DNA of 63,574 bases, the filler included, from Folioceros fuciformis (lineage: Eukaryota): assembly GCA_049999805.1 (NCBI GenBank). It is 4 parts of 3 records of this genome, joined end to end, with 100 filler letters (N's around TTAATTAATTAA, not from the genome) between each part and the next. Parts side by side here need not be neighbours in the genome. Positions count along the whole stretch, not along the records: positions 42,010 to 61,547 come from JBNGIO010005930.1; 3 more parts are not named here. One strand, given 5' to 3'. The notes under the pieces were generated by a model that saw nothing but the letters and a program-made list of their open reading frames with translations, was not told where the DNA came from and did not search any database. Made by a program: the position numbers and the translations under genes. Below are positions 1 through 63,574 of the stretch, piece after piece (position 1 is the stretch's first letter; the number at the start of each line of letters is the position of its first letter).

Positions 1-266
1 ACTTGAAGACGCTTGTCTGTGGACACATTGTGCACCTACTGAGAAATCTGAGGTTTGTGTGCGCCTAGGCTGCAAGGAGGTGGAGCAGATGTTGACGTCG
101 ACATGACGAGGGAAATGAATTTGCCATACCCTTCTATCCTGAAACACTCCCAGGACTTCCGCTGTGGCTGAGGCAGAGGCAGAGGCAGATGCAGAGGCAG
201 AGGCAGAGGCTGAGTCACCTCCATATAGTGCCTCCCAGCTTCGAACCTCTTCTGCAGCAGCAGCCT
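1..266 (-). CDS. Possible internal coding exon of a gene running off the window edge (Ser-Ala repeat)
   Basis: After a gtgtgcag acceptor-like site, an open frame AAAAEEVRSWEALYGGD(SA)n...QASSS continues to base 1. The (GAGGCA)n hexamer repeat at ~170-214 encodes the SA run. No family recognised. Confidence 0.25.
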
Positions 267-846
267 GCACACGCTACATCAGCCCTTCAGGTACGGAGTT
301 TCCGCAGAGAGCTTCCTTATGAACTTATTACGGTGAGATGGGAGGCAGGTTTAGCGAGGGCTAATCGTGTTCTTCTTTCTCATGGCTTCATGGCTTCTTA
401 CGCCAGGGTTTAAACGCCCTCCGAGTACACTACAATTCTTACATCATTTGATGTGTGTACTAGAATCGTCGATGAAATTTACTAGAGCTCTCAGACTTTC
501 CCAAAGCGATATAGTAGAAGCGCTGCTTTTTACTTCGGACTTAACATCACTGAAAAACTTTGATAAGAGTATATAACCCATATTCCCAATGGGTGTTACT
601 TGTCAGCCCTATATCTACATCACTATGCTACACGTCGGGAAGGCAGAGAGGTGCTTCGACCACAGTCGAGGAAAGTCCCCGGGCTACACGGCAGAGACTG
701 TCATCCCGAAAGGGTGGACCCTCACATTGTGGGGTAGCTAGCCACAGTACAGTCATGCGCCTGGTATCAAACCTTAATGCTACCGGAATGGGGCTTACTC
801 CTGCCTTCTCCTTTTGGAACAGCGTTCAGCTCCATTGCAGAGGTGA

Positions 847-3550
847 CTAGTCTATGAGGCCTGATCCCAGCGTGCTGTAGACGTTGTCCGAAGTGATGCT
901 TGCGATGCCCTCTACTCGTTCCGCCCCTTCAGCAAGGATGGAGTCCAGGTAAGACGGGTCGTTTATGACCTCCGCGTAAGATTTCTGTATGCCACGTCGC
1001 AATTCAGTCGAAGTTCACATAACAGGCGAGAAATCGGCTTACGCTTCGGGTTGGTAACAAAGTACCTGGATAGGGTCCAGGTGGGCAATGACAGCATCCA
1101 CCAGGACAGGCTTGAATTGGCCCCAGTTCATCGCTCCGCACTCGGATGCTACTTCGTGCAGTGGTGGTGTGAGGAGGTCATACGGGTGCCGCATCAAGGA
1201 TGCGTATACTATTTGATTGAATTTGGCCAGACCTCCTTGGTTTTGCCTGACACCAGCTGGTAGATTGATAAGAGATTGGTGCACTCTGGCCTCCCTGGGT
1301 TGTCAAATTCCATCCTGCACATGTTTTAGAGATGTAGCATGAATTTTCTCCGTTCAACTATACAGCATGAATTTAGCGAAGGCAGCTCCCCCATAGACCC
1401 CATTTGCCCAAGGCCCAAAGGCTAGAGCTTGCATCTTACCCCACATAAGAATCTGTCTTGCATCTTTTTATTTTATTCGTGATTTCCTGCAAACGTTCAG
1501 TACCTGTCAGCCAACTCCTCAAGAGGTCAGTACTTCAACATCTTGTACGCAGAGACGCAGTACATCATGTGTGTCAAGGAGATTTATGCGCGATTGATCA
1601 GACGGTGCTGATTTGGACATCTGTGGCCAAACAAACAACAAGCTTTTGATGAGAACAACAGCATCTTGAATGCCATGTATGTGCATCTGACAAAGTATAG
1701 GGATTGTTACCTTCGATAATCCATCTGTTAGCGACATTATACGTGCTCCAGCTGGTGGGATGAAAGCTTCTGGAACCTAATGGTCACGCAGGGTCCTTGC
1801 AATCATGTTGGCACCACATTTGCGTTCTGTACTTAACTGTGATGGGAATGGTTTCTTATTACCTTGAAAATTCTGCCACCCCTCCTGTAAGCGAACCAGA
1901 TATACGGACACAGCGGTTAAGGGATGGCACGTTTCTTGTTGAGGACCACACTCGTAGTGACAAGACAGTCACTCACCCTCCAAGCTTCTTCCATTTCTTG
2001 CCACCATATAAGTGGTTGACACGGTCTGCTATATCTCGAGTTAGCTCGAGGTGCTGTCGTTGATCTTCCCCAACTGGCACCAGATCACACTGTCTAACAA
2101 CGACACCATTTGTGACCACACAAGGAAGCACAGAAAACCTTGACGTATGAACAAAATGTTCGATCTGAGAGGATCACCTGGTAGAGAAGGATATCTGATG
2201 CCATTAACAGAGGATAAGTTAGCAGTCCAGTCCCTACATCCTCTCCCTGCAGATAGCCAACAGAACTGGTAAAGAAAAAGCACGACAATTAGGCTGACGC
2301 TTGTCAGCATCCCTGAATCCATATTGGCAAGCATATACGAGGACATTTGCACCACCAAAAACTCACAACACTTGCTATCTAGAACGTGGCAAGATTAAGA
2401 TCAGGGACCTACCGACTTGCGAGACTTTTCTTTGAATTGTATCATCTTGTTTAACCAGCTGATCGGTGTGACGCAGCTCAACAACCATGTCAGCTCTGTA
2501 TGCGCCGGGACATGGGATTGTATGAAAATTGAAGCCTGTGAGCGAAAAGCTTTGTGAACTGTAAGAAACTATGCACCATCACAATGCAAGACAGGAAAAA
2601 CAATTGCAAAAGAGAACAAAATCACCTTTGCAGGATCCACACCACAGGCGATGTACAGAGCAGCGGATTTCCTTGTTGCCTTTGACAGCTCTTGTGGTTC
2701 ATGAGGCAAAGTTATCTGCACAGCCCCACAGAAAACTGGCAGCTTATTCAAAGAAAAGAGACAGGCGTACATAATCAGACTCATGCTTGAGCAGAGTTTC
2801 CAAACAGCTCGTAGGCGAGAATCATACTGCATGCAAATCCACCACGAAGAAAAGCGTGTCGTAGACATCCTGCAAGGCAACCCGTAACGTTATTCGGATT
2901 TAATTCCTATGTTTTCTTCGGTATTCAGTGCAAACCATAATCCCACTCCCCTTTCCATCTGCTTGAATAATTAACCACGTGGAATGAATCTGAACAACCT
3001 GTAGCGAAACCCAGTTCTTGATGGCGCCGAGGTAATTTCCCAGATGGATGCTTCCTGTAGGCTGGACTCCAGAAACCACTCTTTTCCTGATTCATGGACA
3101 ATGTGTGAAATACACTATGAGAGCTGGAGAGTCTCAAACCCAGCTCGTGGAAAACAACCAACTAAGTTGACTCACCTCACAGAAGAAGAGCTGTCCGTGG
3201 CATCGATTGTGGGTGCGGATACAAGAGCTTCTGGAGCTGCACAAGTCCTGACCTTCCTTACATTTCCTTTCAAAAGATTTCGCCGAGGAAGGCGGTCAGA
3301 ATCTGCTAGAGAACAAACTTTGCATGGGAAGGCCCTTTCAAACAATGCAACTGAAACGCGGGCGGCCTCCCCTCGGCACCTGCGCACCACAGTGAACAAG
3401 GGGTTTGAGCACACAAATTGAAGCTCACCATCGTCACCTAGCGAAAGAAAGCAACGACGACACTCGAAAGGCATGTTACGCTCTTCACCCGGAGCGACTC
3501 GAAGAAAGCGTGAAATTCAGCAGAGGCTGGGCCACACAGGCTCGGGCCAT
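847..3550 (-). CDS. trpS: Tryptophanyl-tRNA synthetase, organellar (bacterial-type), multi-exon
   Basis: Spliced exons read [25 protein letters not shown] (HIGH-like, ~3000-3086), [49 protein letters not shown] (KMSKS) and KIKRCKTD. The transit-peptide-like N-terminus starts [11 protein letters not shown] at 3550; the TAG is at 847-849. Confidence 0.93.
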
Positions 3551-4304
3551 AGTCATGGCTCGGATTTTCATGGCCCCTCACGAATGCAACACCGGCTGGC
3601 AAGTGAAGCGAAGTTCTGTTTGTTCCGTTTTCCGGCGGCAGTGAAACGGGGGAAAGTGCCGATAAGAACTCGAATGGAAGGAATTGTTCGAAAAGTGTTG
3701 GAGCAGTCCTGCGGAAAATCTACGTAGCTCAAACAGGTTGCGCATCTTACTCTTCGTACAGGTCTATAGGCCGATGACCACAATGCTGGGAGATCTCTCA
3801 TTCGGAAGGCCGTCAAACAGCGCCACTGTTGCTCCTGGGGGCAGTGGTTACCATCTGGTCCACCATGGCAAGGAGTTGGAGCTGGCCTCAGTAAAGCTGG
3901 GGCCGTCTTCTCGAGCACTGTGGTTTACCTGGAAACCGAAAGGCAGCCTCGTCTCACATGCTGAACTTGGGATGAAGGGGAGTCAAGGCCTGGAACTACA
4001 ATCCTTGAATTTTTCAAAATGGCAGGAAAATGTTTCGAGGAAGGTATTGTCTCGATCTGCACTAGTCGTCATATCCTGGATATACCCAACCCAATGTTCT
4101 GCTTCACAGTGGGTGCAGGCTTACGTGTATGCAGAGCAATCCCAGCCTTTTTTATTCTCGTCATGAGGCTGCACAGCACTGCAGCGAGCTCCCAGGAACG
4201 AATTTTGTTTCCTTGCGTCGGGTTCGACGAGGGGTCTTCTCTCCAGTAGGTTTGTTTGCACTTGGCTCAAATTTACGTGTCGATTGAAGTGTCAAGGTTA
4301 GATT

Positions 4305-7010
4305 ATGCTGGGTCCATTGCTGAGTCTATTCTCCTCAGGCCGAACGGCGTCGACGGAAGACATTGGACTTGAAGAAGCGATGCACAGATTCCCTCTTCAG
4401 GTCTCAAATCTGGCTGATCAGGGACAACTGAAAGAAGCACTGCGACTGATCGACCAGGGGGGCATGGCAACCTCCTTTGACACTTATGTCCTCCTGCTGC
4501 AAGGTTGCAGTAGAATGAAGTGTCTTGCAGAGGCCAAGCAATTGCATGCTCACATGACTAAGAACGGGGTGGACTTGTCAGGATTTCTTGGAAACTCCGT
4601 TGTTGACATGTTTGTCAAATGTGGGAGCTTTCCAGATGCGCTTCTTGTGTTCAACAGGCTGGGGCACCGAAATGCTACCTCGTGGACGGCGATCATCACA
4701 GGGAATACCAGGAGTGGACAGCCTCGAGAAGCTCTGAGGTTGTATCGAAACATGCGTGAGGACAATGTGAAGCCAAACAAGTTCACCTTCTTAAGCCTTC
4801 TTAAAGCCTGCAGTAGTTTAGCAGATCTGAAAGAGGGGAAGTGGATCCATCAGGAAATTCTCAGCAGTGGGTTACATACAAACTTAATTGTAGCAACTAG
4901 TCTACTGGACATGTATGCAAAATGTGGGAGCATGGCGGACGCACAGCGAGTGTTTGATACACTACCTACGTGCGATGTAGTTGCATGGAATGCAATGATA
5001 ACAGGATACGCACAGCAAGAACAAGGTCAGAAGGTCTTCGAATTATTTGCTAAGATGAAGGAGAAGAATGTGAGACCAGATGATCGCACCTTTGTAGGTT
5101 TGCTGAAAGCATGTGGCAGCCTAGCAAGTAAGGAAGAGGACATGATCGTAGATGGCCAACTCGTCAAGTCTAATTCTCTGCAACAAGGCAGAGCGATTCA
5201 CGCTGAAGTCAGGGCAAGGGGATATGAATCAGACGAATTCGTAGGGAACAAGCTGGTTGACATGTACTCAAAATGCGGGAGTATGGTGGACGCACAGAGG
5301 GTATTTGACAATTTGTCCAAGCGCGATGTCATATCTTGGACAGCCATGATCCTAGGTTATGCCCAGCAAGAAGAGGGGGACAAGGCTTTGCAACTTTATC
5401 TTCAAATGCAACGTGAAGGGATCAGTCCAGATGCTCGGTCCTGTCTGGGTGGACTGAAAGCGTGTGCCAGCTTGGCAGCAGATGAAGAAGCGACACTGTG
5501 TGAGGGCCAATATCTCAAAGTACAAGCCCTGAGTCAGGGTAAGCTGATTCATGCAGAGGTGAAGAGGCGAGGCTTCCTTTTAGACCCATTTGTTGGGAAC
5601 ACTCTTCTGCACATGTATGCAAAATGCGGGGATCTGATTAATGCTCGTCGTGTCTTTGACACCCTGCCTCGCCGGAATGTGGTGTCCTGGAATGCAATGC
5701 TTGCGGCATACACTCTGCAGGAACAAAGCGAGACAGCCTTGCAGCTTTATGAACAAATGCAGGAACAAGGCGTTGGTTGCAATGACAGGACGCTTCTGAA
5801 CGTCCTGAGGGCTTGCAGCAGCTTAGCTTGTCTGGAAGAGGAGTCACTTGTGGATGGCCAACTCATGAAAGTGCAATCCTTAAAAAAGGGCTCTGTAATT
5901 CACGAGGATATCATTGCACGGGGCTATGAATCCATGACTGTCATTGGCAGTGCTCTTGTGGATATGTATGCCAAATGCGGCAACCTTGTGGAGGCGCAAC
6001 GTGTGTTTGACAAGCTGCCCCAGCGTGATGTACTGTCATGGACAGCCCTGATAGGAGGATATGCTCAGCAAGAACAAAGGGAGCAGGCAATGCAGCTCTA
6101 TGAAGAAATGCAAAAAAGTGGCGTCAGACCCAATTCAACCACTTTTCTCTGCATCCTGGAAGCCTGCAGCTGCATTGGAGCTTTAAACATGTGCATACAG
6201 ATTCATGACGACATCTCGAGGAGCGGAATTAAGTGGAGTAAAGATCTGGCAACCACTCTCATCCATGCATATGGGAAGTGTGGTAGCATGGTAGATGCTC
6301 AACGAGTCTTTGAAGCAGTTCCTCAGCATGACGTTCTGTCATGGACTGCATTGATTGCAGGATATGCAAGACAAGGGGAAAGTGAAAAAGCATTGCAATG
6401 TTTCGAAGGTATGAAACAGGCTGGCACGGAGCCAAACGGTGTCACATTTCTTGCTGTGCTGAGTGTATGCACCCATGCAGGCCTAGTGGAAAGTGGCCTT
6501 GACTATTTTGGAACCATGAAGGAACGCTATGGTATCAGTCCCAGAAGGGAGCACTATGCTTGTCTGGTGGATCTTCTTGGCCGAGCAGGTCTCTTGCAGC
6601 AGGCAGAAGACATCCTGAGGGGACTGCCAATGAAGCCTGATTTAACAGTTTGGTTGTGTCTTCTTGGTGCTTGCCGGACGTACAACGATGTAGAGATTGG
6701 CCGGCGTGCATTTGAGTGTGCAGTTAAATTGGATCCAAAACACTGTGCAGCGTATGTGTTGATGTCGAACATCTATGCCTCTGCTCAAATGTGGGAGGAG
6801 GCACAGAAGATCCAAGAACTCAGGGGAAGTATAGTCGATTTCAAGAAGCCTGGACAGAGCTGGATAGAGCAAGGTCAAACTGTGCACGTGTTTAGTGTGG
6901 GAGACAAAAGCCATCTTCAAATTGAAAAGGTTTATGAGAAACTAGGAGCATTGCGTGTACAAATGGAAGACCCAGGTCTTGCCCTTCTCACGTCTGCTCA
7001 GCGTTCCTGA
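4305..7010 (+). CDS. PLS-class PPR protein with E1/E2 and PG-box (E+ type, no complete DYW); organellar RNA-editing specificity factor
   Basis: Intronless 901-aa ORF with repeated P-L-S triplets (LVDMYAKCG...DVVSWNAMI..Y) and E motifs (HYACLVDLLGRAG; AAYVLMSNIYA). It contains KKPGQSWIE and stops before any HxE/CxxC deaminase motif. Confidence 0.95.
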   Translation: MLGPLLSLFSSGRTASTEDIGLEEAMHRFPLQVSNLADQGQLKEALRLIDQGGMATSFDTYVLLLQGCSRMKCLAEAKQLHAHMTKNGVDLSGFLGNSVVDMFVKCGSFPDALLVFNRLGHRNATSWTAIITGNTRSGQPREALRLYRNMREDNVKPNKFTFLSLLKACSSLADLKEGKWIHQEILSSGLHTNLIVATSLLDMYAKCGSMADAQRVFDTLPTCDVVAWNAMITGYAQQEQGQKVFELFAKMKEKNVRPDDRTFVGLLKACGSLASKEEDMIVDGQLVKSNSLQQGRAIHAEVRARGYESDEFVGNKLVDMYSKCGSMVDAQRVFDNLSKRDVISWTAMILGYAQQEEGDKALQLYLQMQREGISPDARSCLGGLKACASLAADEEATLCEGQYLKVQALSQGKLIHAEVKRRGFLLDPFVGNTLLHMYAKCGDLINARRVFDTLPRRNVVSWNAMLAAYTLQEQSETALQLYEQMQEQGVGCNDRTLLNVLRACSSLACLEEESLVDGQLMKVQSLKKGSVIHEDIIARGYESMTVIGSALVDMYAKCGNLVEAQRVFDKLPQRDVLSWTALIGGYAQQEQREQAMQLYEEMQKSGVRPNSTTFLCILEACSCIGALNMCIQIHDDISRSGIKWSKDLATTLIHAYGKCGSMVDAQRVFEAVPQHDVLSWTALIAGYARQGESEKALQCFEGMKQAGTEPNGVTFLAVLSVCTHAGLVESGLDYFGTMKERYGISPRREHYACLVDLLGRAGLLQQAEDILRGLPMKPDLTVWLCLLGACRTYNDVEIGRRAFECAVKLDPKHCAAYVLMSNIYASAQMWEEAQKIQELRGSIVDFKKPGQSWIEQGQTVHVFSVGDKSHLQIEKVYEKLGALRVQMEDPGLALLTSAQRS

Positions 7011-8058
7011 CCATTGTGTATCAGACAAACGGGAAACATGTTGGGACCGCAACTTGTCAATGAAGTCTGTGTACTGACTGGGTCCAAGATTCTGCTCATT
7101 TTCACACATCATCTCTTGCTAGTGCTAGGCTGTGTGAAAACCAAGGACCTGTCCAGGGCTGCAAGCGGTTATGGACTGGTGTCATGAGCAATCGGGAGTT
7201 TGGGCAGATCACAAATCAACCTAGCAGACATATGAGGCTGATGTGAGGGGTGTGTATGCTCAAATGCAAGACTAAATGAGGGTGCATGTCAGCGCGCTAA
7301 TGGCATGTTGCAACCTGGCCGCCAACGTCCAAGTTGCTACCCTCGTTCAGAAAGGTCTCACATCAATGTACTCGAAGACAGGGTTTGGAAATGCCCTCTG
7401 CACGTTTTGCAGCTTTGTGTAAGGGTCACACACGCGCTTGCAACATCATTTCGCATATCCATGTACAGAGCAGGAGACTTTATGTGACGAGTGAGGGGAA
7501 TGGTCCCCTACCCCACCCATGAAGCGTAAAATCACGTTTTGGGATAAAATCATCTTCATCAATTCCCTGTAAAAAAAACATTTTGGTCTCCTCGTTGTTT
7601 AGGCACAGATAACTGGAACGTGGGACGTGTATACCTCCTATTTCCAAAAGCTTGGAAAACAGCAGAAATGGAAAAAGAGAAAACAGCACTTCCTCGTACC
7701 GGAAGAGCTCCATATTCTGATCCAGGTAGCCAAAATCGACCGACAAATTGCGAATGCGAAGGCGAACTGTAGAGACCAAGTCTTTAACAACCTGATCTAT
7801 CCATGACTGACCGAACACTCCTAAACAAGCTCACCCAAACTATTCAATCGACGAAGCACACTCCAGGCTGACTCCGGCAGCTTGAAATGCAACGTTGTCC
7901 TCCCCGAAAACAGCGAGCTGATGATGGCACCGTAGCGTTCCCAGCAGAAGATTGAACACGACCTTCTTTTCAAGAACGTCTACTGGGAACACGGTCACTT
8001 CCACACTCATGCCCTGCACCTCCAAGCCTGTCAGGGCCAACGCTTGCGAGGCATCTTG

Positions 8059-9708
8059 CTAAGTTTCAAAGGGCTGGACTTGGAAGATGTCGGTATCGGG
8101 AAGGTATTCCAAGGGAATCTTTCGCCACATGTTTCGCGACATGTCGTAAGCAACCGCAGAGCCGTCCCCAGCGAAGAACGTACCATAAACGAAAATGACG
8201 AAGTCGTCGAAAACTCGCACGTTGAGCAACACCAGTCGGTCCCCCATACGCCACGCGGGAGTGGCGCAATCCCAGCCATCCGGCAGCAGCATGCGAATCG
8301 GGCACCTTTCCGCAATCCTGATCCACCGCTGCGCGGCATCGTCTAGCATCCAGATGCCAACAGAGCAGTACAAGAGCCTTCCGCGGTGCTCTACCACAAA
8401 GCATTTGGCCATTTTTTCGAGATTTTGGGCGTAGCGCCCGTCACCTTTGGGCAATGCCATGTGCCACACGTACCGGGGACCGCTCTCCATGCTCAGCCGC
8501 ACCAGCCTCCTACCATTTGTTGCCTGTATTACTGTGTAGAGATGTCCGTCACGGGCCAAAATTGTATCCATGTCATAGTACCTGGTCATAGCCTCCGCCG
8601 GGTGGCGTCGTATGCCTTTCCACTCACCGGTGATGCTGCTATAGATCAACTTGGCGTCTTCGGAATTGTCTGATGTAACCCCGAGGATGTTTGGTGGTCG
8701 AAAGTAAGGTGCTGAAACCTGAGCCAAGTACACCTCGAAATTGGGAAGTTCTCCTGTCGCACCTGCGACAGGTTGAGCCAAAAGGAAGACACGAAGACTC
8801 CAGAAGTTGTGAAGCATGGGCAAAACTTTGAAGCTCTTGTTCAAAGGATTCAGCACACACAAAACCATTCCCTCGGGTATGCGTCGACTGACGCATACCA
8901 AACAGACCGTTGTACAGAGGTCCACGCACGATTGTGTAGACTGGAACACCGGCGGCAAGAAGGACACATCCAGGTTCCAGGTCCAGGTCCTATAGAGCTG
9001 CGAATCTGAGTCTGAGTATCTTAGATAGCCGACCTCGAACTCCGGCTTCCTGCTTTGCGACAAAGAAATCGATGTGGCGCACTGGGAAGGCCACTCCGCT
9101 CGCGAAAGCAGTTCATGAAATGTCCGCTTGCGAAACTCTGGCTGATCAATCATGGCAAGCCAGGACTTGCACACAGATTTGCAGCGAGCCTGCGCTGCCA
9201 AGGGTAGGCAACTCAGCACCTCCTCCACTAAAATTTCCGGCAACGCCTGCCACAGCAGAGCACCGTTGTCTCTACCGTGAGAAGCAGCCCTTACGCCCTC
9301 CTCGCTAGTGGAACTATCAGCTTCTTGCTGTCCCCCGAAAATCTTGAGGTAATAGTTGATATTTTTCTGTCCTCGCGTGTTGTAGTCTGCCCTGTATCTA
9401 TCCAGTACCTGCTTGTCCTCGTCCTCGCTGGTGAAGACCCGGAACTCCATGTTCCTGACATCGACGACCACCTTTATGGACTCATCGTAGATGACCCTCC
9501 ACTCCCACCTACGAAACTTCCCCCAGTCCTCCCTGCCGTCCTCCCAGTCCTTCTCCCAGGTCTCCCCGAAATACCTCCTGCAGACCTCCTCCAAGGTCTC
9601 CCCCAACGGGTACGTCCTGGTGTTCATCAAGATCCTCCTGCCCGCCCTCCACACACGGGTTCCCGTGGCACCTACGACCTGCCCGTTCCTTGACGCAGAG
9701 CTTGCCAT
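8059..9708 (-). CDS. F-box protein with C-terminal beta-rich (kelch/FBA-like) domain and an extra N-terminal domain
   Basis: Intronless ORF with F-box WQALPEILVEEVLSCLPLAAQARCKSVCKSW, followed by LCVLNPL, LIYSSITGEW and AVAYDMSRNMWRKIP. Likely start MASSAS at 9708; the frame is open to an upstream ATG at 9924. Confidence 0.85.
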   Translation of the reverse strand: MASSASRNGQVVGATGTRVWRAGRRILMNTRTYPLGETLEEVCRRYFGETWEKDWEDGREDWGKFRRWEWRVIYDESIKVVVDVRNMEFRVFTSEDEDKQVLDRYRADYNTRGQKNINYYLKIFGGQQEADSSTSEEGVRAASHGRDNGALLWQALPEILVEEVLSCLPLAAQARCKSVCKSWLAMIDQPEFRKRTFHELLSRAEWPSQCATSISLSQSRKPEFEVGYLRYSDSDSQLYRTWTWNLDVSFLPPVFQSTQSCVDLCTTVCLVCVSRRIPEGMVLCVLNPLNKSFKVLPMLHNFWSLRVFLLAQPVAGATGELPNFEVYLAQVSAPYFRPPNILGVTSDNSEDAKLIYSSITGEWKGIRRHPAEAMTRYYDMDTILARDGHLYTVIQATNGRRLVRLSMESGPRYVWHMALPKGDGRYAQNLEKMAKCFVVEHRGRLLYCSVGIWMLDDAAQRWIRIAERCPIRMLLPDGWDCATPAWRMGDRLVLLNVRVFDDFVIFVYGTFFAGDGSAVAYDMSRNMWRKIPLEYLPDTDIFQVQPFET

Positions 9709-10941
9709 GGTCGCCACTCCCTCAGCCTCCTGAATGAGAACTAACAGGCCAGGCCGCAGGCACGTGTGAAAACCAGTAGGCCGGATCGTTGCTAGCGCAC
9801 AAGTCGTACCGCTCTCAACTTCACGACACGACACAACACAACACCAGGCTCCGCTCTGCCTAGCCCACTGCCAAGTTGCCAACCTATCCCTTAGGCCAAA
9901 TCTGGGAATAAGTAGGGATACCATGGAACAAGTTAAGTACCAAGTTCCATATCGGAAATTCGTCCTTTAGTGGCCTCTGAATAGAATTCTTCGTCCGCAG
10001 ATATTGCCCTATCTGTTCCCGAGATGTTTGCCCACTGTCCAGCAAGAACTCGCAAACCACCACCCCATTCCACTTTGGTTTGTCCAGCAAGAACTAGCAA
10101 TTCCAAGCACTGCGGGGCTTACTTCATCCTAAAGAGGAAGGAGTGTGGCTTACCTCGTGGTGAAGGAAGTATGTAGTCTGACCTACTCTTGATTGAGAGG
10201 CAGCTGCTCATTCTGGGACCCACGTGTATCACTCATCTTCACAACTTATGTAGTTTAAAAACATTGGAACTCACCTTCAGAAGACTGGAGATTCAGCGAT
10301 TCTGACAGTAAGGGATGCAGTTCAGGAGGGCAGTAGGTTGGTGGTGTTTCATCAGGCCGTAGCGTAGCTTTGGCAAGCATGCAGCGCGCAAAGCAGGAGG
10401 CTTGCCAATTCCGACTCCCTGGAGTCGGTGTTTTCATTACCGAAACAGCTACCAATAAAATTTTATATTGAAAGGTATTATGTGGGCAGAGAAAAACAAG
10501 AAAGCAAATTGTCTTACCGGCATTGACATGTTTTTGGAATCCGCCACAGCCAGTATTTACCCAGTAAGTAAGAACATACTCCGGTTGTAAGGCAGAGAAG
10601 GTTGCAACTTGCGTGCCAAAAAGTCTGTGGAACGTGGGATACACAATGCTTTGGTTGGCACAGTTTCCACGCCCCACAGCCCGTGTTTTGGATCTCGCCG
10701 CTCATTGAAGGGGAACGATAACCAAATCGCCGGACGGGACGCATGTGAGGATCCGCAAGTCAGGCCTGGCTTTTAGCTGCTACCAAGCAGGGATTCGGGA
10801 GAGAGCCTATGGCGGTGGGTCGGCTGCAAATGCCGCCCACAGAGACTGAACTAGCACAGGCCGAGCGGGATCGAGATCGGAGAACGAGGCAGGGTAGTTG
10901 GCATTGATTTGAGCCGGAACTCGACCCGAGCTGTGCAAGAA

Positions 10942-13114
10942 ATGCTGGCCACGATGGCGTTGGTCTTAGTTCTGAGGCTGGCATTGTGCACCGTCTTCTT
11001 CCCGCTTCTGCACGGGGCCAGCCCCTTACGAAGCTTTCAGGCAGATCCGAGGAACACTGGCGGGGTGGATCTGCTCCAGCTGCCTGCGGGGCAGACGTAC
11101 CTCGGCTTCCCCGCAGCCCAAGATCGGCATCTGACATCTGCCGCGGTGGCAACCAGATTGCTGCACGGAAGCCCCGTGCAATTCAAGGATGCGCAGAGCC
11201 GGGCGCTCTCCTTCAGCACGACCTTCCAGGTCTGGGCGGCGGGGGCGACCTTGGCGGGCTACCGGGATGGCAGCAACGTGCTGGAAGGGTTGGCCTTCGT
11301 CCTGGTGCCGGACACTGCCACCCAAGGCGCTGCTGGAGGCTACATGGGCGTGCTGGACTCGGGTCCCCCGTCGTCGTCCAATTCCAGCCAGACCTTCGCA
11401 GTGGAGATCGACACGTCCTTCACCTCCGAGTTCTCGGATCCGAGCTCCCCGCACATCGGCATCGACCTCAACACCATGACATCCTCCTCGTCTGCACCCA
11501 TCCCGTACGACTTCCCCGACTACGGCGCCGCGCTCTACGTCTGGATTGAGTACCACAGCCCGACGCAGGTCCTGGAAACCAGAGTCTCCAACAATCCCAA
11601 CCGGCCGAGCCAGCCCACGCTCGTGCAATCAGTCGGGCTCGAGAGCGTGCTGGAGGGTTCCATGTTTGTGGGGTTCTCGGCGGCTTTCAATCCGTGCTCC
11701 GGGCGGGACGATCGGGGTCAAGGCTGTGTTGGGTTTGTGGCGATCGAGAGATGGAGCTTCGAAACATTCGGGGCCGAGTCTTTGGCTGTCCCAGCATTGC
11801 TGCCGGAGAGGGAGTCGCCGTCCCAAAGAAACTTACGTACGCTGAAGGTGTTTGTGCTGGTGCTGGGGCTGGCTGTTGTCGTGGGGATTGGGCTGTGGGC
11901 CTACTTCCGGTGGGAGGACGAGCAGCTCGCGCGCAATGTGGGGTACGTCGGCAGGCATGGGGCGCGGGAGTTCGGGTANNNNNNNNNNNNNNNNNNNNNN
12001 NNNNNNNNNNNNNNNNNNNNNNNNNNNNNNNNNNNNNNNNNNNNNNNNNNNNNNNNNNNNNNNNNNNNNNNNNNNNNNCGGCTGTGAAGAGGGTGGGGGT
12101 GGAGTCCAGGGAGGAGGAGAGCCGATTTGTGGCGAGGGCGCAGGCTCTGGCGCGGGCTCGCCTCCGGCATGACAACCTGGTTCAGTTGTTGGGTTGGTGT
12201 TATGAGAAGCGCGAGCTTCTGCTGGTGTACGACTACATGCCTGGGGGTAGCCTAGATCGGCTTCTCTTCCAGGAGCACGGGTCTGCCTTGTCGTGGAAGA
12301 ACAGGTATGTTTCCACAATGTTTGTTGTTGGGATGGTACGAAAGGTGGGAAAATGAGAAGTTGTGATGTGACTGAATTATGGTGGGCTGTTTCCAGACTG
12401 AGGGCTGCGCGTGGGGTGGCCATGGCGGTGGTGTACTTGCATGAGGGAGCCCAGCAGCCGTTTCTGCACTGCAACATCAAGGCCAGCAACGTGATGCTGG
12501 ACGCCAAGTTCAATGCAAGGCTCGGTGATTTCGGGTTCCCTCGCGCTGCTCAACATAACCGAGCTGCCACTTTCGGCTACCGGGCTCCAGAACTTTACCG
12601 CTCGTCGGCAGGTGTGGAGGCTGAATGTGGATGACATGGTAGCAGTAGACACGCCTGTCTTCCCTTATGAGTTATGAAGTTTTCAAGCTTTGAAATGCAT
12701 GTGTGTGCAGATCAAGCAACTGCGGCAACGGATGTTTACAGCTATGGAGTCTTTCTTCTCGAGGTTGCGTCCGGGAGGGTGCCTCTGGACGTGCAAGCAC
12801 CGGAAGAGAAGGTCTTCTTGGTGGACTGGATATGGGAGCTCCATGCGCGGGGAAGGCTCATTGACGCAGCAGATGCTACACTGCATGGACAGTACGATGC
12901 GCAGGAGATGGCGATGTTGATGCGTCTAGGGCTGGTGTGCTGCCACCCCGATGCAAGTGCGAGGCCGTCCATGCGACAGGTTTTGATGATGTTTGATGGA
13001 GAGCTGCCTGCCCCTGACCTGCCTAAGTCCAGGCCAATGACAGCCTACAGTGACCAAGGGAAGGCTGAAATTGTGGAAGGGCTTAAGACGGAATCTGTCC
13101 TGCAGGTGAGCTAG
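10942..13114 (+). CDS. L-type (legume) lectin receptor-like kinase; catalytic loop degenerate
   Basis: Signal peptide, lectin_legB motifs ([36 protein letters not shown]), TM helix, then kinase ([34 protein letters not shown]). Exons are ~10942-12304 (spanning the N gap 11979-12078), 12397-12611 and 12711-13114. Confidence 0.9.
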
Positions 13115-13163
13115 CGGCAACAGTGACTCGGTGCAGAACCCGTCAAGCGCATGCATAAACTGG

Positions 13164-13639
13164 AGTGCGATGTCCACAGATTTGGAAACACATCATTGCT
13201 TCTCCAGTCTACGTCTTCTAGCTTTCTGGACTCACAACTCAAACTTCTGAGATCCGTGGTGGAGGTCACATTGGATGGCTCAACAGTTTGCCACAGGCAT
13301 CCCAGCAAAATTCCTAGTCTGCCAAAGGACCCTTACTTTATCCCCACGCAGTCCATTCCAGAAGTCCCTCACTTTCTTGCGAGGAAGTTGGAGCTCCAGG
13401 ACCAACAGTGGGCATTCGAACGTTATCAGCTTAAGGTGTGGGGTGCACTATTCCAAGGCATCAGGGAAAGCGTACCTGTAAAACTGAAGCATCCCCACAT
13501 TGGATTCCTACCGCACATTTGATGAAAACAAATGTCAGATGACTGGTCCAAGATTGGAAACTCTGCTGCTCCAGAATGAACTTGATGCAATGTCTACCTT
13601 GTGCGACTCCCCGTTGGATTTGCAGAATTGAAAAGTGGC
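13164..13639 (-). pseudogene. Partial duplicate of the last two exons and 3' UTR of the formyltransferase gene
   Basis: Aligns by eye with ~14102-14585. It reads ATFQFCKSNGESH and then frameshifts; [25 protein letters not shown] carries a 9-bp deletion relative to [18 protein letters not shown]. No upstream exons. Confidence 0.8.
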
Positions 13640-14200
13640 ATTGATTTGCTCTTCATTCCAAGAACTTCCAAGATAGGCTTGGAACCCACTATGCACTGAG
13701 GATTTGCAAACCACCTCTCCCACAAATGTTGCTCTGTATTTCAGGGACTACCAAAACACAATCTGGTGATCTTCACCCAAGTTATTGCTCTCGACTCTTT
13801 GACAAGCTTACTGCCTGAATTTTCTACACAAGGCTTCCAATTGATGTGATTCAGTTTTTCAGTAAAGGAATGAGTCATCAAAGCCATTGCTCTAGCCGTT
13901 TAAGCTGATCTCCTAATTCTAAGGATCCGCGTACACCACCCATCGGTGCTTGCATGGATCTTCAAAAGGGCAGTCACTATCTTAATTTTTTCCTTTTTTA
14001 CTTCTTTCACCTTTGATAATGACCTTACTCTGCCCTATTAGGAAGACGTCAATGTACCGTGACATTATGCATGATACTTGTTGCCATCTTGCATGACAGT
14101 TCACAGATTTGAAAAGACATCGTTGCGTCTCCAGTCCACGTCTTCTAGCTTTCTGGACACACAACTCATCTCTTTGAAATCCGAGATGACATTGGATCGC

Positions 14201-16410
14201 TCAAGACTTTCCCACAGGCATCCCAGCAAAATTCCTAGTCTGCCAAAGGACCCTAACTTCATCCCCACGCAGTCCATTCCAGAAGTCTCTTGCGGACATC
14301 ACTTTCTTGCCAGGAGGTTGGAGCTCCCGAACCTATCAACAATGGGCATACGGACGTTGTCAGCTTCAGGTGTGGGGGTGCACTGCTCCAAGGCATCAGG
14401 GAAAACGTACCTCTAAAACTGAGCCATCCCCACATCGGATTGCCAACGCATCTTTAATGAGAACAACTTTGTCAGAGGACTGGTCCAAGACTGGAAACTC
14501 TGCTCCAGAATGAACTCTTGAGGTTATGACCTTGACGACTACCTCCTGCGACTCCCCGTTGGATTTGCAAAGCTGAAAAGTGGCCTTCGTGCCAGGCCAT
14601 TCCGCAAAAGCCCTAACCTGTTACAATGTGCAGAAGGGACTGTGTCAGCTCCATCACTATACTCTGCATTATGGCACTTTGTGGTAACACGTGTCGATGG
14701 TAGTACCTTATTGTGGAGCACACTGGCGGCTTCGTCAAAGGACAGCCAAGCCTCATCGGCAGTAACCTGATCGTTACAAAAACACGTTAGTGCTTGTACA
14801 GATGCAGCACTTCCGTCAGCTCTGCAGATGCATACAAAACCTTGGGTGCATGTGTGGCCCGCAAATGGTCTTGCTCTGTAGCGTTCTGCTTCGCTGTTCC
14901 ATCTAAGATGGATGGAAGCTCCCTCAGCAGCAGCCTTGTTCCTGAAAATGTGGGTAACGGGTTCACAATTTGCCTCAGAAGGTTGCGAATAGGAAAAAAA
15001 AACTGAATGCCAAGCTTTCATTTGCACGCAGTGATTTGCCCCGTTTGAACACACACCTATGGCAAAAAGCCTTTGCAGGGCATCTGGTGCCTACACAAAT
15101 CAGCCTCCAGCTTATCAGTAAACACAGCTATAGGTCGGATATCCACTTTCGTTTCAACTACAGTCACACATGGGAGTCTTACGTTTCCAAACGAAATAGA
15201 TTCTAAAGCAAACACACCTTGATCGCTGAGTCCACTTCAAAACTTTCCGATGCAATAATGGGCCCTGCATCCATAGTACGTACTGTGTATGCAACTGTGA
15301 CTCCTGTAACAGCCACACCATCCTGAAGTACAAAACGAAGCGTAATCACCATCTTGTGGGAGTTAGCTGCTTAGCTGTTGTGAGGCCATTACAGAAAGGC
15401 ATGGGAAACTCACAGGAAATCCCAATTAAAAATGAACAATGACAGCATCCCACCACCAACAAGAAGAAACGAAGTCGCCGACCTGGAGAGCACGTTGAAC
15501 AGGAGCTGCTCCCCTATACAGAGGTAGCAAGCTTGGGTGGATATTGACCGTCCCTGCATGCACAAGACGCACTTAGGTTGGACAACATTCTAACAAGCAA
15601 CGAGAACAACCAGCACGGTGTTCAACGGCAGCATGGCTACCATAAGAAGGTATGTCGAGGAATCTTTTTGGGAGATAATTGCCATATGCCGCTGTAATGC
15701 AGACTGCTGGATTTAAAGCCCTCAGTTCTGCCAAGAAATTTTCCTGCAGAGATCAGACAAGCGGAAGCTTTCTCCTAACAATCATATGGATACAAAAAAC
15801 CGAGCTCATTACAGAATTCAGCAAAAAAGGGGGAAAAGACAAGAAAATAAATGGCCGCAAGAAAATGAGGTCTTTAACAACAGGAAATGCGGATGGAATG
15901 TACCTCTTTTGCAGTTTCAGGGGAGAAAATCAAGGAGGGAGGGAAATCTCGTTCTATTGCCCGCTGAGCGACAGGAGATGGGAGCTGCTTCCTGCCTCGG
16001 CCTCTAATAGAAGGAGGTTGAGTAACTATTCCTGCTACCTACGTTGGAGAAGCATTCCATATTAGGTGGTCTTGGGGAAGGAACTCTTAAACCCTGAACC
16101 CTTCAAAATAACGGAGAGAGTGAAACCTCAAAGACCGAGCTCGCTTCTTTCGCAGCGTCCAGCAGCGAGTCCAACACGCCAGCTGCAACCTACCAGGCAG
16201 ATTCTGTTCAGTGATTGGAACCGTACGTGAGCAAATCAACTAAGTCATCGGCAAAATTCAAAGAAGCAGAATAGAGTCAAACACCTGAGGCGTGCCAAGG
16301 AAGACCAGCGATTTTTTTGAGGGTTTGTCACTGCCATGACAGCATCTGACCGGATTCAAGCATCGCCACGGTCGTGAGGCAGACAGCCTGGACGACATCG
16401 AGAGCATCAT
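14201..16410 (-). CDS. fmt: Methionyl-tRNA formyltransferase, organellar, multi-exon
   Basis: Exons read [85 protein letters not shown] and [20 protein letters not shown]. The ATG at 16410 has an in-frame stop upstream; the TGA is at 14201. Confidence 0.92.
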
Positions 16411-16622
16411 AGCATCCAAGGCAGGAATAGAGCCCTAACATCGGTCTCGATATTCTAGGGCTCCTGAAGACTCTGGTGAAGCAAGCCAAAATTCACGAGG
16501 ATGAGGAGTCTAAGCCGGCAGCATGGATAAGCGCAGCTGGATATTGCAGTGTCCCAAGATCGCTGATGTGGGTCTGGACTGTGCTTGCCACTAATTTTCG
16601 TAGAATTTCAGGGGAGAACCCA

Positions 16623-18319
16623 ATGCAGGCCTCAACAGACATTCCAGGAGCATCTGCGTTGTCCGACTTTTGCAAGTACAACCTGCCACTCATGCCGAGT
16701 ATTTGAATTGATGGAACTGTATGCTCTACTGAATCTGTATTCTGGTACGGGCTACTATCCACTTGTCCGGTCTCTGTCTGACGATGATGCTCACAAGCCA
16801 GATCGTTGGGGCGCAGGCAGGATGATTCAGGAAGAGTTTACTCGAAAGAGCTAGCAGATATCATAGAAGTGATTGCTGCTTATGGGAAGTACTGGTGAGA
16901 TGTTTGCCTTTCATTGAATTGACGCTTTCGTCTACGGGATCCGATCGTTTCTGATTGCTATCGCCGTCATGGCTCCTGATGTAAAATGGCTTTCTCCAGG
17001 CATGATTGGTTCGATCTAAAAGTTTTGCTCGCTTTCCGCTTGCAGCAGGTGACTCATCAATATTACCTTGTTTGCAGTGCATCCAACTGAAACCTGGGGG
17101 AGGAGCAGGGATCAATAGTGAATAATCTGACCTTGAAATGTATTTTGCAGATTCTGCAGAAGTATTATGAAGCCCACACGTCCGCTGTTGGCCCTCCAAA
17201 GCCACTGGTTACAGGGGAAACTTTCGAAGAGCTATGTAACAGACTCTTAGGAAGTATGTGGCCAGCTTTACTGCGTGGGTCTTGGATGTATATGCTTGCA
17301 TTTGGCTGCATGCTTTCTTAATGGTCTGCAATTTGTCGCCTGTCAGGCCTGGACGCTTTTGACTCCGGACCACCCTTCACTCTTCAGCGGCTTTGTGAGG
17401 TATTCCTTTCCCATCAATTGGAGTTTTTTCATCAAAATTCCAATCGCTGCTTGGTGGATTCAACAAATTAGCCCGTTCTTGGTTCATCGAACCTGCCGTC
17501 TGCAATCTGTTGATTTCAATTGCCTTTGGTGGCACTTATATGCCTAGATTTTGCTCAACCCAGAGGCAATATATCCCAACCTGGACAAGGTGGGGCTAGC
17601 GTTTGAGAAGGTAAGAAACCATTCGTTTTTCCAAACCCCTTTCAGATCAGAATGAGGAGCACAGAGAAGTTGGTAGATGAGAAGTGGTGGCAATCGATAG
17701 AATTGAGCTTTGAGATTCAAAATGACTGAGTGTGGCTCATTATCTCCAGCTTTTACTTGTGACGTCCACTATTTCAAGATGCCAGGAACCCTATCCCTCG
17801 TCTCTTCCTCCAGTGAAGCAACTAGAGAGGAAGCCAGTTCCTGTCAAGGTTATCTCTGACCATGAGTTCGAACAAAGGGCCAAAGCTGCAACGCAGAACC
17901 AAGACATTTCTAACGCCGAACCGAATGAGGAGATACCCTGGGGAAAAAAGTATGGGCGGACAGCTGTAGAGAACGGGATTCCAACAGCTATTACATTCGT
18001 GAAGGAAGCCGGTGAAGATATGGAAGTGGAGGTGGAGTTGGATGAACCAACCTCAACTGAAATGGAAATCGAAGGCGCTTCTGAGAAAGTATCTGGAGAC
18101 GGGCAGGAAGCCTTGCCGGAAGAGGCCCTGGCTGACCCCAGCCCCGCGGCTGCCACGAACGAGTCCGAGACTTCAATGGAAGAGGTTCCTGAAGCAGCGG
18201 AAGAAGTCCCTGCTGTGGAAGAAGACAAAATGGAGGAAGGATCCTCATCAGATGCTGTTCAGGAGGGGTTAGGCCATGCAAGTACAGCTTGCATCACAAT
18301 AGATCCACTAGTAGTCTGA
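16623..18319 (+). CDS. PP4R2: Protein phosphatase 4 regulatory subunit 2
   Basis: Spliced exons read IIEVIAAYGKYW|HDWFDLKVLL, GETFEELCNRL, FDSGPPFTLQRLCE|ILLNPEAIYPNLDKVGLAFEK|LLLVTSTI, then a long acidic tail. The start at 16623 is inferred from compatible intron phase. Confidence 0.85.
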
Positions 18320-18643
18320 ATAGAGTGAGGCAACAAGTGGAAATTTAATGGTGTGCAACTAGATGCCTTCTAAGAGTTTAGGGGTATCCCGATGCTAAGT
18401 TCCTTGTGCTGACCCTTTGATATTGAAATGCACGTAGGGTGCAGAGAGTTGAGTTGTTGAGGTCAAATATTCAGGCCGGGGTGTTGTGAGTCGGGTCTTG
18501 ATTCCATTCAAGCTGTTGTTACATCTTCAGGAGGAAATAAGGGGGGACGAAACGCTGCAGTATTTACTACATAAAATTTCGGGGAGCAACCCCCAACTAC
18601 TGTACAGTGAAGTAATGTTAAAGGCGGAACTCCTTTCCTCAGA

Positions 18644-19647
18644 TCATTTTTTCATGAGAAGCACCACGGTGTGTGCCGCTATGCTTCGATTCTCACCCAG
18701 GCTGTCCACCTTCTCGTGTGTCTTGGCCTTGATGTTGAGCACAGATGCATCCACATCCAGCAACTCCACTAAGTTGGCCAGGATAGCCGGTTTGTGAGGA
18801 CTCAGCTTCGGTCTCTGTGCGATGATGGTGGCATCTAAATTTCCGATCTCGTAGCCTGCCTCGTGCATGCGCCTAACCTGCAGCATATAACAAGATCACT
18901 GCATCAGGTGCCGATCAGGGCACTCAAATATCCCCGGAAACATTGGAAAGGACCGAAACAAGCAGCTACTCACAGCCTCCTTGATGAAAACCGACGATGG
19001 TGCTCCTTTCCAAGTGGGATCCGTGTCAGGAAAGAGCTGACCGATGTCTGGCAGCCCCAGCGCTCCCAAGATGGCATCCACAATACAGTGCAGCAACACA
19101 TCCCCTGCAGACCACGCAGTCAAACCTCCGCTTCACCGCACTCCCTCGAAAGTCACAAACACAGGCACACCAAAACGCTTCTTCGTACCATCGGAGTGCG
19201 CTTCGCAGCCGCGTTCATGCGGAATGTTCACTCCCCCGATGATGAGAGGATACCCCGGCTCCAGCCGATGCAGGTCGAAGCCATGCCCTACTCTGAACGG
19301 CAGGACCGGCACCTTCCTAGACTTCGCAACCTTGGGCTCCGCATCCACAGCCGTGCTGGCAACCTGGCACACAAATCGCTCCCTTCTTTGCTCCGGCCCG
19401 CTGGCCAAGTGGCTCGTCCATCCTCCCCTCGACTGCAAGCTGCACGAAGGAGCCTCAGCCGCTGCGTCGCAAAGTAACACAATCCAGCCGAAAAATCCCG
19501 AATTTCGGGCCAGTACAAGAAGCAGTACCTGAATCCCAGTCGCAGCTGCTGCTGGCCTGCCGCCGCCTCCCTCCACGAATGTGCCGGGGAGCTCCGCACG
19601 AGCTCGATCCCGCAGCGCACAGACGCAGCCATCCCAAGCGTCGCCAT
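18644..19647 (-). CDS. ispF: 2-C-methyl-D-erythritol 2,4-cyclodiphosphate synthase (MEP pathway), plastid-targeted
   Basis: Motifs [60 protein letters not shown] and [23 protein letters not shown] transit peptide starts at MATLGM. Confidence 0.95.
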
Positions 19648-20373
19648 GCCTGGGAGCCAAGCGTCACTGCTCGCAGAGTGTCGGAGGGATGCAGGTGCCC
19701 GGGTGTGAGTCAAGTCCGGGAGTCTTGCTTTACGAAAATGAAGGACGCAGAGCGGACAGTCTCCAACCAGACAAGACGCACAGAGGAGAGGGGAGCGAAG
19801 TGGAGGCCAAACATGAGCGCTTTGTGGATTCCCAGAGCCGAGATGCTGCTGGTAGCGCTCCAACGTGCTATATACATTTCCTCACACCTGCGCCTCGAGT
19901 GGGTGGAGTCCTATGCAGTTCACCCGCCAGTCAAACTACAGGTGCACATTAAATGAGTTTCCAACGTTTCACCTGTTTCTAGCTGTTTCGGCTAATGTTA
20001 TTACATACTGTCGAGAAAACCAGTATCTAACCATAATGTCAAGTCACACAACATACAACCGTTAAACTCAGGAACAATACAAAATAGGAGACAACGTGAA
20101 TATTCGAGGATATATCCAATATCTACCAGCTAGGCTCCTCCACGTTACCGTGGCATCTTGTCATTCAATCCAAGTCTGGAGACTGGAACCTACGGTCTGC
20201 TCCGGACACATTTGGTAAGCTTCGGCTACCGATGTTACAGTCTGTGCGTTTGCGATACCAGTGCGCCTTCTCTGCAGCCGGCTCCGATGGAATGCGAATC
20301 TGGAGTCGTGGAACTTGCGCAGCAGGCTAGATAACCTCACCTGCCATTGGTGTTCTTGCAGGACAAGGAAAAA

Positions 20374-20891
20374 ATGGCGCAGGCGCTGAGGGCGGCCATT
20401 ACCATCAGCCCTATGTGCACCCCCTTCACTCCTGCCTACCGCTCGCATCAGGCTCTGCCGAAGGCGCATTTTTCGGTTGTGTGCTGTCAGAGCACCGGCC
20501 GCGATGCTCAGCCCGATGTTTCCAGGAGGTATGTTTTGGTCTGGTACGCGGATTGGCAGCCCTGCCAAATCGCGGCAGATCTGTGCGTTCTGTTTGTTGA
20601 TGGTGCTGCATTTTTCACAGATCTTTTGCTCTCGGAGGAGCCGCAGCTGCGGCGGGACTGGCGTTTCTCAACCAACCCGAGGTCCAGGCCAAGAGGCAGC
20701 CTCCGCCACCCCCGACGGAGAAGAGGCCAGAGGACGACCCGAATCTTAGTGCCTATGACGCCAGATTGCTGGCAAGTTACAGGCGCAAGGAGGCCTTGAA
20801 GGCATCGGTAGAAGCTAAGAGAGCCCAAGCCGCTGCTCAGGCAGGGAGCTCTCCGCAGACTCAAGATCTGGCCACCGTGAAGATGCAGTAG
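20374..20891 (+). CDS. Small chloroplast protein with bipartite twin-arginine thylakoid signal (resembles the At1g49975-like family)
   Basis: Two exons (20374-20528, 20621-20891): transit peptide, SRR-SFALGGAAAAAGLAFL..VQA, then KRQPPPPPTEKRPEDDPNLSAYDARLLASYRRKEALKASV. The family match is from recall only. Confidence 0.7.
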
Positions 20892-20982
20892 GGCCCCTGG
20901 TGCGCTTCTCGGATGCAGCTCACGCGACAGGATTGCATAAAACCTCAAACTACGGACCTATCGGCAAGTAAAATGCGATTGT

Positions 20983-23900
20983 TCATCTGGAGTAGTTTTC
21001 GTCCATTCTGATCACTCCTGAGACTCTCGACCTCCTCACCAAAGGTAGGGTGGACTTGCTACTTACCCGAGAACGTTGAACGGGCACCAGCGATCCCGCC
21101 CTGCTGTCCCGAGGGCTGTGCGACGGTGACTGCCCTAATATAACAAAAGACGGATTTTGTTCCACTTGGGCATCATTTCGGGGGATAACTTCCTCGTGCA
21201 CCAAATAGTCTCCACGGTCACCCTCAGGAGACTTGCTTACTGGAGAAGACCTTCTTGGCCAACTGTAGCCTTGGAGTTGTCCTTGGGCTTCAAAAGGCGT
21301 CAACATGGTACTTCGAGAGTCGTTTGTCTCTGAGCTGGTCGTCTGCACTGTTGCTGGCACTTCCGCGTCCTCTATCACGAAATTGGCACCAGCAGGCATG
21401 ATCACGGATGCTTGAGTCTTATGCTGCTCAGCCCAATTGCGAGCACGCCAGAAACGAAGCCGTTGTTTCAGTCTCACCTGCACCCACAAACGGGCATTAT
21501 CACCAGATTGCTGCAAGACAAGGCCAAGGTTGTACGCAGGTGCATTCTTTTGCAGCAAGCGTCCATGAAATGACGGGGTCCTTGAGTGATAAAATTACGA
21601 TTTCTCTTCGGAGCTCCCTGTTGTCCATCTGGGCCACGGCAGAGGAACCCTTCCGTCCAAGGTCTTTGCTCCTCCTCGGCTTTCTCTCAGTCTGGAGACC
21701 GGCATATAAGTTGCATCAGGGACTTCGACTATGAGCTAGTGTAGTGCTGCATGCAAATTCTCTAGTATAGCCACCCCTTTGGAGATCGTGAGAAAACAAA
21801 CAGGTACCTGCATCAGGAAAGGATCTGTTTGACACGATCGGTGTTTCGCTTGTCCGCTTTCCAAAAGAATCTTCCATTCCAGAGCGCTACGTTGTGTGGT
21901 AATACGTCTTCTATCGTCTTTCTGGAATTTGGACTTCGACTCTGGCTGGTCAGACAACGAGTACGCGTGATCATCATAGTCTGGACTCCCCACCTTACTA
22001 CCGGACTCGCCCTCAGAGCGTCCTTTGCCACGCCTTCTCCGGTGCTTGTCTTCTGGGTCCTCGTCCTCGGCANNNNNNNNNNNNNNNNNNNNNNNNNNNN
22101 NNNNNNNNNNNNNNNNNNNNNNNNNNNNNNNNNNNNNNNNNNNNNNNNNNNNNNNNNNNNNNNNNNNNNNNNCCTGCTGTGACCTCCGTTTAGATTTCTT
22201 CCTCTTTGATGCGATCTCAGTAAAGTCAGGTCCGTCGACCTCCGCCTCTTCCTTGGGTTCTTCATCCGAATCTTCAAGCAATTTCGAGACCGACTGGGAC
22301 AGGTCGGCCAGCGGTTTCTCATCCTCGTCAATATCCTCGTCAATCACCTCATCGCCCTCCACCTCCTCCAAATCACCGTCCTCAAGTTGTTCCCTCTCCA
22401 CCAACCTGGTGTCTCGAGAAGGGGTGGCCTGCACAAGCGATCCTCTAGCTGAACGAGCCTTAGGGGTCGCGCTGGCCGACGAAGAAATTGTTCCACCGGC
22501 ACCCGGAACAATCCCCGTGTCCACGTCCTCACCACCCTGACGTTGAGCTTTCTTCTTACCTTCGGCACCCTCCTTGCCAGTGGCCTCAAGCTGCGAAGAG
22601 GCGGTTTGACCGGGTTCTTCAACTTTGGAGGTCTTCTTCTTTCGCTTTGAAGCATCAACCTGATGTCGTTCATCATCTCCAGCACTTGCCCCTCTCTCGC
22701 TGCCCTTGCCAGATCCGGCGCCTTTCTCGCCATCCTTGGCAGCTTCAGCAGCTATACAAAGCAAGAGGATCGTACGAGAATCATACCCATTTGGAATAGT
22801 GCAGTAGCCATGTCACAGTAGCTCAGCTACAGAGCACTTTCACCTATGGATCACATACCACTTTCTTTGACGTCCTTCCGAATCCTTATATGTCTTTTAT
22901 CCTGTGGCCCATAATTGACGTTAGCTTCCCTTTTCATGCACGACGGACATCAAACCCAAGTCGAAGCCTTGTGCTCCAGATGTTACAATCAATGCGAGGT
23001 CAGCATACCAGCTTCTGAGCATCGGTCAAGTTCTCCGTTATTTTCCCTCCCAGGACGTGGTACTCTTGTTCCTGAACCTCACAAAACATGTCAGGTTGTA
23101 GGTGCAAAAAAGGAATTACACATCTCGATTGTCCAGGCAGGTAAAAGTGGAATACGAAAGAGGGGTCACAACGAACCAGCAAATGCATTCTCCTCAGAAA
23201 CTCTCGCAGTCTAGCTTCCTGTCCAAATTAGAAGGCCTCAGGTCAAAGACATGACGGGGGTTGGGGAGCTAAACCAGTGTCTGTTAGAAGCCTTATTGAA
23301 AAGCTGTCGGCAAAGAGAAGGAACCTCTGCCTCCCCTTCCTTGCCTGCTAGTTTAGTTGCAGCCATCAGTTCTGCTTGACGATTCAGCATCTCTTGCTGC
23401 CATCACAGTCATGACAAGCAGTCAGGTTCTGGCCGCAGTACAATCTGTAAGATACCAGTTCTTTCTTTCAATGCACAAATTCCAAGAGCGAAACCTTTCA
23501 GTCGGACGTAGACACTAAACAACTACATAGGGGACGTTACCTAAATCGCTAGAGGCAACGACGGTCCACACCTGTTGTGCAACAATTTAGCCTCCAATGC
23601 ATTGGACTTTGACGCTGCCTATTACCCTTTCCGCATAGAGACTTCCCAGGCGGTTGCGCAAATCTTCCTGCGCAAGCTGCAGGGCCATCGCGGGAGAAGA
23701 TGGCAACCTCCAGTCGGCAGCCGTGCCATCAGCTTCCGCTTCCTTGTCCTTGGGCTTCGACGAAGGTACGTCGAAAAACACGTCTTCTTGAGCGGAAAGG
23801 CTTCCTGCCGACAAGTCATGCGCCGCAATAAGCATACGAGGCAGGTAATGCTGTAGACCATTGGAGGGATGACCCGGGTAATTCTACAGCGAATTGGATG

Positions 23901-25028
23901 GATCATAGACAGGGTTGCACTAGCAAATACCCAAATGCTGAAGCCAACTGTGGATATCCCTGAGGCCATTTGTCTGCTGAGAAACATTCATAGAGCCAGC
24001 CTGGAAACACATCCAAACAAACATGCTAGTCAGAAAGAGTTACAGAAGAAGACACAGAGAGTAGTCCAACGAGATTAAGCCGAACAGTGAAAGGGATCTT
24101 GCACGAAGTTTCAAAGTGGAAAACCTAAAAGGATCCCAGAAGTTTACAAGCAGCGCACCAATCGCCTTGCTTGCTTCACATATTCGCTTGCCGTCGGCCG
24201 CTGTTCCTCCTCCACCTCCACGTGAATCGATCCCCGTGAGGACAACCGTCTGGCTTTCGGAGGCGGGGGCAAGGGACTGTAAGTCTGTTCGTAATCCTCA
24301 GTGGCCAGCTCGTGCAACATACTGAGCCTCAACCCAAGCCTGTTTGTAGAATCCTTGAGCTTGTCCATATACAGGTCAAGAGCCAGCTTGTTTCGCTTCG
24401 TCGGATCATCCATCTTCTGCCTTTCCAGGTCAAGACTGGACACCGTGTCATAGAGCAGCTCGTCGTCACTCTCCACAAACGTGGTGTCGATAGGTATGTC
24501 ACTAGTATCACAAGCTTCATCCTTGTAGACTCCCTTACGCGGGGTCTTGCCCAGCCTGGGACTCCGGAAGCTGTTTTCTCCCACGCTCCCCCGTCGATCT
24601 GACATGTGACCAGACAGTCCCAAGGACATCCTCCTCGGAATGTGAGCGAGCGAGCCAACTCTGGGCCTAGGGCTTCGCCCCAAGCTAGGCCGTCTCCCAC
24701 GATACTCATTGGAATCTGGCTCGTCTCCATTGCCATTCAGACTCGCTCTCCTCCGCAAATAATCAGGCACATCAAGCTTGCAGTCCGCATCCCCCTTCTT
24801 CGCTCCTCCACCAGCTTTCCCCTTCCCCTCCCCGCCATACAACGCCACCGGCATGACATTCTTGGGAAGCGAGGACACCTTCCGGTTCGTGTTCACGACT
24901 CCCGTCAGCGAACTCAAGAGCATAGCACCTTGCTCCTTGAGGCTCGGAGGCGGGCCGCTGAACTTGGACCCCTTCCTCTCGCTGTTGTACGGCAGATCCT
25001 GCACATCCAAAACATCCTCCAACTTCAT
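20983..25028 (-). CDS. Large multi-exon uncharacterised protein (Arg/Ser-rich N-terminus, acidic/basic low-complexity middle)
   Basis: Collinear long minus-strand ORFs (24144-25079, 23587-23835, 21736-22764, 20983-21558) with GT-AG-like boundaries and coding-like composition. It spans the N gap 22073-22172. No family recognised; the exon structure is approximate. Confidence 0.55.
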
Positions 25029-26915
25029 CACACAAATCTCAACAACCTCACCTGCCCCGGCCATCCACTCCACAACCACTCCTCACGCCTCCATCATCAA
25101 AACTCAGCAACCTCCAATCTTTCCTCCTCCAACCTGTCCTCACCTCATTCCGCACGCCGAAGAAGGCCTCCACAGCCTTCGCTTCCGGCGGCATCTCGCA
25201 AAATCCGCAACACTCGCACACTCTCACTCGCACACTCTCACTCACTCACTCACTCGCATGCGTTGGCAAGTACGATCTTCACCTCGGCGAGCGGACGTTA
25301 CACATCCTTCCCTCGCCTCTCCCACGCCCGCGCCATGGCCTCGGCGATGACGGACCAGCCACCGCGCTTGCACGCTCGGTCGGAGATCGTGGGGAATGCG
25401 GCGGCTGACCCGACATTGCGAAACGGGCCAAACCGAGTGCAGACGGGAGGAAGTCATAAATAGGCAGACGGGACCGTCGGCCCCGCTCCAGTGGCTCCAC
25501 ACAACCGACGCTAGGGACGGACGTGAGCCGCGATTGGATTCGATCCATTCGTGACCCCTTCCCTTCCGTCGCCCGTCCTTCACGTCCCCGCCCCCCCCTG
25601 AACGGTCCAGGAGTCGGACCACGTGGTGCTTGCGGAAGTAAAATGTACATGCAAGTTTGGACGAAGGCCACGTCCCCACTTTTGCGTGGCCTGTCCCCAT
25701 TACCCCGCACTCCCCTGCAGACATCACATACATAAAGCTCCTGCGTCCTGCTCCTGTACCTGACCGGCTTCGTGTATGTCCGAGATTGTGCCACCAGGAT
25801 GTCTGGTGATGAGAGAACCATCCGTCAGGCTCAGCAAACGGGACATACATGAACGGAACGGGCCTCGTGTTGACCCGCCGTTCCTGCACCTCGGACAACG
25901 ACACACCCAAGTCTGGAGCATCCCATTACCATTCTGCACCATCTTCATCCATCCGGACAGCACATACATTACATGCAAACATCAGAAGCCATTCGTTACG
26001 GATCCGGGCAGTAAATGTCGGCGTCGGTCCCGGTCACCGTTAGATTTAAGATTCCAACATCCCAGGAGCAGTTACTGATGCAACTCGCGTCGCGCGCCGG
26101 GGGCGTGGCGTTTCGCCGACCCCGACCGCCTCGTAACCGGCCCCGCAGCCTTACACGGCGTCTACCCGGCCCCCCACCAGCGGGTTGGGGTGTCACGCGG
26201 CCGTGAAGTCGTGGCCGGGGTTCGAACCCCGGTAATCTCAACGGACGCCTGGGAAAGTAAAAGTAGTAGGCCAGGCCTGGAACGAAAGGAAGGGATTGAA
26301 TAAGATCTCATCTCATGTCATTCATTTGGTTGCTTTTCCCTTGGCTAAGCGCTCTGTTTCCTTGTCACAAGTACACACGTACCTGGATGGGCGTTGAAAC
26401 TCATTGTTTAACAACAATAGTCTGACAACGGGTCTACAAAGATTGGTGAAGAGAAGGATGAGAAAAAGGCTATTGATCATGCAGTCTGAAGGCCACCAAG
26501 TTTGAGAAGAAGAGACAAACTAAGTACTACTACTACATGAGCTGCCTGCCTGGTCCTAATCCAAGTCCTGGCCCTGGTCCTAGTCCTAATTCTGATCCTG
26601 ATCCTCATTCCTTCCCCTCCGCATCCCCACAACCATAATGCGGGTGGAATTTCTTTCTTCCCAACTGTTCTCTTTCGTTGTATGTATGTTTGTGTTTTTT
26701 GAGTTTATCTTGTGTGAAAGGGGTCATAATTTATGCTTGTTGTTGTGATTCATTTGAAGCTTGGGTTCATGGCGCATGTCTCGCCTTCTGAATGCGACGT
26801 AGGGGCCAGTCCAAGCTCTGCTAGGCAGCGAAGAACTACAGCGAGGGCCGGTGACGACAAGCGATCCGGAAGCCACCAAGTGGTTTGGAAACGGGGTAAG
26901 GGAGGAGATAAAAGA

Positions 26916-27015
26916 NNNNNNNNNNNNNNNNNNNNNNNNNNNNNNNNNNNNNNNNNNNNTTAATTAATTAANNNNNNNNNNNNNNNNNNNNNNNNNNNNN
27001 NNNNNNNNNNNNNNN
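26916..27015. other. Artificial scaffold linker N44-TTAATTAATTAA-N44
   Basis: Exact 100-bp spacer with a six-frame-stop 12-mer; identical copies at 41910 and 61548. Confidence 0.95.
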
Positions 27016-29461
27016 TGTTACTTCCATGATGGTTAGTGTGCACTGCCTTGCAAGGATTGGTGCAGAATGCTGAGATTGTTTTTTCGTCCGTTCACCATCC
27101 CGTTCACTGTAGCAGCTGAGTTCACCCTTGCATTGCAGGACGGCGAGGGCGTCACAAACATACAGGCATCTGCATATTCAACTATGGTGAATACGAAGTG
27201 CTTCGCTACCTCTTATCAAACTTGAAGTGGTTAGTGGATTTAGTCCGCCTCAATGATCTCTAGTGTGACTGATCTTTCTGAATGCTGTGTTTGAATTTGC
27301 TCTCTCAGGCAGTTCGCATCTAGAGCAAGGTAGCTTGGAAGTCACACGTTTCTCTCTCATGGCAGGTGGGTGGAAGACTATCAAATAGATGGTTTCCACT
27401 TCCATTCGCTGCAGTCCATGTTTTACACCCACAATGGATTTGCAGAGTTCACAAATGGCTTGAATGAGTAAGGCTGCGGTCATTCAGGAAATTGCTCGCA
27501 GGAGCTCCATTTTGGTCGAATTACATAGACTGCTTCCTCGCTCTTTCTCACATTTCTCTGGTTGTGCAGCTACTGCAATCAATACGTGGACAGAGATGCC
27601 TTGCTGTATGTGATTCTGGCTAATGAGATGCTGCACAAGCTCAACTCGAACATCGTCACAATTGCAGGGGATGTATGCACAATCCTGCCTCTCTTCTCTT
27701 AATTCACAAATTTTGGATTGCTTGTGTGCACAGCATCAGCACTCTTGACTGAGTCGATTGCTACTTCCCACAGGCCTCACAGTATCCAGGATTGAGTGAA
27801 CCCATCAGTAAAGGCGGGTTGGGCTTTGACTACTTTGCCAGCGTCTCACCCTCTAAGATGTGGTTGAAAATGTTCCAGACAGTGAATGGAGTATGAGTCA
27901 GGTGAGATTTGAGAGTCCTGTACTGGAATTCTTCGTGAGTGTGGTTCGCGTTTTGTGAACTAACGAACGGCATGTGGTACGGCGATTTCAGATTGTAGAG
28001 ACTTTAATCGATTCCCAGTCCGGAGGCAGAGCTCTTGTGTATGCAGAAAATCATGCCCAGGTAATTTTGCCGACTTAACATCGGAAGATCAGATCGCAAC
28101 TGATTTGTTCCTGGCTTTGGAACTCATTTTTGGCGTTGCTGGCCCCGGTTTGAAGTCATTATCTGAGAAGAGACCCATAGCTGAAGCGCTTCTCAATCCA
28201 GTAACAACAACCTTTGACAGGTCTCTATCGGAAGAGAGAGGAGTGGCGCTGCATAAGGTTGCGAGTCTGTCAGCTGACGTCACTGATTCTATCATTAGCT
28301 GCCGCGATTTATCTCCTGGATTGGCCAATGAGCTGAGCAATGGTATGATCTGAAATTCCGTTTGCAGATGATCAAGTTGATAACGTTTAGCCTTGGTGGA
28401 CCTGCATACTTGAACTTCACCGGGAATGAATTTGGACATCCCGAGGTACGATCTCTTCAAAGCTCAATGCCACAGCCAAAAGGCTGCAGTATTTCTATCC
28501 CTTGACAGATGTGCTGACTTTTGTTTCAGTGGGTCGACTTTCCAAGGTTAAAGAATGAGTTTTCATATCAGCACGCCCGAAGACGGTGGGATCTCTTACT
28601 GGATAGCGGTTCCTTTCATGCCCAGCTTGCGAAATTTGACCAGGTAGGCCTTGTCGAACCAGTCAAGGCTTGGAAAAGTTTTACAAAGGGAGAAGTGCTT
28701 CATGTTGCGTGTACATGAATAACCGGATTTGTTTGAACTGTGACCTCAACGTGAGCAGGCCCTCATGGGAGCAGATGAAAAGGAGAGCATACTCGTTGAC
28801 AAACCACCTAGTTTTTACGTCCTGGATGATCCCACGCAGGTGATGTCTGTGTTTTTTGCTTTCTCCGTTAAAACGAAGTCACACCTAGTATGTCACAAAC
28901 AAAAAATGAAGGGATGACTGTAGGTGATCATATTTCCACGAGGGCAATTGCTCTTTGTCTTCAACTTCCATCCAAGCCCTTCCTACAACAAGCTCACGAT
29001 TGGGGTGCAAGAAACCGGCGAGTACGAGGTAGGTGGAAATCGGCGGCTGTTGTCACAAAGTACTCGCAAGCACATGAACCTCGCTGTCTAAAGAGTGGGT
29101 GGTGCAGAGGGTGCTTGACACCGATATCCTGGAGTTCGGGGGTCGGGGACGTCTGAAAGGAGAGAGCCTGAGAAGCACTTCAAATAGGTGAGCAGCATTT
29201 TTTGTTTTTTTTTCCTCTTTTGTCACGACTTTCCTTGTCCCATAGTACTACTAGAGTGATGTGGACAACCGTGGGTGTGTGAACGCAGGGTGGCGGACGG
29301 TGGTGCCTCCCTCAGACTCTTCCTCCCTGCTAGGAGCGCCGCGCCCAGGCACTGTCTTGATGTTTTGTCGTGGTTGGCAGCAAGTGGGCGGGATGGTGAT
29401 GGTGCGCATAATGGTGGGTGTGTGGCAGGTCTACAAGCTGGCTCGAATTTGGGAGTCATGA
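27016..29461 (+). pseudogene. SBE3: Starch branching enzyme class III (BE1/SBE3-like, GH13), 3' part, disrupted
   Basis: Exons read [72 protein letters not shown] and VYKLARIWES*. There is a frameshift at ~27864 (MW then out-of-frame ENVPDSEWSMSQ), a 5-bp duplication gcgcc at 29336-29345, and TIAED changed to TIAGD. The 5' end is lost at the linker. Confidence 0.82.
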
Positions 29462-29746
29462 ACAGTGCTGGTTCTTGAAATACAATAGTTTCTTCCTGAA
29501 AACACCGGAACTAGAAAGACAGAAGCAGATAAAATGTGTTCGATTGAATTGGTGTCTTTCTCTCACTCCTCCATGTACCCAATTGTACACCTGATAGCCT
29601 TTCTGGTTGTGCGTTCGTCGCATAAGACCTGTTTTCGGCAGTTGAGCTGTCCGTTACCGTTCGATCAATCATCAAGCATAACCGGAAGTTACGTAGTGTA
29701 TGGGTTCCCACAAGTTCTAAGTGCAGGCTGGCCCCCTTTGTTGGAC

Positions 29747-30552
29747 GTATTTTGCATATGCATCATGGTGCTTAACAAGTTCACCCGTATTTTGCATATG
29801 CATCATGGTGCTTAACAAGTTCACCATGTAAGTAGCATTGAAGACAACCCAGCCCTGAGGTTCATATGGGTAGCATTGAAGAAGACAACACAAGTTCTTG
29901 AAGCAATGAAGACAATTGGCGGAGAGAGGTGGTGTTAGCAACTCCAATGCTAAGATTGGTCAGCTAGTGCTAGGACTCTAGCTAAGATTGGTCAGCTAGT
30001 GCTAGGACTCTAGTGGTAGTTAAGACCCTTGCTCGGTGCCAGGACCTAGGACTCGAGTGGTAGTGAAGATTCTAGGACTCAAGTGATATTTTAGCTACTA
30101 CTGGTAGCCAAACATAAGCGAAATCTCATCGTGGTGACAAAAGTTGCTGGTGCAATTTGAAACGCCTAGATGCAAGGTCGAGCCAAGTTCTTCTCGTGGA
30201 AGTATGAGAGTAGATATATGAGATATTATGATTTTACGTCTTGTAGAGCATTGCCTGCAACATAACTTGCTGATTTATTTATTTGAGAGAATAAGATGGG
30301 AAAACAATCTACCCCTACAAAGGAGATAAACCATAATAGGAACACTAGGGGTTAAGCCCCCGAAGCCTAATGACTACCAATAGCATCTAAAATAAAACAT
30401 GACTACTAATAGCACCTAAAGCATCATGGTATGGGAGGAGAAAGGGTCTAAGCACCTNNNNNNNNNNAGCACCTAAAGCATCATGGTATGGGAGGAGAAA
30501 GGGTCTAAGCACCTAAAGCATCATGGTATGGGAGGAGAAAGGGTCTAAGCAT
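29747..30552. repeat. Cluster of short tandem duplications (~40-bp x2, 32-bp x2, ~40-bp x3)
   Basis: gtattttgcatatgcatcatggtgcttaacaagttcacc x2; gctaagattggtcagctagtgctaggactcta x2; agcacctaaagcatcatggtatgggaggagaaagggtcta x3 around a 10-N gap. Confidence 0.85.
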
Positions 30553-31216
30553 AACCAAAAGGTAATATACATTTATATATATTAGTTAAATGATGAATAG
30601 GTGATTTATTATTTAAATTTTGGATTTAGTAGGTCCAGTGTTCATTCACATCTCTACCTCTACATAGGTGCTCTATTCTACCTCCACATTGTATCTTGTA
30701 TTGTATAGAATTCGGCCTCCTTCACTTGCACCATTTTCCTCTTTTAAAGTTGTTGAAGGTGTGTCAACTTGACATCCAATTCTAGTAGAACACAATCCCC
30801 ATCAGCATAGCCTTAGGTATAGGTGAGATGCTCTCCTTCGGAACACAATTGATTGCTTGAACCATACTAGCAGGATACACAACCTTAATGCCAAGCTTCT
30901 CATCTTCTTCCACATGTGCTACTCAAAGCACTAGATGTTCGGGCTAGGCTAATGCTAAATTTGTGTTGCTCCAAGCACTAAACATTCTATCTAAACCAAC
31001 GCTAAATCTATGTTGCTTCACGCACTAAACATTTGAGTCAGGGTATTACTAAATCTGTGTTGCTCTAACCATTAGACATCCAAGCTAGGTGAGTACTAAA
31101 TACATGTGGCTCCAGACATTGGACATTCGAATTAGTCTAGTGCCAAATATATACCCTCCTTCACATCACAATTTTTGCCAGCTGCGTTGTTAGACACTTC
31201 TAGGCACAGGGGTGAT

Positions 31217-31384
31217 AATTCAAATGGAAGTTAAGTTTTCACACAAGTAGGAGAGGAGGTAGACCATGAGTGAAATTGTGTGGTAGGAAGCAACATTGGT
31301 TGGAATTCAAATGGAAGTTAAGTTTTCACACGAGTAGGAGAGGAGGTAGACCATGAGTGAAATTGTGTGGTAGGAAGCAACATT
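31217..31384. repeat. ~87-bp tandem duplication
   Basis: aattcaaatggaagttaagttttcacacRagtaggagaggaggtagaccatgagtgaaattgtgtggtaggaagcaacatt occurs twice. Confidence 0.85.
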
Positions 31385-33820
31385 TATCGCATACCATCAA
31401 AAGAGTGGTAGACTTGAAATGCCTTAACCATTGGCTAAGGAGCCCGCCAAGTGTGTGTGAGCTACCCTCGAGGAAAGGAAGGCTGCTTGGACCAAGAGGC
31501 CTGCAAAAAATATGTGGTTCCATAGGGGGCACCTAACAAACCGTGATAGGTATTAAAGGAATTGGACAAAGTGTACAACACTAACAAAGATCTTAGGTTT
31601 TGAAGGGTCTAAATTTCAAGATGCTCAGAAGCTTTAGGGTCTAAATTTTTATCTTTCCAAGTGTTGCTCAAAAACCTTGTAGCTCCAACCATTTGCAAAG
31701 TTGAAGTCCTAGGAGAAGAGGCTTATGAATAGCAATGTAAAGCAAAAACGAAAATCACAAGTTAACCTAAATAGATACTCTATCTCATGTTTTAGCATGG
31801 ATTTTTCAAGGTTTATCGAGGAGTGTTGTTTCGAAAGCATACCATAAGCATAAGAAAGGGGTTCTCTCTCTTCGCTTTGTAGCCTTTTTTGGAGAATGTG
31901 TAGCCACTAATATGCAAAGGTGTTGTTGGCCAATGAAAAAGCAAGGACAAATGTAGGTATGATAAATGCAGTTTTATAAAACAAGGACAAGTGCGCCACT
32001 ATTCTACAAAGGTGTTGGCCGATGTAGTCTTTTTCAACAAGGACAAGTGTAAGTGTGGTGAATGCTGTTTTTCAAAAAAAGGGACTAGTGCAAGTGCAGG
32101 CGTCACAAATGCAGTTTTATAATTTCAAACAGGGACAAGTGTAGGCCCGGCGAATGCAGTTTTTCAAAACAAATGCAAGTATATATAGGCCCACGGACTT
32201 CAGCAATGGGGTGGTAGGTAGGTAGTTACCAAAAATAATATTTGACGAAGCTAGTCCGTTTTGGCCTCGTCTCTCCTCGTGGCTGTTCCTCCTTTTGGTG
32301 GATGGAATCCCCAACTCCTCTTTAAAATATGGATATAACTTAATCCTTGAGGCCTAGACCTGTCCTCGATTGTTGGACAGGCCAGGCTGCATATCCACAA
32401 CGTGTAGTTTCCGCCGAATGCGGAAAGCAAGTTGGCCGAGACGAGGTCCATTGGACTTGACATAAATTTGTGTGCGTTTATCGTGTTGATTGTACGTGTG
32501 TAGCTGAAGCTATTGGCCGACCGGTTGATCCTCCGGAGGCCTCGCCCACGGCGTCGGGGTAGGAAAACCGCCACGGTTTTAATGGAGGTGGTTGCTAGTG
32601 TGGCCAGCAAGGCGGTCCCAAGGATGGGCATGGCAGGGCATGGCATGGAGTGGAGGGAGGCGGTGTACGGTATCCGGGTAGATGCCATTGGACTGGCCGG
32701 GACGAGGAAAGAGCGTGCCAAGTATCGCCACCCACGCATCCATCCTGCGTGGCACCTGTCTACCGGTGGGATGCTGTCGGGCGAAACCCCCAGGTCCGTC
32801 GCAGCATGGTCGCGGCGTCTTTCAGTCGTCGTCGTGTCAGAAGCCGAGAGGGAAGGAAGCAAGGCGAGGAAGGAAAGGGAAGGGAAGGCAAGGGCTAGAC
32901 AGCGAGCGGCTCGCCTCAGTACATCGACCGCGGAAGGGAAACATCCAAGGAAGGTCAGTAGCAAGTCTAATCAGAGCGAGTATGATGGTGACCCTAATCA
33001 ATTGATCTGGCCCGGCCTCGTCCGGTCCGGGCCGGTCCGGTCTGGCATACCTCATCCATCCATATCGCGTCCCCGATCGCCTTACACGCAGGCAAGCAGT
33101 CAGTCAGGCACCTGCCTGCCTGGCTGGCCTCAGACTGGAAAGAGCGTGAACGTTTGAGACGGTATAAAACATCAGCATTCCACACACTCAGTGAATGATT
33201 CGTTTGGTTCTCCGTCCACATTGCAACCTCATCGCCTCCCCGTTACGTAGCCACAATTCTCTCTTTGTTTGCATGCTTTCTCGGTATCGAGCGATGGTTC
33301 TTTCTTTGCTTGCACGACTTCTTGGTCGGAGTTGTCGTGATTTTGATTCAGTCGACTTGTTTCGATTCATGAGGTGTTGTTTGAAGTCTTTCTTTATGGC
33401 TTGTGGTTTGCATCCTGCTTTCTTGATTTGGTGAGTTCTTGTTCGCATCGAGCACAGTTTGTGTCGGTAGCCGTTGTGGTGTGCGTTCAGACTTCTTGCT
33501 TCCGACGAGAAGGGTTGTTTCCCGGACTCTCTGCTGAGTTCCTATCCTACCCATTCCCATATCTTGTGAAGTTGCAGATTGCTTCTCCCGATTCATACAT
33601 GTCGTTTGGTTGAGGCCTGACATGAATTTTGATGAGCTCTGTTTCCTGGAAAGCGCTTGCTTCGCCTCTCCTCCCGGCATAAGCGACAGCACAGCCTGTC
33701 ACCATTGTTTGAACGCTCTCAGCTGCTTGTCGCGAAGCTTTTGCTTGCTGTGCATAGATCAGATTTTGCACGTCCCACCTGACAAGTGTTTGCAATCGGT
33801 TGTGCAGGCTGTGAGAAGCT

Positions 33821-35319
33821 ATGCTTGTGACGCAGCCCCTGGGGCGCATGAACTCGGCGACTTCGCTGCCGGACTTGAGATCATGCTCGGTGGACGTCTG
33901 GACCACGGGCGATCAGCAACAACCGTCGGAGGCAAGCACGGATCCTACCCAGGAGCTGCTGGAGGCGTGCAAATCCGTCCTGCTGGAGAACGACAAAGGG
34001 GGCTACACTATCCCGGCCAAGGGGCTGTATCCGTATCAATGGAACTGGGACTCGGCCCTGGTGGCCCTGGGCTGGACCTCCATTGACGAGACCCGGGCGT
34101 GGGAGGAGATGGAGAAGCTGCTCTCGGCGCAGTGGGAGGACGGCATGGTGCCGCACATTGTGTTTCACCGTCCCAGCCCGACCTACTTCCCGGGGCCCGA
34201 TATCTGGGGGACCGTGGAACATCCGCGGGCCAGCACTGGGATCACGCAACCTCCCGTTGCCGCCATCTCAGTCCGGAAGCTGGCGGAGACCGCGGTGGAC
34301 ACGGATCAGGCTCTGCGCAGGCTGAGGGTCATCTTCCCCAAGCTGCTCGCCTGGCACAGATGGTTCTACCGTGCGCGGGACCCCGAAGGCACGGGACTGG
34401 TGGCCACGCTCCACCCGTGGGAGAGCGGGATGGACAATAGTCCCGCATGGGACCAGGCTCTGGCGCGGGTTCCCGTGGACTCCATTCCCCCCTACGTCCG
34501 GCAGGACCTGGGCCACGTCGACTCCGCCATGCGGCCTAACAAGGAGGACTACGACCGCTACCTCACGCTCCTGTACAGATTCCGGGATGCAAACTATGAC
34601 TTCACTAGGCTCTACTCCATCTCTCCCTTTCGTGTCACGGATCTCTGCACCAATTGCATCCTGCACCGGGCCAACGCGGATCTGTTGTGGATGGCGAAGC
34701 AGCTAGAGGAGCAGGAGGCGGTGCGGGAAATTGAAACATGGCGTGACAGCACTGCTCGGGCATTCGACTCTCTCTACAACGAAAAGGCGGCCTTCTACTT
34801 CTGCAGGGACCAGCTCACGGGGAGTCTTGTTCCCGCCAGGACGTCGGCTGGTTTCCTCCCGCTCTTCGCCGGCATCGCGTCCCAGGCGCAGGCGGCCGCG
34901 CTAGTGCAGACTTTGCGTGAGTGGCTGGACGCTGTCCAATACGGCGTGCCCAGCCTGGACCCCTTTGACCCCAGCTTCGAGCCGCTCAGATACTGGCGGG
35001 GTCCNNNNNNNNNNNNNNNNNNNNNNNNNNNNNNNNNNNNNNNNNNNNNNNNNNNNNNNNNNNNNNNNNNNNNNNNNNNNNNNNNNNNNNNNNNNNNNNN
35101 NNNNGTCCGGTGTGGGCCATCGTGAACTGGATGATAGCAGATGGTTTGCTCCAATACGGCTACCTGCAGCTCGCACAGCGCATCAAGGATGACACTTACC
35201 GCCTCCTCAGCCAGCACGGCTTGTATGAATACTACAACCCAACCACGGGAGCTGGAGCTGGTGGGAATTACTTCTCGTGGACGGCAGCTATGTGCCTGGC
35301 TTGGCTGGCCAAGCCCTGA
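33821..35319 (+). CDS. GH63 glycoside hydrolase, mannosyl/glucosylglycerate-hydrolase-like
   Basis: Intronless core: YTIPAKGLYPYQWNWDSA, QWEDGMVPHIVFH, STGITQPP, HPWESGMDNSPAWD, YWRGPVW, LYEYYNPTTG, FSWTAA. The flanks of the gap at 35005-35104 overlap (gtcc) and join in frame. The true start is uncertain. Confidence 0.85.
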
Positions 35320-35821
35320 TCATCATCAGCAAGTCCAACCGAAAGGACGTGCGTGCGCAACAAATTCTGTCTGTCTGTCCCATGCCAACCCTCAAATAAG
35401 ACCTTTTGCCTGCGTTGAAGTCGGTCTGACAGCATTCCTTGCCACATCTCTTGTGAATCTCCTCGCTTGTTTCTTCCAAGGCATATGTACATATGTACGT
35501 ATCCTGGTTATCTACCAGGAGGGAGGAGGAGTCATCTGTGTGCTGTACATACGCTATTCATCCGAGAAGTTAGCAACCATTGTACTCAGACATGTACAGT
35601 ATACAACTGGAAAGATGCTGTGAGAGTGGAGAAAAGCCACAGGAACGTGCGTTGGATCGGCTGCTGCGCCGCTCACTATTTGTCACTTCTTTTTGTCAGA
35701 CTTTGCTTTCGTTGTTTTGACAATCATGCACCATTGAGAGATCGTCGGAGAGGAGGAAGAATGTCCCGACCATTTTATGCTGGTGACCTTCGAAGTTGTG
35801 CTGTGTTATACGTGTTTGTTG

Positions 35822-37245
35822 TTATCTCCCTGTCCACCGTGTCATCCCTCCCGCTGATGACGCGGCCGCACGATGAGGGAGTTCCTTTAGGGTGTATGGC
35901 TCAGTTTTCTCTGCGTCAAGGATGCCCAACGCGACGCCCGCCACGTGACAGTTCTGCAGCAAGGCCGTCGTGAGAGAGGACTGATTGTCTACCACTGCCA
36001 GCTTTCCCCTCATTCGCTTGGCGAATCTGCGAAGGAGCCGCTCGTTCTCCACGCTGGCCCGGCTCCTGATACTGCTCTTCTTGGGCATCCTGAGGATCAC
36101 CACATCCACCGTGGCGCCCTGCTGCTTCATGATATTGGACAAGTTGGCCAGTTCCGCTTCGCTGGTGCTGTTGAACGGGGGTCTCAAGGATGTCTCCCCA
36201 TCCGTGATGAGGTGAAGTCGCTTGTTCTTGCCATGGCCTCCAAGAGCCATTTCCCTCACGATCATGTCCATGCCCACCACCAAGGCACTCACATCTGGGG
36301 ACACGGACTCAAGGATGGCCACACTTCGATGGTGTAATGCGTACATGAGTTGCACGGCATGACTTCACCTCATGAGAGACACCACAGACAGCAAAGGATA
36401 CAGTCACTGTCTCCGAAGCCCGGAGTAACCTGATCCAGTGTGTCTGACAGGTCCTGGTTGACAAGGAGGAGTGGACGAGACACTAGCACATTGTTGTATC
36501 CCCCCATCTCCTTGTTCAAAGTGTTGCCAGTCTCTGCAAAGCACCACTGTCACCAGCCACTTTCTTTCAAGCAGAAAACCGGCAGGCTCTGGTACGGCTT
36601 CCCACTTGGAGCACTAGAAGATATACCATGAACAAACATTGTTTTGTCCACACACACGTGACATTCCAGTGGTGCACAGGTGAGAGGGGAGGGGGTTGGA
36701 GGATTTCCTTTTCCTTACCGCTGGCCCCAAACAGCACCAAGCCCAGGTCGTCTGCCTTGTGGAAAAGCATCTGCAGTGGAAGTATAGTATTCTACATGGC
36801 ATGAGAGAAAGTTGGGACGAAACACACCCCACCGTCAAAAAGCGAAAGCTGGGACCGCACACAGCATATCGAGGAGATCCACAGAACATGAGAGAGAGAA
36901 AGAGAGAGATAAGTGAAACGAGTAGCACCTTCATCCGCGCCAGCGAAGATAGAGCCTCGATAACAGTCTGGAGGTAAGGGTGCATTGAGCGGCTGACATC
37001 CAAGAGCACCACCATGGTTTCCTGCGGCCAGCAATGATTTTCCAGCCTATCACTCTCTGGCAGTGGCCGGTGTAGCCGGTGCAGGCAGCCAGAAAAACCT
37101 CATTGCTTGGCGGATCTTCCAACAGCAACGACATGCTGGCATACTCCTTGCGCTTCTCGTGCACCTTCTTGCCCACGCCTTGGAGCAGGCTGCTGGGCTT
37201 GGCAGACTGCCTAGGCCTGGGCGACGCCGCCCGCCCTCCACCCAT
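35822..37245 (-). CDS. Stand-alone Ku80-type vWA-domain protein (truncated Ku80 paralogue)
   Basis: Spliced ORF: ETMVVLLDVSRSMHPYL..LSSLARMK|MLFHKADDLGLVLFGAS|ETGNTLNKEMGGYNNV..GDSD|YVSALVVGMDM..NKRLHLITDGETSLRPP... ending at TAA 35822. Three introns match the Ku80 gene at 53048 in position and phase. The first exon and start are less certain. Confidence 0.8.
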
Positions 37246-38129
37246 GTCGCCCTCCTCGTGTGCCACAATTGAACCCTAAAGGCCTTCATGCTGCAAGCTT
37301 TCAGCAAGCGAGCGGCAAAGTTGCGGGCAAGTGCCCGTGCCCACCAACCATGCCGCATCCCATCTCCCATGTTCCGCACAGTCCGCACCCAACAGCGAGG
37401 TCCATCACCGCTCCATGACAAACAACGCCGTCACGCCTTCGCGCATTCCGACCCTTGCCACAGGGCTGGCAACGCAAACAAAAATTTCTAGTTACAAACC
37501 GGAAACCAAGGACCATCTATTATGCCTCTTTTTTTCATGATAACCACATTATACTCAATTGGTGCCCAAGCTCATCTACAGTTATTATAAATATAAATAT
37601 TTTATCAAGCTTTTTGATATTTTATCAAGCTTGTGTAGAAAGATAGTATGACTAGGACCATTATAATGGATAGTTTGGCATAATACATATAATTACGTAC
37701 GTCCATGTATATATAATTATGTACGTCCATGTCTATAAATATTCTCCCTTGATAAAGAGGATATATTTTCATCCCCTTTGCTCTGGTTGGGCATGGGTTG
37801 GCTTGCGTCTAAATCTCTGAAGCAATAAATTCATCGGACGGTCTGACGTCCTATGTGGCATGGCATGCACCATGTCCTGGTCACTATCTCTCTCTATCAC
37901 CATGTATAGCCCGCTTGCTTACAACCTAGGTTTCACCATAAATATTTAGGTGGCATAACTTTGAGTATAACCCGCTTGGTGGGTTGAACTGTGCGGTGTT
38001 TACAACCATGTGCNNNNNNNNNNNNNNNNNNNNNNNNNNNNNNNNNNNNNNNNNNNNNNNNNNNNNNNNNNNNNNNNNNNNNNNNNNNNNNNNNNNNNNN
38101 NNNNNNNNNNNNNAGTTATGATTCGTAAA

Positions 38130-38625
38130 ATGACTTACTAAACTGAAATAGTAGTGTGTGAAGAGAACTTAACACCAAAGTGATGCTTGTCCTTGTCATG
38201 AACTCATGTGTAGTACCCTACCAATAATGTTCTAAGGACCACTTACACCAAAGGAATGCTTGTCATGAACTCATGTGGAGTACCCTACCAATAATGTTCT
38301 AAGGACCACTTACACCAAAGGGATGCTTGTCATGAACTCATGTGTAGTACCCCACCAATAATGTTCTAAGGATCACTTAACACCAAAGGGATGCTTGTCC
38401 TTGTCATGAACTCATGTGTAGTACTCTATTAATAATGTTCTAAGGACCACTTAACGCTTGCGTCTAAATCTCTGAAGCAATAAATGCTCCATGTCATGGT
38501 CATTGTCTCTCTCTCTATCACCGCGTACAGCCCACTTGCATACAGCCTAGGTTTCCCCATAAATAAATGATGGCATAACTTTGAGTATAACCCGCTGCAC
38601 CATGCAGTGTCTACAACCATGTGCA
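38130..38625. repeat. ~60-66-bp minisatellite (x5) followed by a diverged copy of 37801-38013
   Basis: Unit acaccaaagggatgcttgtc(cttgtc)atgaactcatgtgtagtaccctaccaataatgttctaaggaccactt. The block gcttgcgtctaaatctctgaagcaataaat...tacaaccatgtgc occurs at 37801 and at 38456. Confidence 0.85.
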
Positions 38626-38849
38626 AGTTACAAACTGAGTTAAAAACCGTGTGCGGGATCATCCCCTACAAACATGAACAAAGCAAAGCAGGAAGCTCTT
38701 GAACCTCTTACCCTAACACAAACACAAGCAAAGAGCGGTGAAGGAGCTTGCACACCATGGAGTGTCCATTGTTCATTCAACCGCCGACACTTGGGCAATT
38801 CAGTGCAAATGATCTAAGCTGGCAGGTGGTAAAGGACATGAAGGTTGCT

Positions 38850-39770
38850 TGGTGTTCAATGAGGATGTGATGGTGTTCAGCTAATGTAGTGTTAAGGCAA
38901 GCTCATTTTGTGTTCAGCCAGGGTGATGTAGTGTTTAGGCAGGCAGATCTTGTGTTCAGCTAGGTTGTTTTTGTGTCAAGGCAAGCTGATTTTGTGTTTA
39001 GCAAGGGTGATGTAGTGTTTAGACAAGTTGATGTAGTGTTCAGCTAAGCTAATTTGGTGTTCAAGCAAGCTGACTTGGTGTTCAGGCAAGCTGATTTGGT
39101 GTTTAGTCAGGATGTGATAAGTGCTCACCAGCCTCGCTTCTTTTAATTTTGTATTGTGTGTAACATGATAAGGTGTCATGAGCAGGTGTCAAGATGTTTC
39201 CCCCCACCAGCATCAGATTCTGTTTAAGAAACACCTCCCAAATCTTCAGTGCACACACTAACCACAACAACTCCCTTCCCCCCTCCCTAAGCACGCTTCT
39301 ACCAATTTGAACAGTCCTCAATCTAGCCACAACACCCCCAAACCACAGTGTGAGCACGTAATGCTGATTCTGAAATCCAAGTCCTAAATCCAAACCACTA
39401 TGTGAGCGTGTGGTTCCCCCAGCACCCCCAAAAGCACGGTGTGTGGGTGCACTGCCCACAGTAGCCCTTCCAAACAACCCTGCGAGTGTGCCTGACCTGA
39501 TCCTAAATTCCAAGTCTTAAATCCAAACCACTATGGGAGCGTGTGCTTCCCGCAACACCCCCCAAAGCACGGCGTGTGGGTGTGCTGCCCACAGCAGCCC
39601 TCCCAAACAACACTGTGAGTGTGCACTCATGCACACTCTGTTGATGTAAATTCCAAGTCCTAAATCCGAACAACTGTGTGAGCATAGGCTTCCCGCAACA
39701 CCTCCAAACCACTATGCAAGGGCGCGATGCCCACAGCAACCCTCCCAAACCAACTCGTGAGTGCGTGGGC
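38850..39770. repeat. ~21-bp degenerate array (to ~39110) and ~140-bp unit x3 (39370-39770)
   Basis: Units of gtgttcaggcaagctgatttg; aaattccaagtcctaaatccaaaccactatg...ctgcccacagcagcccttccaaacaac occurs three times. Confidence 0.8.
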
Positions 39771-40356
39771 TGCTGATCGTCACATCCAGGAGGATGCAAA
39801 TCATGAAATCCAGCTAAAGCATCCTCGTCGTTGTTGGAGGCGCTGGCCGGCTTGTGTGTGAAGCGCGTTATGCTGTTAAAATGTTGGTCGGGCTGTATGT
39901 TAACCGCGCTTTGGTGTTCAAATTGAAGTGGAAGGCAGGGCGGCATTTAAGAATATATGGACAATGCGGGCGGTGCTGGACAGCGCAGGCAATGGTGGAG
40001 AACGCACACGGTGCTGGAGGTGGAAGGCCCAGTGTTTTGCCTATGGCAAAATACAAGAGATATTTGAGAGATACGGTGAGGGATATACGGGGTGCGAAGG
40101 CAGGAGTTGCGCATGCTTAAGATGATGGACCATCTTCGAAGCATTTATTGCTTTGGAGATTGAGAAGCTTCACATGGGTTGGGGCCATGGGCAAAGACTT
40201 TTCAAAGTAGGTTTGCTCTTGTGGGNNNNNNNNNNCTCTTGTGGGGCATGGATTGGGGCCATGGGCAAAGACTTTTCAAAGTGAATTAGGGCTGTAAAAG
40301 TCCTAGCAGTAGGATTGTGCTTCTATTGCATCTAGTCTAGCGTAATCTAGATGCTA

Positions 40357-41383
40357 TGTTCACAAAGATATTTTTTGTTTTTAATTTGTCTAAAGGTATA
40401 TACAAAATGTGTCTTAAATAGTGTCTGTGGGTGTCTCATCCGAAGGGGTCCACGCATTTGTGATTACTAGATATTATTAATTACAGTCTACGGTGACTAG
40501 CTAGTCGATGGGGTTACGGGCAGATTATCCGTTCCGTAACACTCTCTCTTAAGCTGGACGTAACTGAACAGTAATGGAAGCTATCTCTCATGGAGTGCGA
40601 TGCTCCTCTTTGGTGCGCTCCCTTTGAAGGCTAATGAAAGCCTGTACAGGCCATCTTGAGGCACGACACTGAAGAGGCACAAGTCAGGACTTGTGGTCCT
40701 AAAAAAGTAGCATGACCACCTTGAAGCAAGCATCTCAAGATCGCCTTGCTTCAGCACCTGAGTCATGGAGACCAGGTTCTTGCCCATCTGTGGGACGAGG
40801 AGCACAGGCTCTAAGGTAAGCACCGAACTGCCCTCGACGGGAAATTTGCAAATGCCTTGTTCTATGATTGAAAGGCTGGATCTACTATGATCGTCATCGA
40901 GTAACACCCTTTCCTTGAGAGGACGAGTATCCACCTTAGTGAATAGAGTACGATCGTTGCATATGTGGGCGGTGGCTCCACTGTCTAGATACCACCCCTC
41001 ATCCTGATGCAACTCGGTGTTGAGGCAAACCGTAAGTATTTTTATGGTTTTTCTCTCCGCTGCGTTGGCGCTCCCTTTAATGGCAATACTGGCTGCCTGT
41101 CACAAGTCAGCCTTTTGCAGCTCTCTGGCCTCTTTCTTGCGGCACTATCGTGCCCAATGGCCGGCAGCTCCGCAGCAATTACAGTTTCTAGCTCGGCGAG
41201 GAGGGGCAGAGGGTGAGTCACCTTTAGGGGTGAAGTTCGCCTTGCCCTTCAAATTCCTCCTTGGCTTGAAATAAGTGGAGAGCGCCCTGTCTGCATGGGG
41301 CTTGGACCCTCCTGCAGAGCTAAGGTGGCTCTGCTCCTGCTGATACAGAGCACCGATAATGTCCTCCATTGTAAGGGTGGAGG
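40357..41383 (-). mobile_element. Internally deleted Ty1/copia element (gag end, zinc knuckle, protease, PPT, 3' LTR)
   Basis: CNCCGAAGHWAR knuckle (frameshifted), WYLDSGATAHICND protease and DGLYRL, followed shortly by a purine tract (aagagagag) and a 185-bp TGTT...AACA LTR at 40357-40541. No integrase or RT. Confidence 0.8.
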
Positions 41384-41909
41384 TGTGGGGTTAAAATATA
41401 GTACCCGGGGGTACCGCGAGGTCCACACAAGCCCTCTATGTCGTTGTAGCTCTGGGATTCGATCCCAAGGGAATGATTTGTGTTAAACTACACAGGTTAA
41501 CTTCTAAAGTCAGCCAACACCTAAAACTCGACTGACCCACACACACGCGTCCAGTGCTCGGACCTTACCAAGCCCCCTTACTTCTTCCTCCAGGCGACTC
41601 CCCTACCACTCGGTCGCTCCAGGGACTACCTCCCCCTGGACTACTCTTGGTTGCCCACTGGGCTACTCTCCGTTCCCCAGTGGACTACTACCGTTGTCTT
41701 TCGGGCTACCACTCGTGGGTCCTCTCTCTCTCTCTCTCTCTCTCTCTAGAAATTTCTCTCTCCGAGTCGTCCCTTTCCGACCGTTTTTTCCGTGCATTCC
41801 CTTTGCGCTTCCCTTCCTTGGTTCTCCACAAAGCCGCCCCTCACTCCTGAGGATCAAACGCACGCACACATGAACAGCAACAATCTGCCAGTCGCCTTCC
41901 ACCCGAGGG
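41384..41909. mobile_element. Probable LTR of a second element nested in the copia gag
   Basis: Gag similarity to the 61648-63164 element (STLTMEDII..L.QQE) stops abruptly at a TGTGGGG start. The following sequence is non-coding with a (CT)n tract and is cut by the linker. Confidence 0.5.
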
Positions 41910-42009
41910 NNNNNNNNNNNNNNNNNNNNNNNNNNNNNNNNNNNNNNNNNNNNTTAATTAATTAANNNNNNNNNNNNNNNNNNNNNNNNNNNNNNNNNNN
42001 NNNNNNNNN
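41910..42009. other. Artificial scaffold linker
   Basis: N44-TTAATTAATTAA-N44. Confidence 0.95.
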
Positions 42010-42939
42010 CCATACAGAGCAGCTTGCGGATCTTTGCAACATCTGCAGGTTTCAACGAAACCTGATATTAGTAAGTCAGTATCCTACGTCTGCCAACACT
42101 TTCAAGCATATGGTGAAGCTCACTGGACCGCAGTCAAGCGGATACTTCGCTACTTGAAAGGAACCCTAGAATTTGCGCTTGTGTATCGGGGCACAGGACC
42201 AGAATCAGTGCTTCCGATGGAAATCACGGCCTTCTCCGACAGCGACTGGGCCGGAGATCTTGAGAAGAGAAGGTCCACTGCAGCTTATGTATTCATGGCA
42301 GCACAAGCGGCCATTTCATGGCGAAGCAAAAAGATGCCAACGATTTGCCTATCGTCAGCCGAGGCTGAGTATGCCTCTTGTACAGAAACTGCAAAGGAAA
42401 TTACCTGCCAGCGAGGTTTCGCGGAGGGGCTGGAGATGCCATACACTAAGCCGACCAAGCTTTACTCAGATTCTCAGTAAGCGATAGCCTTGATGCAGAA
42501 TCCAGTCTTTCATAGCCACACCAAGCATGTTGAACTCAGAATTCACTTCATTCGGCAGCTCGTTGAGCGCGGCGTGGTGCAGCTACACTATGTTTCGATT
42601 GACGAAAACCAAGCAGATTTGTTGACCAAGCCCTTGTCTCAGCAGAAGCACGAGAAGCATCGCAAGGCGTTGGGGCTACAAGCAGCGTGCGCGACGAGCG
42701 AGAGGTAAGCTCGGACTGGTGCACAGCTGGAGCTATTCGAGTAAGTCGAATAACTCGAAGATTCGAAGCACAAGCTAGATTCTAAATTAAACTAGATAGC
42801 TAACAGCAGAAATAGAGGGAGTGTGAAAGCAGTTGATGCTTTATGTATTTCTTAGCTGTTAGAAATGTGAAACAATTTATTTAGCGAGTTAGTTATCCAA
42901 CGGCCAACCGCCTTCCTGTGTAATTCATTCATTCTATCA
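42010..42939 (+). mobile_element. Ty1/copia RT end, RNase H, PPT and short 3' LTR; degenerate
   Basis: YRAACGSLQHL..TKPDI, AVKRILRYLKGT, FSDSDWAGD, SSAEAEY, in-frame TAA at 42478, HSHTKHVELRIHF, NQADLLTKPL. PPT agaaatagagggag, then TGTGA at 42822. Confidence 0.88.
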
Positions 42940-42983
42940 ATAGAAGTGCGCGTTTGCATGAAAGCGCTGTCGCTCAGGGTCTA

Positions 42984-43115
42984 CAAAGGAGTGCGCCATG
43001 AGCAAAGACTTTTCAAGGTTTATGAAGGAGTGCGCCATGGGCAAGGACTTTTCAAGGTTTACAAAGGAGTGCGCCATGGGCAAGGACTTTTCAAGGTTTA
43101 TGAAGTAGTGCGCCA
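42984..43115. repeat. 39-bp tandem repeat (x~3.3)
   Basis: Units of aaggagtgcgccatgggcaaggacttttcaaggttta; the core ccatgggcaaagacttttcaa also occurs at ~40184 and ~40259. Confidence 0.85.
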
Positions 43116-43835
43116 AACGTAGGGTTGGCTTGGCATGATTGTTCCTCCAATCTTCGGAGTAGATGGGATTTTCCATCTTTTTTTCTCAATAATAAAACAT
43201 ACACTCGTATAACTACTTATATTATGGGCACAATAGTGTAAACCAAGTGGGAATGGATGAACATTTTTTTTGCAGGTAAAACAAATATGAAATTAAAAAT
43301 AGGATTAAGGTTAGTTGTCATTAAAAAAAGCTTTCAAGTTAAGCGGGAAAGCTTTGTTGGATGACATGAAATAGTTGAGATTTCAAGTTCTTGTGTGATA
43401 TCATTCGAAGCATATCCTTGGTGGATATAAGTAAAATTGATTGAGTGATGAGGTCAAACACATGAAGATATGAGATAAAGACTAGGATGGCAAAGGTTCC
43501 ATCCCATTTTTCGTCGTGCCACTTACATGTTCCGTGGAGAGGAGAGTTTAACAATTCCATGGTCAATTCTACTCCCGGAAAGGAGGAGAGAAGTAATGAG
43601 AAGAAATAATAAATTATTTTTTTCCATAATGGTACACTCTAAAATTTTGAATTCAATAATGCTACACTCTAAGTTTCTGAATTCAATAATGGTACACTCT
43701 GAACTTTTCATCCAGGGATAACATGTAGAGCAAAGCGTACATACAAAGCAAGGCACACATTGCCGTAAGATGACGGCATGTGGGTAACGTGTTCAGACAA
43801 GACAAGTAAAAAGATTTTGGATTAGAGACGACCAG

Positions 43836-46733
43836 CTAAGGGAAGCTTACAGATCGATAAGCTTTGGGGAGCAGAGTGGGAGCGGGGCAAGATGCTGGAC
43901 TACTGATGGTAGCTGTGAGGTTGCTGTTGCACACTGAAGCTCCCCGGTAGACTGTATTCTGTCCCAATGTCAACACCGAGTACTGTTGCACCAGTGCCAG
44001 AGCCTTGTACACGGATTCCAGGACTTCGTCCACAGATACTGCCAACCACAACACAGCAGAGCACAGCACAGCAGAGCACAGTGTTAGAATCTGAAAGCTC
44101 TCCAGCAGCTGCCGCTGATGGGCAGGGCACATGGCCAGTCGGAGACTGTGGTGGACGTGGATCTGAAGAGCGTGTCTGTTTGCGAACCTGTTTGCCTTTT
44201 CTTGGTGTTGGTGAGGTCCTTGGCGGTGATGGCAGCAGCACTGATGGAGGCATTGAGCGTGGACCATTGCGCTTGGGTCAAGTTCGCCAGCACCCCATCC
44301 GCGCTGGCTTGTCGGAAGGAGTAGAGAGTGGTGTTGAAGTCCTTGAACACCGACGTGCTAAGGTCCACCATGCGGTCCTCGTACGTGTCCACCTGCTTGC
44401 CTGAAATCGCCGATGGTGCGTATAAGCCCTGCGAGAAGACCGCGGCAACGCACAGGCCGATGACGAAGAGAGTCGATACCCAGGACGCAAACTGCTTCAG
44501 GAATTGGTTCCAGTTCACTCCCTTGGCCCCTTCCAGCAACCCCACGCCCACGATGGCTCCGGTGATGCACTGGCTGGAGGAAGTGGGGAGACCGTACCTG
44601 CCATGATCCCCGAAACCACAATATCATGCATGCACTGCAAGTGAAAACATCGTTGCACACCCGTCTGATCGACACCAGAATTATACAAGCAACATCATGA
44701 GACGGGAGAAGAAGAATAGCGGCGATATCGACTCACTGAGCAGCGATCATGATGACGAAGGCAGTGGCCAGCTCCGCGGAGAATCCTCTGGTCGGGGTGA
44801 GCTTGGCGAGCTTCACGCCCATGGCTCTGGTCACGTTGTAGCCGTAGGTGGCCAGACCCACGACCAAGCCCACGGCGCCCACGAGAATGATCCAAACCGG
44901 AGGTTTCACGTTCTTGCTCAGTGCCCCTTTCTTGTACACATCCCAGATGGTGGCCAGCGGACCGGCCATATACCCGACCTCCCCGGCCCCGTGCGCGAAG
45001 ATGACGCAGATAGCCGAGAACACCTGCAGGTAGCTGAATGCGTACTCCACTCGGGGCTCGAACACCTCCGCCTGCTCGTGGATGTCGTGCACCACCGCGT
45101 CCGTCTTCACCACCTTGTGGATGTCCACGTCCAGTCCGTGCGTCACCGCCCTGCTGGCCCTCTGCACCCAGCTGAGCTTCACGATTTCCGCACCACCGGC
45201 AGTTTCCGTGGCTTCCCCGACATGACTCATTTCCACATCCGGCTGCGCCTGTGTCGTCACCGCAGACCCAATCGCCTTGCCCTCATCGTCAAACACGTTG
45301 CCGGCCATCCTTCGGAGCAGGGGAAGCGCGATGAAGATGGTGAGCAAGGTGACGCCCCCGGCCACCACGGCGGAGATCCAGGCCGCCTTGCTGTCCGTCC
45401 AGTCGTCATTGGAGGATAGCGTTTTCTTCGCTCCCTGCAATTCCGAAATTCCATATCCCCCCCGTTGAGAATATACAGTGATTGCTATCCATCCTAACCA
45501 CTGTGACGCTGGTGTCTCAGGATCGCACACTCGCCAACGTACCTTGGTGAAGACGAAGTAGAGGTTGATGAAGGTCGTGATGAGCACGAATGGCGGGAGC
45601 ACCCAGAAGGAAAGAGCGTACGCGTTTTGGCGGCGGAGCACTAGGAAGCGCACCACCCAGAAGATGGCTGCGGACGCGACAGCGCTCAGGATGGGCGCGA
45701 TGAACCACGACAGCACGATGGCGATCACCCCCTTGTACGGTGGGAAGAGTGCGTCGTCCTTCTTCGCCCACACCACGGCGTTCTTACCGTCCCACACCAG
45801 TGCGAACCCGATGATTCCTCCGACTGCGCATCGACGATCATTGCAAATGCCGAGTTTGAGTTGGAGTACGGATTAAATGGTGCATCGGAATGTGCGGATG
45901 CATGCCATGCTAGTAGTGGTAAAGTCCGATTGCAGTACGTCGGAGGCGACAAGACCAGTCGTGTGGGATGCAAGCACCATTCGTGCATGGACTTACTAAT
46001 GGAGTGCGTGGAGGAGACGTTGAGGCCCCAGTACGAGGTGAGCACAAGCCAGACTGTTCCCACGCCCAAGGCGCAGACCATCCCATATGCGTACACCTCG
46101 GGGTCGCGGGAGAAGCTATTGATGTCGGCTATGCCAGATGCAATCGTGCTGGTGGATACTCGGCCCAACAACAGCGCTCCGGCGAACTCGAATACCGACG
46201 CGATCTGCAAACCAAAAAGAGCAGACGCCCACTCATGAACTGATTCACGGTTCACGACTTGACTCGAGATTCGCACCCCCGACACACACTCGAGACGACT
46301 CACACACCGTTCACGATTCATGAAGTGCGCCGTCAGCCCTAGCTAGATAGAGCACAAACGTGAGGGCGAGGCGAGGAAGAGGAATCGGAACTGCATGCGC
46401 TTGCAAGGCAGAGCCAGGGAGGAAGAAAGGGAGCCAAGGAAGTTAGGGTTTACGATCACAGCTTGGCGGAGGGTGAGAGTCTTGCTGCCGACGGAGGTGC
46501 CGAAGGCGTTGGCCACATCGTTAGCGCCTGCGGGAAGGAGGAAGCAACTGGTGAGGGAAGAAGCAACAGACGCACAAAGCATGGCTCAATCTGAAGATGA
46601 ATATGCTACAAGGAAGGAAGGAGATCAAAAAGAAGAGGAACGTGGAAGAAGAGCAACCAGTGCCCCAGCCGAATCCGAAAGCCACAATGACTCCCACCAC
46701 GACAAGCCACAGGTACTCCGGGAGCTCCGCCAT
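43836..46733 (-). CDS. PTB: PiT/PHO4-family phosphate symporter, PTB (Pho89-like) type
   Basis: GANDVANAFGTSVGS and FAHGAGEVG signatures, plus VSSTHSI, KLTPTRGFSAE and P.SSSQCITGAIVGVG. It starts directly with a TM helix (no plastid transit peptide, unlike PHT2) and has a long C-terminal extension. Multi-exon; TAG at 43836. Confidence 0.9.
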
Positions 46734-46876
46734 GACGTGATGAATCAGGAATCAGAGCAGGAGATGGAGCTAGAGCCGGAGCTGGAGCTGGAGCCGGGCC
46801 GTGGCGCAGGCTGCATCTGAGGGCGTTGAAGTCCACACCGGCCCGGTTTATGCCTCGTCCTAAGAGGATCCTGCCG

Positions 46877-46925
46877 GCATATGCTTCCCACCTCCAAATT
46901 GTTCTGGTGGGGGAAGTGGATATAC
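46877..46925. promoter_or_regulatory. Two P1BS (GNATATNC) PHR-binding sites upstream of PTB
   Basis: GCATATGC at 46877-46884 and GGATATAC at 46918-46925, ~145-190 bp upstream of the ATG. A third site, GAATATAC, lies in an intron at 45469-45476. Confidence 0.7.
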
Positions 46926-48464
46926 CGCAGCACCTTGACTCCTCCGACCACCGGATATGTATCTCCTTCTTCCAACGTGCGCCCCACTGTTGTGTCTCTC
47001 TCCGGGACATACACAACCTATCACCGGAGGAGCCACGTCCTGACCTGCAGCTCCCGGTGGTGTGGCTCTCAAGGCGAGGGAACCGGCCGAGTTCGGTGAC
47101 CGGAGAGTGTACTGTAGTCGGTAGCCGGTGACGTACAGCATACGGTGGGGGGGCGGCAAGGGTCAGCGAACGCATGGATGTATGGTAGGGGCCATTCCAG
47201 AGCATGCCTGCCAGTTGCGCTTGGTGGGGCCCGCTCATCTTTTTAGCTTTAGCCTTTTAGCCCTATTTTTGCCCACGGCCGCCAGCAAATCTGTGTACGG
47301 TACGGGCAAGGACGCGCGGGCTGCCAACCTATTGACCTTGCCTTCCGCCATCACCAGATCGTACCCTGCTGGAGAATCTTGCATATCGTTTACTTTGGTC
47401 TCTCTTGCGCTCTACTGCAACTACCCAATAATGTATGTAAATCAGTAAATTCTATTTTATTCTGTTGTATTGTAGTTATTTAAAGCAAGAATTTATCCAC
47501 CTGTGACAGTGGAAAAATAATTTTAAACAAGGGCACTGGAATTCCGAAGCTGATGCTCAATCATATCTCCTCCACAAAGGATACTGCCCCCCTGCAACTT
47601 CGTGCTGCCGTACGATTAACGTTTTGACCACAAAGAAATATTAAAAAAATTAAAAAAAAGGGAAGAATGCGGAAGGGAAGGGAAGGGAAGGCAAGGCAAG
47701 GGAAGATGATGGATGCTGCTGCTGCCCCCCGGCTATGTCATGGCATGTCATGTGGTGGAGCAGCAGGATGGAGTTGGAATGGGGAAGAAGGACGGACTCA
47801 TGTAATGGACGCAGGCAGGCAGATGAGCTTCCTACGTATCCGTGGTCATTGAGCTGAGGAGCTCCTACCTTTGGCCAGGATCCACATTTCGTTTGGAATT
47901 CTTGGAGCATGCCCGTTCCAATCGGAGTAGCATTGGTGCCCCTGCTGCTGGAAGAAAGAAAGATTGCTTGCCTGGCCGTGGGTCCTCTTTTCGTAGCAGC
48001 CTAGGCGCTTGGCTTTATATTCACAACTGCCTCCTGAAATTGTCCAGCCCTGGTGGTGCAGATAACTGTGCAACGGCATGTGGAGATGTAGGTAGACCCA
48101 TGCTACAGAGAAGGTGGGTTTTGGGCTGTGAGTTGAAGGCCGGGTTTTGGTTGGTTGCGTAGAAACGTTTCAACATGGCTGCCTTGCGGGGTGGACGTCG
48201 TTTGGAGAGGGCGTCCGGTGGGAGAGGATTTCTTGTGGCTGGAGATGGGGGACTGTGGGTTCAGGTGGCTCGGGATTGGACTCTTGGGTGGGACGGGACT
48301 GTCGAGCAGCATGATGATGGCGCCGCCCATTGCAATACCTGACTTTTCGCATGACGAGTCCCTCAGCTGGGGAATCAGATTAGTAGTGCAGGCGTGGGTC
48401 GGTAGATGCGGAGCTGGGTTCTCTGGATGTGCAGATGCCGATGGGTGGTGATGCCTCTTCGTCA

Positions 48465-48788
48465 GACTGGAGAGTGTCGGATGATGGGGAGTTGCGATGG
48501 CTTGGAGGATGCGAAAACTTTTGGTGACAGCGGACACGGTGAGTCGACTGTGTCTGCTAGGGCAGCACAGGGACGCTGTGGAGGCTCTGGGAGTTTTGGT
48601 GCGGACGGATTGCTGTCTTTCGAAGTGACTGGAGAGTGTCGGATGATGGGGAGTTGCGGTGGCTTGGAGGATGCGAAAACTTTTGGTGACAGCCGACACG
48701 GTGAGTCGACTGTGCCTGCTAGGGCAGCACAGGGACGCTGTGGAGGCTCTGGGAGTTTTGGTGCGGACGGATTGCTGTCTTTCGAAGT
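48465..48788 (+). repeat. 162-bp tandem duplication over the PPR start region
   Basis: gactggagagtgtcgg...ctttcgaagt at 48465-48626 and 48627-48788, with only a few substitutions. Confidence 0.95.
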
Positions 48789-51700
48789 CTCTCTTGTATG
48801 CTGTCCTCAAGAATTGTATGGATCAGCGGGATGTGGTTCTGGGTCGCCGCGTGCATGCGTTTATTGTGAAGCAGGGATATGGCTCGGACGGCTTCCTCTG
48901 CACCCACGTCATGCGATTGTATGCCTCTCATGCCGGGTTGCAGGAGGCGATGGATGTGTTCAATCAGGTGGCCACACCTGATGCGTTCACTTGGTCTGCC
49001 ATCATTTCTGCGCATGTCAAGTATGGACGAGATAGGGAGGCCGTCCGACTGTATAATCGGATGTGCAGGTCAGGTGTGAGGCCTGATTGTCATGTCTTTG
49101 TTGCTGCCTTGCAGGCTTGCGCCAGGGGGGCAGACCTGAATACAGGGCAGCGGGTGCATGCTGACGTGTTGGCCAGTGGGGTAGAGCCTAGTTCGTTTGT
49201 TTGCAATGCTCTGGTGGACATGTATGCCAAGTGCGGCAGCTTGCAGGACGCTCAAACAGTGTTTGATGGACTTGGTCGAAAGAATGTAGTGACTTGGAAT
49301 GCCATGATATCAGGGTATTGCCAACAGGGCAGGGGGCAGGAAGCCCTGAATCTTTACACTGCTATGCACAAGGACAGCGTTGCTGTGCCCGATTCTGTGA
49401 CGTTTGTGTGCCTTCTACACGCATGTGGCATCGTGGGCAACCTGGCTCTGGAGAAGGGGAAGGAGCTTCATGCACAGATTAGTAAGGGAGGGCTTGAAGG
49501 TGATGCGTTTGTGGCTAGCAGTTTGGTAAACATGTACGCAAAGTGTGGCAGCCTCGAGGACGCTTGTGCCGTGTTCGATGGGCTTGATCGGAAAGATGTG
49601 GTGACATGGAGTGCCATGATAGCAGGGTACTCCCGGCATGGCATGGGTCAGCAAGCACTTCGTGTGTACAGCGCTATGCAGGAAGAAGGCATGGCTGCAC
49701 CCGATCATGTGACATTTGCGTCTCTCCTGCAGGCATGTGCGAGTGTGGGCTCTCCAGCTTTGGAGAAGGGTAAACTGCTTCATGCTCAGATTGGGGAACG
49801 AGGACTACTTGTTCATGTGTCCTTGGGTTCCGGTCTTGTCAACATGTATGCGAAGTGTGGCAGCCTGGCAGATGCAAAGGTGGTCTTTGACGGCCTTGCA
49901 CGAAAGGATGTTGTGACATGGACTGCTCTGATAGCCGCATATTCTCAGCAAGGCATGGGCCAGGAAGCCCTGCAGCTTTACAGCAGTATGCAAGAAGAAG
50001 GCATGACAGCAGAGGATTCTGTCGCATTTATCTGCCTCCTGCAGGCCTGTGCGAGTGTGGGGACCCCCGCGTTGGAGAAGGGGAGGCAACTCCATGCACA
50101 GATTAGAGAACAAGGACTTGAGGCTGATTTGTTTGTAGCCAGCAGTTTAGTGAACATGTATGGCAAGTGCGGCAGCCTGGAGGATGCAAAGGATGTGTTT
50201 GATCGACTCCATGAGAAAAATGTTGCGACGTGGAGTGCCATGATTTCAGTATATTCCCAGCAGGGAATGGCTCCAGAAGCCCTTCGTCTTCACAGCGCTA
50301 TGCAAGAAGAGGGCATTGCACCCAATTCTGTGGTATTTGCATGCCTCCTGCACGCATGTGCAACTGTTGGGACCGCAGCTTTAGAGCAGGGAAAACAGCT
50401 TCATGCACAGATTCGGGAACGAGGACTCGAGGCTGATGTATTCCTGGCCAACAGTTTGGTGAACATGTATGCAAAGTGTGGCAGCCTAGAGGACGCTCGG
50501 GGCGTGTTCGACTCATTTGATCGAAGAGATGTGGTCACCTGGAATGCCATGATCTCAGGCTACTCGCAGCAGGGCCTGGGGCAGGAAGCCCTTGGCTTCT
50601 ACAGTGCTTTGCAAGAAGATGGCATGGCTCCACCTGATTCTGTGACATTCGTTTGCCTCCTCCGGGCATGTGCAAGTGTGGGCACCGCGGCTCTGAAGAG
50701 GGGAAGGCAGCTTCACACACAAATAAGAGCTCGAGAACTCGACGCTGATGTATTTGTAGCCAACAGCCTAGTAAGCATGTATGCAAAATGCGGGAGCTTG
50801 GGAGATGCCAAGCTCTTGTTCGATGGGCTTCGTTTCAAAGATGTGGTGACTTGGAATGCCATGATAGCAGGGTATTCCCAGGAAGGCATGGGGCAGGACG
50901 CCTTTGCACTCTACGGGGCTATGCAACAAGACGGCACGGTTGCACCAGATTCTCTGACATTTGTGATTCTCCTGCAGGCCTGTGCAAATATCGCAGCCCT
51001 GCATCTGGGAAGGCAGCTTCATGCACAGATTGTACAGCAAGGGCTCCAAGCTAACTTTCTTGTAGCCGTCAGTTTGATAAACATGTACGGAAAGTCTGGG
51101 AGCATGGCGGATGCCATGCAGGTGTTCGAGGCCCTGCCTAAAAGGGACGTCATCGCCTGGAACGCACTAATTGCAGGCTACTCCCGTCAAGGAGATAGTG
51201 GACTCGTCTTTGACATAGTTCAAAAAATGACCCAGGATGGCGTACAGCCAGACAGCATCACGTTCCTCTGTGCCCTGACGGCATGCAGCCATGCTGGTCT
51301 GCTCAGCAAGGGCCGAGACTACTTTGAGGCTATGAGCAAACAACATGGCATTGCTCCAACAAGGGAGCACTACGCATGCATGGTGGACCTCCTCTGCCGT
51401 GCCGGCCAACTTGACGAAGCACTGGCAGTGGTGAGGGCAATGCATGTGCTCCCTCACGATGCAGTTTGGCATACTGTACTGAGGGCCAGCAGGGAATGGA
51501 ACAACGTCGAGGTGGGACGCCATGCCTTTGATCAAGCGGTGAGGTTAGACGAGAAGGATGCAGCGCCATACGTCTTAATGTCGAGCATATACCGTGATGC
51601 CAGCATGTGGGAGGAGGCCCGAGAGATGCACTTTAGGAGGCAACGGATAGGAGCATGGAAGCAGCCTGGTCTGAGCTGGTGGACTGACACGGAGGGCCAG

Positions 51701-51793
51701 GTGCATACTTTTGTTGTTGGCCACAAATTTCATCTGAAGAGTGAAGAAGAGCTTGTTGCAACAACTAGCCAACGAAGACTACAAGCCACGTGA
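48671..51793 (+). CDS. PLS-class PPR protein, E+ type with WW-variant PG box
   Basis: Intronless ~1040-aa ORF (frame opens at GTG 48659; first ATG at 48671) with highly similar PLS triplets, E1/E2 and KQPGLSWWTDTEGQVHTF. It stops without a deaminase core. Confidence 0.93.
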   Translation: MRKLLVTADTVSRLCLLGQHRDAVEALGVLVRTDCCLSKSLLYAVLKNCMDQRDVVLGRRVHAFIVKQGYGSDGFLCTHVMRLYASHAGLQEAMDVFNQVATPDAFTWSAIISAHVKYGRDREAVRLYNRMCRSGVRPDCHVFVAALQACARGADLNTGQRVHADVLASGVEPSSFVCNALVDMYAKCGSLQDAQTVFDGLGRKNVVTWNAMISGYCQQGRGQEALNLYTAMHKDSVAVPDSVTFVCLLHACGIVGNLALEKGKELHAQISKGGLEGDAFVASSLVNMYAKCGSLEDACAVFDGLDRKDVVTWSAMIAGYSRHGMGQQALRVYSAMQEEGMAAPDHVTFASLLQACASVGSPALEKGKLLHAQIGERGLLVHVSLGSGLVNMYAKCGSLADAKVVFDGLARKDVVTWTALIAAYSQQGMGQEALQLYSSMQEEGMTAEDSVAFICLLQACASVGTPALEKGRQLHAQIREQGLEADLFVASSLVNMYGKCGSLEDAKDVFDRLHEKNVATWSAMISVYSQQGMAPEALRLHSAMQEEGIAPNSVVFACLLHACATVGTAALEQGKQLHAQIRERGLEADVFLANSLVNMYAKCGSLEDARGVFDSFDRRDVVTWNAMISGYSQQGLGQEALGFYSALQEDGMAPPDSVTFVCLLRACASVGTAALKRGRQLHTQIRARELDADVFVANSLVSMYAKCGSLGDAKLLFDGLRFKDVVTWNAMIAGYSQEGMGQDAFALYGAMQQDGTVAPDSLTFVILLQACANIAALHLGRQLHAQIVQQGLQANFLVAVSLINMYGKSGSMADAMQVFEALPKRDVIAWNALIAGYSRQGDSGLVFDIVQKMTQDGVQPDSITFLCALTACSHAGLLSKGRDYFEAMSKQHGIAPTREHYACMVDLLCRAGQLDEALAVVRAMHVLPHDAVWHTVLRASREWNNVEVGRHAFDQAVRLDEKDAAPYVLMSSIYRDASMWEEAREMHFRRQRIGAWKQPGLSWWTDTEGQVHTFVVGHKFHLKSEEELVATTSQRRLQAT

Positions 51794-52310
51794 TATACTC
51801 ACTAGTTTACGAGGTATGTTTCGTTCTTAGGTTTCTGTACCAACCCTTACCTACAAAACAAGCATTGACATCACAGCACGCGAAAGTACGCAAAATTGAC
51901 TGGAGAAGCTAGTCAGATAGTACAGGGAATGAGAACTGAAAGGTTCGGCCCCATCCACCCACACCCGCCCACAGAATTTGCTGTTCTTATAAAAGTAGGG
52001 AGAACTCAAGAAGAAAGGGGAATCCGAACATGAAGCAGCAAGATGCAGCCAAAGCATGGTTATCTGCTCAAACTTCCTCAATTTCAGAGCAGAGTTGACA
52101 TTCGAAAGGAGACTTAAGGCCCGCTCCGGCTGCAGAAAAGTACGTCAACCAGATCCATCCTGTACTAATCTGCGCCTCTCCTTCGCAAATGTCACCGCTC
52201 CACTTCCTTACGAAACATAGGCTGAGGTTCGGCAGGGCAGGCGGCGCAACGAGCCCGAGGAGCAGCAGATCTGACCACTTCCCTACCTGTCTATCTAACC
52301 TACTCACCGT

Positions 52311-52746
52311 TTAAGCCCCAGGGGACTTGATATGGTATAGCTTGCCGAATACATGCAGTGCCGTAACAAAGCCGATGAAGCAGAGGCTCATGACAAGCAC
52401 CACTGTCGGGGTGATCTTCAATCCAGGGGCGTCGTCCGTGTAAAAGCGTAACATATTGCTCCCGCCACCTCCAAAACCGCCACCTCCGCCTGATGAAACT
52501 CTCCGCCTGCGCAACCCCGCTGCGGCAGCACTACCCCTGACAGCGGCTCCCGNNNNNNNNNNNNNNNNNNNNNNNNNNNNNNNNNNNNNNNNNNNNNNNN
52601 NNNNNNNNNNNNNNNNNNNNNNNNNNNNNNNNNNNNNNNNNNNNNNNNNNNNCTCCCGAAGGAGGAGCCCGCACTCCTGCTCCAGCTGCCCCCGATCCAC
52701 CCCGAGAAGCCGAGGTGGCAGCTTGGCTCTGCGATCCTTTTGCCAT
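52311..52746 (-). CDS. SEC61B: Sec61 translocon beta subunit
   Basis: MAKGSQSQ...LRRRR...[41 protein letters not shown]. The flanks of the gap at 52553-52652 overlap (ctcccg), so the gap is probably spurious. Confidence 0.95.
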
Positions 52747-53047
52747 CGCTCCCGAGCAGATCACACAACACAAAGTACGCTTCGAGACGAGACACCACTT
52801 TCCCAATGAAGACGCTGGCTCAACAACCACACGGATGGACCAAGTCAGACAACCACGACTGCATATATAGACCCTCGAGTAAACCTAATTGGGAACATGC
52901 ACGCACGCTGCCTCGGTAGCGGACAATAAAATACATAAGGAATAATAAACTGCTTTTAACGTGACGAAGGAGTTGGCATTCCCGCTCACATTTGTACAAA
53001 TAGCTATCCTCTGATACGTGTAGCGCTCATATCACAACCTTGCTACG

Positions 53048-56000
53048 ATGGTGATCGGGGAGAGCCTGATTGTAATGCTGGACGTCGGTCCCTCCATGCA
53101 ACCTCATGTTGAAGTGATACACAAGTCCCTTTCTTCGCTTGCGCTGCGAAAGGTGAGAAATCCACCTCGGGTTTCTCTTCTGCCTGTGTTGCCGGTAATT
53201 CTGGGCATTTCGGCGAGCTGAGCTGAGCTGAGCCGACCGCTTGATTCCTGTTTTCTGCAGATGGTTGGCCACAAAAATGATGCCATTGGGCTTGTGTGTT
53301 TCGGGACCAGGAGTAAGCCGAAGCTTCAGGCTTGGTTTTCCGTCAGCAAGCAATTTAGGCTTGAGGCTTTGGTTGAGGGGGCCTGTTTGCTTTGTCATCG
53401 CAGAGACGAGGAATGCTCTGAGTACAGAGGTTGGTGGTTACGCGAACATCGAAGTTGCTCGCGAAATTCAGGTGTTGAATACTGACGTTGCCTACACCCT
53501 CGACCAATTGCCGTGGGGAGGTGCCGCTGCGGACTGTATCCGTTTCTTCCATGGGTTGTACTTAAGTGCAGTGCAGGTTTTCCATCTTCCGCTGTTTCTG
53601 TCAAAGCTCCTTGACATCAGGTCAGTTTTGGATGCCGTGGTGGTGGGCTTGGATATGTTCAGAAAGCAAGTTGAGACCACTAGAAATGGCCACAAACGGC
53701 TTTTTCTCATTACAGACGCTGAATCATCTCTGAGGGAGCCCTATCAATTGACACTTCAAGAGCAAGTCGATTTGATTGGTGATAAGTTGGTTGAGAATAA
53801 GGTCAAGTTTGATGTTCTCAAGGTTTCCAAGAATGATGACCCGATTTCCAAAACTACGCGCCAGCAAAACGAGCATTTTTTGAGAACTTTTGTTACGAGG
53901 ACTGAAGGAGAGATGGAGGAAGTTTTCAACCATGCTGCAATAATGGCAGCTATAAAGCCCCGGCTTTCTCCAACGACCTTGTACAGAGGGGATTTTGAGC
54001 TGACACCGGAAATGAAACTTAAGGTGAGACTCGGTGGAAGGGTGTGTTGATGCTTTGCATCACTGGTCGTTTCTTGGTTGAGAAGCACTATCATCTCTCA
54101 TGGTTTGGCAGGTGTGGGTCTACAAGAAAGTCTCCCAAGAGAGAATACCGACGCTGAAGAAATTCTCAGACAAGGCACCAGCTGATGATCCATATGCAAC
54201 CCGCGAGGTCAAAATGGACGTTGAGTACAAAAGCACTCTGGATCCTAGCATTACATTTCCTCCCGAGCAGAGAGTGAAGGCCTACAAGTACGGTGCAAAT
54301 AATATCCCTCTTGATCCAAAAGTGGTGGATGCAGTTAAGCTGGTCACAGAAAAGGGCTTGAAGCTTCTTGGATTTGTTACGTCTGAAGAGGTTCCAAGGT
54401 GAATCCACAGTCCCATGTGTCCTGCTGCATGTTGTTCTATCGTTCAATCTCGCCACTTCGGTGTTGTAGACTGTCAGCCGACAATCTTGTAAGACTTCCA
54501 GGACTCTCCCGGATGCAGACACTACTACATGAAAGATACGAAATTGTTCATTCCAGAACCAGGGAATGTCAAATCCAGCATGGCAATGTCTGCCCTGGTG
54601 AGGGCAATGAAGAGTACAGGAATGGTTGGAATTGCTCGATGTATTTGGAGAAAAGGACAAGCAAATGTTATCATTGGAGTCCTCACACCTAATCCTGCAA
54701 CTGATGACACCATGGTGAGTGCTTAGATGAAGAATTGATGAGTTTTCATCTCCAAGGCTGGGAGGAAGTGAAACAGTTTTGTGCTGGAGCATAGACTTTC
54801 TCGTTTGTTGAGGTTTGACTTTAGCGAAGATGGTCTGTCGCTGGACAGTTTTGCTACATATTGAAAACATGTGTGGGATTTTGACAGGAAGACACATTCT
54901 ACTTCAATGAGGTTCCGTTTGCAGAAGACATAAGAGAGTTCCCGTTCAACTCTTTTAGCAACCGTCCAGCATCCCAACGACCTTCGGCCTCTCAGGAGGC
55001 TGCAGCAGAAAATCTCGTAAAAATGCTCGATTTAAGTCCTTCTCCTGGGGAAGAGGCCTTGCAACCTGAGAAAACTTGTAATCCAATCTTAATGGTGAGC
55101 GCTCTCGTTCACTCAGTGAAATGTGTGCTAGTTGTGTCTTTCCTGTTGATTGTGAGATAACAGCGTGCAGTGAGTGGGCATGTCTTGCCGTGAGTAATCT
55201 GTGCTTGGGTGTGCAGCGGTTTTACAATTTTTTGCATGCAAGGTTGCTAGATTCTGAAGCTGCAGTTCCAGCTGTACCTGAACTCCTGAGAAAGACAATG
55301 GAGCTGGACCATACTTTAGAATCTCAGGCTCATTTGGCATTAAAGCAGTTCTCCAGTGAATTCACTTTAAGGGCCAAAGTCCAGGTGCAACTCGTTTCTG
55401 CGGCTTGGCTGATTCTGAATAAAAAACACACTGTATTATTTCAGAATGCAAGGGTGTTTTATTTTGAAGTCTTTGCAATGAGCGTTTCTCTGCAAGCTGA
55501 ACTGACTTGTACGGGAATGTAGTATTCTATGTCATTGTTGATGGTTCATTTGTAGCAAGGCTGACATCATGCATCGCTGGTTGTCTGTTTGGCAGAGGGC
55601 TAACGCTGAACCCAAGTTTTGGAAGGAAGGACTTGCTGATGCCCCAAGAAATGACAGAGCTTTGCCGGACGGTGCCATGGCAGGGGAGGGGAGCAACCAA
55701 AGCGAGATCACATTTGAGAGTCTTGCAGTGAAAAAGGTTGACGAAGTTGGCATCGCTCATCCAGTTGACGATTTTGAGACGCTTCTGGCAAGAAGAGATG
55801 GAGACCAGTTTGTTCCGATTGCCATCCGCGGAATGAAGAAGGTCATAGCTGATATGTTGGACTCTGCGTACAAGGGGAACACTTACGAGAAGGCTCTCTC
55901 ATGTCTGATAGCGCTCAGATCAGGGTGCTTGAAAGAGGAAGTATGTGATGTAGTAGATGAGGAAAAAACATACTGTGTGTGCGGGTGGTGGACGTACCGC

Positions 56001-56411
56001 TTTCCAAACCGCTCATTGACTCTTGTCTCTTCTGTACGCAGGAACCAGCAGAGTTCAACGAGTTTCTGCGACAGCTGGTCATCAAATGCCGGGGAAGGCG
56101 GCTGAGTGATTTTTGGGACAAAGTTGCGTCCCAAAGTATAACTCTAATTAACTCAGAAGAAGTCTACACAAGGTAACTGGGGTTCTTGAACTGCCTCGCA
56201 CCAACGTCATCGATGTAAATTTTGGAATGCGCCAAGGTAACATACGTGTGTCTCTGACGGTGCCTTCGGAGTTCATTGCAGTAACGTATCTACAAATGAG
56301 GCAAAAGCCTTCTTGGCAGGACCAGAGCCAGGGAAAGACGTTCTGTCCAGGGACGACGGGCCTGACGAGGAGATGGATGAAATGGACGCCCTTCTAGACG
56401 AGGCCATGTGA
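53048..56411 (+). CDS. KU80: Ku80 (XRCC5), full-length, multi-exon
   Basis: vWA (LDVGPSM, GGYANI, KRLFLITDA), core (VWVYKK, KAYKYG, LKLLGF, PFAEDIREFPF) and C-terminal helical domain (YEKALSCLIALRSGC, EPAEFNEFL). It ends DEEMDEMDALLDEAM*. Confidence 0.93.
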
Positions 56412-56621
56412 CAGCAAAAATTCTTTTCGATGCCGGGGTGCATTTCTGTAACCCATGTCACAGCTCTTCGGTAAAGTGAGTTGTGCAAACATGCTATACT
56501 AAAGCGGCTGCTGTATCAAATTACGATGATCGCACAGCATCCGTTGATAGAACCCTAGGTTCCATAACCTGTACAAATGTAGAGGAAACCTGTCATACCA
56601 TAATTTTTCCCTGAACGGATT

Positions 56622-57454
56622 TCAGTTCTTCAACTCCCGAATGCCTAGTTTCTTGACCAGGTTCAGGTAGTCTGCATCGTCCTCGCTACGCAAATACATC
56701 AGCAATTTCTTGCGCCTGGCAATCATGGCCTTGAGCCCCTTGCGGGAAGCAAAATCCTGTGCGGCAAATTGGTTCCTCAGAGCCCAAGACATATGCCCAG
56801 CAGCAATTGCAGCAGCTGAATCAGATCTAGTAAAGCTGCCATACCTTTTTGTGAACCACCAGATGGTCCGATAGATATTTGATCTTTGCAGTGAGCAGAG
56901 CAACTGCTCCGGCAAAGCAACAACACAACGTGAGCAAACATACTAAACGGACTAGCACACACAAAAATGTCGAGAGCCAAGCACACACAGGACCTTGCAC
57001 TTGCACCGAGCCGGAATCGCCTTCGTGGACTTTGAAGGCGTCAGCCACCTTCTGCAGATCCAGCTTGTGTCGCTCACCAGCACGGAGCATTTTCTCCGAC
57101 GATTGATACTCCTGAAAGACGCAAGCGCGCTAAGCAGGCAAGCAAACACGCAGTTCAGGTCCGCCACGCAAACAGGATTCGCAGGGTGCGTACTAGGCCT
57201 GGAAATTGCAGCGGCGCAGTGACCGCCGATACGCGGAGAGGAGCCCATGCCGTGCCGCTCCGTTGCTGCGGAAGCTGCAGAGAGTTCAGAGCCGACATCC
57301 GCCGTCAGCGACCTGTCACGGAAACAGCACCTCGGCGACCCTGGAGCTCACTCACCTTGTGTGCCTGAAGGCCGCTGCCGTTGTTGCTGTTGTTGATGCT
57401 GCATTGCTGGAAGGCGATGCCAGCCATGGACTGAAGACCTACCAGGGCCGCCAT
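56622..57454 (-). CDS. rps15: Nuclear-encoded ribosomal protein uS15 with plastid-like transit peptide
   Basis: Five exons: MAALVGLQSMAGIAF...|LPQQRSGTAWAPLRVSA...|...FKVHEGDSGSVQVQ|VALLTAKIKYLSDHLVVHKK|DFASRKGLKAMIARRKKLLMYLRSED..YLNLVKKLGIRELKN*. This is a bacterial-type S15 signature. Confidence 0.88.
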
Positions 57455-57732
57455 GTCCCCAGCCTGGGCGGAGTGGGCGAAATGCAAGGACAGAGAAGAT
57501 GCGGAAAGGTAGATGGATGAATAGATAGGGTTAGACGCCGTTCTTCCGGCTGCGATCTGCGGCGAAGAAGAATGAGAGGTAAGAAAGAGGATAATGGGAT
57601 CGGCGACGGGGAGAAGACGAAGAGGTAGGAGGAGAGGCAAAGGATTTTGCCTGGGATTTGTCGCTCGCGTCTACAGGAATGTAGTTGTCCGTTGTGCGGT
57701 GGGTCTGTGTGAGCGTCGCAATCAGAGCAGAG

Positions 57733-59500
57733 ATGGCAGACCTGAAGTTGGTGTGTCTACGGTTGCCCGCCGTCTACCGCTCATCTTGCCCCAGGCCGAT
57801 GTCAATGCTCGATGCATGTGCACGCCACGCTACCTGCCCAAGAAGTGTGCCACTGCCTGGGCCAAGCCACTCTCTTGGTGCTGGCTGGGCTTTGTCTCCT
57901 ACACGCTTCAAAGTCTGTGAGCTGTCCTCGGAAGCTCAACGCTTCCTTTGTCCTCGCATCCGACTGGGTGAATCCGCCTCTACATCTTTGCAGATTCTGA
58001 ACCAGAATCTACAGAGTGTTGGGTCCACTGCGTCATCTCAGTCTCAGCTGGGTGGGAGACAATACATGCCGACACCAGCGCGCACCCACCTCCGCCCATC
58101 TCAAGTCTGACGCCTTTCAGTTCCGATTTGGTCTTGAAGAATTGACTGGGAGCGGGACTGCGAGAGGTCTGGTCCAAAATGTCGAGTTTTCTTTGCGAAA
58201 TCCAGCAAGCTGCTGCTTTTTCAGCCAGGCCCTGCAACCCACACACGAGCTTTTTTGGAAGGCGTTGCTTCGGCTGCAATTCGGTGGCATTCGGCTTATC
58301 TGCAAAGGTTGGTTTCCTTCAATTGCCTGAAACCTCACCTTTTGGCGATGGGGAACTAGGCGTGAATCTTCTTTATGCTTGAGTTGCCTGGAACCTCGTC
58401 TCCTGGAGATGGGGAATCAGGCTTGAACCTCCTTTCGTCTGTTTGTGAATGCTCATGCCCAGCAGCAGAGGGAGCGGAAGGTATGGCAAGTGCAGGCCAC
58501 TGCCAACATAGCGGACTATGCTTTGGGCTTTGTCGCGGAAAACATCTGGCCAGCTGTGACCAACATCGCCAGCTACGCCTTCGGGTGTGTGGAGTTCCTG
58601 GACGATGATCCGGCCAACGAAGTGGCAAGTTCCAAGAGCGTCATTCTGAAGTGGGTCATCACCATCATCGCAAATAGGCTGCAATTGAGACCCAAAGACG
58701 TGTTGCTGGACACCAAGCTGGAGGACATGGTGTTTCTGGGTGGCAAGTCCGATTCCAATTTCCGGACGGTATGCACCCCTCCACATCGATTCCCAGCACG
58801 CAGGACTTGTGTGTGCGTGTGCCCCTCCTAATCTGATATGCTAAAATCTTGTGGCGTCAACGTCTTAACCACGACCGAATTCATCGTTGCCTTGGCAGGT
58901 GGAGAGCTTGATGGACATCGAGGACCTGTTTTCTGTCATCATCCACCCCAACTACATCGACACTCTAGCATCCTACACTGTACGGGAGCTGTCAGACTTG
59001 ATCGAAAGCCAGTACCTGATAAGCCTCAAGGAGGTAGTAGCACATCCCCCGAACATCTTAGCTATTCGGCCTTGTCTGTCTCCCTCACCTGCTTGGTTGA
59101 CAGTCTAGGGGTTGCCTTCATATTGCAGCTTCAGCACACCCTGTTCAGCAAATCCTACGACTACAACGTCTTCCTACTGGAGAGGATGCTTCAAACCACA
59201 ATAGGCAACGTTCTCAACATGGACCTTAGGGACCCCAACAAGTTAGACATGAAGTTGTCTTCCTGCCAAGCCAACCCTGTGTTGCTGGTAACTTTTCCAA
59301 CGCAAGCTCCTGCCTGTTGCACCAACCAACCCTTCTTCCCTTTCTGATACTTGTGCCTGCTCATCGTCCAGATGGAGAGCCTGAGAGACTTGAAGGGCAA
59401 GTTTGGAGTGGACTTAGACTACGCCACATTCAAGGATTCCACCATCCGGGAGGTTGCTAAGCGGATAAGTTCGCACTACAGATACATAATCCGACCATAG
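57733..59500 (+). CDS. Tandem acyl-carrier-protein-like protein with long N-terminal presequence
   Basis: In-frame exons ~58463-58768, 58899-59033, 59129-59287 and 59372-59500 give two ~80-aa helical repeats: WVITIIANRLQL..LDTKLEDM..LGGKSDSNFRT|VESLMDIEDLFSV..TVRELSDLIE and MLQTTIGNVLNM..LDMKLSSCQANPVLL|MESLRDLKGKFGVDL..TIREVAKRI. The 5' exons are less certain. Confidence 0.65.
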
Positions 59501-60831
59501 TCAGGCAATCAGCACCACATACCAATCCTATTCAGCAAAAGATGCTGCTCTTGAAATTGTACAGCAAATGCCCCATTGACACGCACGGATGACGTGCATT
59601 CGCCGACTGTGAATCCATTCCACCATGTTGGTCCACTAGCCCAGTCCCAACCTCTCCCTGAGGGGTAGTGTTTGGAAGGTCTTAACTGTGCAAATATTTT
59701 GTCACAGCAGAGCTTGGACAGTTCCCCACATGCCCACCGTCCAGCAATATGAGACGAGATCGGAAGCTCTGATTTTTCCAGGGTGTGGCTGCCATGACAT
59801 AAGCAATGAGATAGAAGGAAGATATTTCTGGTTTGGGACGGGCAGCCAACAAGATGGAGCTACAGTGTGGTGGGGCATGCCAACGCCATGCAGCCATGCT
59901 CTTACTCTTTGCGCCGTCTACTCGGAGTGCTGTGTGTTGGTGTAAGCAACCGGCTTGGGTTGGTGACGTGGTGCACAACTTTTCTATCGCTTTCCTTTGT
60001 CAAGATCTTTCAGTGCCAGGGTAGGGGATCATCAAAATCCATCTCTGCGGAGAGCCCGTCGACGATGCATTGGGCGCACGCGGTGTGATCTTTTCTCCTT
60101 CCTCAGATCCGAGTCTCCGCTCTGCGCAGGCCAGGCATTTGGAGCTGTGGCCACTGTCCTTCCTCCTCAGCACACCGACCACTTCCCTTCCTCCTGCATG
60201 CGGGAGCAGGAACAGTGACTTGTCGTCGCTCCCTCTTCCGGCGCGTTTTTCGAGTTGGTGCTCAGATTTGATCTGCGAGCCGATCGCATTAAAGCAGACG
60301 CTTTGAGGAGTCGTTGCACTCCACCTTCCCTGGAAGAAATCTCGTCCTGCAGGTTCCATTCGATACCCTGGTTCTCTTACGACATGAAGCTAGGTGTTCC
60401 GGTGCTGCTCGGCGTGGCCGGAGCCCTGTGGATTCGGCTGCGGCTGTGGATTAGGACGTGCATTGTGATCGCCAGTATCATCGCGGAGGCCTTGCATGAG
60501 ACGGACTCTGGACCCTATCCGACGCCCTAGCAGGTATTCCGTGATACATTATCTCTGCCAGCCCTCAGCAGTGCCGCTGCGGTTTGTTGTTGCTGTGGCT
60601 TGGTGCCATGGCGGTGGCAGTGGCATGATATGGCAACGACACATTAAGACTAAGTTGCCGGTAGACGCTGTGCATGATCTGTTCTGAGAGATTTCCTGAC
60701 TTGCATGCAATCAGGCAAGGTCGACCTTGCAATCAAGCAAGGTACGAAGGTTTGAGGACCATTTTTCGGTGAAAGGTTTTGGATCTGCGGAGCAGTCCTC
60801 AGCAGCTGGCGCAGCGGCAGCAGCAGCAGGC

Positions 60832-61547
60832 ATGGCTAAGGAGCTTGGGGAAGCAGTATCCGGCAGCTTCGATGCCATCGTCATCGGGGCCGGGATCATG
60901 GGGAGCTGCACGGCGTACGAGCTGGCCAAGAGGGGCAAGACAGTGCTCCTCCTCGAGCAGTTCGATTTCCTCCACCACAGAGGGTCCTCCCACGGGGAAT
61001 CCCGCACCATCCGCATCACATACCCGGAGGACTACTATGTGGAGATGATGCAGGAATCATATAGGCTGTGGGAGGAAGCTGAGCACGAGGCAGGGTACGT
61101 GGTGTCGAGGAGAACAGGGCAGCTGGACTTCGGGCCAGAGGACAACCCCAGTCTGCAAGCGATCATCCGTGCCATAGAGAAGGCGGGCATCGAGCACCGG
61201 ATTCTCCTCCCTCACCAGCTGGCCCCGGAGTTTGGTCACGTCCGCATCCCGAAGGGCTGGATCGCTATACACACAGCCCACGGCGGGGTGGTCCGGGCAT
61301 CCAAGGCCGTGGCCATGTTCCAGGCCCTGGCTCTGAAGCACGGGGCGGTTCTGCGGGACAACGCCACGGTGCAGGCCGTGGATCCTTGCTGGCGGCTTCT
61401 CGGGGGCGGCCATGGCGTGCAGGTGAGAAGCAGCCGGGGGACCGCTGAGGCCGAGAGGGTGGTGATCGCAGCCGGGTCCTGGACGGGGAAGCTAGTGCGG
61501 GAGCTTTCCGGGCTGACGCTTCCCATCCAGCCCTTGCAGACGAGCAT
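60832..61547 (+). CDS. Sarcosine/pipecolate oxidase (FAD-dependent), 5' part truncated by linker
   Basis: FDAIVIGAGIMGSCTAYELAKRG (GxGxxG), LLEQFDFLHHRGSSHGESRTIR and VVIAAGSWT. Confidence 0.9.
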
Positions 61548-61647
61548 NNNNNNNNNNNNNNNNNNNNNNNNNNNNNNNNNNNNNNNNNNNNTTAATTAAT
61601 TAANNNNNNNNNNNNNNNNNNNNNNNNNNNNNNNNNNNNNNNNNNNN
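61548..61647. other. Artificial scaffold linker
   Basis: N44-TTAATTAATTAA-N44. Confidence 0.95.
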
Positions 61648-63164
61648 CTGCAGGTTGAGACCTACAGTGAATGTCCAAACGGTACAGATCACAGTCAGGA
61701 AGGCCTTTGAACACTAGCTTGTGCGGGACAGAGATAGTGTGGAACGAACAGGAAGTTCTGTCTGCTAACATGCTGTACAGTTTCAGACTCATTAGCCTGC
61801 TCAAGGACATGAGGTTCTTCGCCATTCGTGGGACATACAAAACATCTTCCAGTATCAGGTCAGTCTTGTCATGAAATACGAAAATGCATTTACCACGTCC
61901 TTCAATTCGAAGGCCTGTCTCACTCTTCTCGTCACCCAGCAGCACCTTATCATGGATATGTGAGGTGTCCAAGTACGAGAACAAGTCCTTGTCCTTGCAT
62001 TTGTGGGCAGTTGCACCTGAATCCAAGTACCAACTGTCCTTATCATGGAAGGAGTTTGAGAGACATACTGTGTAGATTCTGACTGTTCCTTTGACGTTCT
62101 CTGCAGATGAGGAAGAGTCGTTTGAGCTCTTGTCCTTAACAGCAACACTGGTGGATGCCTTCTTCTGGGGTTCCCCCGCCTTCTTTTTACGGCAGTCTCT
62201 GGCCGTGGTGGCCGGGTATACCACACCAGTTCCTGTTGCATGTCTTCTTAGGAGTTGAGCTGGATGATCCGGAATCACGTTTGTTCGCCTGGTTAGGCTT
62301 ACCCTTCTGCCCGTTAGGTTTAAACCTGGCCATCAACACTTTATCTGCCTTTGGCTTAGAGCTACCGGTAGAAAACAGGCGACTGTGCTCCTCCTGATGC
62401 AAGGCAGCCACCACATCTTCAACTGTGAGGGTGCTTGCGTTCTCGGCGGCTACAGCAGCCTGTGCTGTACACAAAGGCCCATTATACGAGCTGACAAATT
62501 GCTGAAGGGATGCAGGCAGGCTGCTCAGCAGCTGCACAACAGCATGTTCCTCAGCAATCTTGTACTTCAATGAAGCGAGCTGAGCACATAAGTGGTGGAA
62601 CTTAGTACAGTAAGGACCCACTTTCTCTCCCTCTTTCATTCTTAACGTATGATACTCTTGCCTAACAGCGCATTGTTGCATTATATTCGTGACCTGATAG
62701 GTCTTTTCTAACTGGTTCCATATCTCTATGCCCTTTGTGAGATACTCTATGTTAGGGACAAGTATGGAGTCCAATCCATTGACCAAGACTGCTACAACAA
62801 CTTGGTTATGTGCTTCCCACCTATCCTTATCAGCTTGAGTGCCTGTGGCTGAGTCAGGTTCTACAAATGAACTGCTGACCACATTCCAGACACCTCGTGC
62901 TATAAGGATGGCCTTGATACGCACTCTCCACACAGGGTACTTACTACCGTTAAACCGATCTTTCTCTTTCAAGTCTGATGTAAATGACGGGTTTGACATG
63001 TTTGTGTGTGGCTGTGCAGCAAGGATGATGGGAACTACTGGAGGGTTCGACCAAAAGAAGCATGCAAAATATGCAGCTTGGTCGACTTCACCTTCTTCTG
63101 AACTGGAAGAGGAGTGGCGATTGATGTCACTATCGTCACTATCATCGTAATCGAATCTGGACAT
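61648..63164 (-). mobile_element. Ty1/copia gag-protease region, frameshifted at the zinc knuckle
   Basis: RFNGSKYPVWRVRIKAIL, TLRMKEGEKV and QLLSSLPAS; knuckle NWCGIPGH/TARDC split by a +1 frameshift at ~62205; WYLDSGATAH, LEDVLYVP and DLYRL. Same family as 40357-41383. Confidence 0.88.
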
Positions 63165-63574
63165 GCAAGCCAGCTAAGTCTCCACCTTTAAACTATGGTT
63201 TTGGGAAGACAAAAATGATGCATTTTCGTGCTTAAAACATGTGTGTTATCTTAAATGCAGCTAATGCTGACAATGCGTGACAGGAGGCTAGACGAAGGAG
63301 GAGGCATGAGAGGGGTAGGTGAGCACCTATCTGGTCAACAGCATGCTTCTTCCTTCATCTACCTTCCATGAAACGTATATGTCCTGCAAAAGAAACTTAG
63401 TGCACTTTCAAACATGAAACGTTACTGTTGAGTTCTTTAGGGTTTCTAACTGTCATGTCGCTTGAATATGACAGGTTAGTTGGCCTATCAAACAGCAGAA
63501 GACACTAAAGATGCAAGGGACAAATCTGGAATTGTGCCCCTTCGAATCTGAATGAAAAGTCGCAGCTGTCTGGA

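Follow-up and report, generated by a model that had tools for sequence, protein, structure and literature searches.

Accessory factors of DNA repair and telomeres land on the vWA domain of Ku80. In the stretch of Folioceros fuciformis DNA analysed here (63,574 nt, filler included; hereafter the window), a full-length Ku80 gene on the plus strand (53048-56411) is accompanied, head-to-head and 16 kb apart along the window, by a minus-strand locus that matches only its N-terminal domain; the full-length gene is likely the parent or sister copy. The question raised by this locus is whether it encodes a selected, free-standing landing pad, or whether it is a duplicate drifting after truncation, an ordinary second Ku80 with hidden exons, or a vWA domain with a new metal-dependent function.

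The paralogue at 35822-37015 on the minus strand is a transcribed, spliced and open protein-coding gene. Its supported coding sequence, with the exons joined by script, runs from 37015 to 35822 in four exons (37015-36929, 36770-36719, 36533-36402 and 36294-35822), encodes 247 amino acids and closes at a TAA at 35824-35822, and every intron begins with GT and ends with AG. We numbered the exons by counting a 5' exon proposed earlier as exon 1, so that the first supported coding exon (36929-37015) is exon 2 and the last is exon 5. Exon 2 supplies 29 codons from the ATG at 37015, which stands in the context GAAACCATGG, and includes DVSRS at 37000-36986; among single exons it was the only one with Pfam matches, which were weak and sub-threshold (VWA_CoxE, E 0.005; VWA_2, E 0.023). 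Exon 3 (36719-36770) has 52 nt and exon 4 (36402-36533) has 132 nt, with TLNKEMGGY at 36522-36496. Exon 5 (35822-36294) completes the vWA domain with its second half, which includes LITDG at 36211-36197 and is followed by a degenerate counterpart of the Ku80 barrel-entry stretch at 35944-35885 and by the stop codon. The real coding sequence has no stop in 247 codons, and none of 20000 shuffled versions was free of in-frame stops. GC at third codon positions (GC3) was 0.72 over the coding sequence, compared with 0.40-0.56 when introns 2-4 are read in an arbitrary frame.

The derivation of this gene from Ku80 is evident from its structure as well as its sequence. In the full-length gene, which starts at the ATG at 53048 and ends at 56411, the N-terminal exons A-D occupy 53048-53152, 53261-53312, 53404-53535 and 53626-54023, Pfam places the Ku barrel on the exons 54112-54396 and 54520-54714, and Ku_PK_bind lies on 55614-55940. 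BLASTP of the paralogue against the Ku80 N-terminus gave 75/203 identities (37%), 63% positives and 4 gap positions at E 2e-43, which bears out the claim of the sequence-only reading that the spliced frame is collinear with the Ku80 vWA domain. The two internal exons are equal in length in both genes (52 and 132 nt), and three introns coincide in position and phase: intron 2 (36771-36928, 158 nt, phase 0) with the Ku80 intron 53153-53260, intron 3 (36534-36718, 185 nt, phase 1) with 53313-53403, and intron 4 (36295-36401, 107 nt, phase 1) with 53536-53625. The third shared donor is the same in both genes (GACT before the junction, GTATCC after it), again as had been claimed. When the Ku80 exons were searched by tblastn with the Ku80 locus masked, A-D were each found at the paralogue (E 5e-6, 0.005, 4e-7 and 1e-12, respectively). 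The paralogue thus has a Ku80-type N-terminal alpha/beta (vWA) domain, as indicated by the BLASTP match and by phmmer of exon 5, which returned only Ku80-type proteins, and it keeps the T-x-N-x-L...GGY and (F/Y)xxAxVVGxDM motifs as in canonical plant Ku80. The Pfam family Ku_N gave no match on single exons of the paralogue, and none on exon D of the real Ku80 either.

Evidence for expression came from two public sequencing runs, X1 from the same organism and X2 from a relative that is about 88-90% identical (about 11% diverged). The runs are not recorded as RNA; we judged them to be RNA-derived from contig joints that skip introns, since in X1 the joints leave out precisely 36534-36718 and 36771-36928, whose plus-strand ends are CT..AC. 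X1 contains 78% of the sampled words of 35700-37400, and its contigs on 35105-38013 form five pieces, each at least 99% identical. Exon 3 is covered by X1 record 5 and X2 record 10, exon 4 corresponds exactly to X1 record 2, and exon 5 is covered by X1 record 1 and, over 35812-36292, by X2 record 8. X1, in contigs 100% identical to the window, has joints at two predicted introns (2 and 3) and X2 at introns 2 and 4. Intron 2 is spliced in one contig of each run, again with CT..AC ends on the plus strand. Intron 3 is spliced in X1 record 4, unspliced in X1 record 3 and retained in the X2 contig. Intron 4 is spliced in X2 record 8, where the joint passes from 36292 to 36402 with two letters between, and X1 contigs end at 36294 and 36402. 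These ends and joints together indicate that all three homologous introns are used, in two organisms. Contigs of a further run, X19, gave nothing on the paralogue region, and those of X18 only a GA repeat and 30 letters.

The splicing evidence did not extend to the 5' end of the gene as first proposed. The transcribed leader (37016-37457, minus strand) holds the 5' exon of the sequence-only reading (37245-37099) and the putative 77-nt intron behind it (37098-37022). X1 record 5 spans 36929-37457 unbroken, and X2 record 10 spans 36929-37413 unbroken with 46 loose letters. Introns 2 and 4 are always spliced in the contigs, whereas the 77-nt segment is unspliced in 2/2 contigs, one from each species. 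Its donor would be GTTTTT, whereas all six other donors of both genes have a purine at +3. Of the junctions predicted beforehand, the three homologous ones therefore stood and the one at the 5' exon did not. The 49 codons of the 5' exon have a GC content by codon position of 0.59/0.51/0.80, coding-like as in the true exons, a pattern that does not extend into the more upstream part of the leader. If the transcript begins near 37457, where both contigs end, 12 upstream ATGs precede the ATG at 37015, and one of the leader's upstream ATGs opens a 104-codon frame that overlaps this start. With such a transcript start, the upstream ATGs would hamper translation, which is awkward for either candidate start. 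We take the ATG at 37015 as the probable translation start; a spliced 298-aa form from the ATG at 37245, supported by its GC3 of 0.80, is a minority reading that we hold possible but rather less probable.

At the other end, the gene stops short of the Ku ring. Homology to Ku80 reaches the end of exon D (...YTLK, 35885) and is followed by a tail of 20 codons without counterpart (35884-35825), just as a novel tail ahead of the barrel had been described; the tail has no coding-like GC pattern, and its GC3 is 0.50. The homologue of the exon D donor is lost (AAG is followed by GAA and not by GT), and the barrel-entry motif has decayed. No Ku beta-barrel (PF02735) was found: the frame stops at 35822, no joint leads onward, and Ku80 exons E-G had no match (E<0.1) outside the Ku80 locus. 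The same holds for the C-terminal arm and Ku_PK_bind (PF03730 and PF08785), for which tblastn of exons H-K found no match outside that locus. Altogether, tblastn of exons E-K detected nothing below E 0.1 outside the Ku80 locus in the 63.6-kb window.

Two runs of 100 N (35005-35104 and 38014-38113) flank the 2.9 kb on which the gene lies, and this position leaves room for a reading in which the locus is an ordinary second Ku80 with later exons that these runs conceal or that alternative splicing reaches. The downstream run, however, interrupts a convergent, intronless MGH1-like glycoside hydrolase gene on the plus strand (33815-35319; Pfam PF22422, E 1.1e-93 and 1.6e-15), which bounds the 3' side of the paralogue. 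Profile positions 1-294 and 295-356 flank the run, and since the profile is continuous from 294 to 295 across the 100 N, the gap conceals almost nothing; this neighbour leaves no space for more Ku exons. X1 record 1 (2978 nt), free of any joint, moreover covers 36294 to 35105, stop codon included, and continues for another 1788 nt, crossing the downstream N run and merging with the transcript of the convergent gene. This contig and the negative tblastn search together indicate that the window hides no Ku core exons and that there is no onward splicing in the contigs seen. With the exon D donor lost and the barrel-entry motif decayed as well, the hidden-exon reading is largely refuted already, and we regard it as very improbable indeed. 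The earlier claim that the protein ends before the ring survived this search for onward splicing in contigs and window.

We then asked how widely such a gene occurs. Exon 5 (156 aa) was searched exhaustively with HMMER through 1.84 billion representative sequences and had 17 matches at E<=1e-3, the best at 43% identity. All 17 look like Ku80 or Ku80 exon pieces, and no orthologue of the paralogue is among them. The named ones comprise KU80 of Chara braunii, Cryptomeria japonica, Iris pallida, Actinidia rufa and Linum perenne and a hypothetical protein of Colocasia, and the named source organisms are streptophytes. Pfam, applied to 10 of the 17, assigned P0002, P0003, P0008, P0009 and P0010 to Ku families, the other five being short exon-sized pieces. 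The barrel-entry motif (P-x-T-x-Y/F-R-G-x-x-E) is kept in 15 of the 17; in P0017 it is cut off by the end of the sequence, and P0005 deviates from it. On the strength of sequences, Pfam assignments and names, we consider these matches to be ordinary Ku80s and not orthologues of the paralogue, and together with the BLASTP match they confirm its Ku80 derivation. The library also lacks the window's own exon, so that missing orthologues say little about close relatives. Homologous-protein searches with exon 5 and with Ku80 exon D found nothing, and a scan of metagenome contigs with exon 5 gave 216 pattern matches and no relative; in these protein and metagenome searches, no orthologue was found beyond the one relative represented by X2. 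A phmmer search of the PDB with exon 5 gave only chance-level matches to TetR proteins (E 0.79 and above). As a lead only, atlas neighbours of the paralogue are of vWA type, at 0.85-0.86.

The duplication appears to be old, as had been proposed. Compared with seven Ku80 vWA domains, including that of its own genome (36%), the paralogue shows 31-39% identity, and for the window's real Ku80 the identity to that set is 34-39%. In a tree of 17 vWA rows the paralogue fell near the base, unplaced, with a branch of 1.41 against 1.07 for the window's Ku80. Forcing the two together cost 6.3 lnL (p-AU 0.075), which neither shows nor rejects their grouping, and between them dS is saturated (pS 0.73, dN 0.61). 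We counted 77 columns as conserved, with the residue shared by at least 5 of 6 outside Ku80s; the paralogue has retained 49 of them and the real Ku80 51, in line with the earlier claim that the gene had been under selection. The losses in the paralogue cluster at the barrel-entry stretch. This pattern fits long-term constraint, presumably on the vWA fold and surface, combined with an old loss of the rest.

More recent change could be followed by comparing the paralogue with X2. In exon 4, the nine listed differences comprise six synonymous changes and three conservative replacements (S>T, V>I and L>V), giving a pN/pS of 0.16 and a binomial P(>=6/9 synonymous) of 0.009, figures that describe nine differences in one exon, with 102 others outside those listed. 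In exon 5, 481 nt contain 54 differences from X2 and 3 gap letters (88.8% identity), which is barely better conservation than in the alignable part of intron 4, where 133 nt contain 15 differences and 5 gap letters. This similarity of exon 5 and intron 4, together with the non-coding composition of the tail, speaks against strong present-day constraint.

These observations bear on a second alternative, namely that the locus is a transcribed, truncated KU80 duplicate without a useful protein, long constrained, perhaps while full-length, and now drifting or active only as RNA. Such a history would suit the 12 upstream ATGs in the leader, the lack of a coding-like pattern in the tail past the lost donor, the retention of intron 3 in some X1 contigs and in the X2 contig, the small difference in nucleotide conservation between exon 5 and intron 4, and the missing orthologue among the 1.84 billion representatives. 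It accounts poorly for a frame of 247 codons that has acquired neither stop nor frameshift at 63% amino-acid divergence, an integrity that the sequence-only reading had already remarked on, and for the near-equal number of conserved columns in the paralogue and the real Ku80 (49 and 51 of 77). In two organisms the splice sites of the three homologous introns are still functional, the listed exon 4 differences show a synonymous excess, and GC3 is higher over the coding sequence than in introns 2-4. The usual marks of a pseudogene (stops, frameshifts and splice-site loss) were not found in the 247 open codons or in the three homologous introns, which have GT..AG ends and are spliced. We therefore consider drift of a useless duplicate unlikely, though worth keeping in mind, and regard the paralogue as quite likely to be a selected, stand-alone vWA protein.

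The sequence-only reading had also pointed to a MIDAS-like motif, in which the paralogue has DVSRS (residues 6-10) and LITDG where the window's Ku80 has DVGPS and LITDA. The letters are indeed present: DxSxS follows the first strand as DVSRS, and the Asp of TDG is present in LITDG. Their distinctiveness did not hold, since each half occurs in ordinary Ku80s, DxSxS in that of Cryptomeria (DISPS in P0003) and LITDG in P0010 and P0001. By motif comparison, the position at which canonical vWA domains carry the MIDAS threonine may fall on the conserved Asp of the Ku80 GD(F/Y) motif (GDSDY in the paralogue), which would count against a working site. Among the sequences aligned, a small set, the paralogue alone combines DxSxS with LITDG. 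A third alternative builds on this combination: the domain may have regained a working MIDAS and metal-dependent ligand binding, as in integrin I domains or INTS14, and thereby a function new to the Ku family. INTS14, which has a Ku-like fold, is described as binding INTS10 through D8/S10/S12 (PMC7347597). Since either half is found in ordinary Ku80s, the MIDAS argument is a weak one, and we consider a regained metal site improbable.

The peptide-docking pocket is more telling than the MIDAS-like signature. We aligned P0003 to the human Ku80 chain 6zha_C by HMMER and carried the numbering over to the paralogue by multiple alignment. Human L68, Y74 and I112 correspond to L, Y and V in the paralogue, within the motifs TLNKEMGGY and ALVVGMDM, and all three pocket positions are thus occupied by equivalent residues. 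Y74 and I112 are presumably residues of the hydrophobic docking (KBM) pocket of human Ku80. The substitution L68R is described as impairing the recruitment of Ku-binding-motif peptides in human cells (PMC4831024). Ku80 chains of 231 aa that match the vWA part only are also present in the PDB (6tyt and others), which fits a domain that folds by itself.

These features suggest a course of events in which an old duplication covering exons A-D at the 5' end of KU80 would have given rise to a 247-aa protein with one vWA domain and a short degenerate tail. Without barrel and arm, such a protein could presumably neither ring DNA nor pair with Ku70 in the usual way; the earlier description of a derivative incompetent for DNA binding was borne out to the extent that no ring-forming parts occur in the frame, the transcript or the window. 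With the pocket residues retained, it may be a free docking module that competes with Ku for vWA partners or bridges them elsewhere, and it would then modulate end joining or telomere functions and not perform them; we propose this role because the residues lining the peptide pocket of human Ku80 are kept. On balance we favour this explanation as a whole, an old vWA-only duplicate that may act as a free docking module. Its mechanistic part, a competitor or adaptor role for vWA ligands, is the likeliest role in our view but a tentative suggestion that draws on residue conservation. To our knowledge, plants have no APLF-type partners, and we know of no plant vWA ligands.

If the gene is selected, it would be an inbuilt competitor or adaptor for Ku partners that consists of the pad only, and a natural experiment on the role of the vWA domain apart from DNA binding. 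It would also give a handle on end joining versus homologous recombination in plants, a choice that also limits gene targeting. A broader proposal, which we put forward as speculation and think rather doubtful, is that hornwort-type plants may possess a conserved free Ku80 docking domain that would titrate or redirect Ku partners at breaks or telomeres, maybe through a re-formed metal site, and thereby control the ratio of end joining to homologous recombination; if so, it would be the first known regulator of Ku derived from Ku itself. If, on the other hand, the gene is confined to a few related species, or is untranslated, it would simply be a well-preserved partial duplicate. As regards the setting, hornworts are described as retaining DNA-PKcs, unlike flowering plants (PMC10419180); on that account, their end-joining machinery would be fuller than that of flowering plants.

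We found no description of a natural vWA-only Ku80 gene in the literature, and gene lists of hornwort genomes may include a model of it. Compared with canonical plant Ku80, the paralogue has a homologous vWA domain and three intron positions in common, but its 247 aa and GC3 of 0.72 contrast with roughly 700 aa and a GC3 of 0.53, and it lacks the beta-barrel, the C-terminal arm and Ku_PK_bind and has lost the barrel-entry motif. A 274-aa model from Actinidia rufa annotated as a 'Ku80 family protein' (P0009) shares its terminal exon boundary with the paralogue; in other respects it is a typical Ku80 of angiosperms, and it is probably a truncated model. INTS14, together with INTS13, offers a parallel in that it has a Ku-like fold and a vWA DxSxS near its N terminus that is described as a protein-docking MIDAS (PMC7347597). 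INTS14, however, still has its barrel and C-terminal domains, and its identity to Ku is only 7-10%, whereas the paralogue is a clear Ku80 derivative without a barrel. Duplication of KU80 itself is described for Paramecium tetraurelia, where the specialisation of Ku80a/b/c maps to the alpha/beta (vWA) domain in chimeras of residues 1-240 (PMC7161955). The Paramecium paralogues are presented there as full-length proteins that are still Ku subunits, whereas here only the vWA domain remains. A further likeness is to the isolated vertebrate Ku80 vWA constructs that bind the Ku-binding motifs of APLF, WRN and MRI, which represent the same stand-alone domain and whose L68 and neighbouring residues are conserved in the paralogue; those constructs are laboratory fragments, whereas the paralogue is a natural gene.

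The coding sequence of the paralogue, the stand-alone Ku80 vWA-domain gene on the minus strand (37015-35822), had a GC3 of 0.72, compared with 0.53 for the N-terminus of the full-length Ku80 (exons A-D), indicating a strong difference in codon usage. This GC3 contrast exists even though the two genes are 16 kb from each other. The vWA domain of the genuine Ku80 of this genome (53048-54023) is itself fast-evolving. It shared 34-39% identity with other streptophyte Ku80s, and its branch in the vWA tree had a length of 1.07 against a median of 0.52. A word-based search with exon D of this gene returned no match. The neighbours of the full Ku80 are a Sec61-beta gene on the minus strand (52314-52550; PF03911, E 9e-19), the upstream part of which is cut by an N run, and, on the other side, a ribosomal protein S15-type exon, also on the minus strand (56625-56942; PF00312, E 2e-10).

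Between the paralogue and Ku80, open frames on both strands were observed at about 40580-42480, interrupted by N runs. They carry putative gag zinc-knuckle, protease/integrase-like and RT/RNase H end motifs, which presumably resemble those of Ty1/copia-type retrotransposons. Of the 13 N runs in the window, five are 100 long and two are 10 long; the rest form three 44+44 N pairs with 12 bases between the halves. These pairs, at 26916-27015, 41910-42009 and 61548-61647, are the joins between parts, and their pattern looks like masking rather than ordinary scaffold gaps.

Convergent with the paralogue is an intronless MGH1-like glycoside hydrolase gene of the mannosylglycerate hydrolase type on the plus strand (33815-35319). 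Because a single 2978-nt RNA contig joins the transcripts of both genes, the two abut or overlap at their 3′ ends. A 100-N run lies inside the MGH1-like coding frame (35005-35104); since the Pfam profile continues across it from position 294 to 295, this run evidently hides almost no missing sequence.

An annotated angiosperm 'Ku80 family protein' from Actinidia rufa (P0009, 274 aa) ends just past the same exon boundary as the paralogue, with KIK followed by read-through. An ordinary KU80 gene retaining the intron at that boundary would likewise give a vWA-only product.

Follow-up and report, generated by a model that had tools for sequence, protein, structure and literature searches.

The window analysed here, 63,574 nucleotides of Folioceros fuciformis DNA, contains a five-exon gene on the plus strand, with a coding sequence at 58179-59500 (855 nt coding, 284 amino acids). 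It is a nuclear land-plant gene that is both transcribed and spliced. A 4436-nt contig from a public sequencing run (X1) matches the region with zero mismatches and joins all five coding exons. The pieces covered are 57651-58307, 58466-58768, 58899-59033, 59129-59287 and 59372 to past 60100. The joints skip 158, 130, 95 and 84 nt, and the four introns are all GT..AG and in phase 0. The precise removal of four introns indicates that the contig is derived from cDNA. The features of the gene are listed below, where D1 and D2 designate two tandem repeats of about 85 residues.

57651..58178, plus strand: 5' leader, unspliced in the transcript contig, 528 nt with 7 upstream ATGs
58179..58307, plus strand: coding exon 1, 43 aa, opening the basic N-terminal leader of the protein, with few acidic residues
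58308..58465, plus strand: intron 1, 158 nt, GT..AG, phase 0
58466..58768, plus strand: coding exon 2, 101 aa, with the end of the leader, the acidic N-region and the first half of D1
58751..58759, plus strand: Asp-Ser-Asn codons of D1, Asp-Ser occupying 58751-58756
58769..58898, plus strand: intron 2, 130 nt, phase 0, directly before VESL of D1
58899..59033, plus strand: coding exon 3, 45 aa, covering the remainder of D1 and the beginning of the linker
59034..59128, plus strand: intron 3, 95 nt, phase 0, interrupting the linker that joins D1 to D2
59129..59287, plus strand: coding exon 4, 53 aa, with the linker, followed from about 59162 by the first half of D2
59288..59371, plus strand: intron 4, 84 nt, phase 0, directly before MESL of D2
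59372..59500, plus strand: coding exon 5, 42 aa plus the stop codon TAG at 59498-59500, with the second half of D2

Exon 2 carries an acidic N-region with the pattern VWQV...WP.VT..AS. D1 starts at about 58631 with helix I (TIIANRLQL), followed by the LDTKLE loop and by GGKSDSNFRT at the exon end. It continues in exon 3 with the acidic helix II, VESLMDIEDLF, and then with helices III-IV to about 59015. The D2 half of exon 4 contains LLERMLQTTIGNVLN and KLDMKL and ends in QANPVLL (59267-59287), while exon 5 reads MESLRDLKGKFG ... STIREVAKRI. The acceptor of intron 1 lies inside a CAGCAGCAG run; splicing in the contig is at the AG of 58464-58465, so that exon 2 starts at 58466. Within the same intron, a 61-nt tandem duplication was observed (58317-58435, 78% identity). 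Tandem Repeats Finder reported no repeat in 57500-59700.

A preliminary description of this locus, made from the sequence alone, had proposed four repeat-bearing exons, and these were recovered exactly: they are in phase 0, flanked by GT..AG introns and joined to one another by a single contig, which also answers the question of whether the exons are joined in transcripts. The sequence agrees with its placing of GGKSDSNFRT, with DS at 58751-58756 and an intron before VESL, and the contig agrees with its phase-0 intron directly before MESL in the second repeat. The proposed start of the protein, however, has to be abandoned. A long Ser/Arg/Pro-rich presequence had been read from 57733, but between 57651 and 58307 the contig shows no splice. 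The ATG at 57733 opens a 125-aa reading frame, in another frame than the coding sequence, which stops at 58108-58110 and is not spliced to it. The only in-frame start is the ATG at 58179, which opens a 43-aa first exon followed by an intron at 58308-58465 that is absent from the preliminary description.

The ATG at 57733 is one of the 7 upstream ATGs in the 528-nt transcript leader. Their number casts doubt on the efficiency with which the open reading frame would be translated from that form of the mRNA. The leader may be part of the translated mRNA or of a longer overlapping transcript, the contig itself showing no start.

Exon 2 was compared by phmmer with 1.84 billion representative proteins, and at E <= 0.001 two proteins were retrieved, P0004 and P0003. 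P0004 (319 aa) has the same architecture as the window protein from end to end and is the only full-length orthologue. P0003 (175 aa) agrees with P0004 until it runs on into an intron. A word-based search with P0004, over the 'near' and 'shorter' lengths, returned only P0003, P0004 and P0005, the last being a 65-aa exon that likewise runs on into an intron and lies on a contig as long as that of P0003. All three come from one other source. The word-based search with exon 2 among longer proteins gave no match although P0004 exists; the blanks of this search are therefore weak evidence of absence. No paralogue of the gene was found within the window. By these searches, the gene is rare and restricted to a narrow plant lineage.

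The two partial proteins were informative for gene structure. P0003 departs from the spliced sequence exactly after SNFRT, and P0005 exactly after ANPRLL, indicating that the positions of introns 2 and 4 are kept in the other species.

The window protein and P0004 are identical at 139 of 265 aligned residues (52% overall), as counted with the 284-aa model. A 285-aa model, with one extra Gln, was used for the alignment of D1 with D2, the shuffles, the pI values, the identities by region, the identical-run test and the paralogue search within the window. Identity by region was as follows.

Leader: 28%
N-region: 33%
D1: 69%
Linker: 33%
D2: 58%

The longest identical run, DSNFRTVESLMDIEDLFS, comprises 18 residues; when the identity vector was shuffled 20000 times, a run of this length appeared only 10 times. 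It surrounds helix II of D1 and includes the Asp-Ser pair. The uneven identity and this run indicate that D1 and D2 are under constraint, which is strongest round the would-be attachment site. The protein leader (49 residues in the 285-aa model) has a pI of 9.7 and only 2 acidic residues, and the leader of P0004 has a pI of 11.2. This basic, acid-poor composition is compatible with a putative organellar transit peptide.

The relationship between the two domains was assessed by profile and sequence alignment. With hhalign, D1 and D2 aligned over 66 columns with 35% identity (P 3.9e-4). In shuffle tests, the score of the window D1 against the window D2 was reached by 4 of 2000 shuffles, that of P0004 D1 against P0004 D2 by 9 of 2000, and that of P0004 D1 against the window D2 by none of 2000. 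The fourth pairing, window D1 against P0004 D2, was not significant (113 of 2000). The similarity lies mainly in the second halves: BLASTP of the second-half exons gave an E of 4e-6, one identity being added by reading the leading GTG as M, and BLASTP of the first halves alone gave no alignment. Introns 2 and 4 fall at the same column of the profile alignment, just before [V/M]ESL, which fits the duplication of a unit that already carried an intron. According to the preliminary description, this position would match the DSLDT|VE intron of canonical plant acyl carrier protein (ACP) genes. Its proposal of an internal duplication is supported, as the domains are homologous, their introns share a column and both introns are kept in the other species.

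The likeness of the repeats to ACP was examined in family libraries, with P0004 or with single exons of the window protein as queries, to which the library scores given here belong. In NCBIfam, D1 of P0004 (residues 141-221) matched NF002150 over positions 5-78 of 80 (E 0.004, 17.4 bits), TIGR00517 (E 0.012, 15.4 bits) and NF002148 (E 0.055, 13.3 bits). All three of the families reported are ACP families, and their cut-offs of 66, 70.45 and 71 bits, respectively, lie far above these scores. Pfam reported no family for D1 of P0004. For D2 of the same protein (246-308), it reported PP-binding as the sole family, over positions 3-65 of 67 (E 0.0043), at 17.7 bits against the PF00550 gathering cut-off of 20.8 bits. 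Exon 3 of the window protein matched PP-binding_2 over positions 54-87 of 96 (E 0.045, 14.4 bits against a cut-off of 32). Exon 5 alone matched PP-binding over positions 35-67 of 67 (E 0.16, 12.7 bits), and the unrelated FecR_C scored as well on it (E 0.097). Each of these two exons thus matches the C-terminal half of the PP-binding models, which is the correct half.

Structural resources and profile comparison gave further indications. Among PDB sequences, the four matches to D1 of P0004 were all bacterial ACPs (E 0.096-0.19), and a family profile including the D1 exons of the window gave a best ACP match at E 0.011. Against a profile built from 71 distinct gammaproteobacterial ACPs, hhalign aligned D1 from end to end, over 71 columns (P 0.0024). 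With D2, this profile gave no meaningful alignment (10 columns only, off register, E 0.1). Against the HMM of these ACPs, the score of the spliced window protein was higher than those of 2999 of its 3000 shuffles. The ESM Atlas gave no more than leads for D1: the top cluster scored 0.91 and is unnamed, 'Putative ACP' came next at 0.87, and another cluster, of whose members 18% are PP-binding, reached 0.86. AlphaFold2, run on P0004 alone without an alignment, gave a mean pLDDT of 31.7, too low for the model to be used. D1 is acidic, as ACP is (pI 4.75 in the window protein and 4.46 in P0004), and so is its helix VESLMDIEDLF. The pI of D2 (9.21 and 6.40, respectively) departs from ACP acidity, and its helix reads MESLRDLKGKFG.

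The two repeats of ACP pattern put forward in the preliminary description are therefore upheld in part: the PP-binding and ACP profiles match in the correct register, but every match falls below its curated cut-off. By the families' own thresholds, the protein is not a member of the ACP or PP-binding families. On the sequence comparisons, the repeats are nevertheless very probably homologous to ACP.

At the position of the cofactor site, D2 reads QANPVLL in the window protein and AANPRLL in P0004. Asn-Pro occupies the site and no Ser is present in either species, as had been proposed for the second domain. With the loss of its serine and of its acidic character, D2 cannot be an acyl carrier; judged by these residues, at least this one domain cannot carry the usual cofactor. 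The D1 site, GGKSDSNFRT in the window protein and GGNCDSNFRT in P0004, keeps DSNF in both species and can be read in several registers. HMMER places its DS on the DS of ACP, so that Ser coincides with the attachment serine and a one-residue insertion (Asn) follows. In the register of hhalign, which is ungapped from the preceding Phe through helix II, Asn lies on the serine, Phe on Leu and the Ser of D1 on the Asp of ACP. A peptidyl-carrier-like GGxS register would use the upstream serine of GGKS, which is Cys in P0004. With the ungapped register, the residues at +5 and +11 from the attachment position of D1 are both Glu; D2 of P0004 keeps the two, and D2 of the window protein keeps +5 only. 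In mitochondrial ACPs, these two Glu contact LYR-motif partners (PMC8547962).

These observations suggest the following model. The protein would consist of four parts, a basic leader, an acidic conserved N-region, D1 and D2, and both domains would derive from ACP, having arisen by internal duplication of an intron-containing ACP-like unit. D2 has lost the phosphopantetheine serine together with the acidic character of ACP. D1 retains an ACP-like acidic recognition helix, with a disturbed attachment motif (DSNF instead of the DSL of ACP). The protein might then need no acyl chemistry and act as a mimic of ACP or as an adaptor. D1 would dock through its helix II on a protein that ordinarily recognises ACP, and D2 would serve as a second binding or structural module. 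A docking role is favoured by the combination of a D2 that is no carrier and a D1 whose motif is disturbed while its acidic helix is intact and invariant. We give an even chance to the view that this ACP-derived protein acts by docking rather than by acyl chemistry.

The mechanism could also be drawn more sharply. In organelles, the synthesis of fatty acids and of lipoate centres on ACP, which in mitochondria additionally has a structural role as a partner of LYR-motif proteins. Possibly, though we regard this with some doubt, neither domain has a usable serine (Asn in D1, Pro in D2) and the protein is a pseudo-ACP, imported into an organelle, which regulates or scaffolds an ACP-dependent machine by mimicry of the recognition helix. 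The target machine could then be fatty-acid synthesis, lipoate synthesis or an LYR-protein complex. If true, the protein would be the equivalent, on the ACP side, of the BADC proteins that regulate plastid acetyl-CoA carboxylase.

The conserved Asp-Ser that HMMER aligns to the DS of ACP means that D1 may instead be a true carrier. Its Ser would then be phosphopantetheinylated, and the protein would be an ACP specialised in an acyl or polyketide-like pathway peculiar to the lineage, with D2 as a degenerate helper. This tentative view, the main alternative, draws on the DS pair being conserved in both species inside the invariant stretch, on the HMMER register, and on the acidity of D1 and its nearly end-to-end match to ACP models. 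It requires, however, that one residue, Asn, be inserted where helix II begins, next to the serine, whereas to our knowledge nearly all carrier proteins have a hydrophobic residue there. Moreover, the register preferred by hhalign puts Asn on the serine and Phe on Leu, and the other candidate, the serine of GGKS, is replaced in P0004. A more radical view is that the resemblance to ACP arose by chance or convergence in an orphan helical protein that is unrelated to ACP and contains an internal repeat. The profile matches are all weak (E 0.004 to 0.19) and below curated thresholds, D2 is unaligned to the bacterial ACP profile and AlphaFold2 yields no fold. Against this stands the fact that P0004 matched carrier proteins only in three independent libraries, Pfam (1 of 1), NCBIfam (3 of 3) and the PDB (4 of 4), and that these matches keep the correct register over almost the whole length. 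The two second-half exons of the window protein likewise match the C-terminal half of PP-binding models, and its ACP HMM score was reached by only one shuffle in 3000. We therefore consider a chance resemblance quite improbable.

We think it similarly improbable that the gene is a recent or degenerating copy of an ACP gene that is transcribed but has no selected function. Its presence in only two representative clusters among the 1.84 billion proteins, from one other source, would agree with such an origin, as would the degenerate cofactor motif and the long transcript leader rich in upstream ORFs. Yet the frame is intact, and both repeat-splitting introns are kept at an overall identity of 52%. 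Moreover, conservation is concentrated in the domains (69% and 58%, versus 28-33% elsewhere), and so long an invariant run rarely arises in the shuffles (10 in 20000).

Among the closest known systems is the ACP of type II fatty-acid synthase (AcpP and the plastid and mitochondrial proteins; PF00550, TIGR00517), whose unit of about 80-85 residues is that of D1 and D2. D1 shares with it the helix I pattern, the loop and the acidic helix II (VESLMDIEDLF versus VELVMALEEEF in ACP), aligns with it nearly end to end and has a pI of about 4.5-4.75. The plant protein differs in having two domains per chain and an extra conserved N-region in front of them, in scoring far under the curated cut-offs and in the neutral to basic nature of D2. 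Furthermore, in place of DSL, D1 has DSNF, preceded by a loop with additional residues, and D2 has ANP.

Carriers deprived of their attachment site provide a second comparison. In the mitochondrial ACP of Plasmodium falciparum, Phe replaces Ser, Glu +5/+11 are kept and the protein binds Isd11-Nfs1, in an organism that has lost mitochondrial FAS II (PMC8547962). D2 resembles this protein, which docks through helix II, in its replaced attachment serine, and D1 in its Glu at +5 and +11 in the ungapped register. The Plasmodium protein is, however, a single domain with another replacement residue and an LYR-type partner. The likeness to BADC is conceptual. BADC proteins are BCCP homologues without biotin, belonging to the plant plastid acetyl-CoA carboxylase; they are widespread in plants and experimentally characterised. 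A carrier homologue minus its cofactor site could similarly compete with, or dock beside, the true carrier, but BADC proteins have a biotinyl/lipoyl fold and act at another step of the pathway.

Head-to-tail ACP units in one polypeptide are found in PUFA synthases and polyketide synthases. These repeats keep the serine, are near-identical and lie inside megasynthases (PMC5067506). The plant units, in contrast, stand alone, are 35% identical over 66 columns and include at least one that lacks the serine.

The preliminary description had considered the protein undescribed and outside known families, and our searches are in line with this. No curated Pfam or NCBIfam family claims P0004 or the window exons. 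A full-text literature search, with most subscription journals outside its scope, found no free-standing tandem ACP-like plant protein. Cofactor-less look-alikes of carriers are already known as regulators (BADC) and as pure docking subunits (the Plasmodium protein). A free-standing, two-domain plant derivative of ACP, partly or wholly without serine, would add a new case to this group and would offer a simple system for the role of the ACP recognition helix without acyl chemistry. Its importance is limited by its very narrow distribution, a single further source having turned up in the 1.84 billion representative proteins.

Elsewhere in the window, two intron-less PLS-class pentatricopeptide genes with an E motif were observed at 4302-7010 and 48647-51793. 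The window also contains runs of N, read as scaffold gaps, copia-type gag sequences, an F-box gene, a PHO4-type phosphate transporter and an MGH1-like glycoside hydrolase.

The ACP-like gene, which encodes two tandem ACP-like repeats, lies next to a gene in divergent orientation:

56827-57559, minus strand: bacterial-type ribosomal protein S15 gene (Pfam Ribosomal_S15, E 6.8e-6).

This is probably an organellar ribosomal protein gene. Its 5' exon (57356-57559) is covered by a second contig from X1, the public sequencing run whose 4436-nt contig joins all five coding exons of the ACP-like gene. Because the two genes are divergent and the gap between the coverage of this exon and the point where the ACP-like transcript contig begins is only about 90 nt, a shared bidirectional promoter is suggested.

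The leader of the ACP-like transcript contains seven upstream ATGs, and the following frames lie within it:

57679, plus strand: one-codon upstream ORF.
57733-58110, plus strand: 125-aa ORF, rich in Ser, Arg and Pro.

The ATG of the longer frame stands in a seemingly good context, and its product gave no Pfam match. It may be translated, act as a regulatory upstream ORF, or form part of a separate overlapping transcript.

Within the coding region, intron 1 carries an internal repeat:

58317-58435, plus strand: 61-nt tandem duplication (two 58-nt copies, 78% identity).

The acceptor of this intron lies within CAGCAGCAG (58458-58468, plus strand), where three AGs are spaced 3 nt apart. The middle one (58464-58465) is used in the X1 contig; use of either of the others would add or remove one Gln.

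Downstream of the coding region (59501-61560, plus strand), the X1 contig that joins the ACP-like exons extends about 2.4 kb past 60100, toward the next gene on the same strand:

60700-61560, plus strand: FAD-dependent oxidoreductase gene (Pfam DAO, E 1.4e-36).

This extension could reflect overlapping UTRs, read-through or a merge by the assembler.

Other genes were detected in the window, among them two pentatricopeptide repeat genes that contributed to its assignment to a land plant:

4302-7010, plus strand: long, intron-less PLS-class pentatricopeptide repeat gene.
33815-35020, plus strand: long open frame with a mannosylglycerate hydrolase MGH1-like glycoside hydrolase domain (domain match E 7.6e-94).
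48647-51793, plus strand: long, intron-less PLS-class pentatricopeptide repeat gene with an E motif, like organellar RNA-editing factors.
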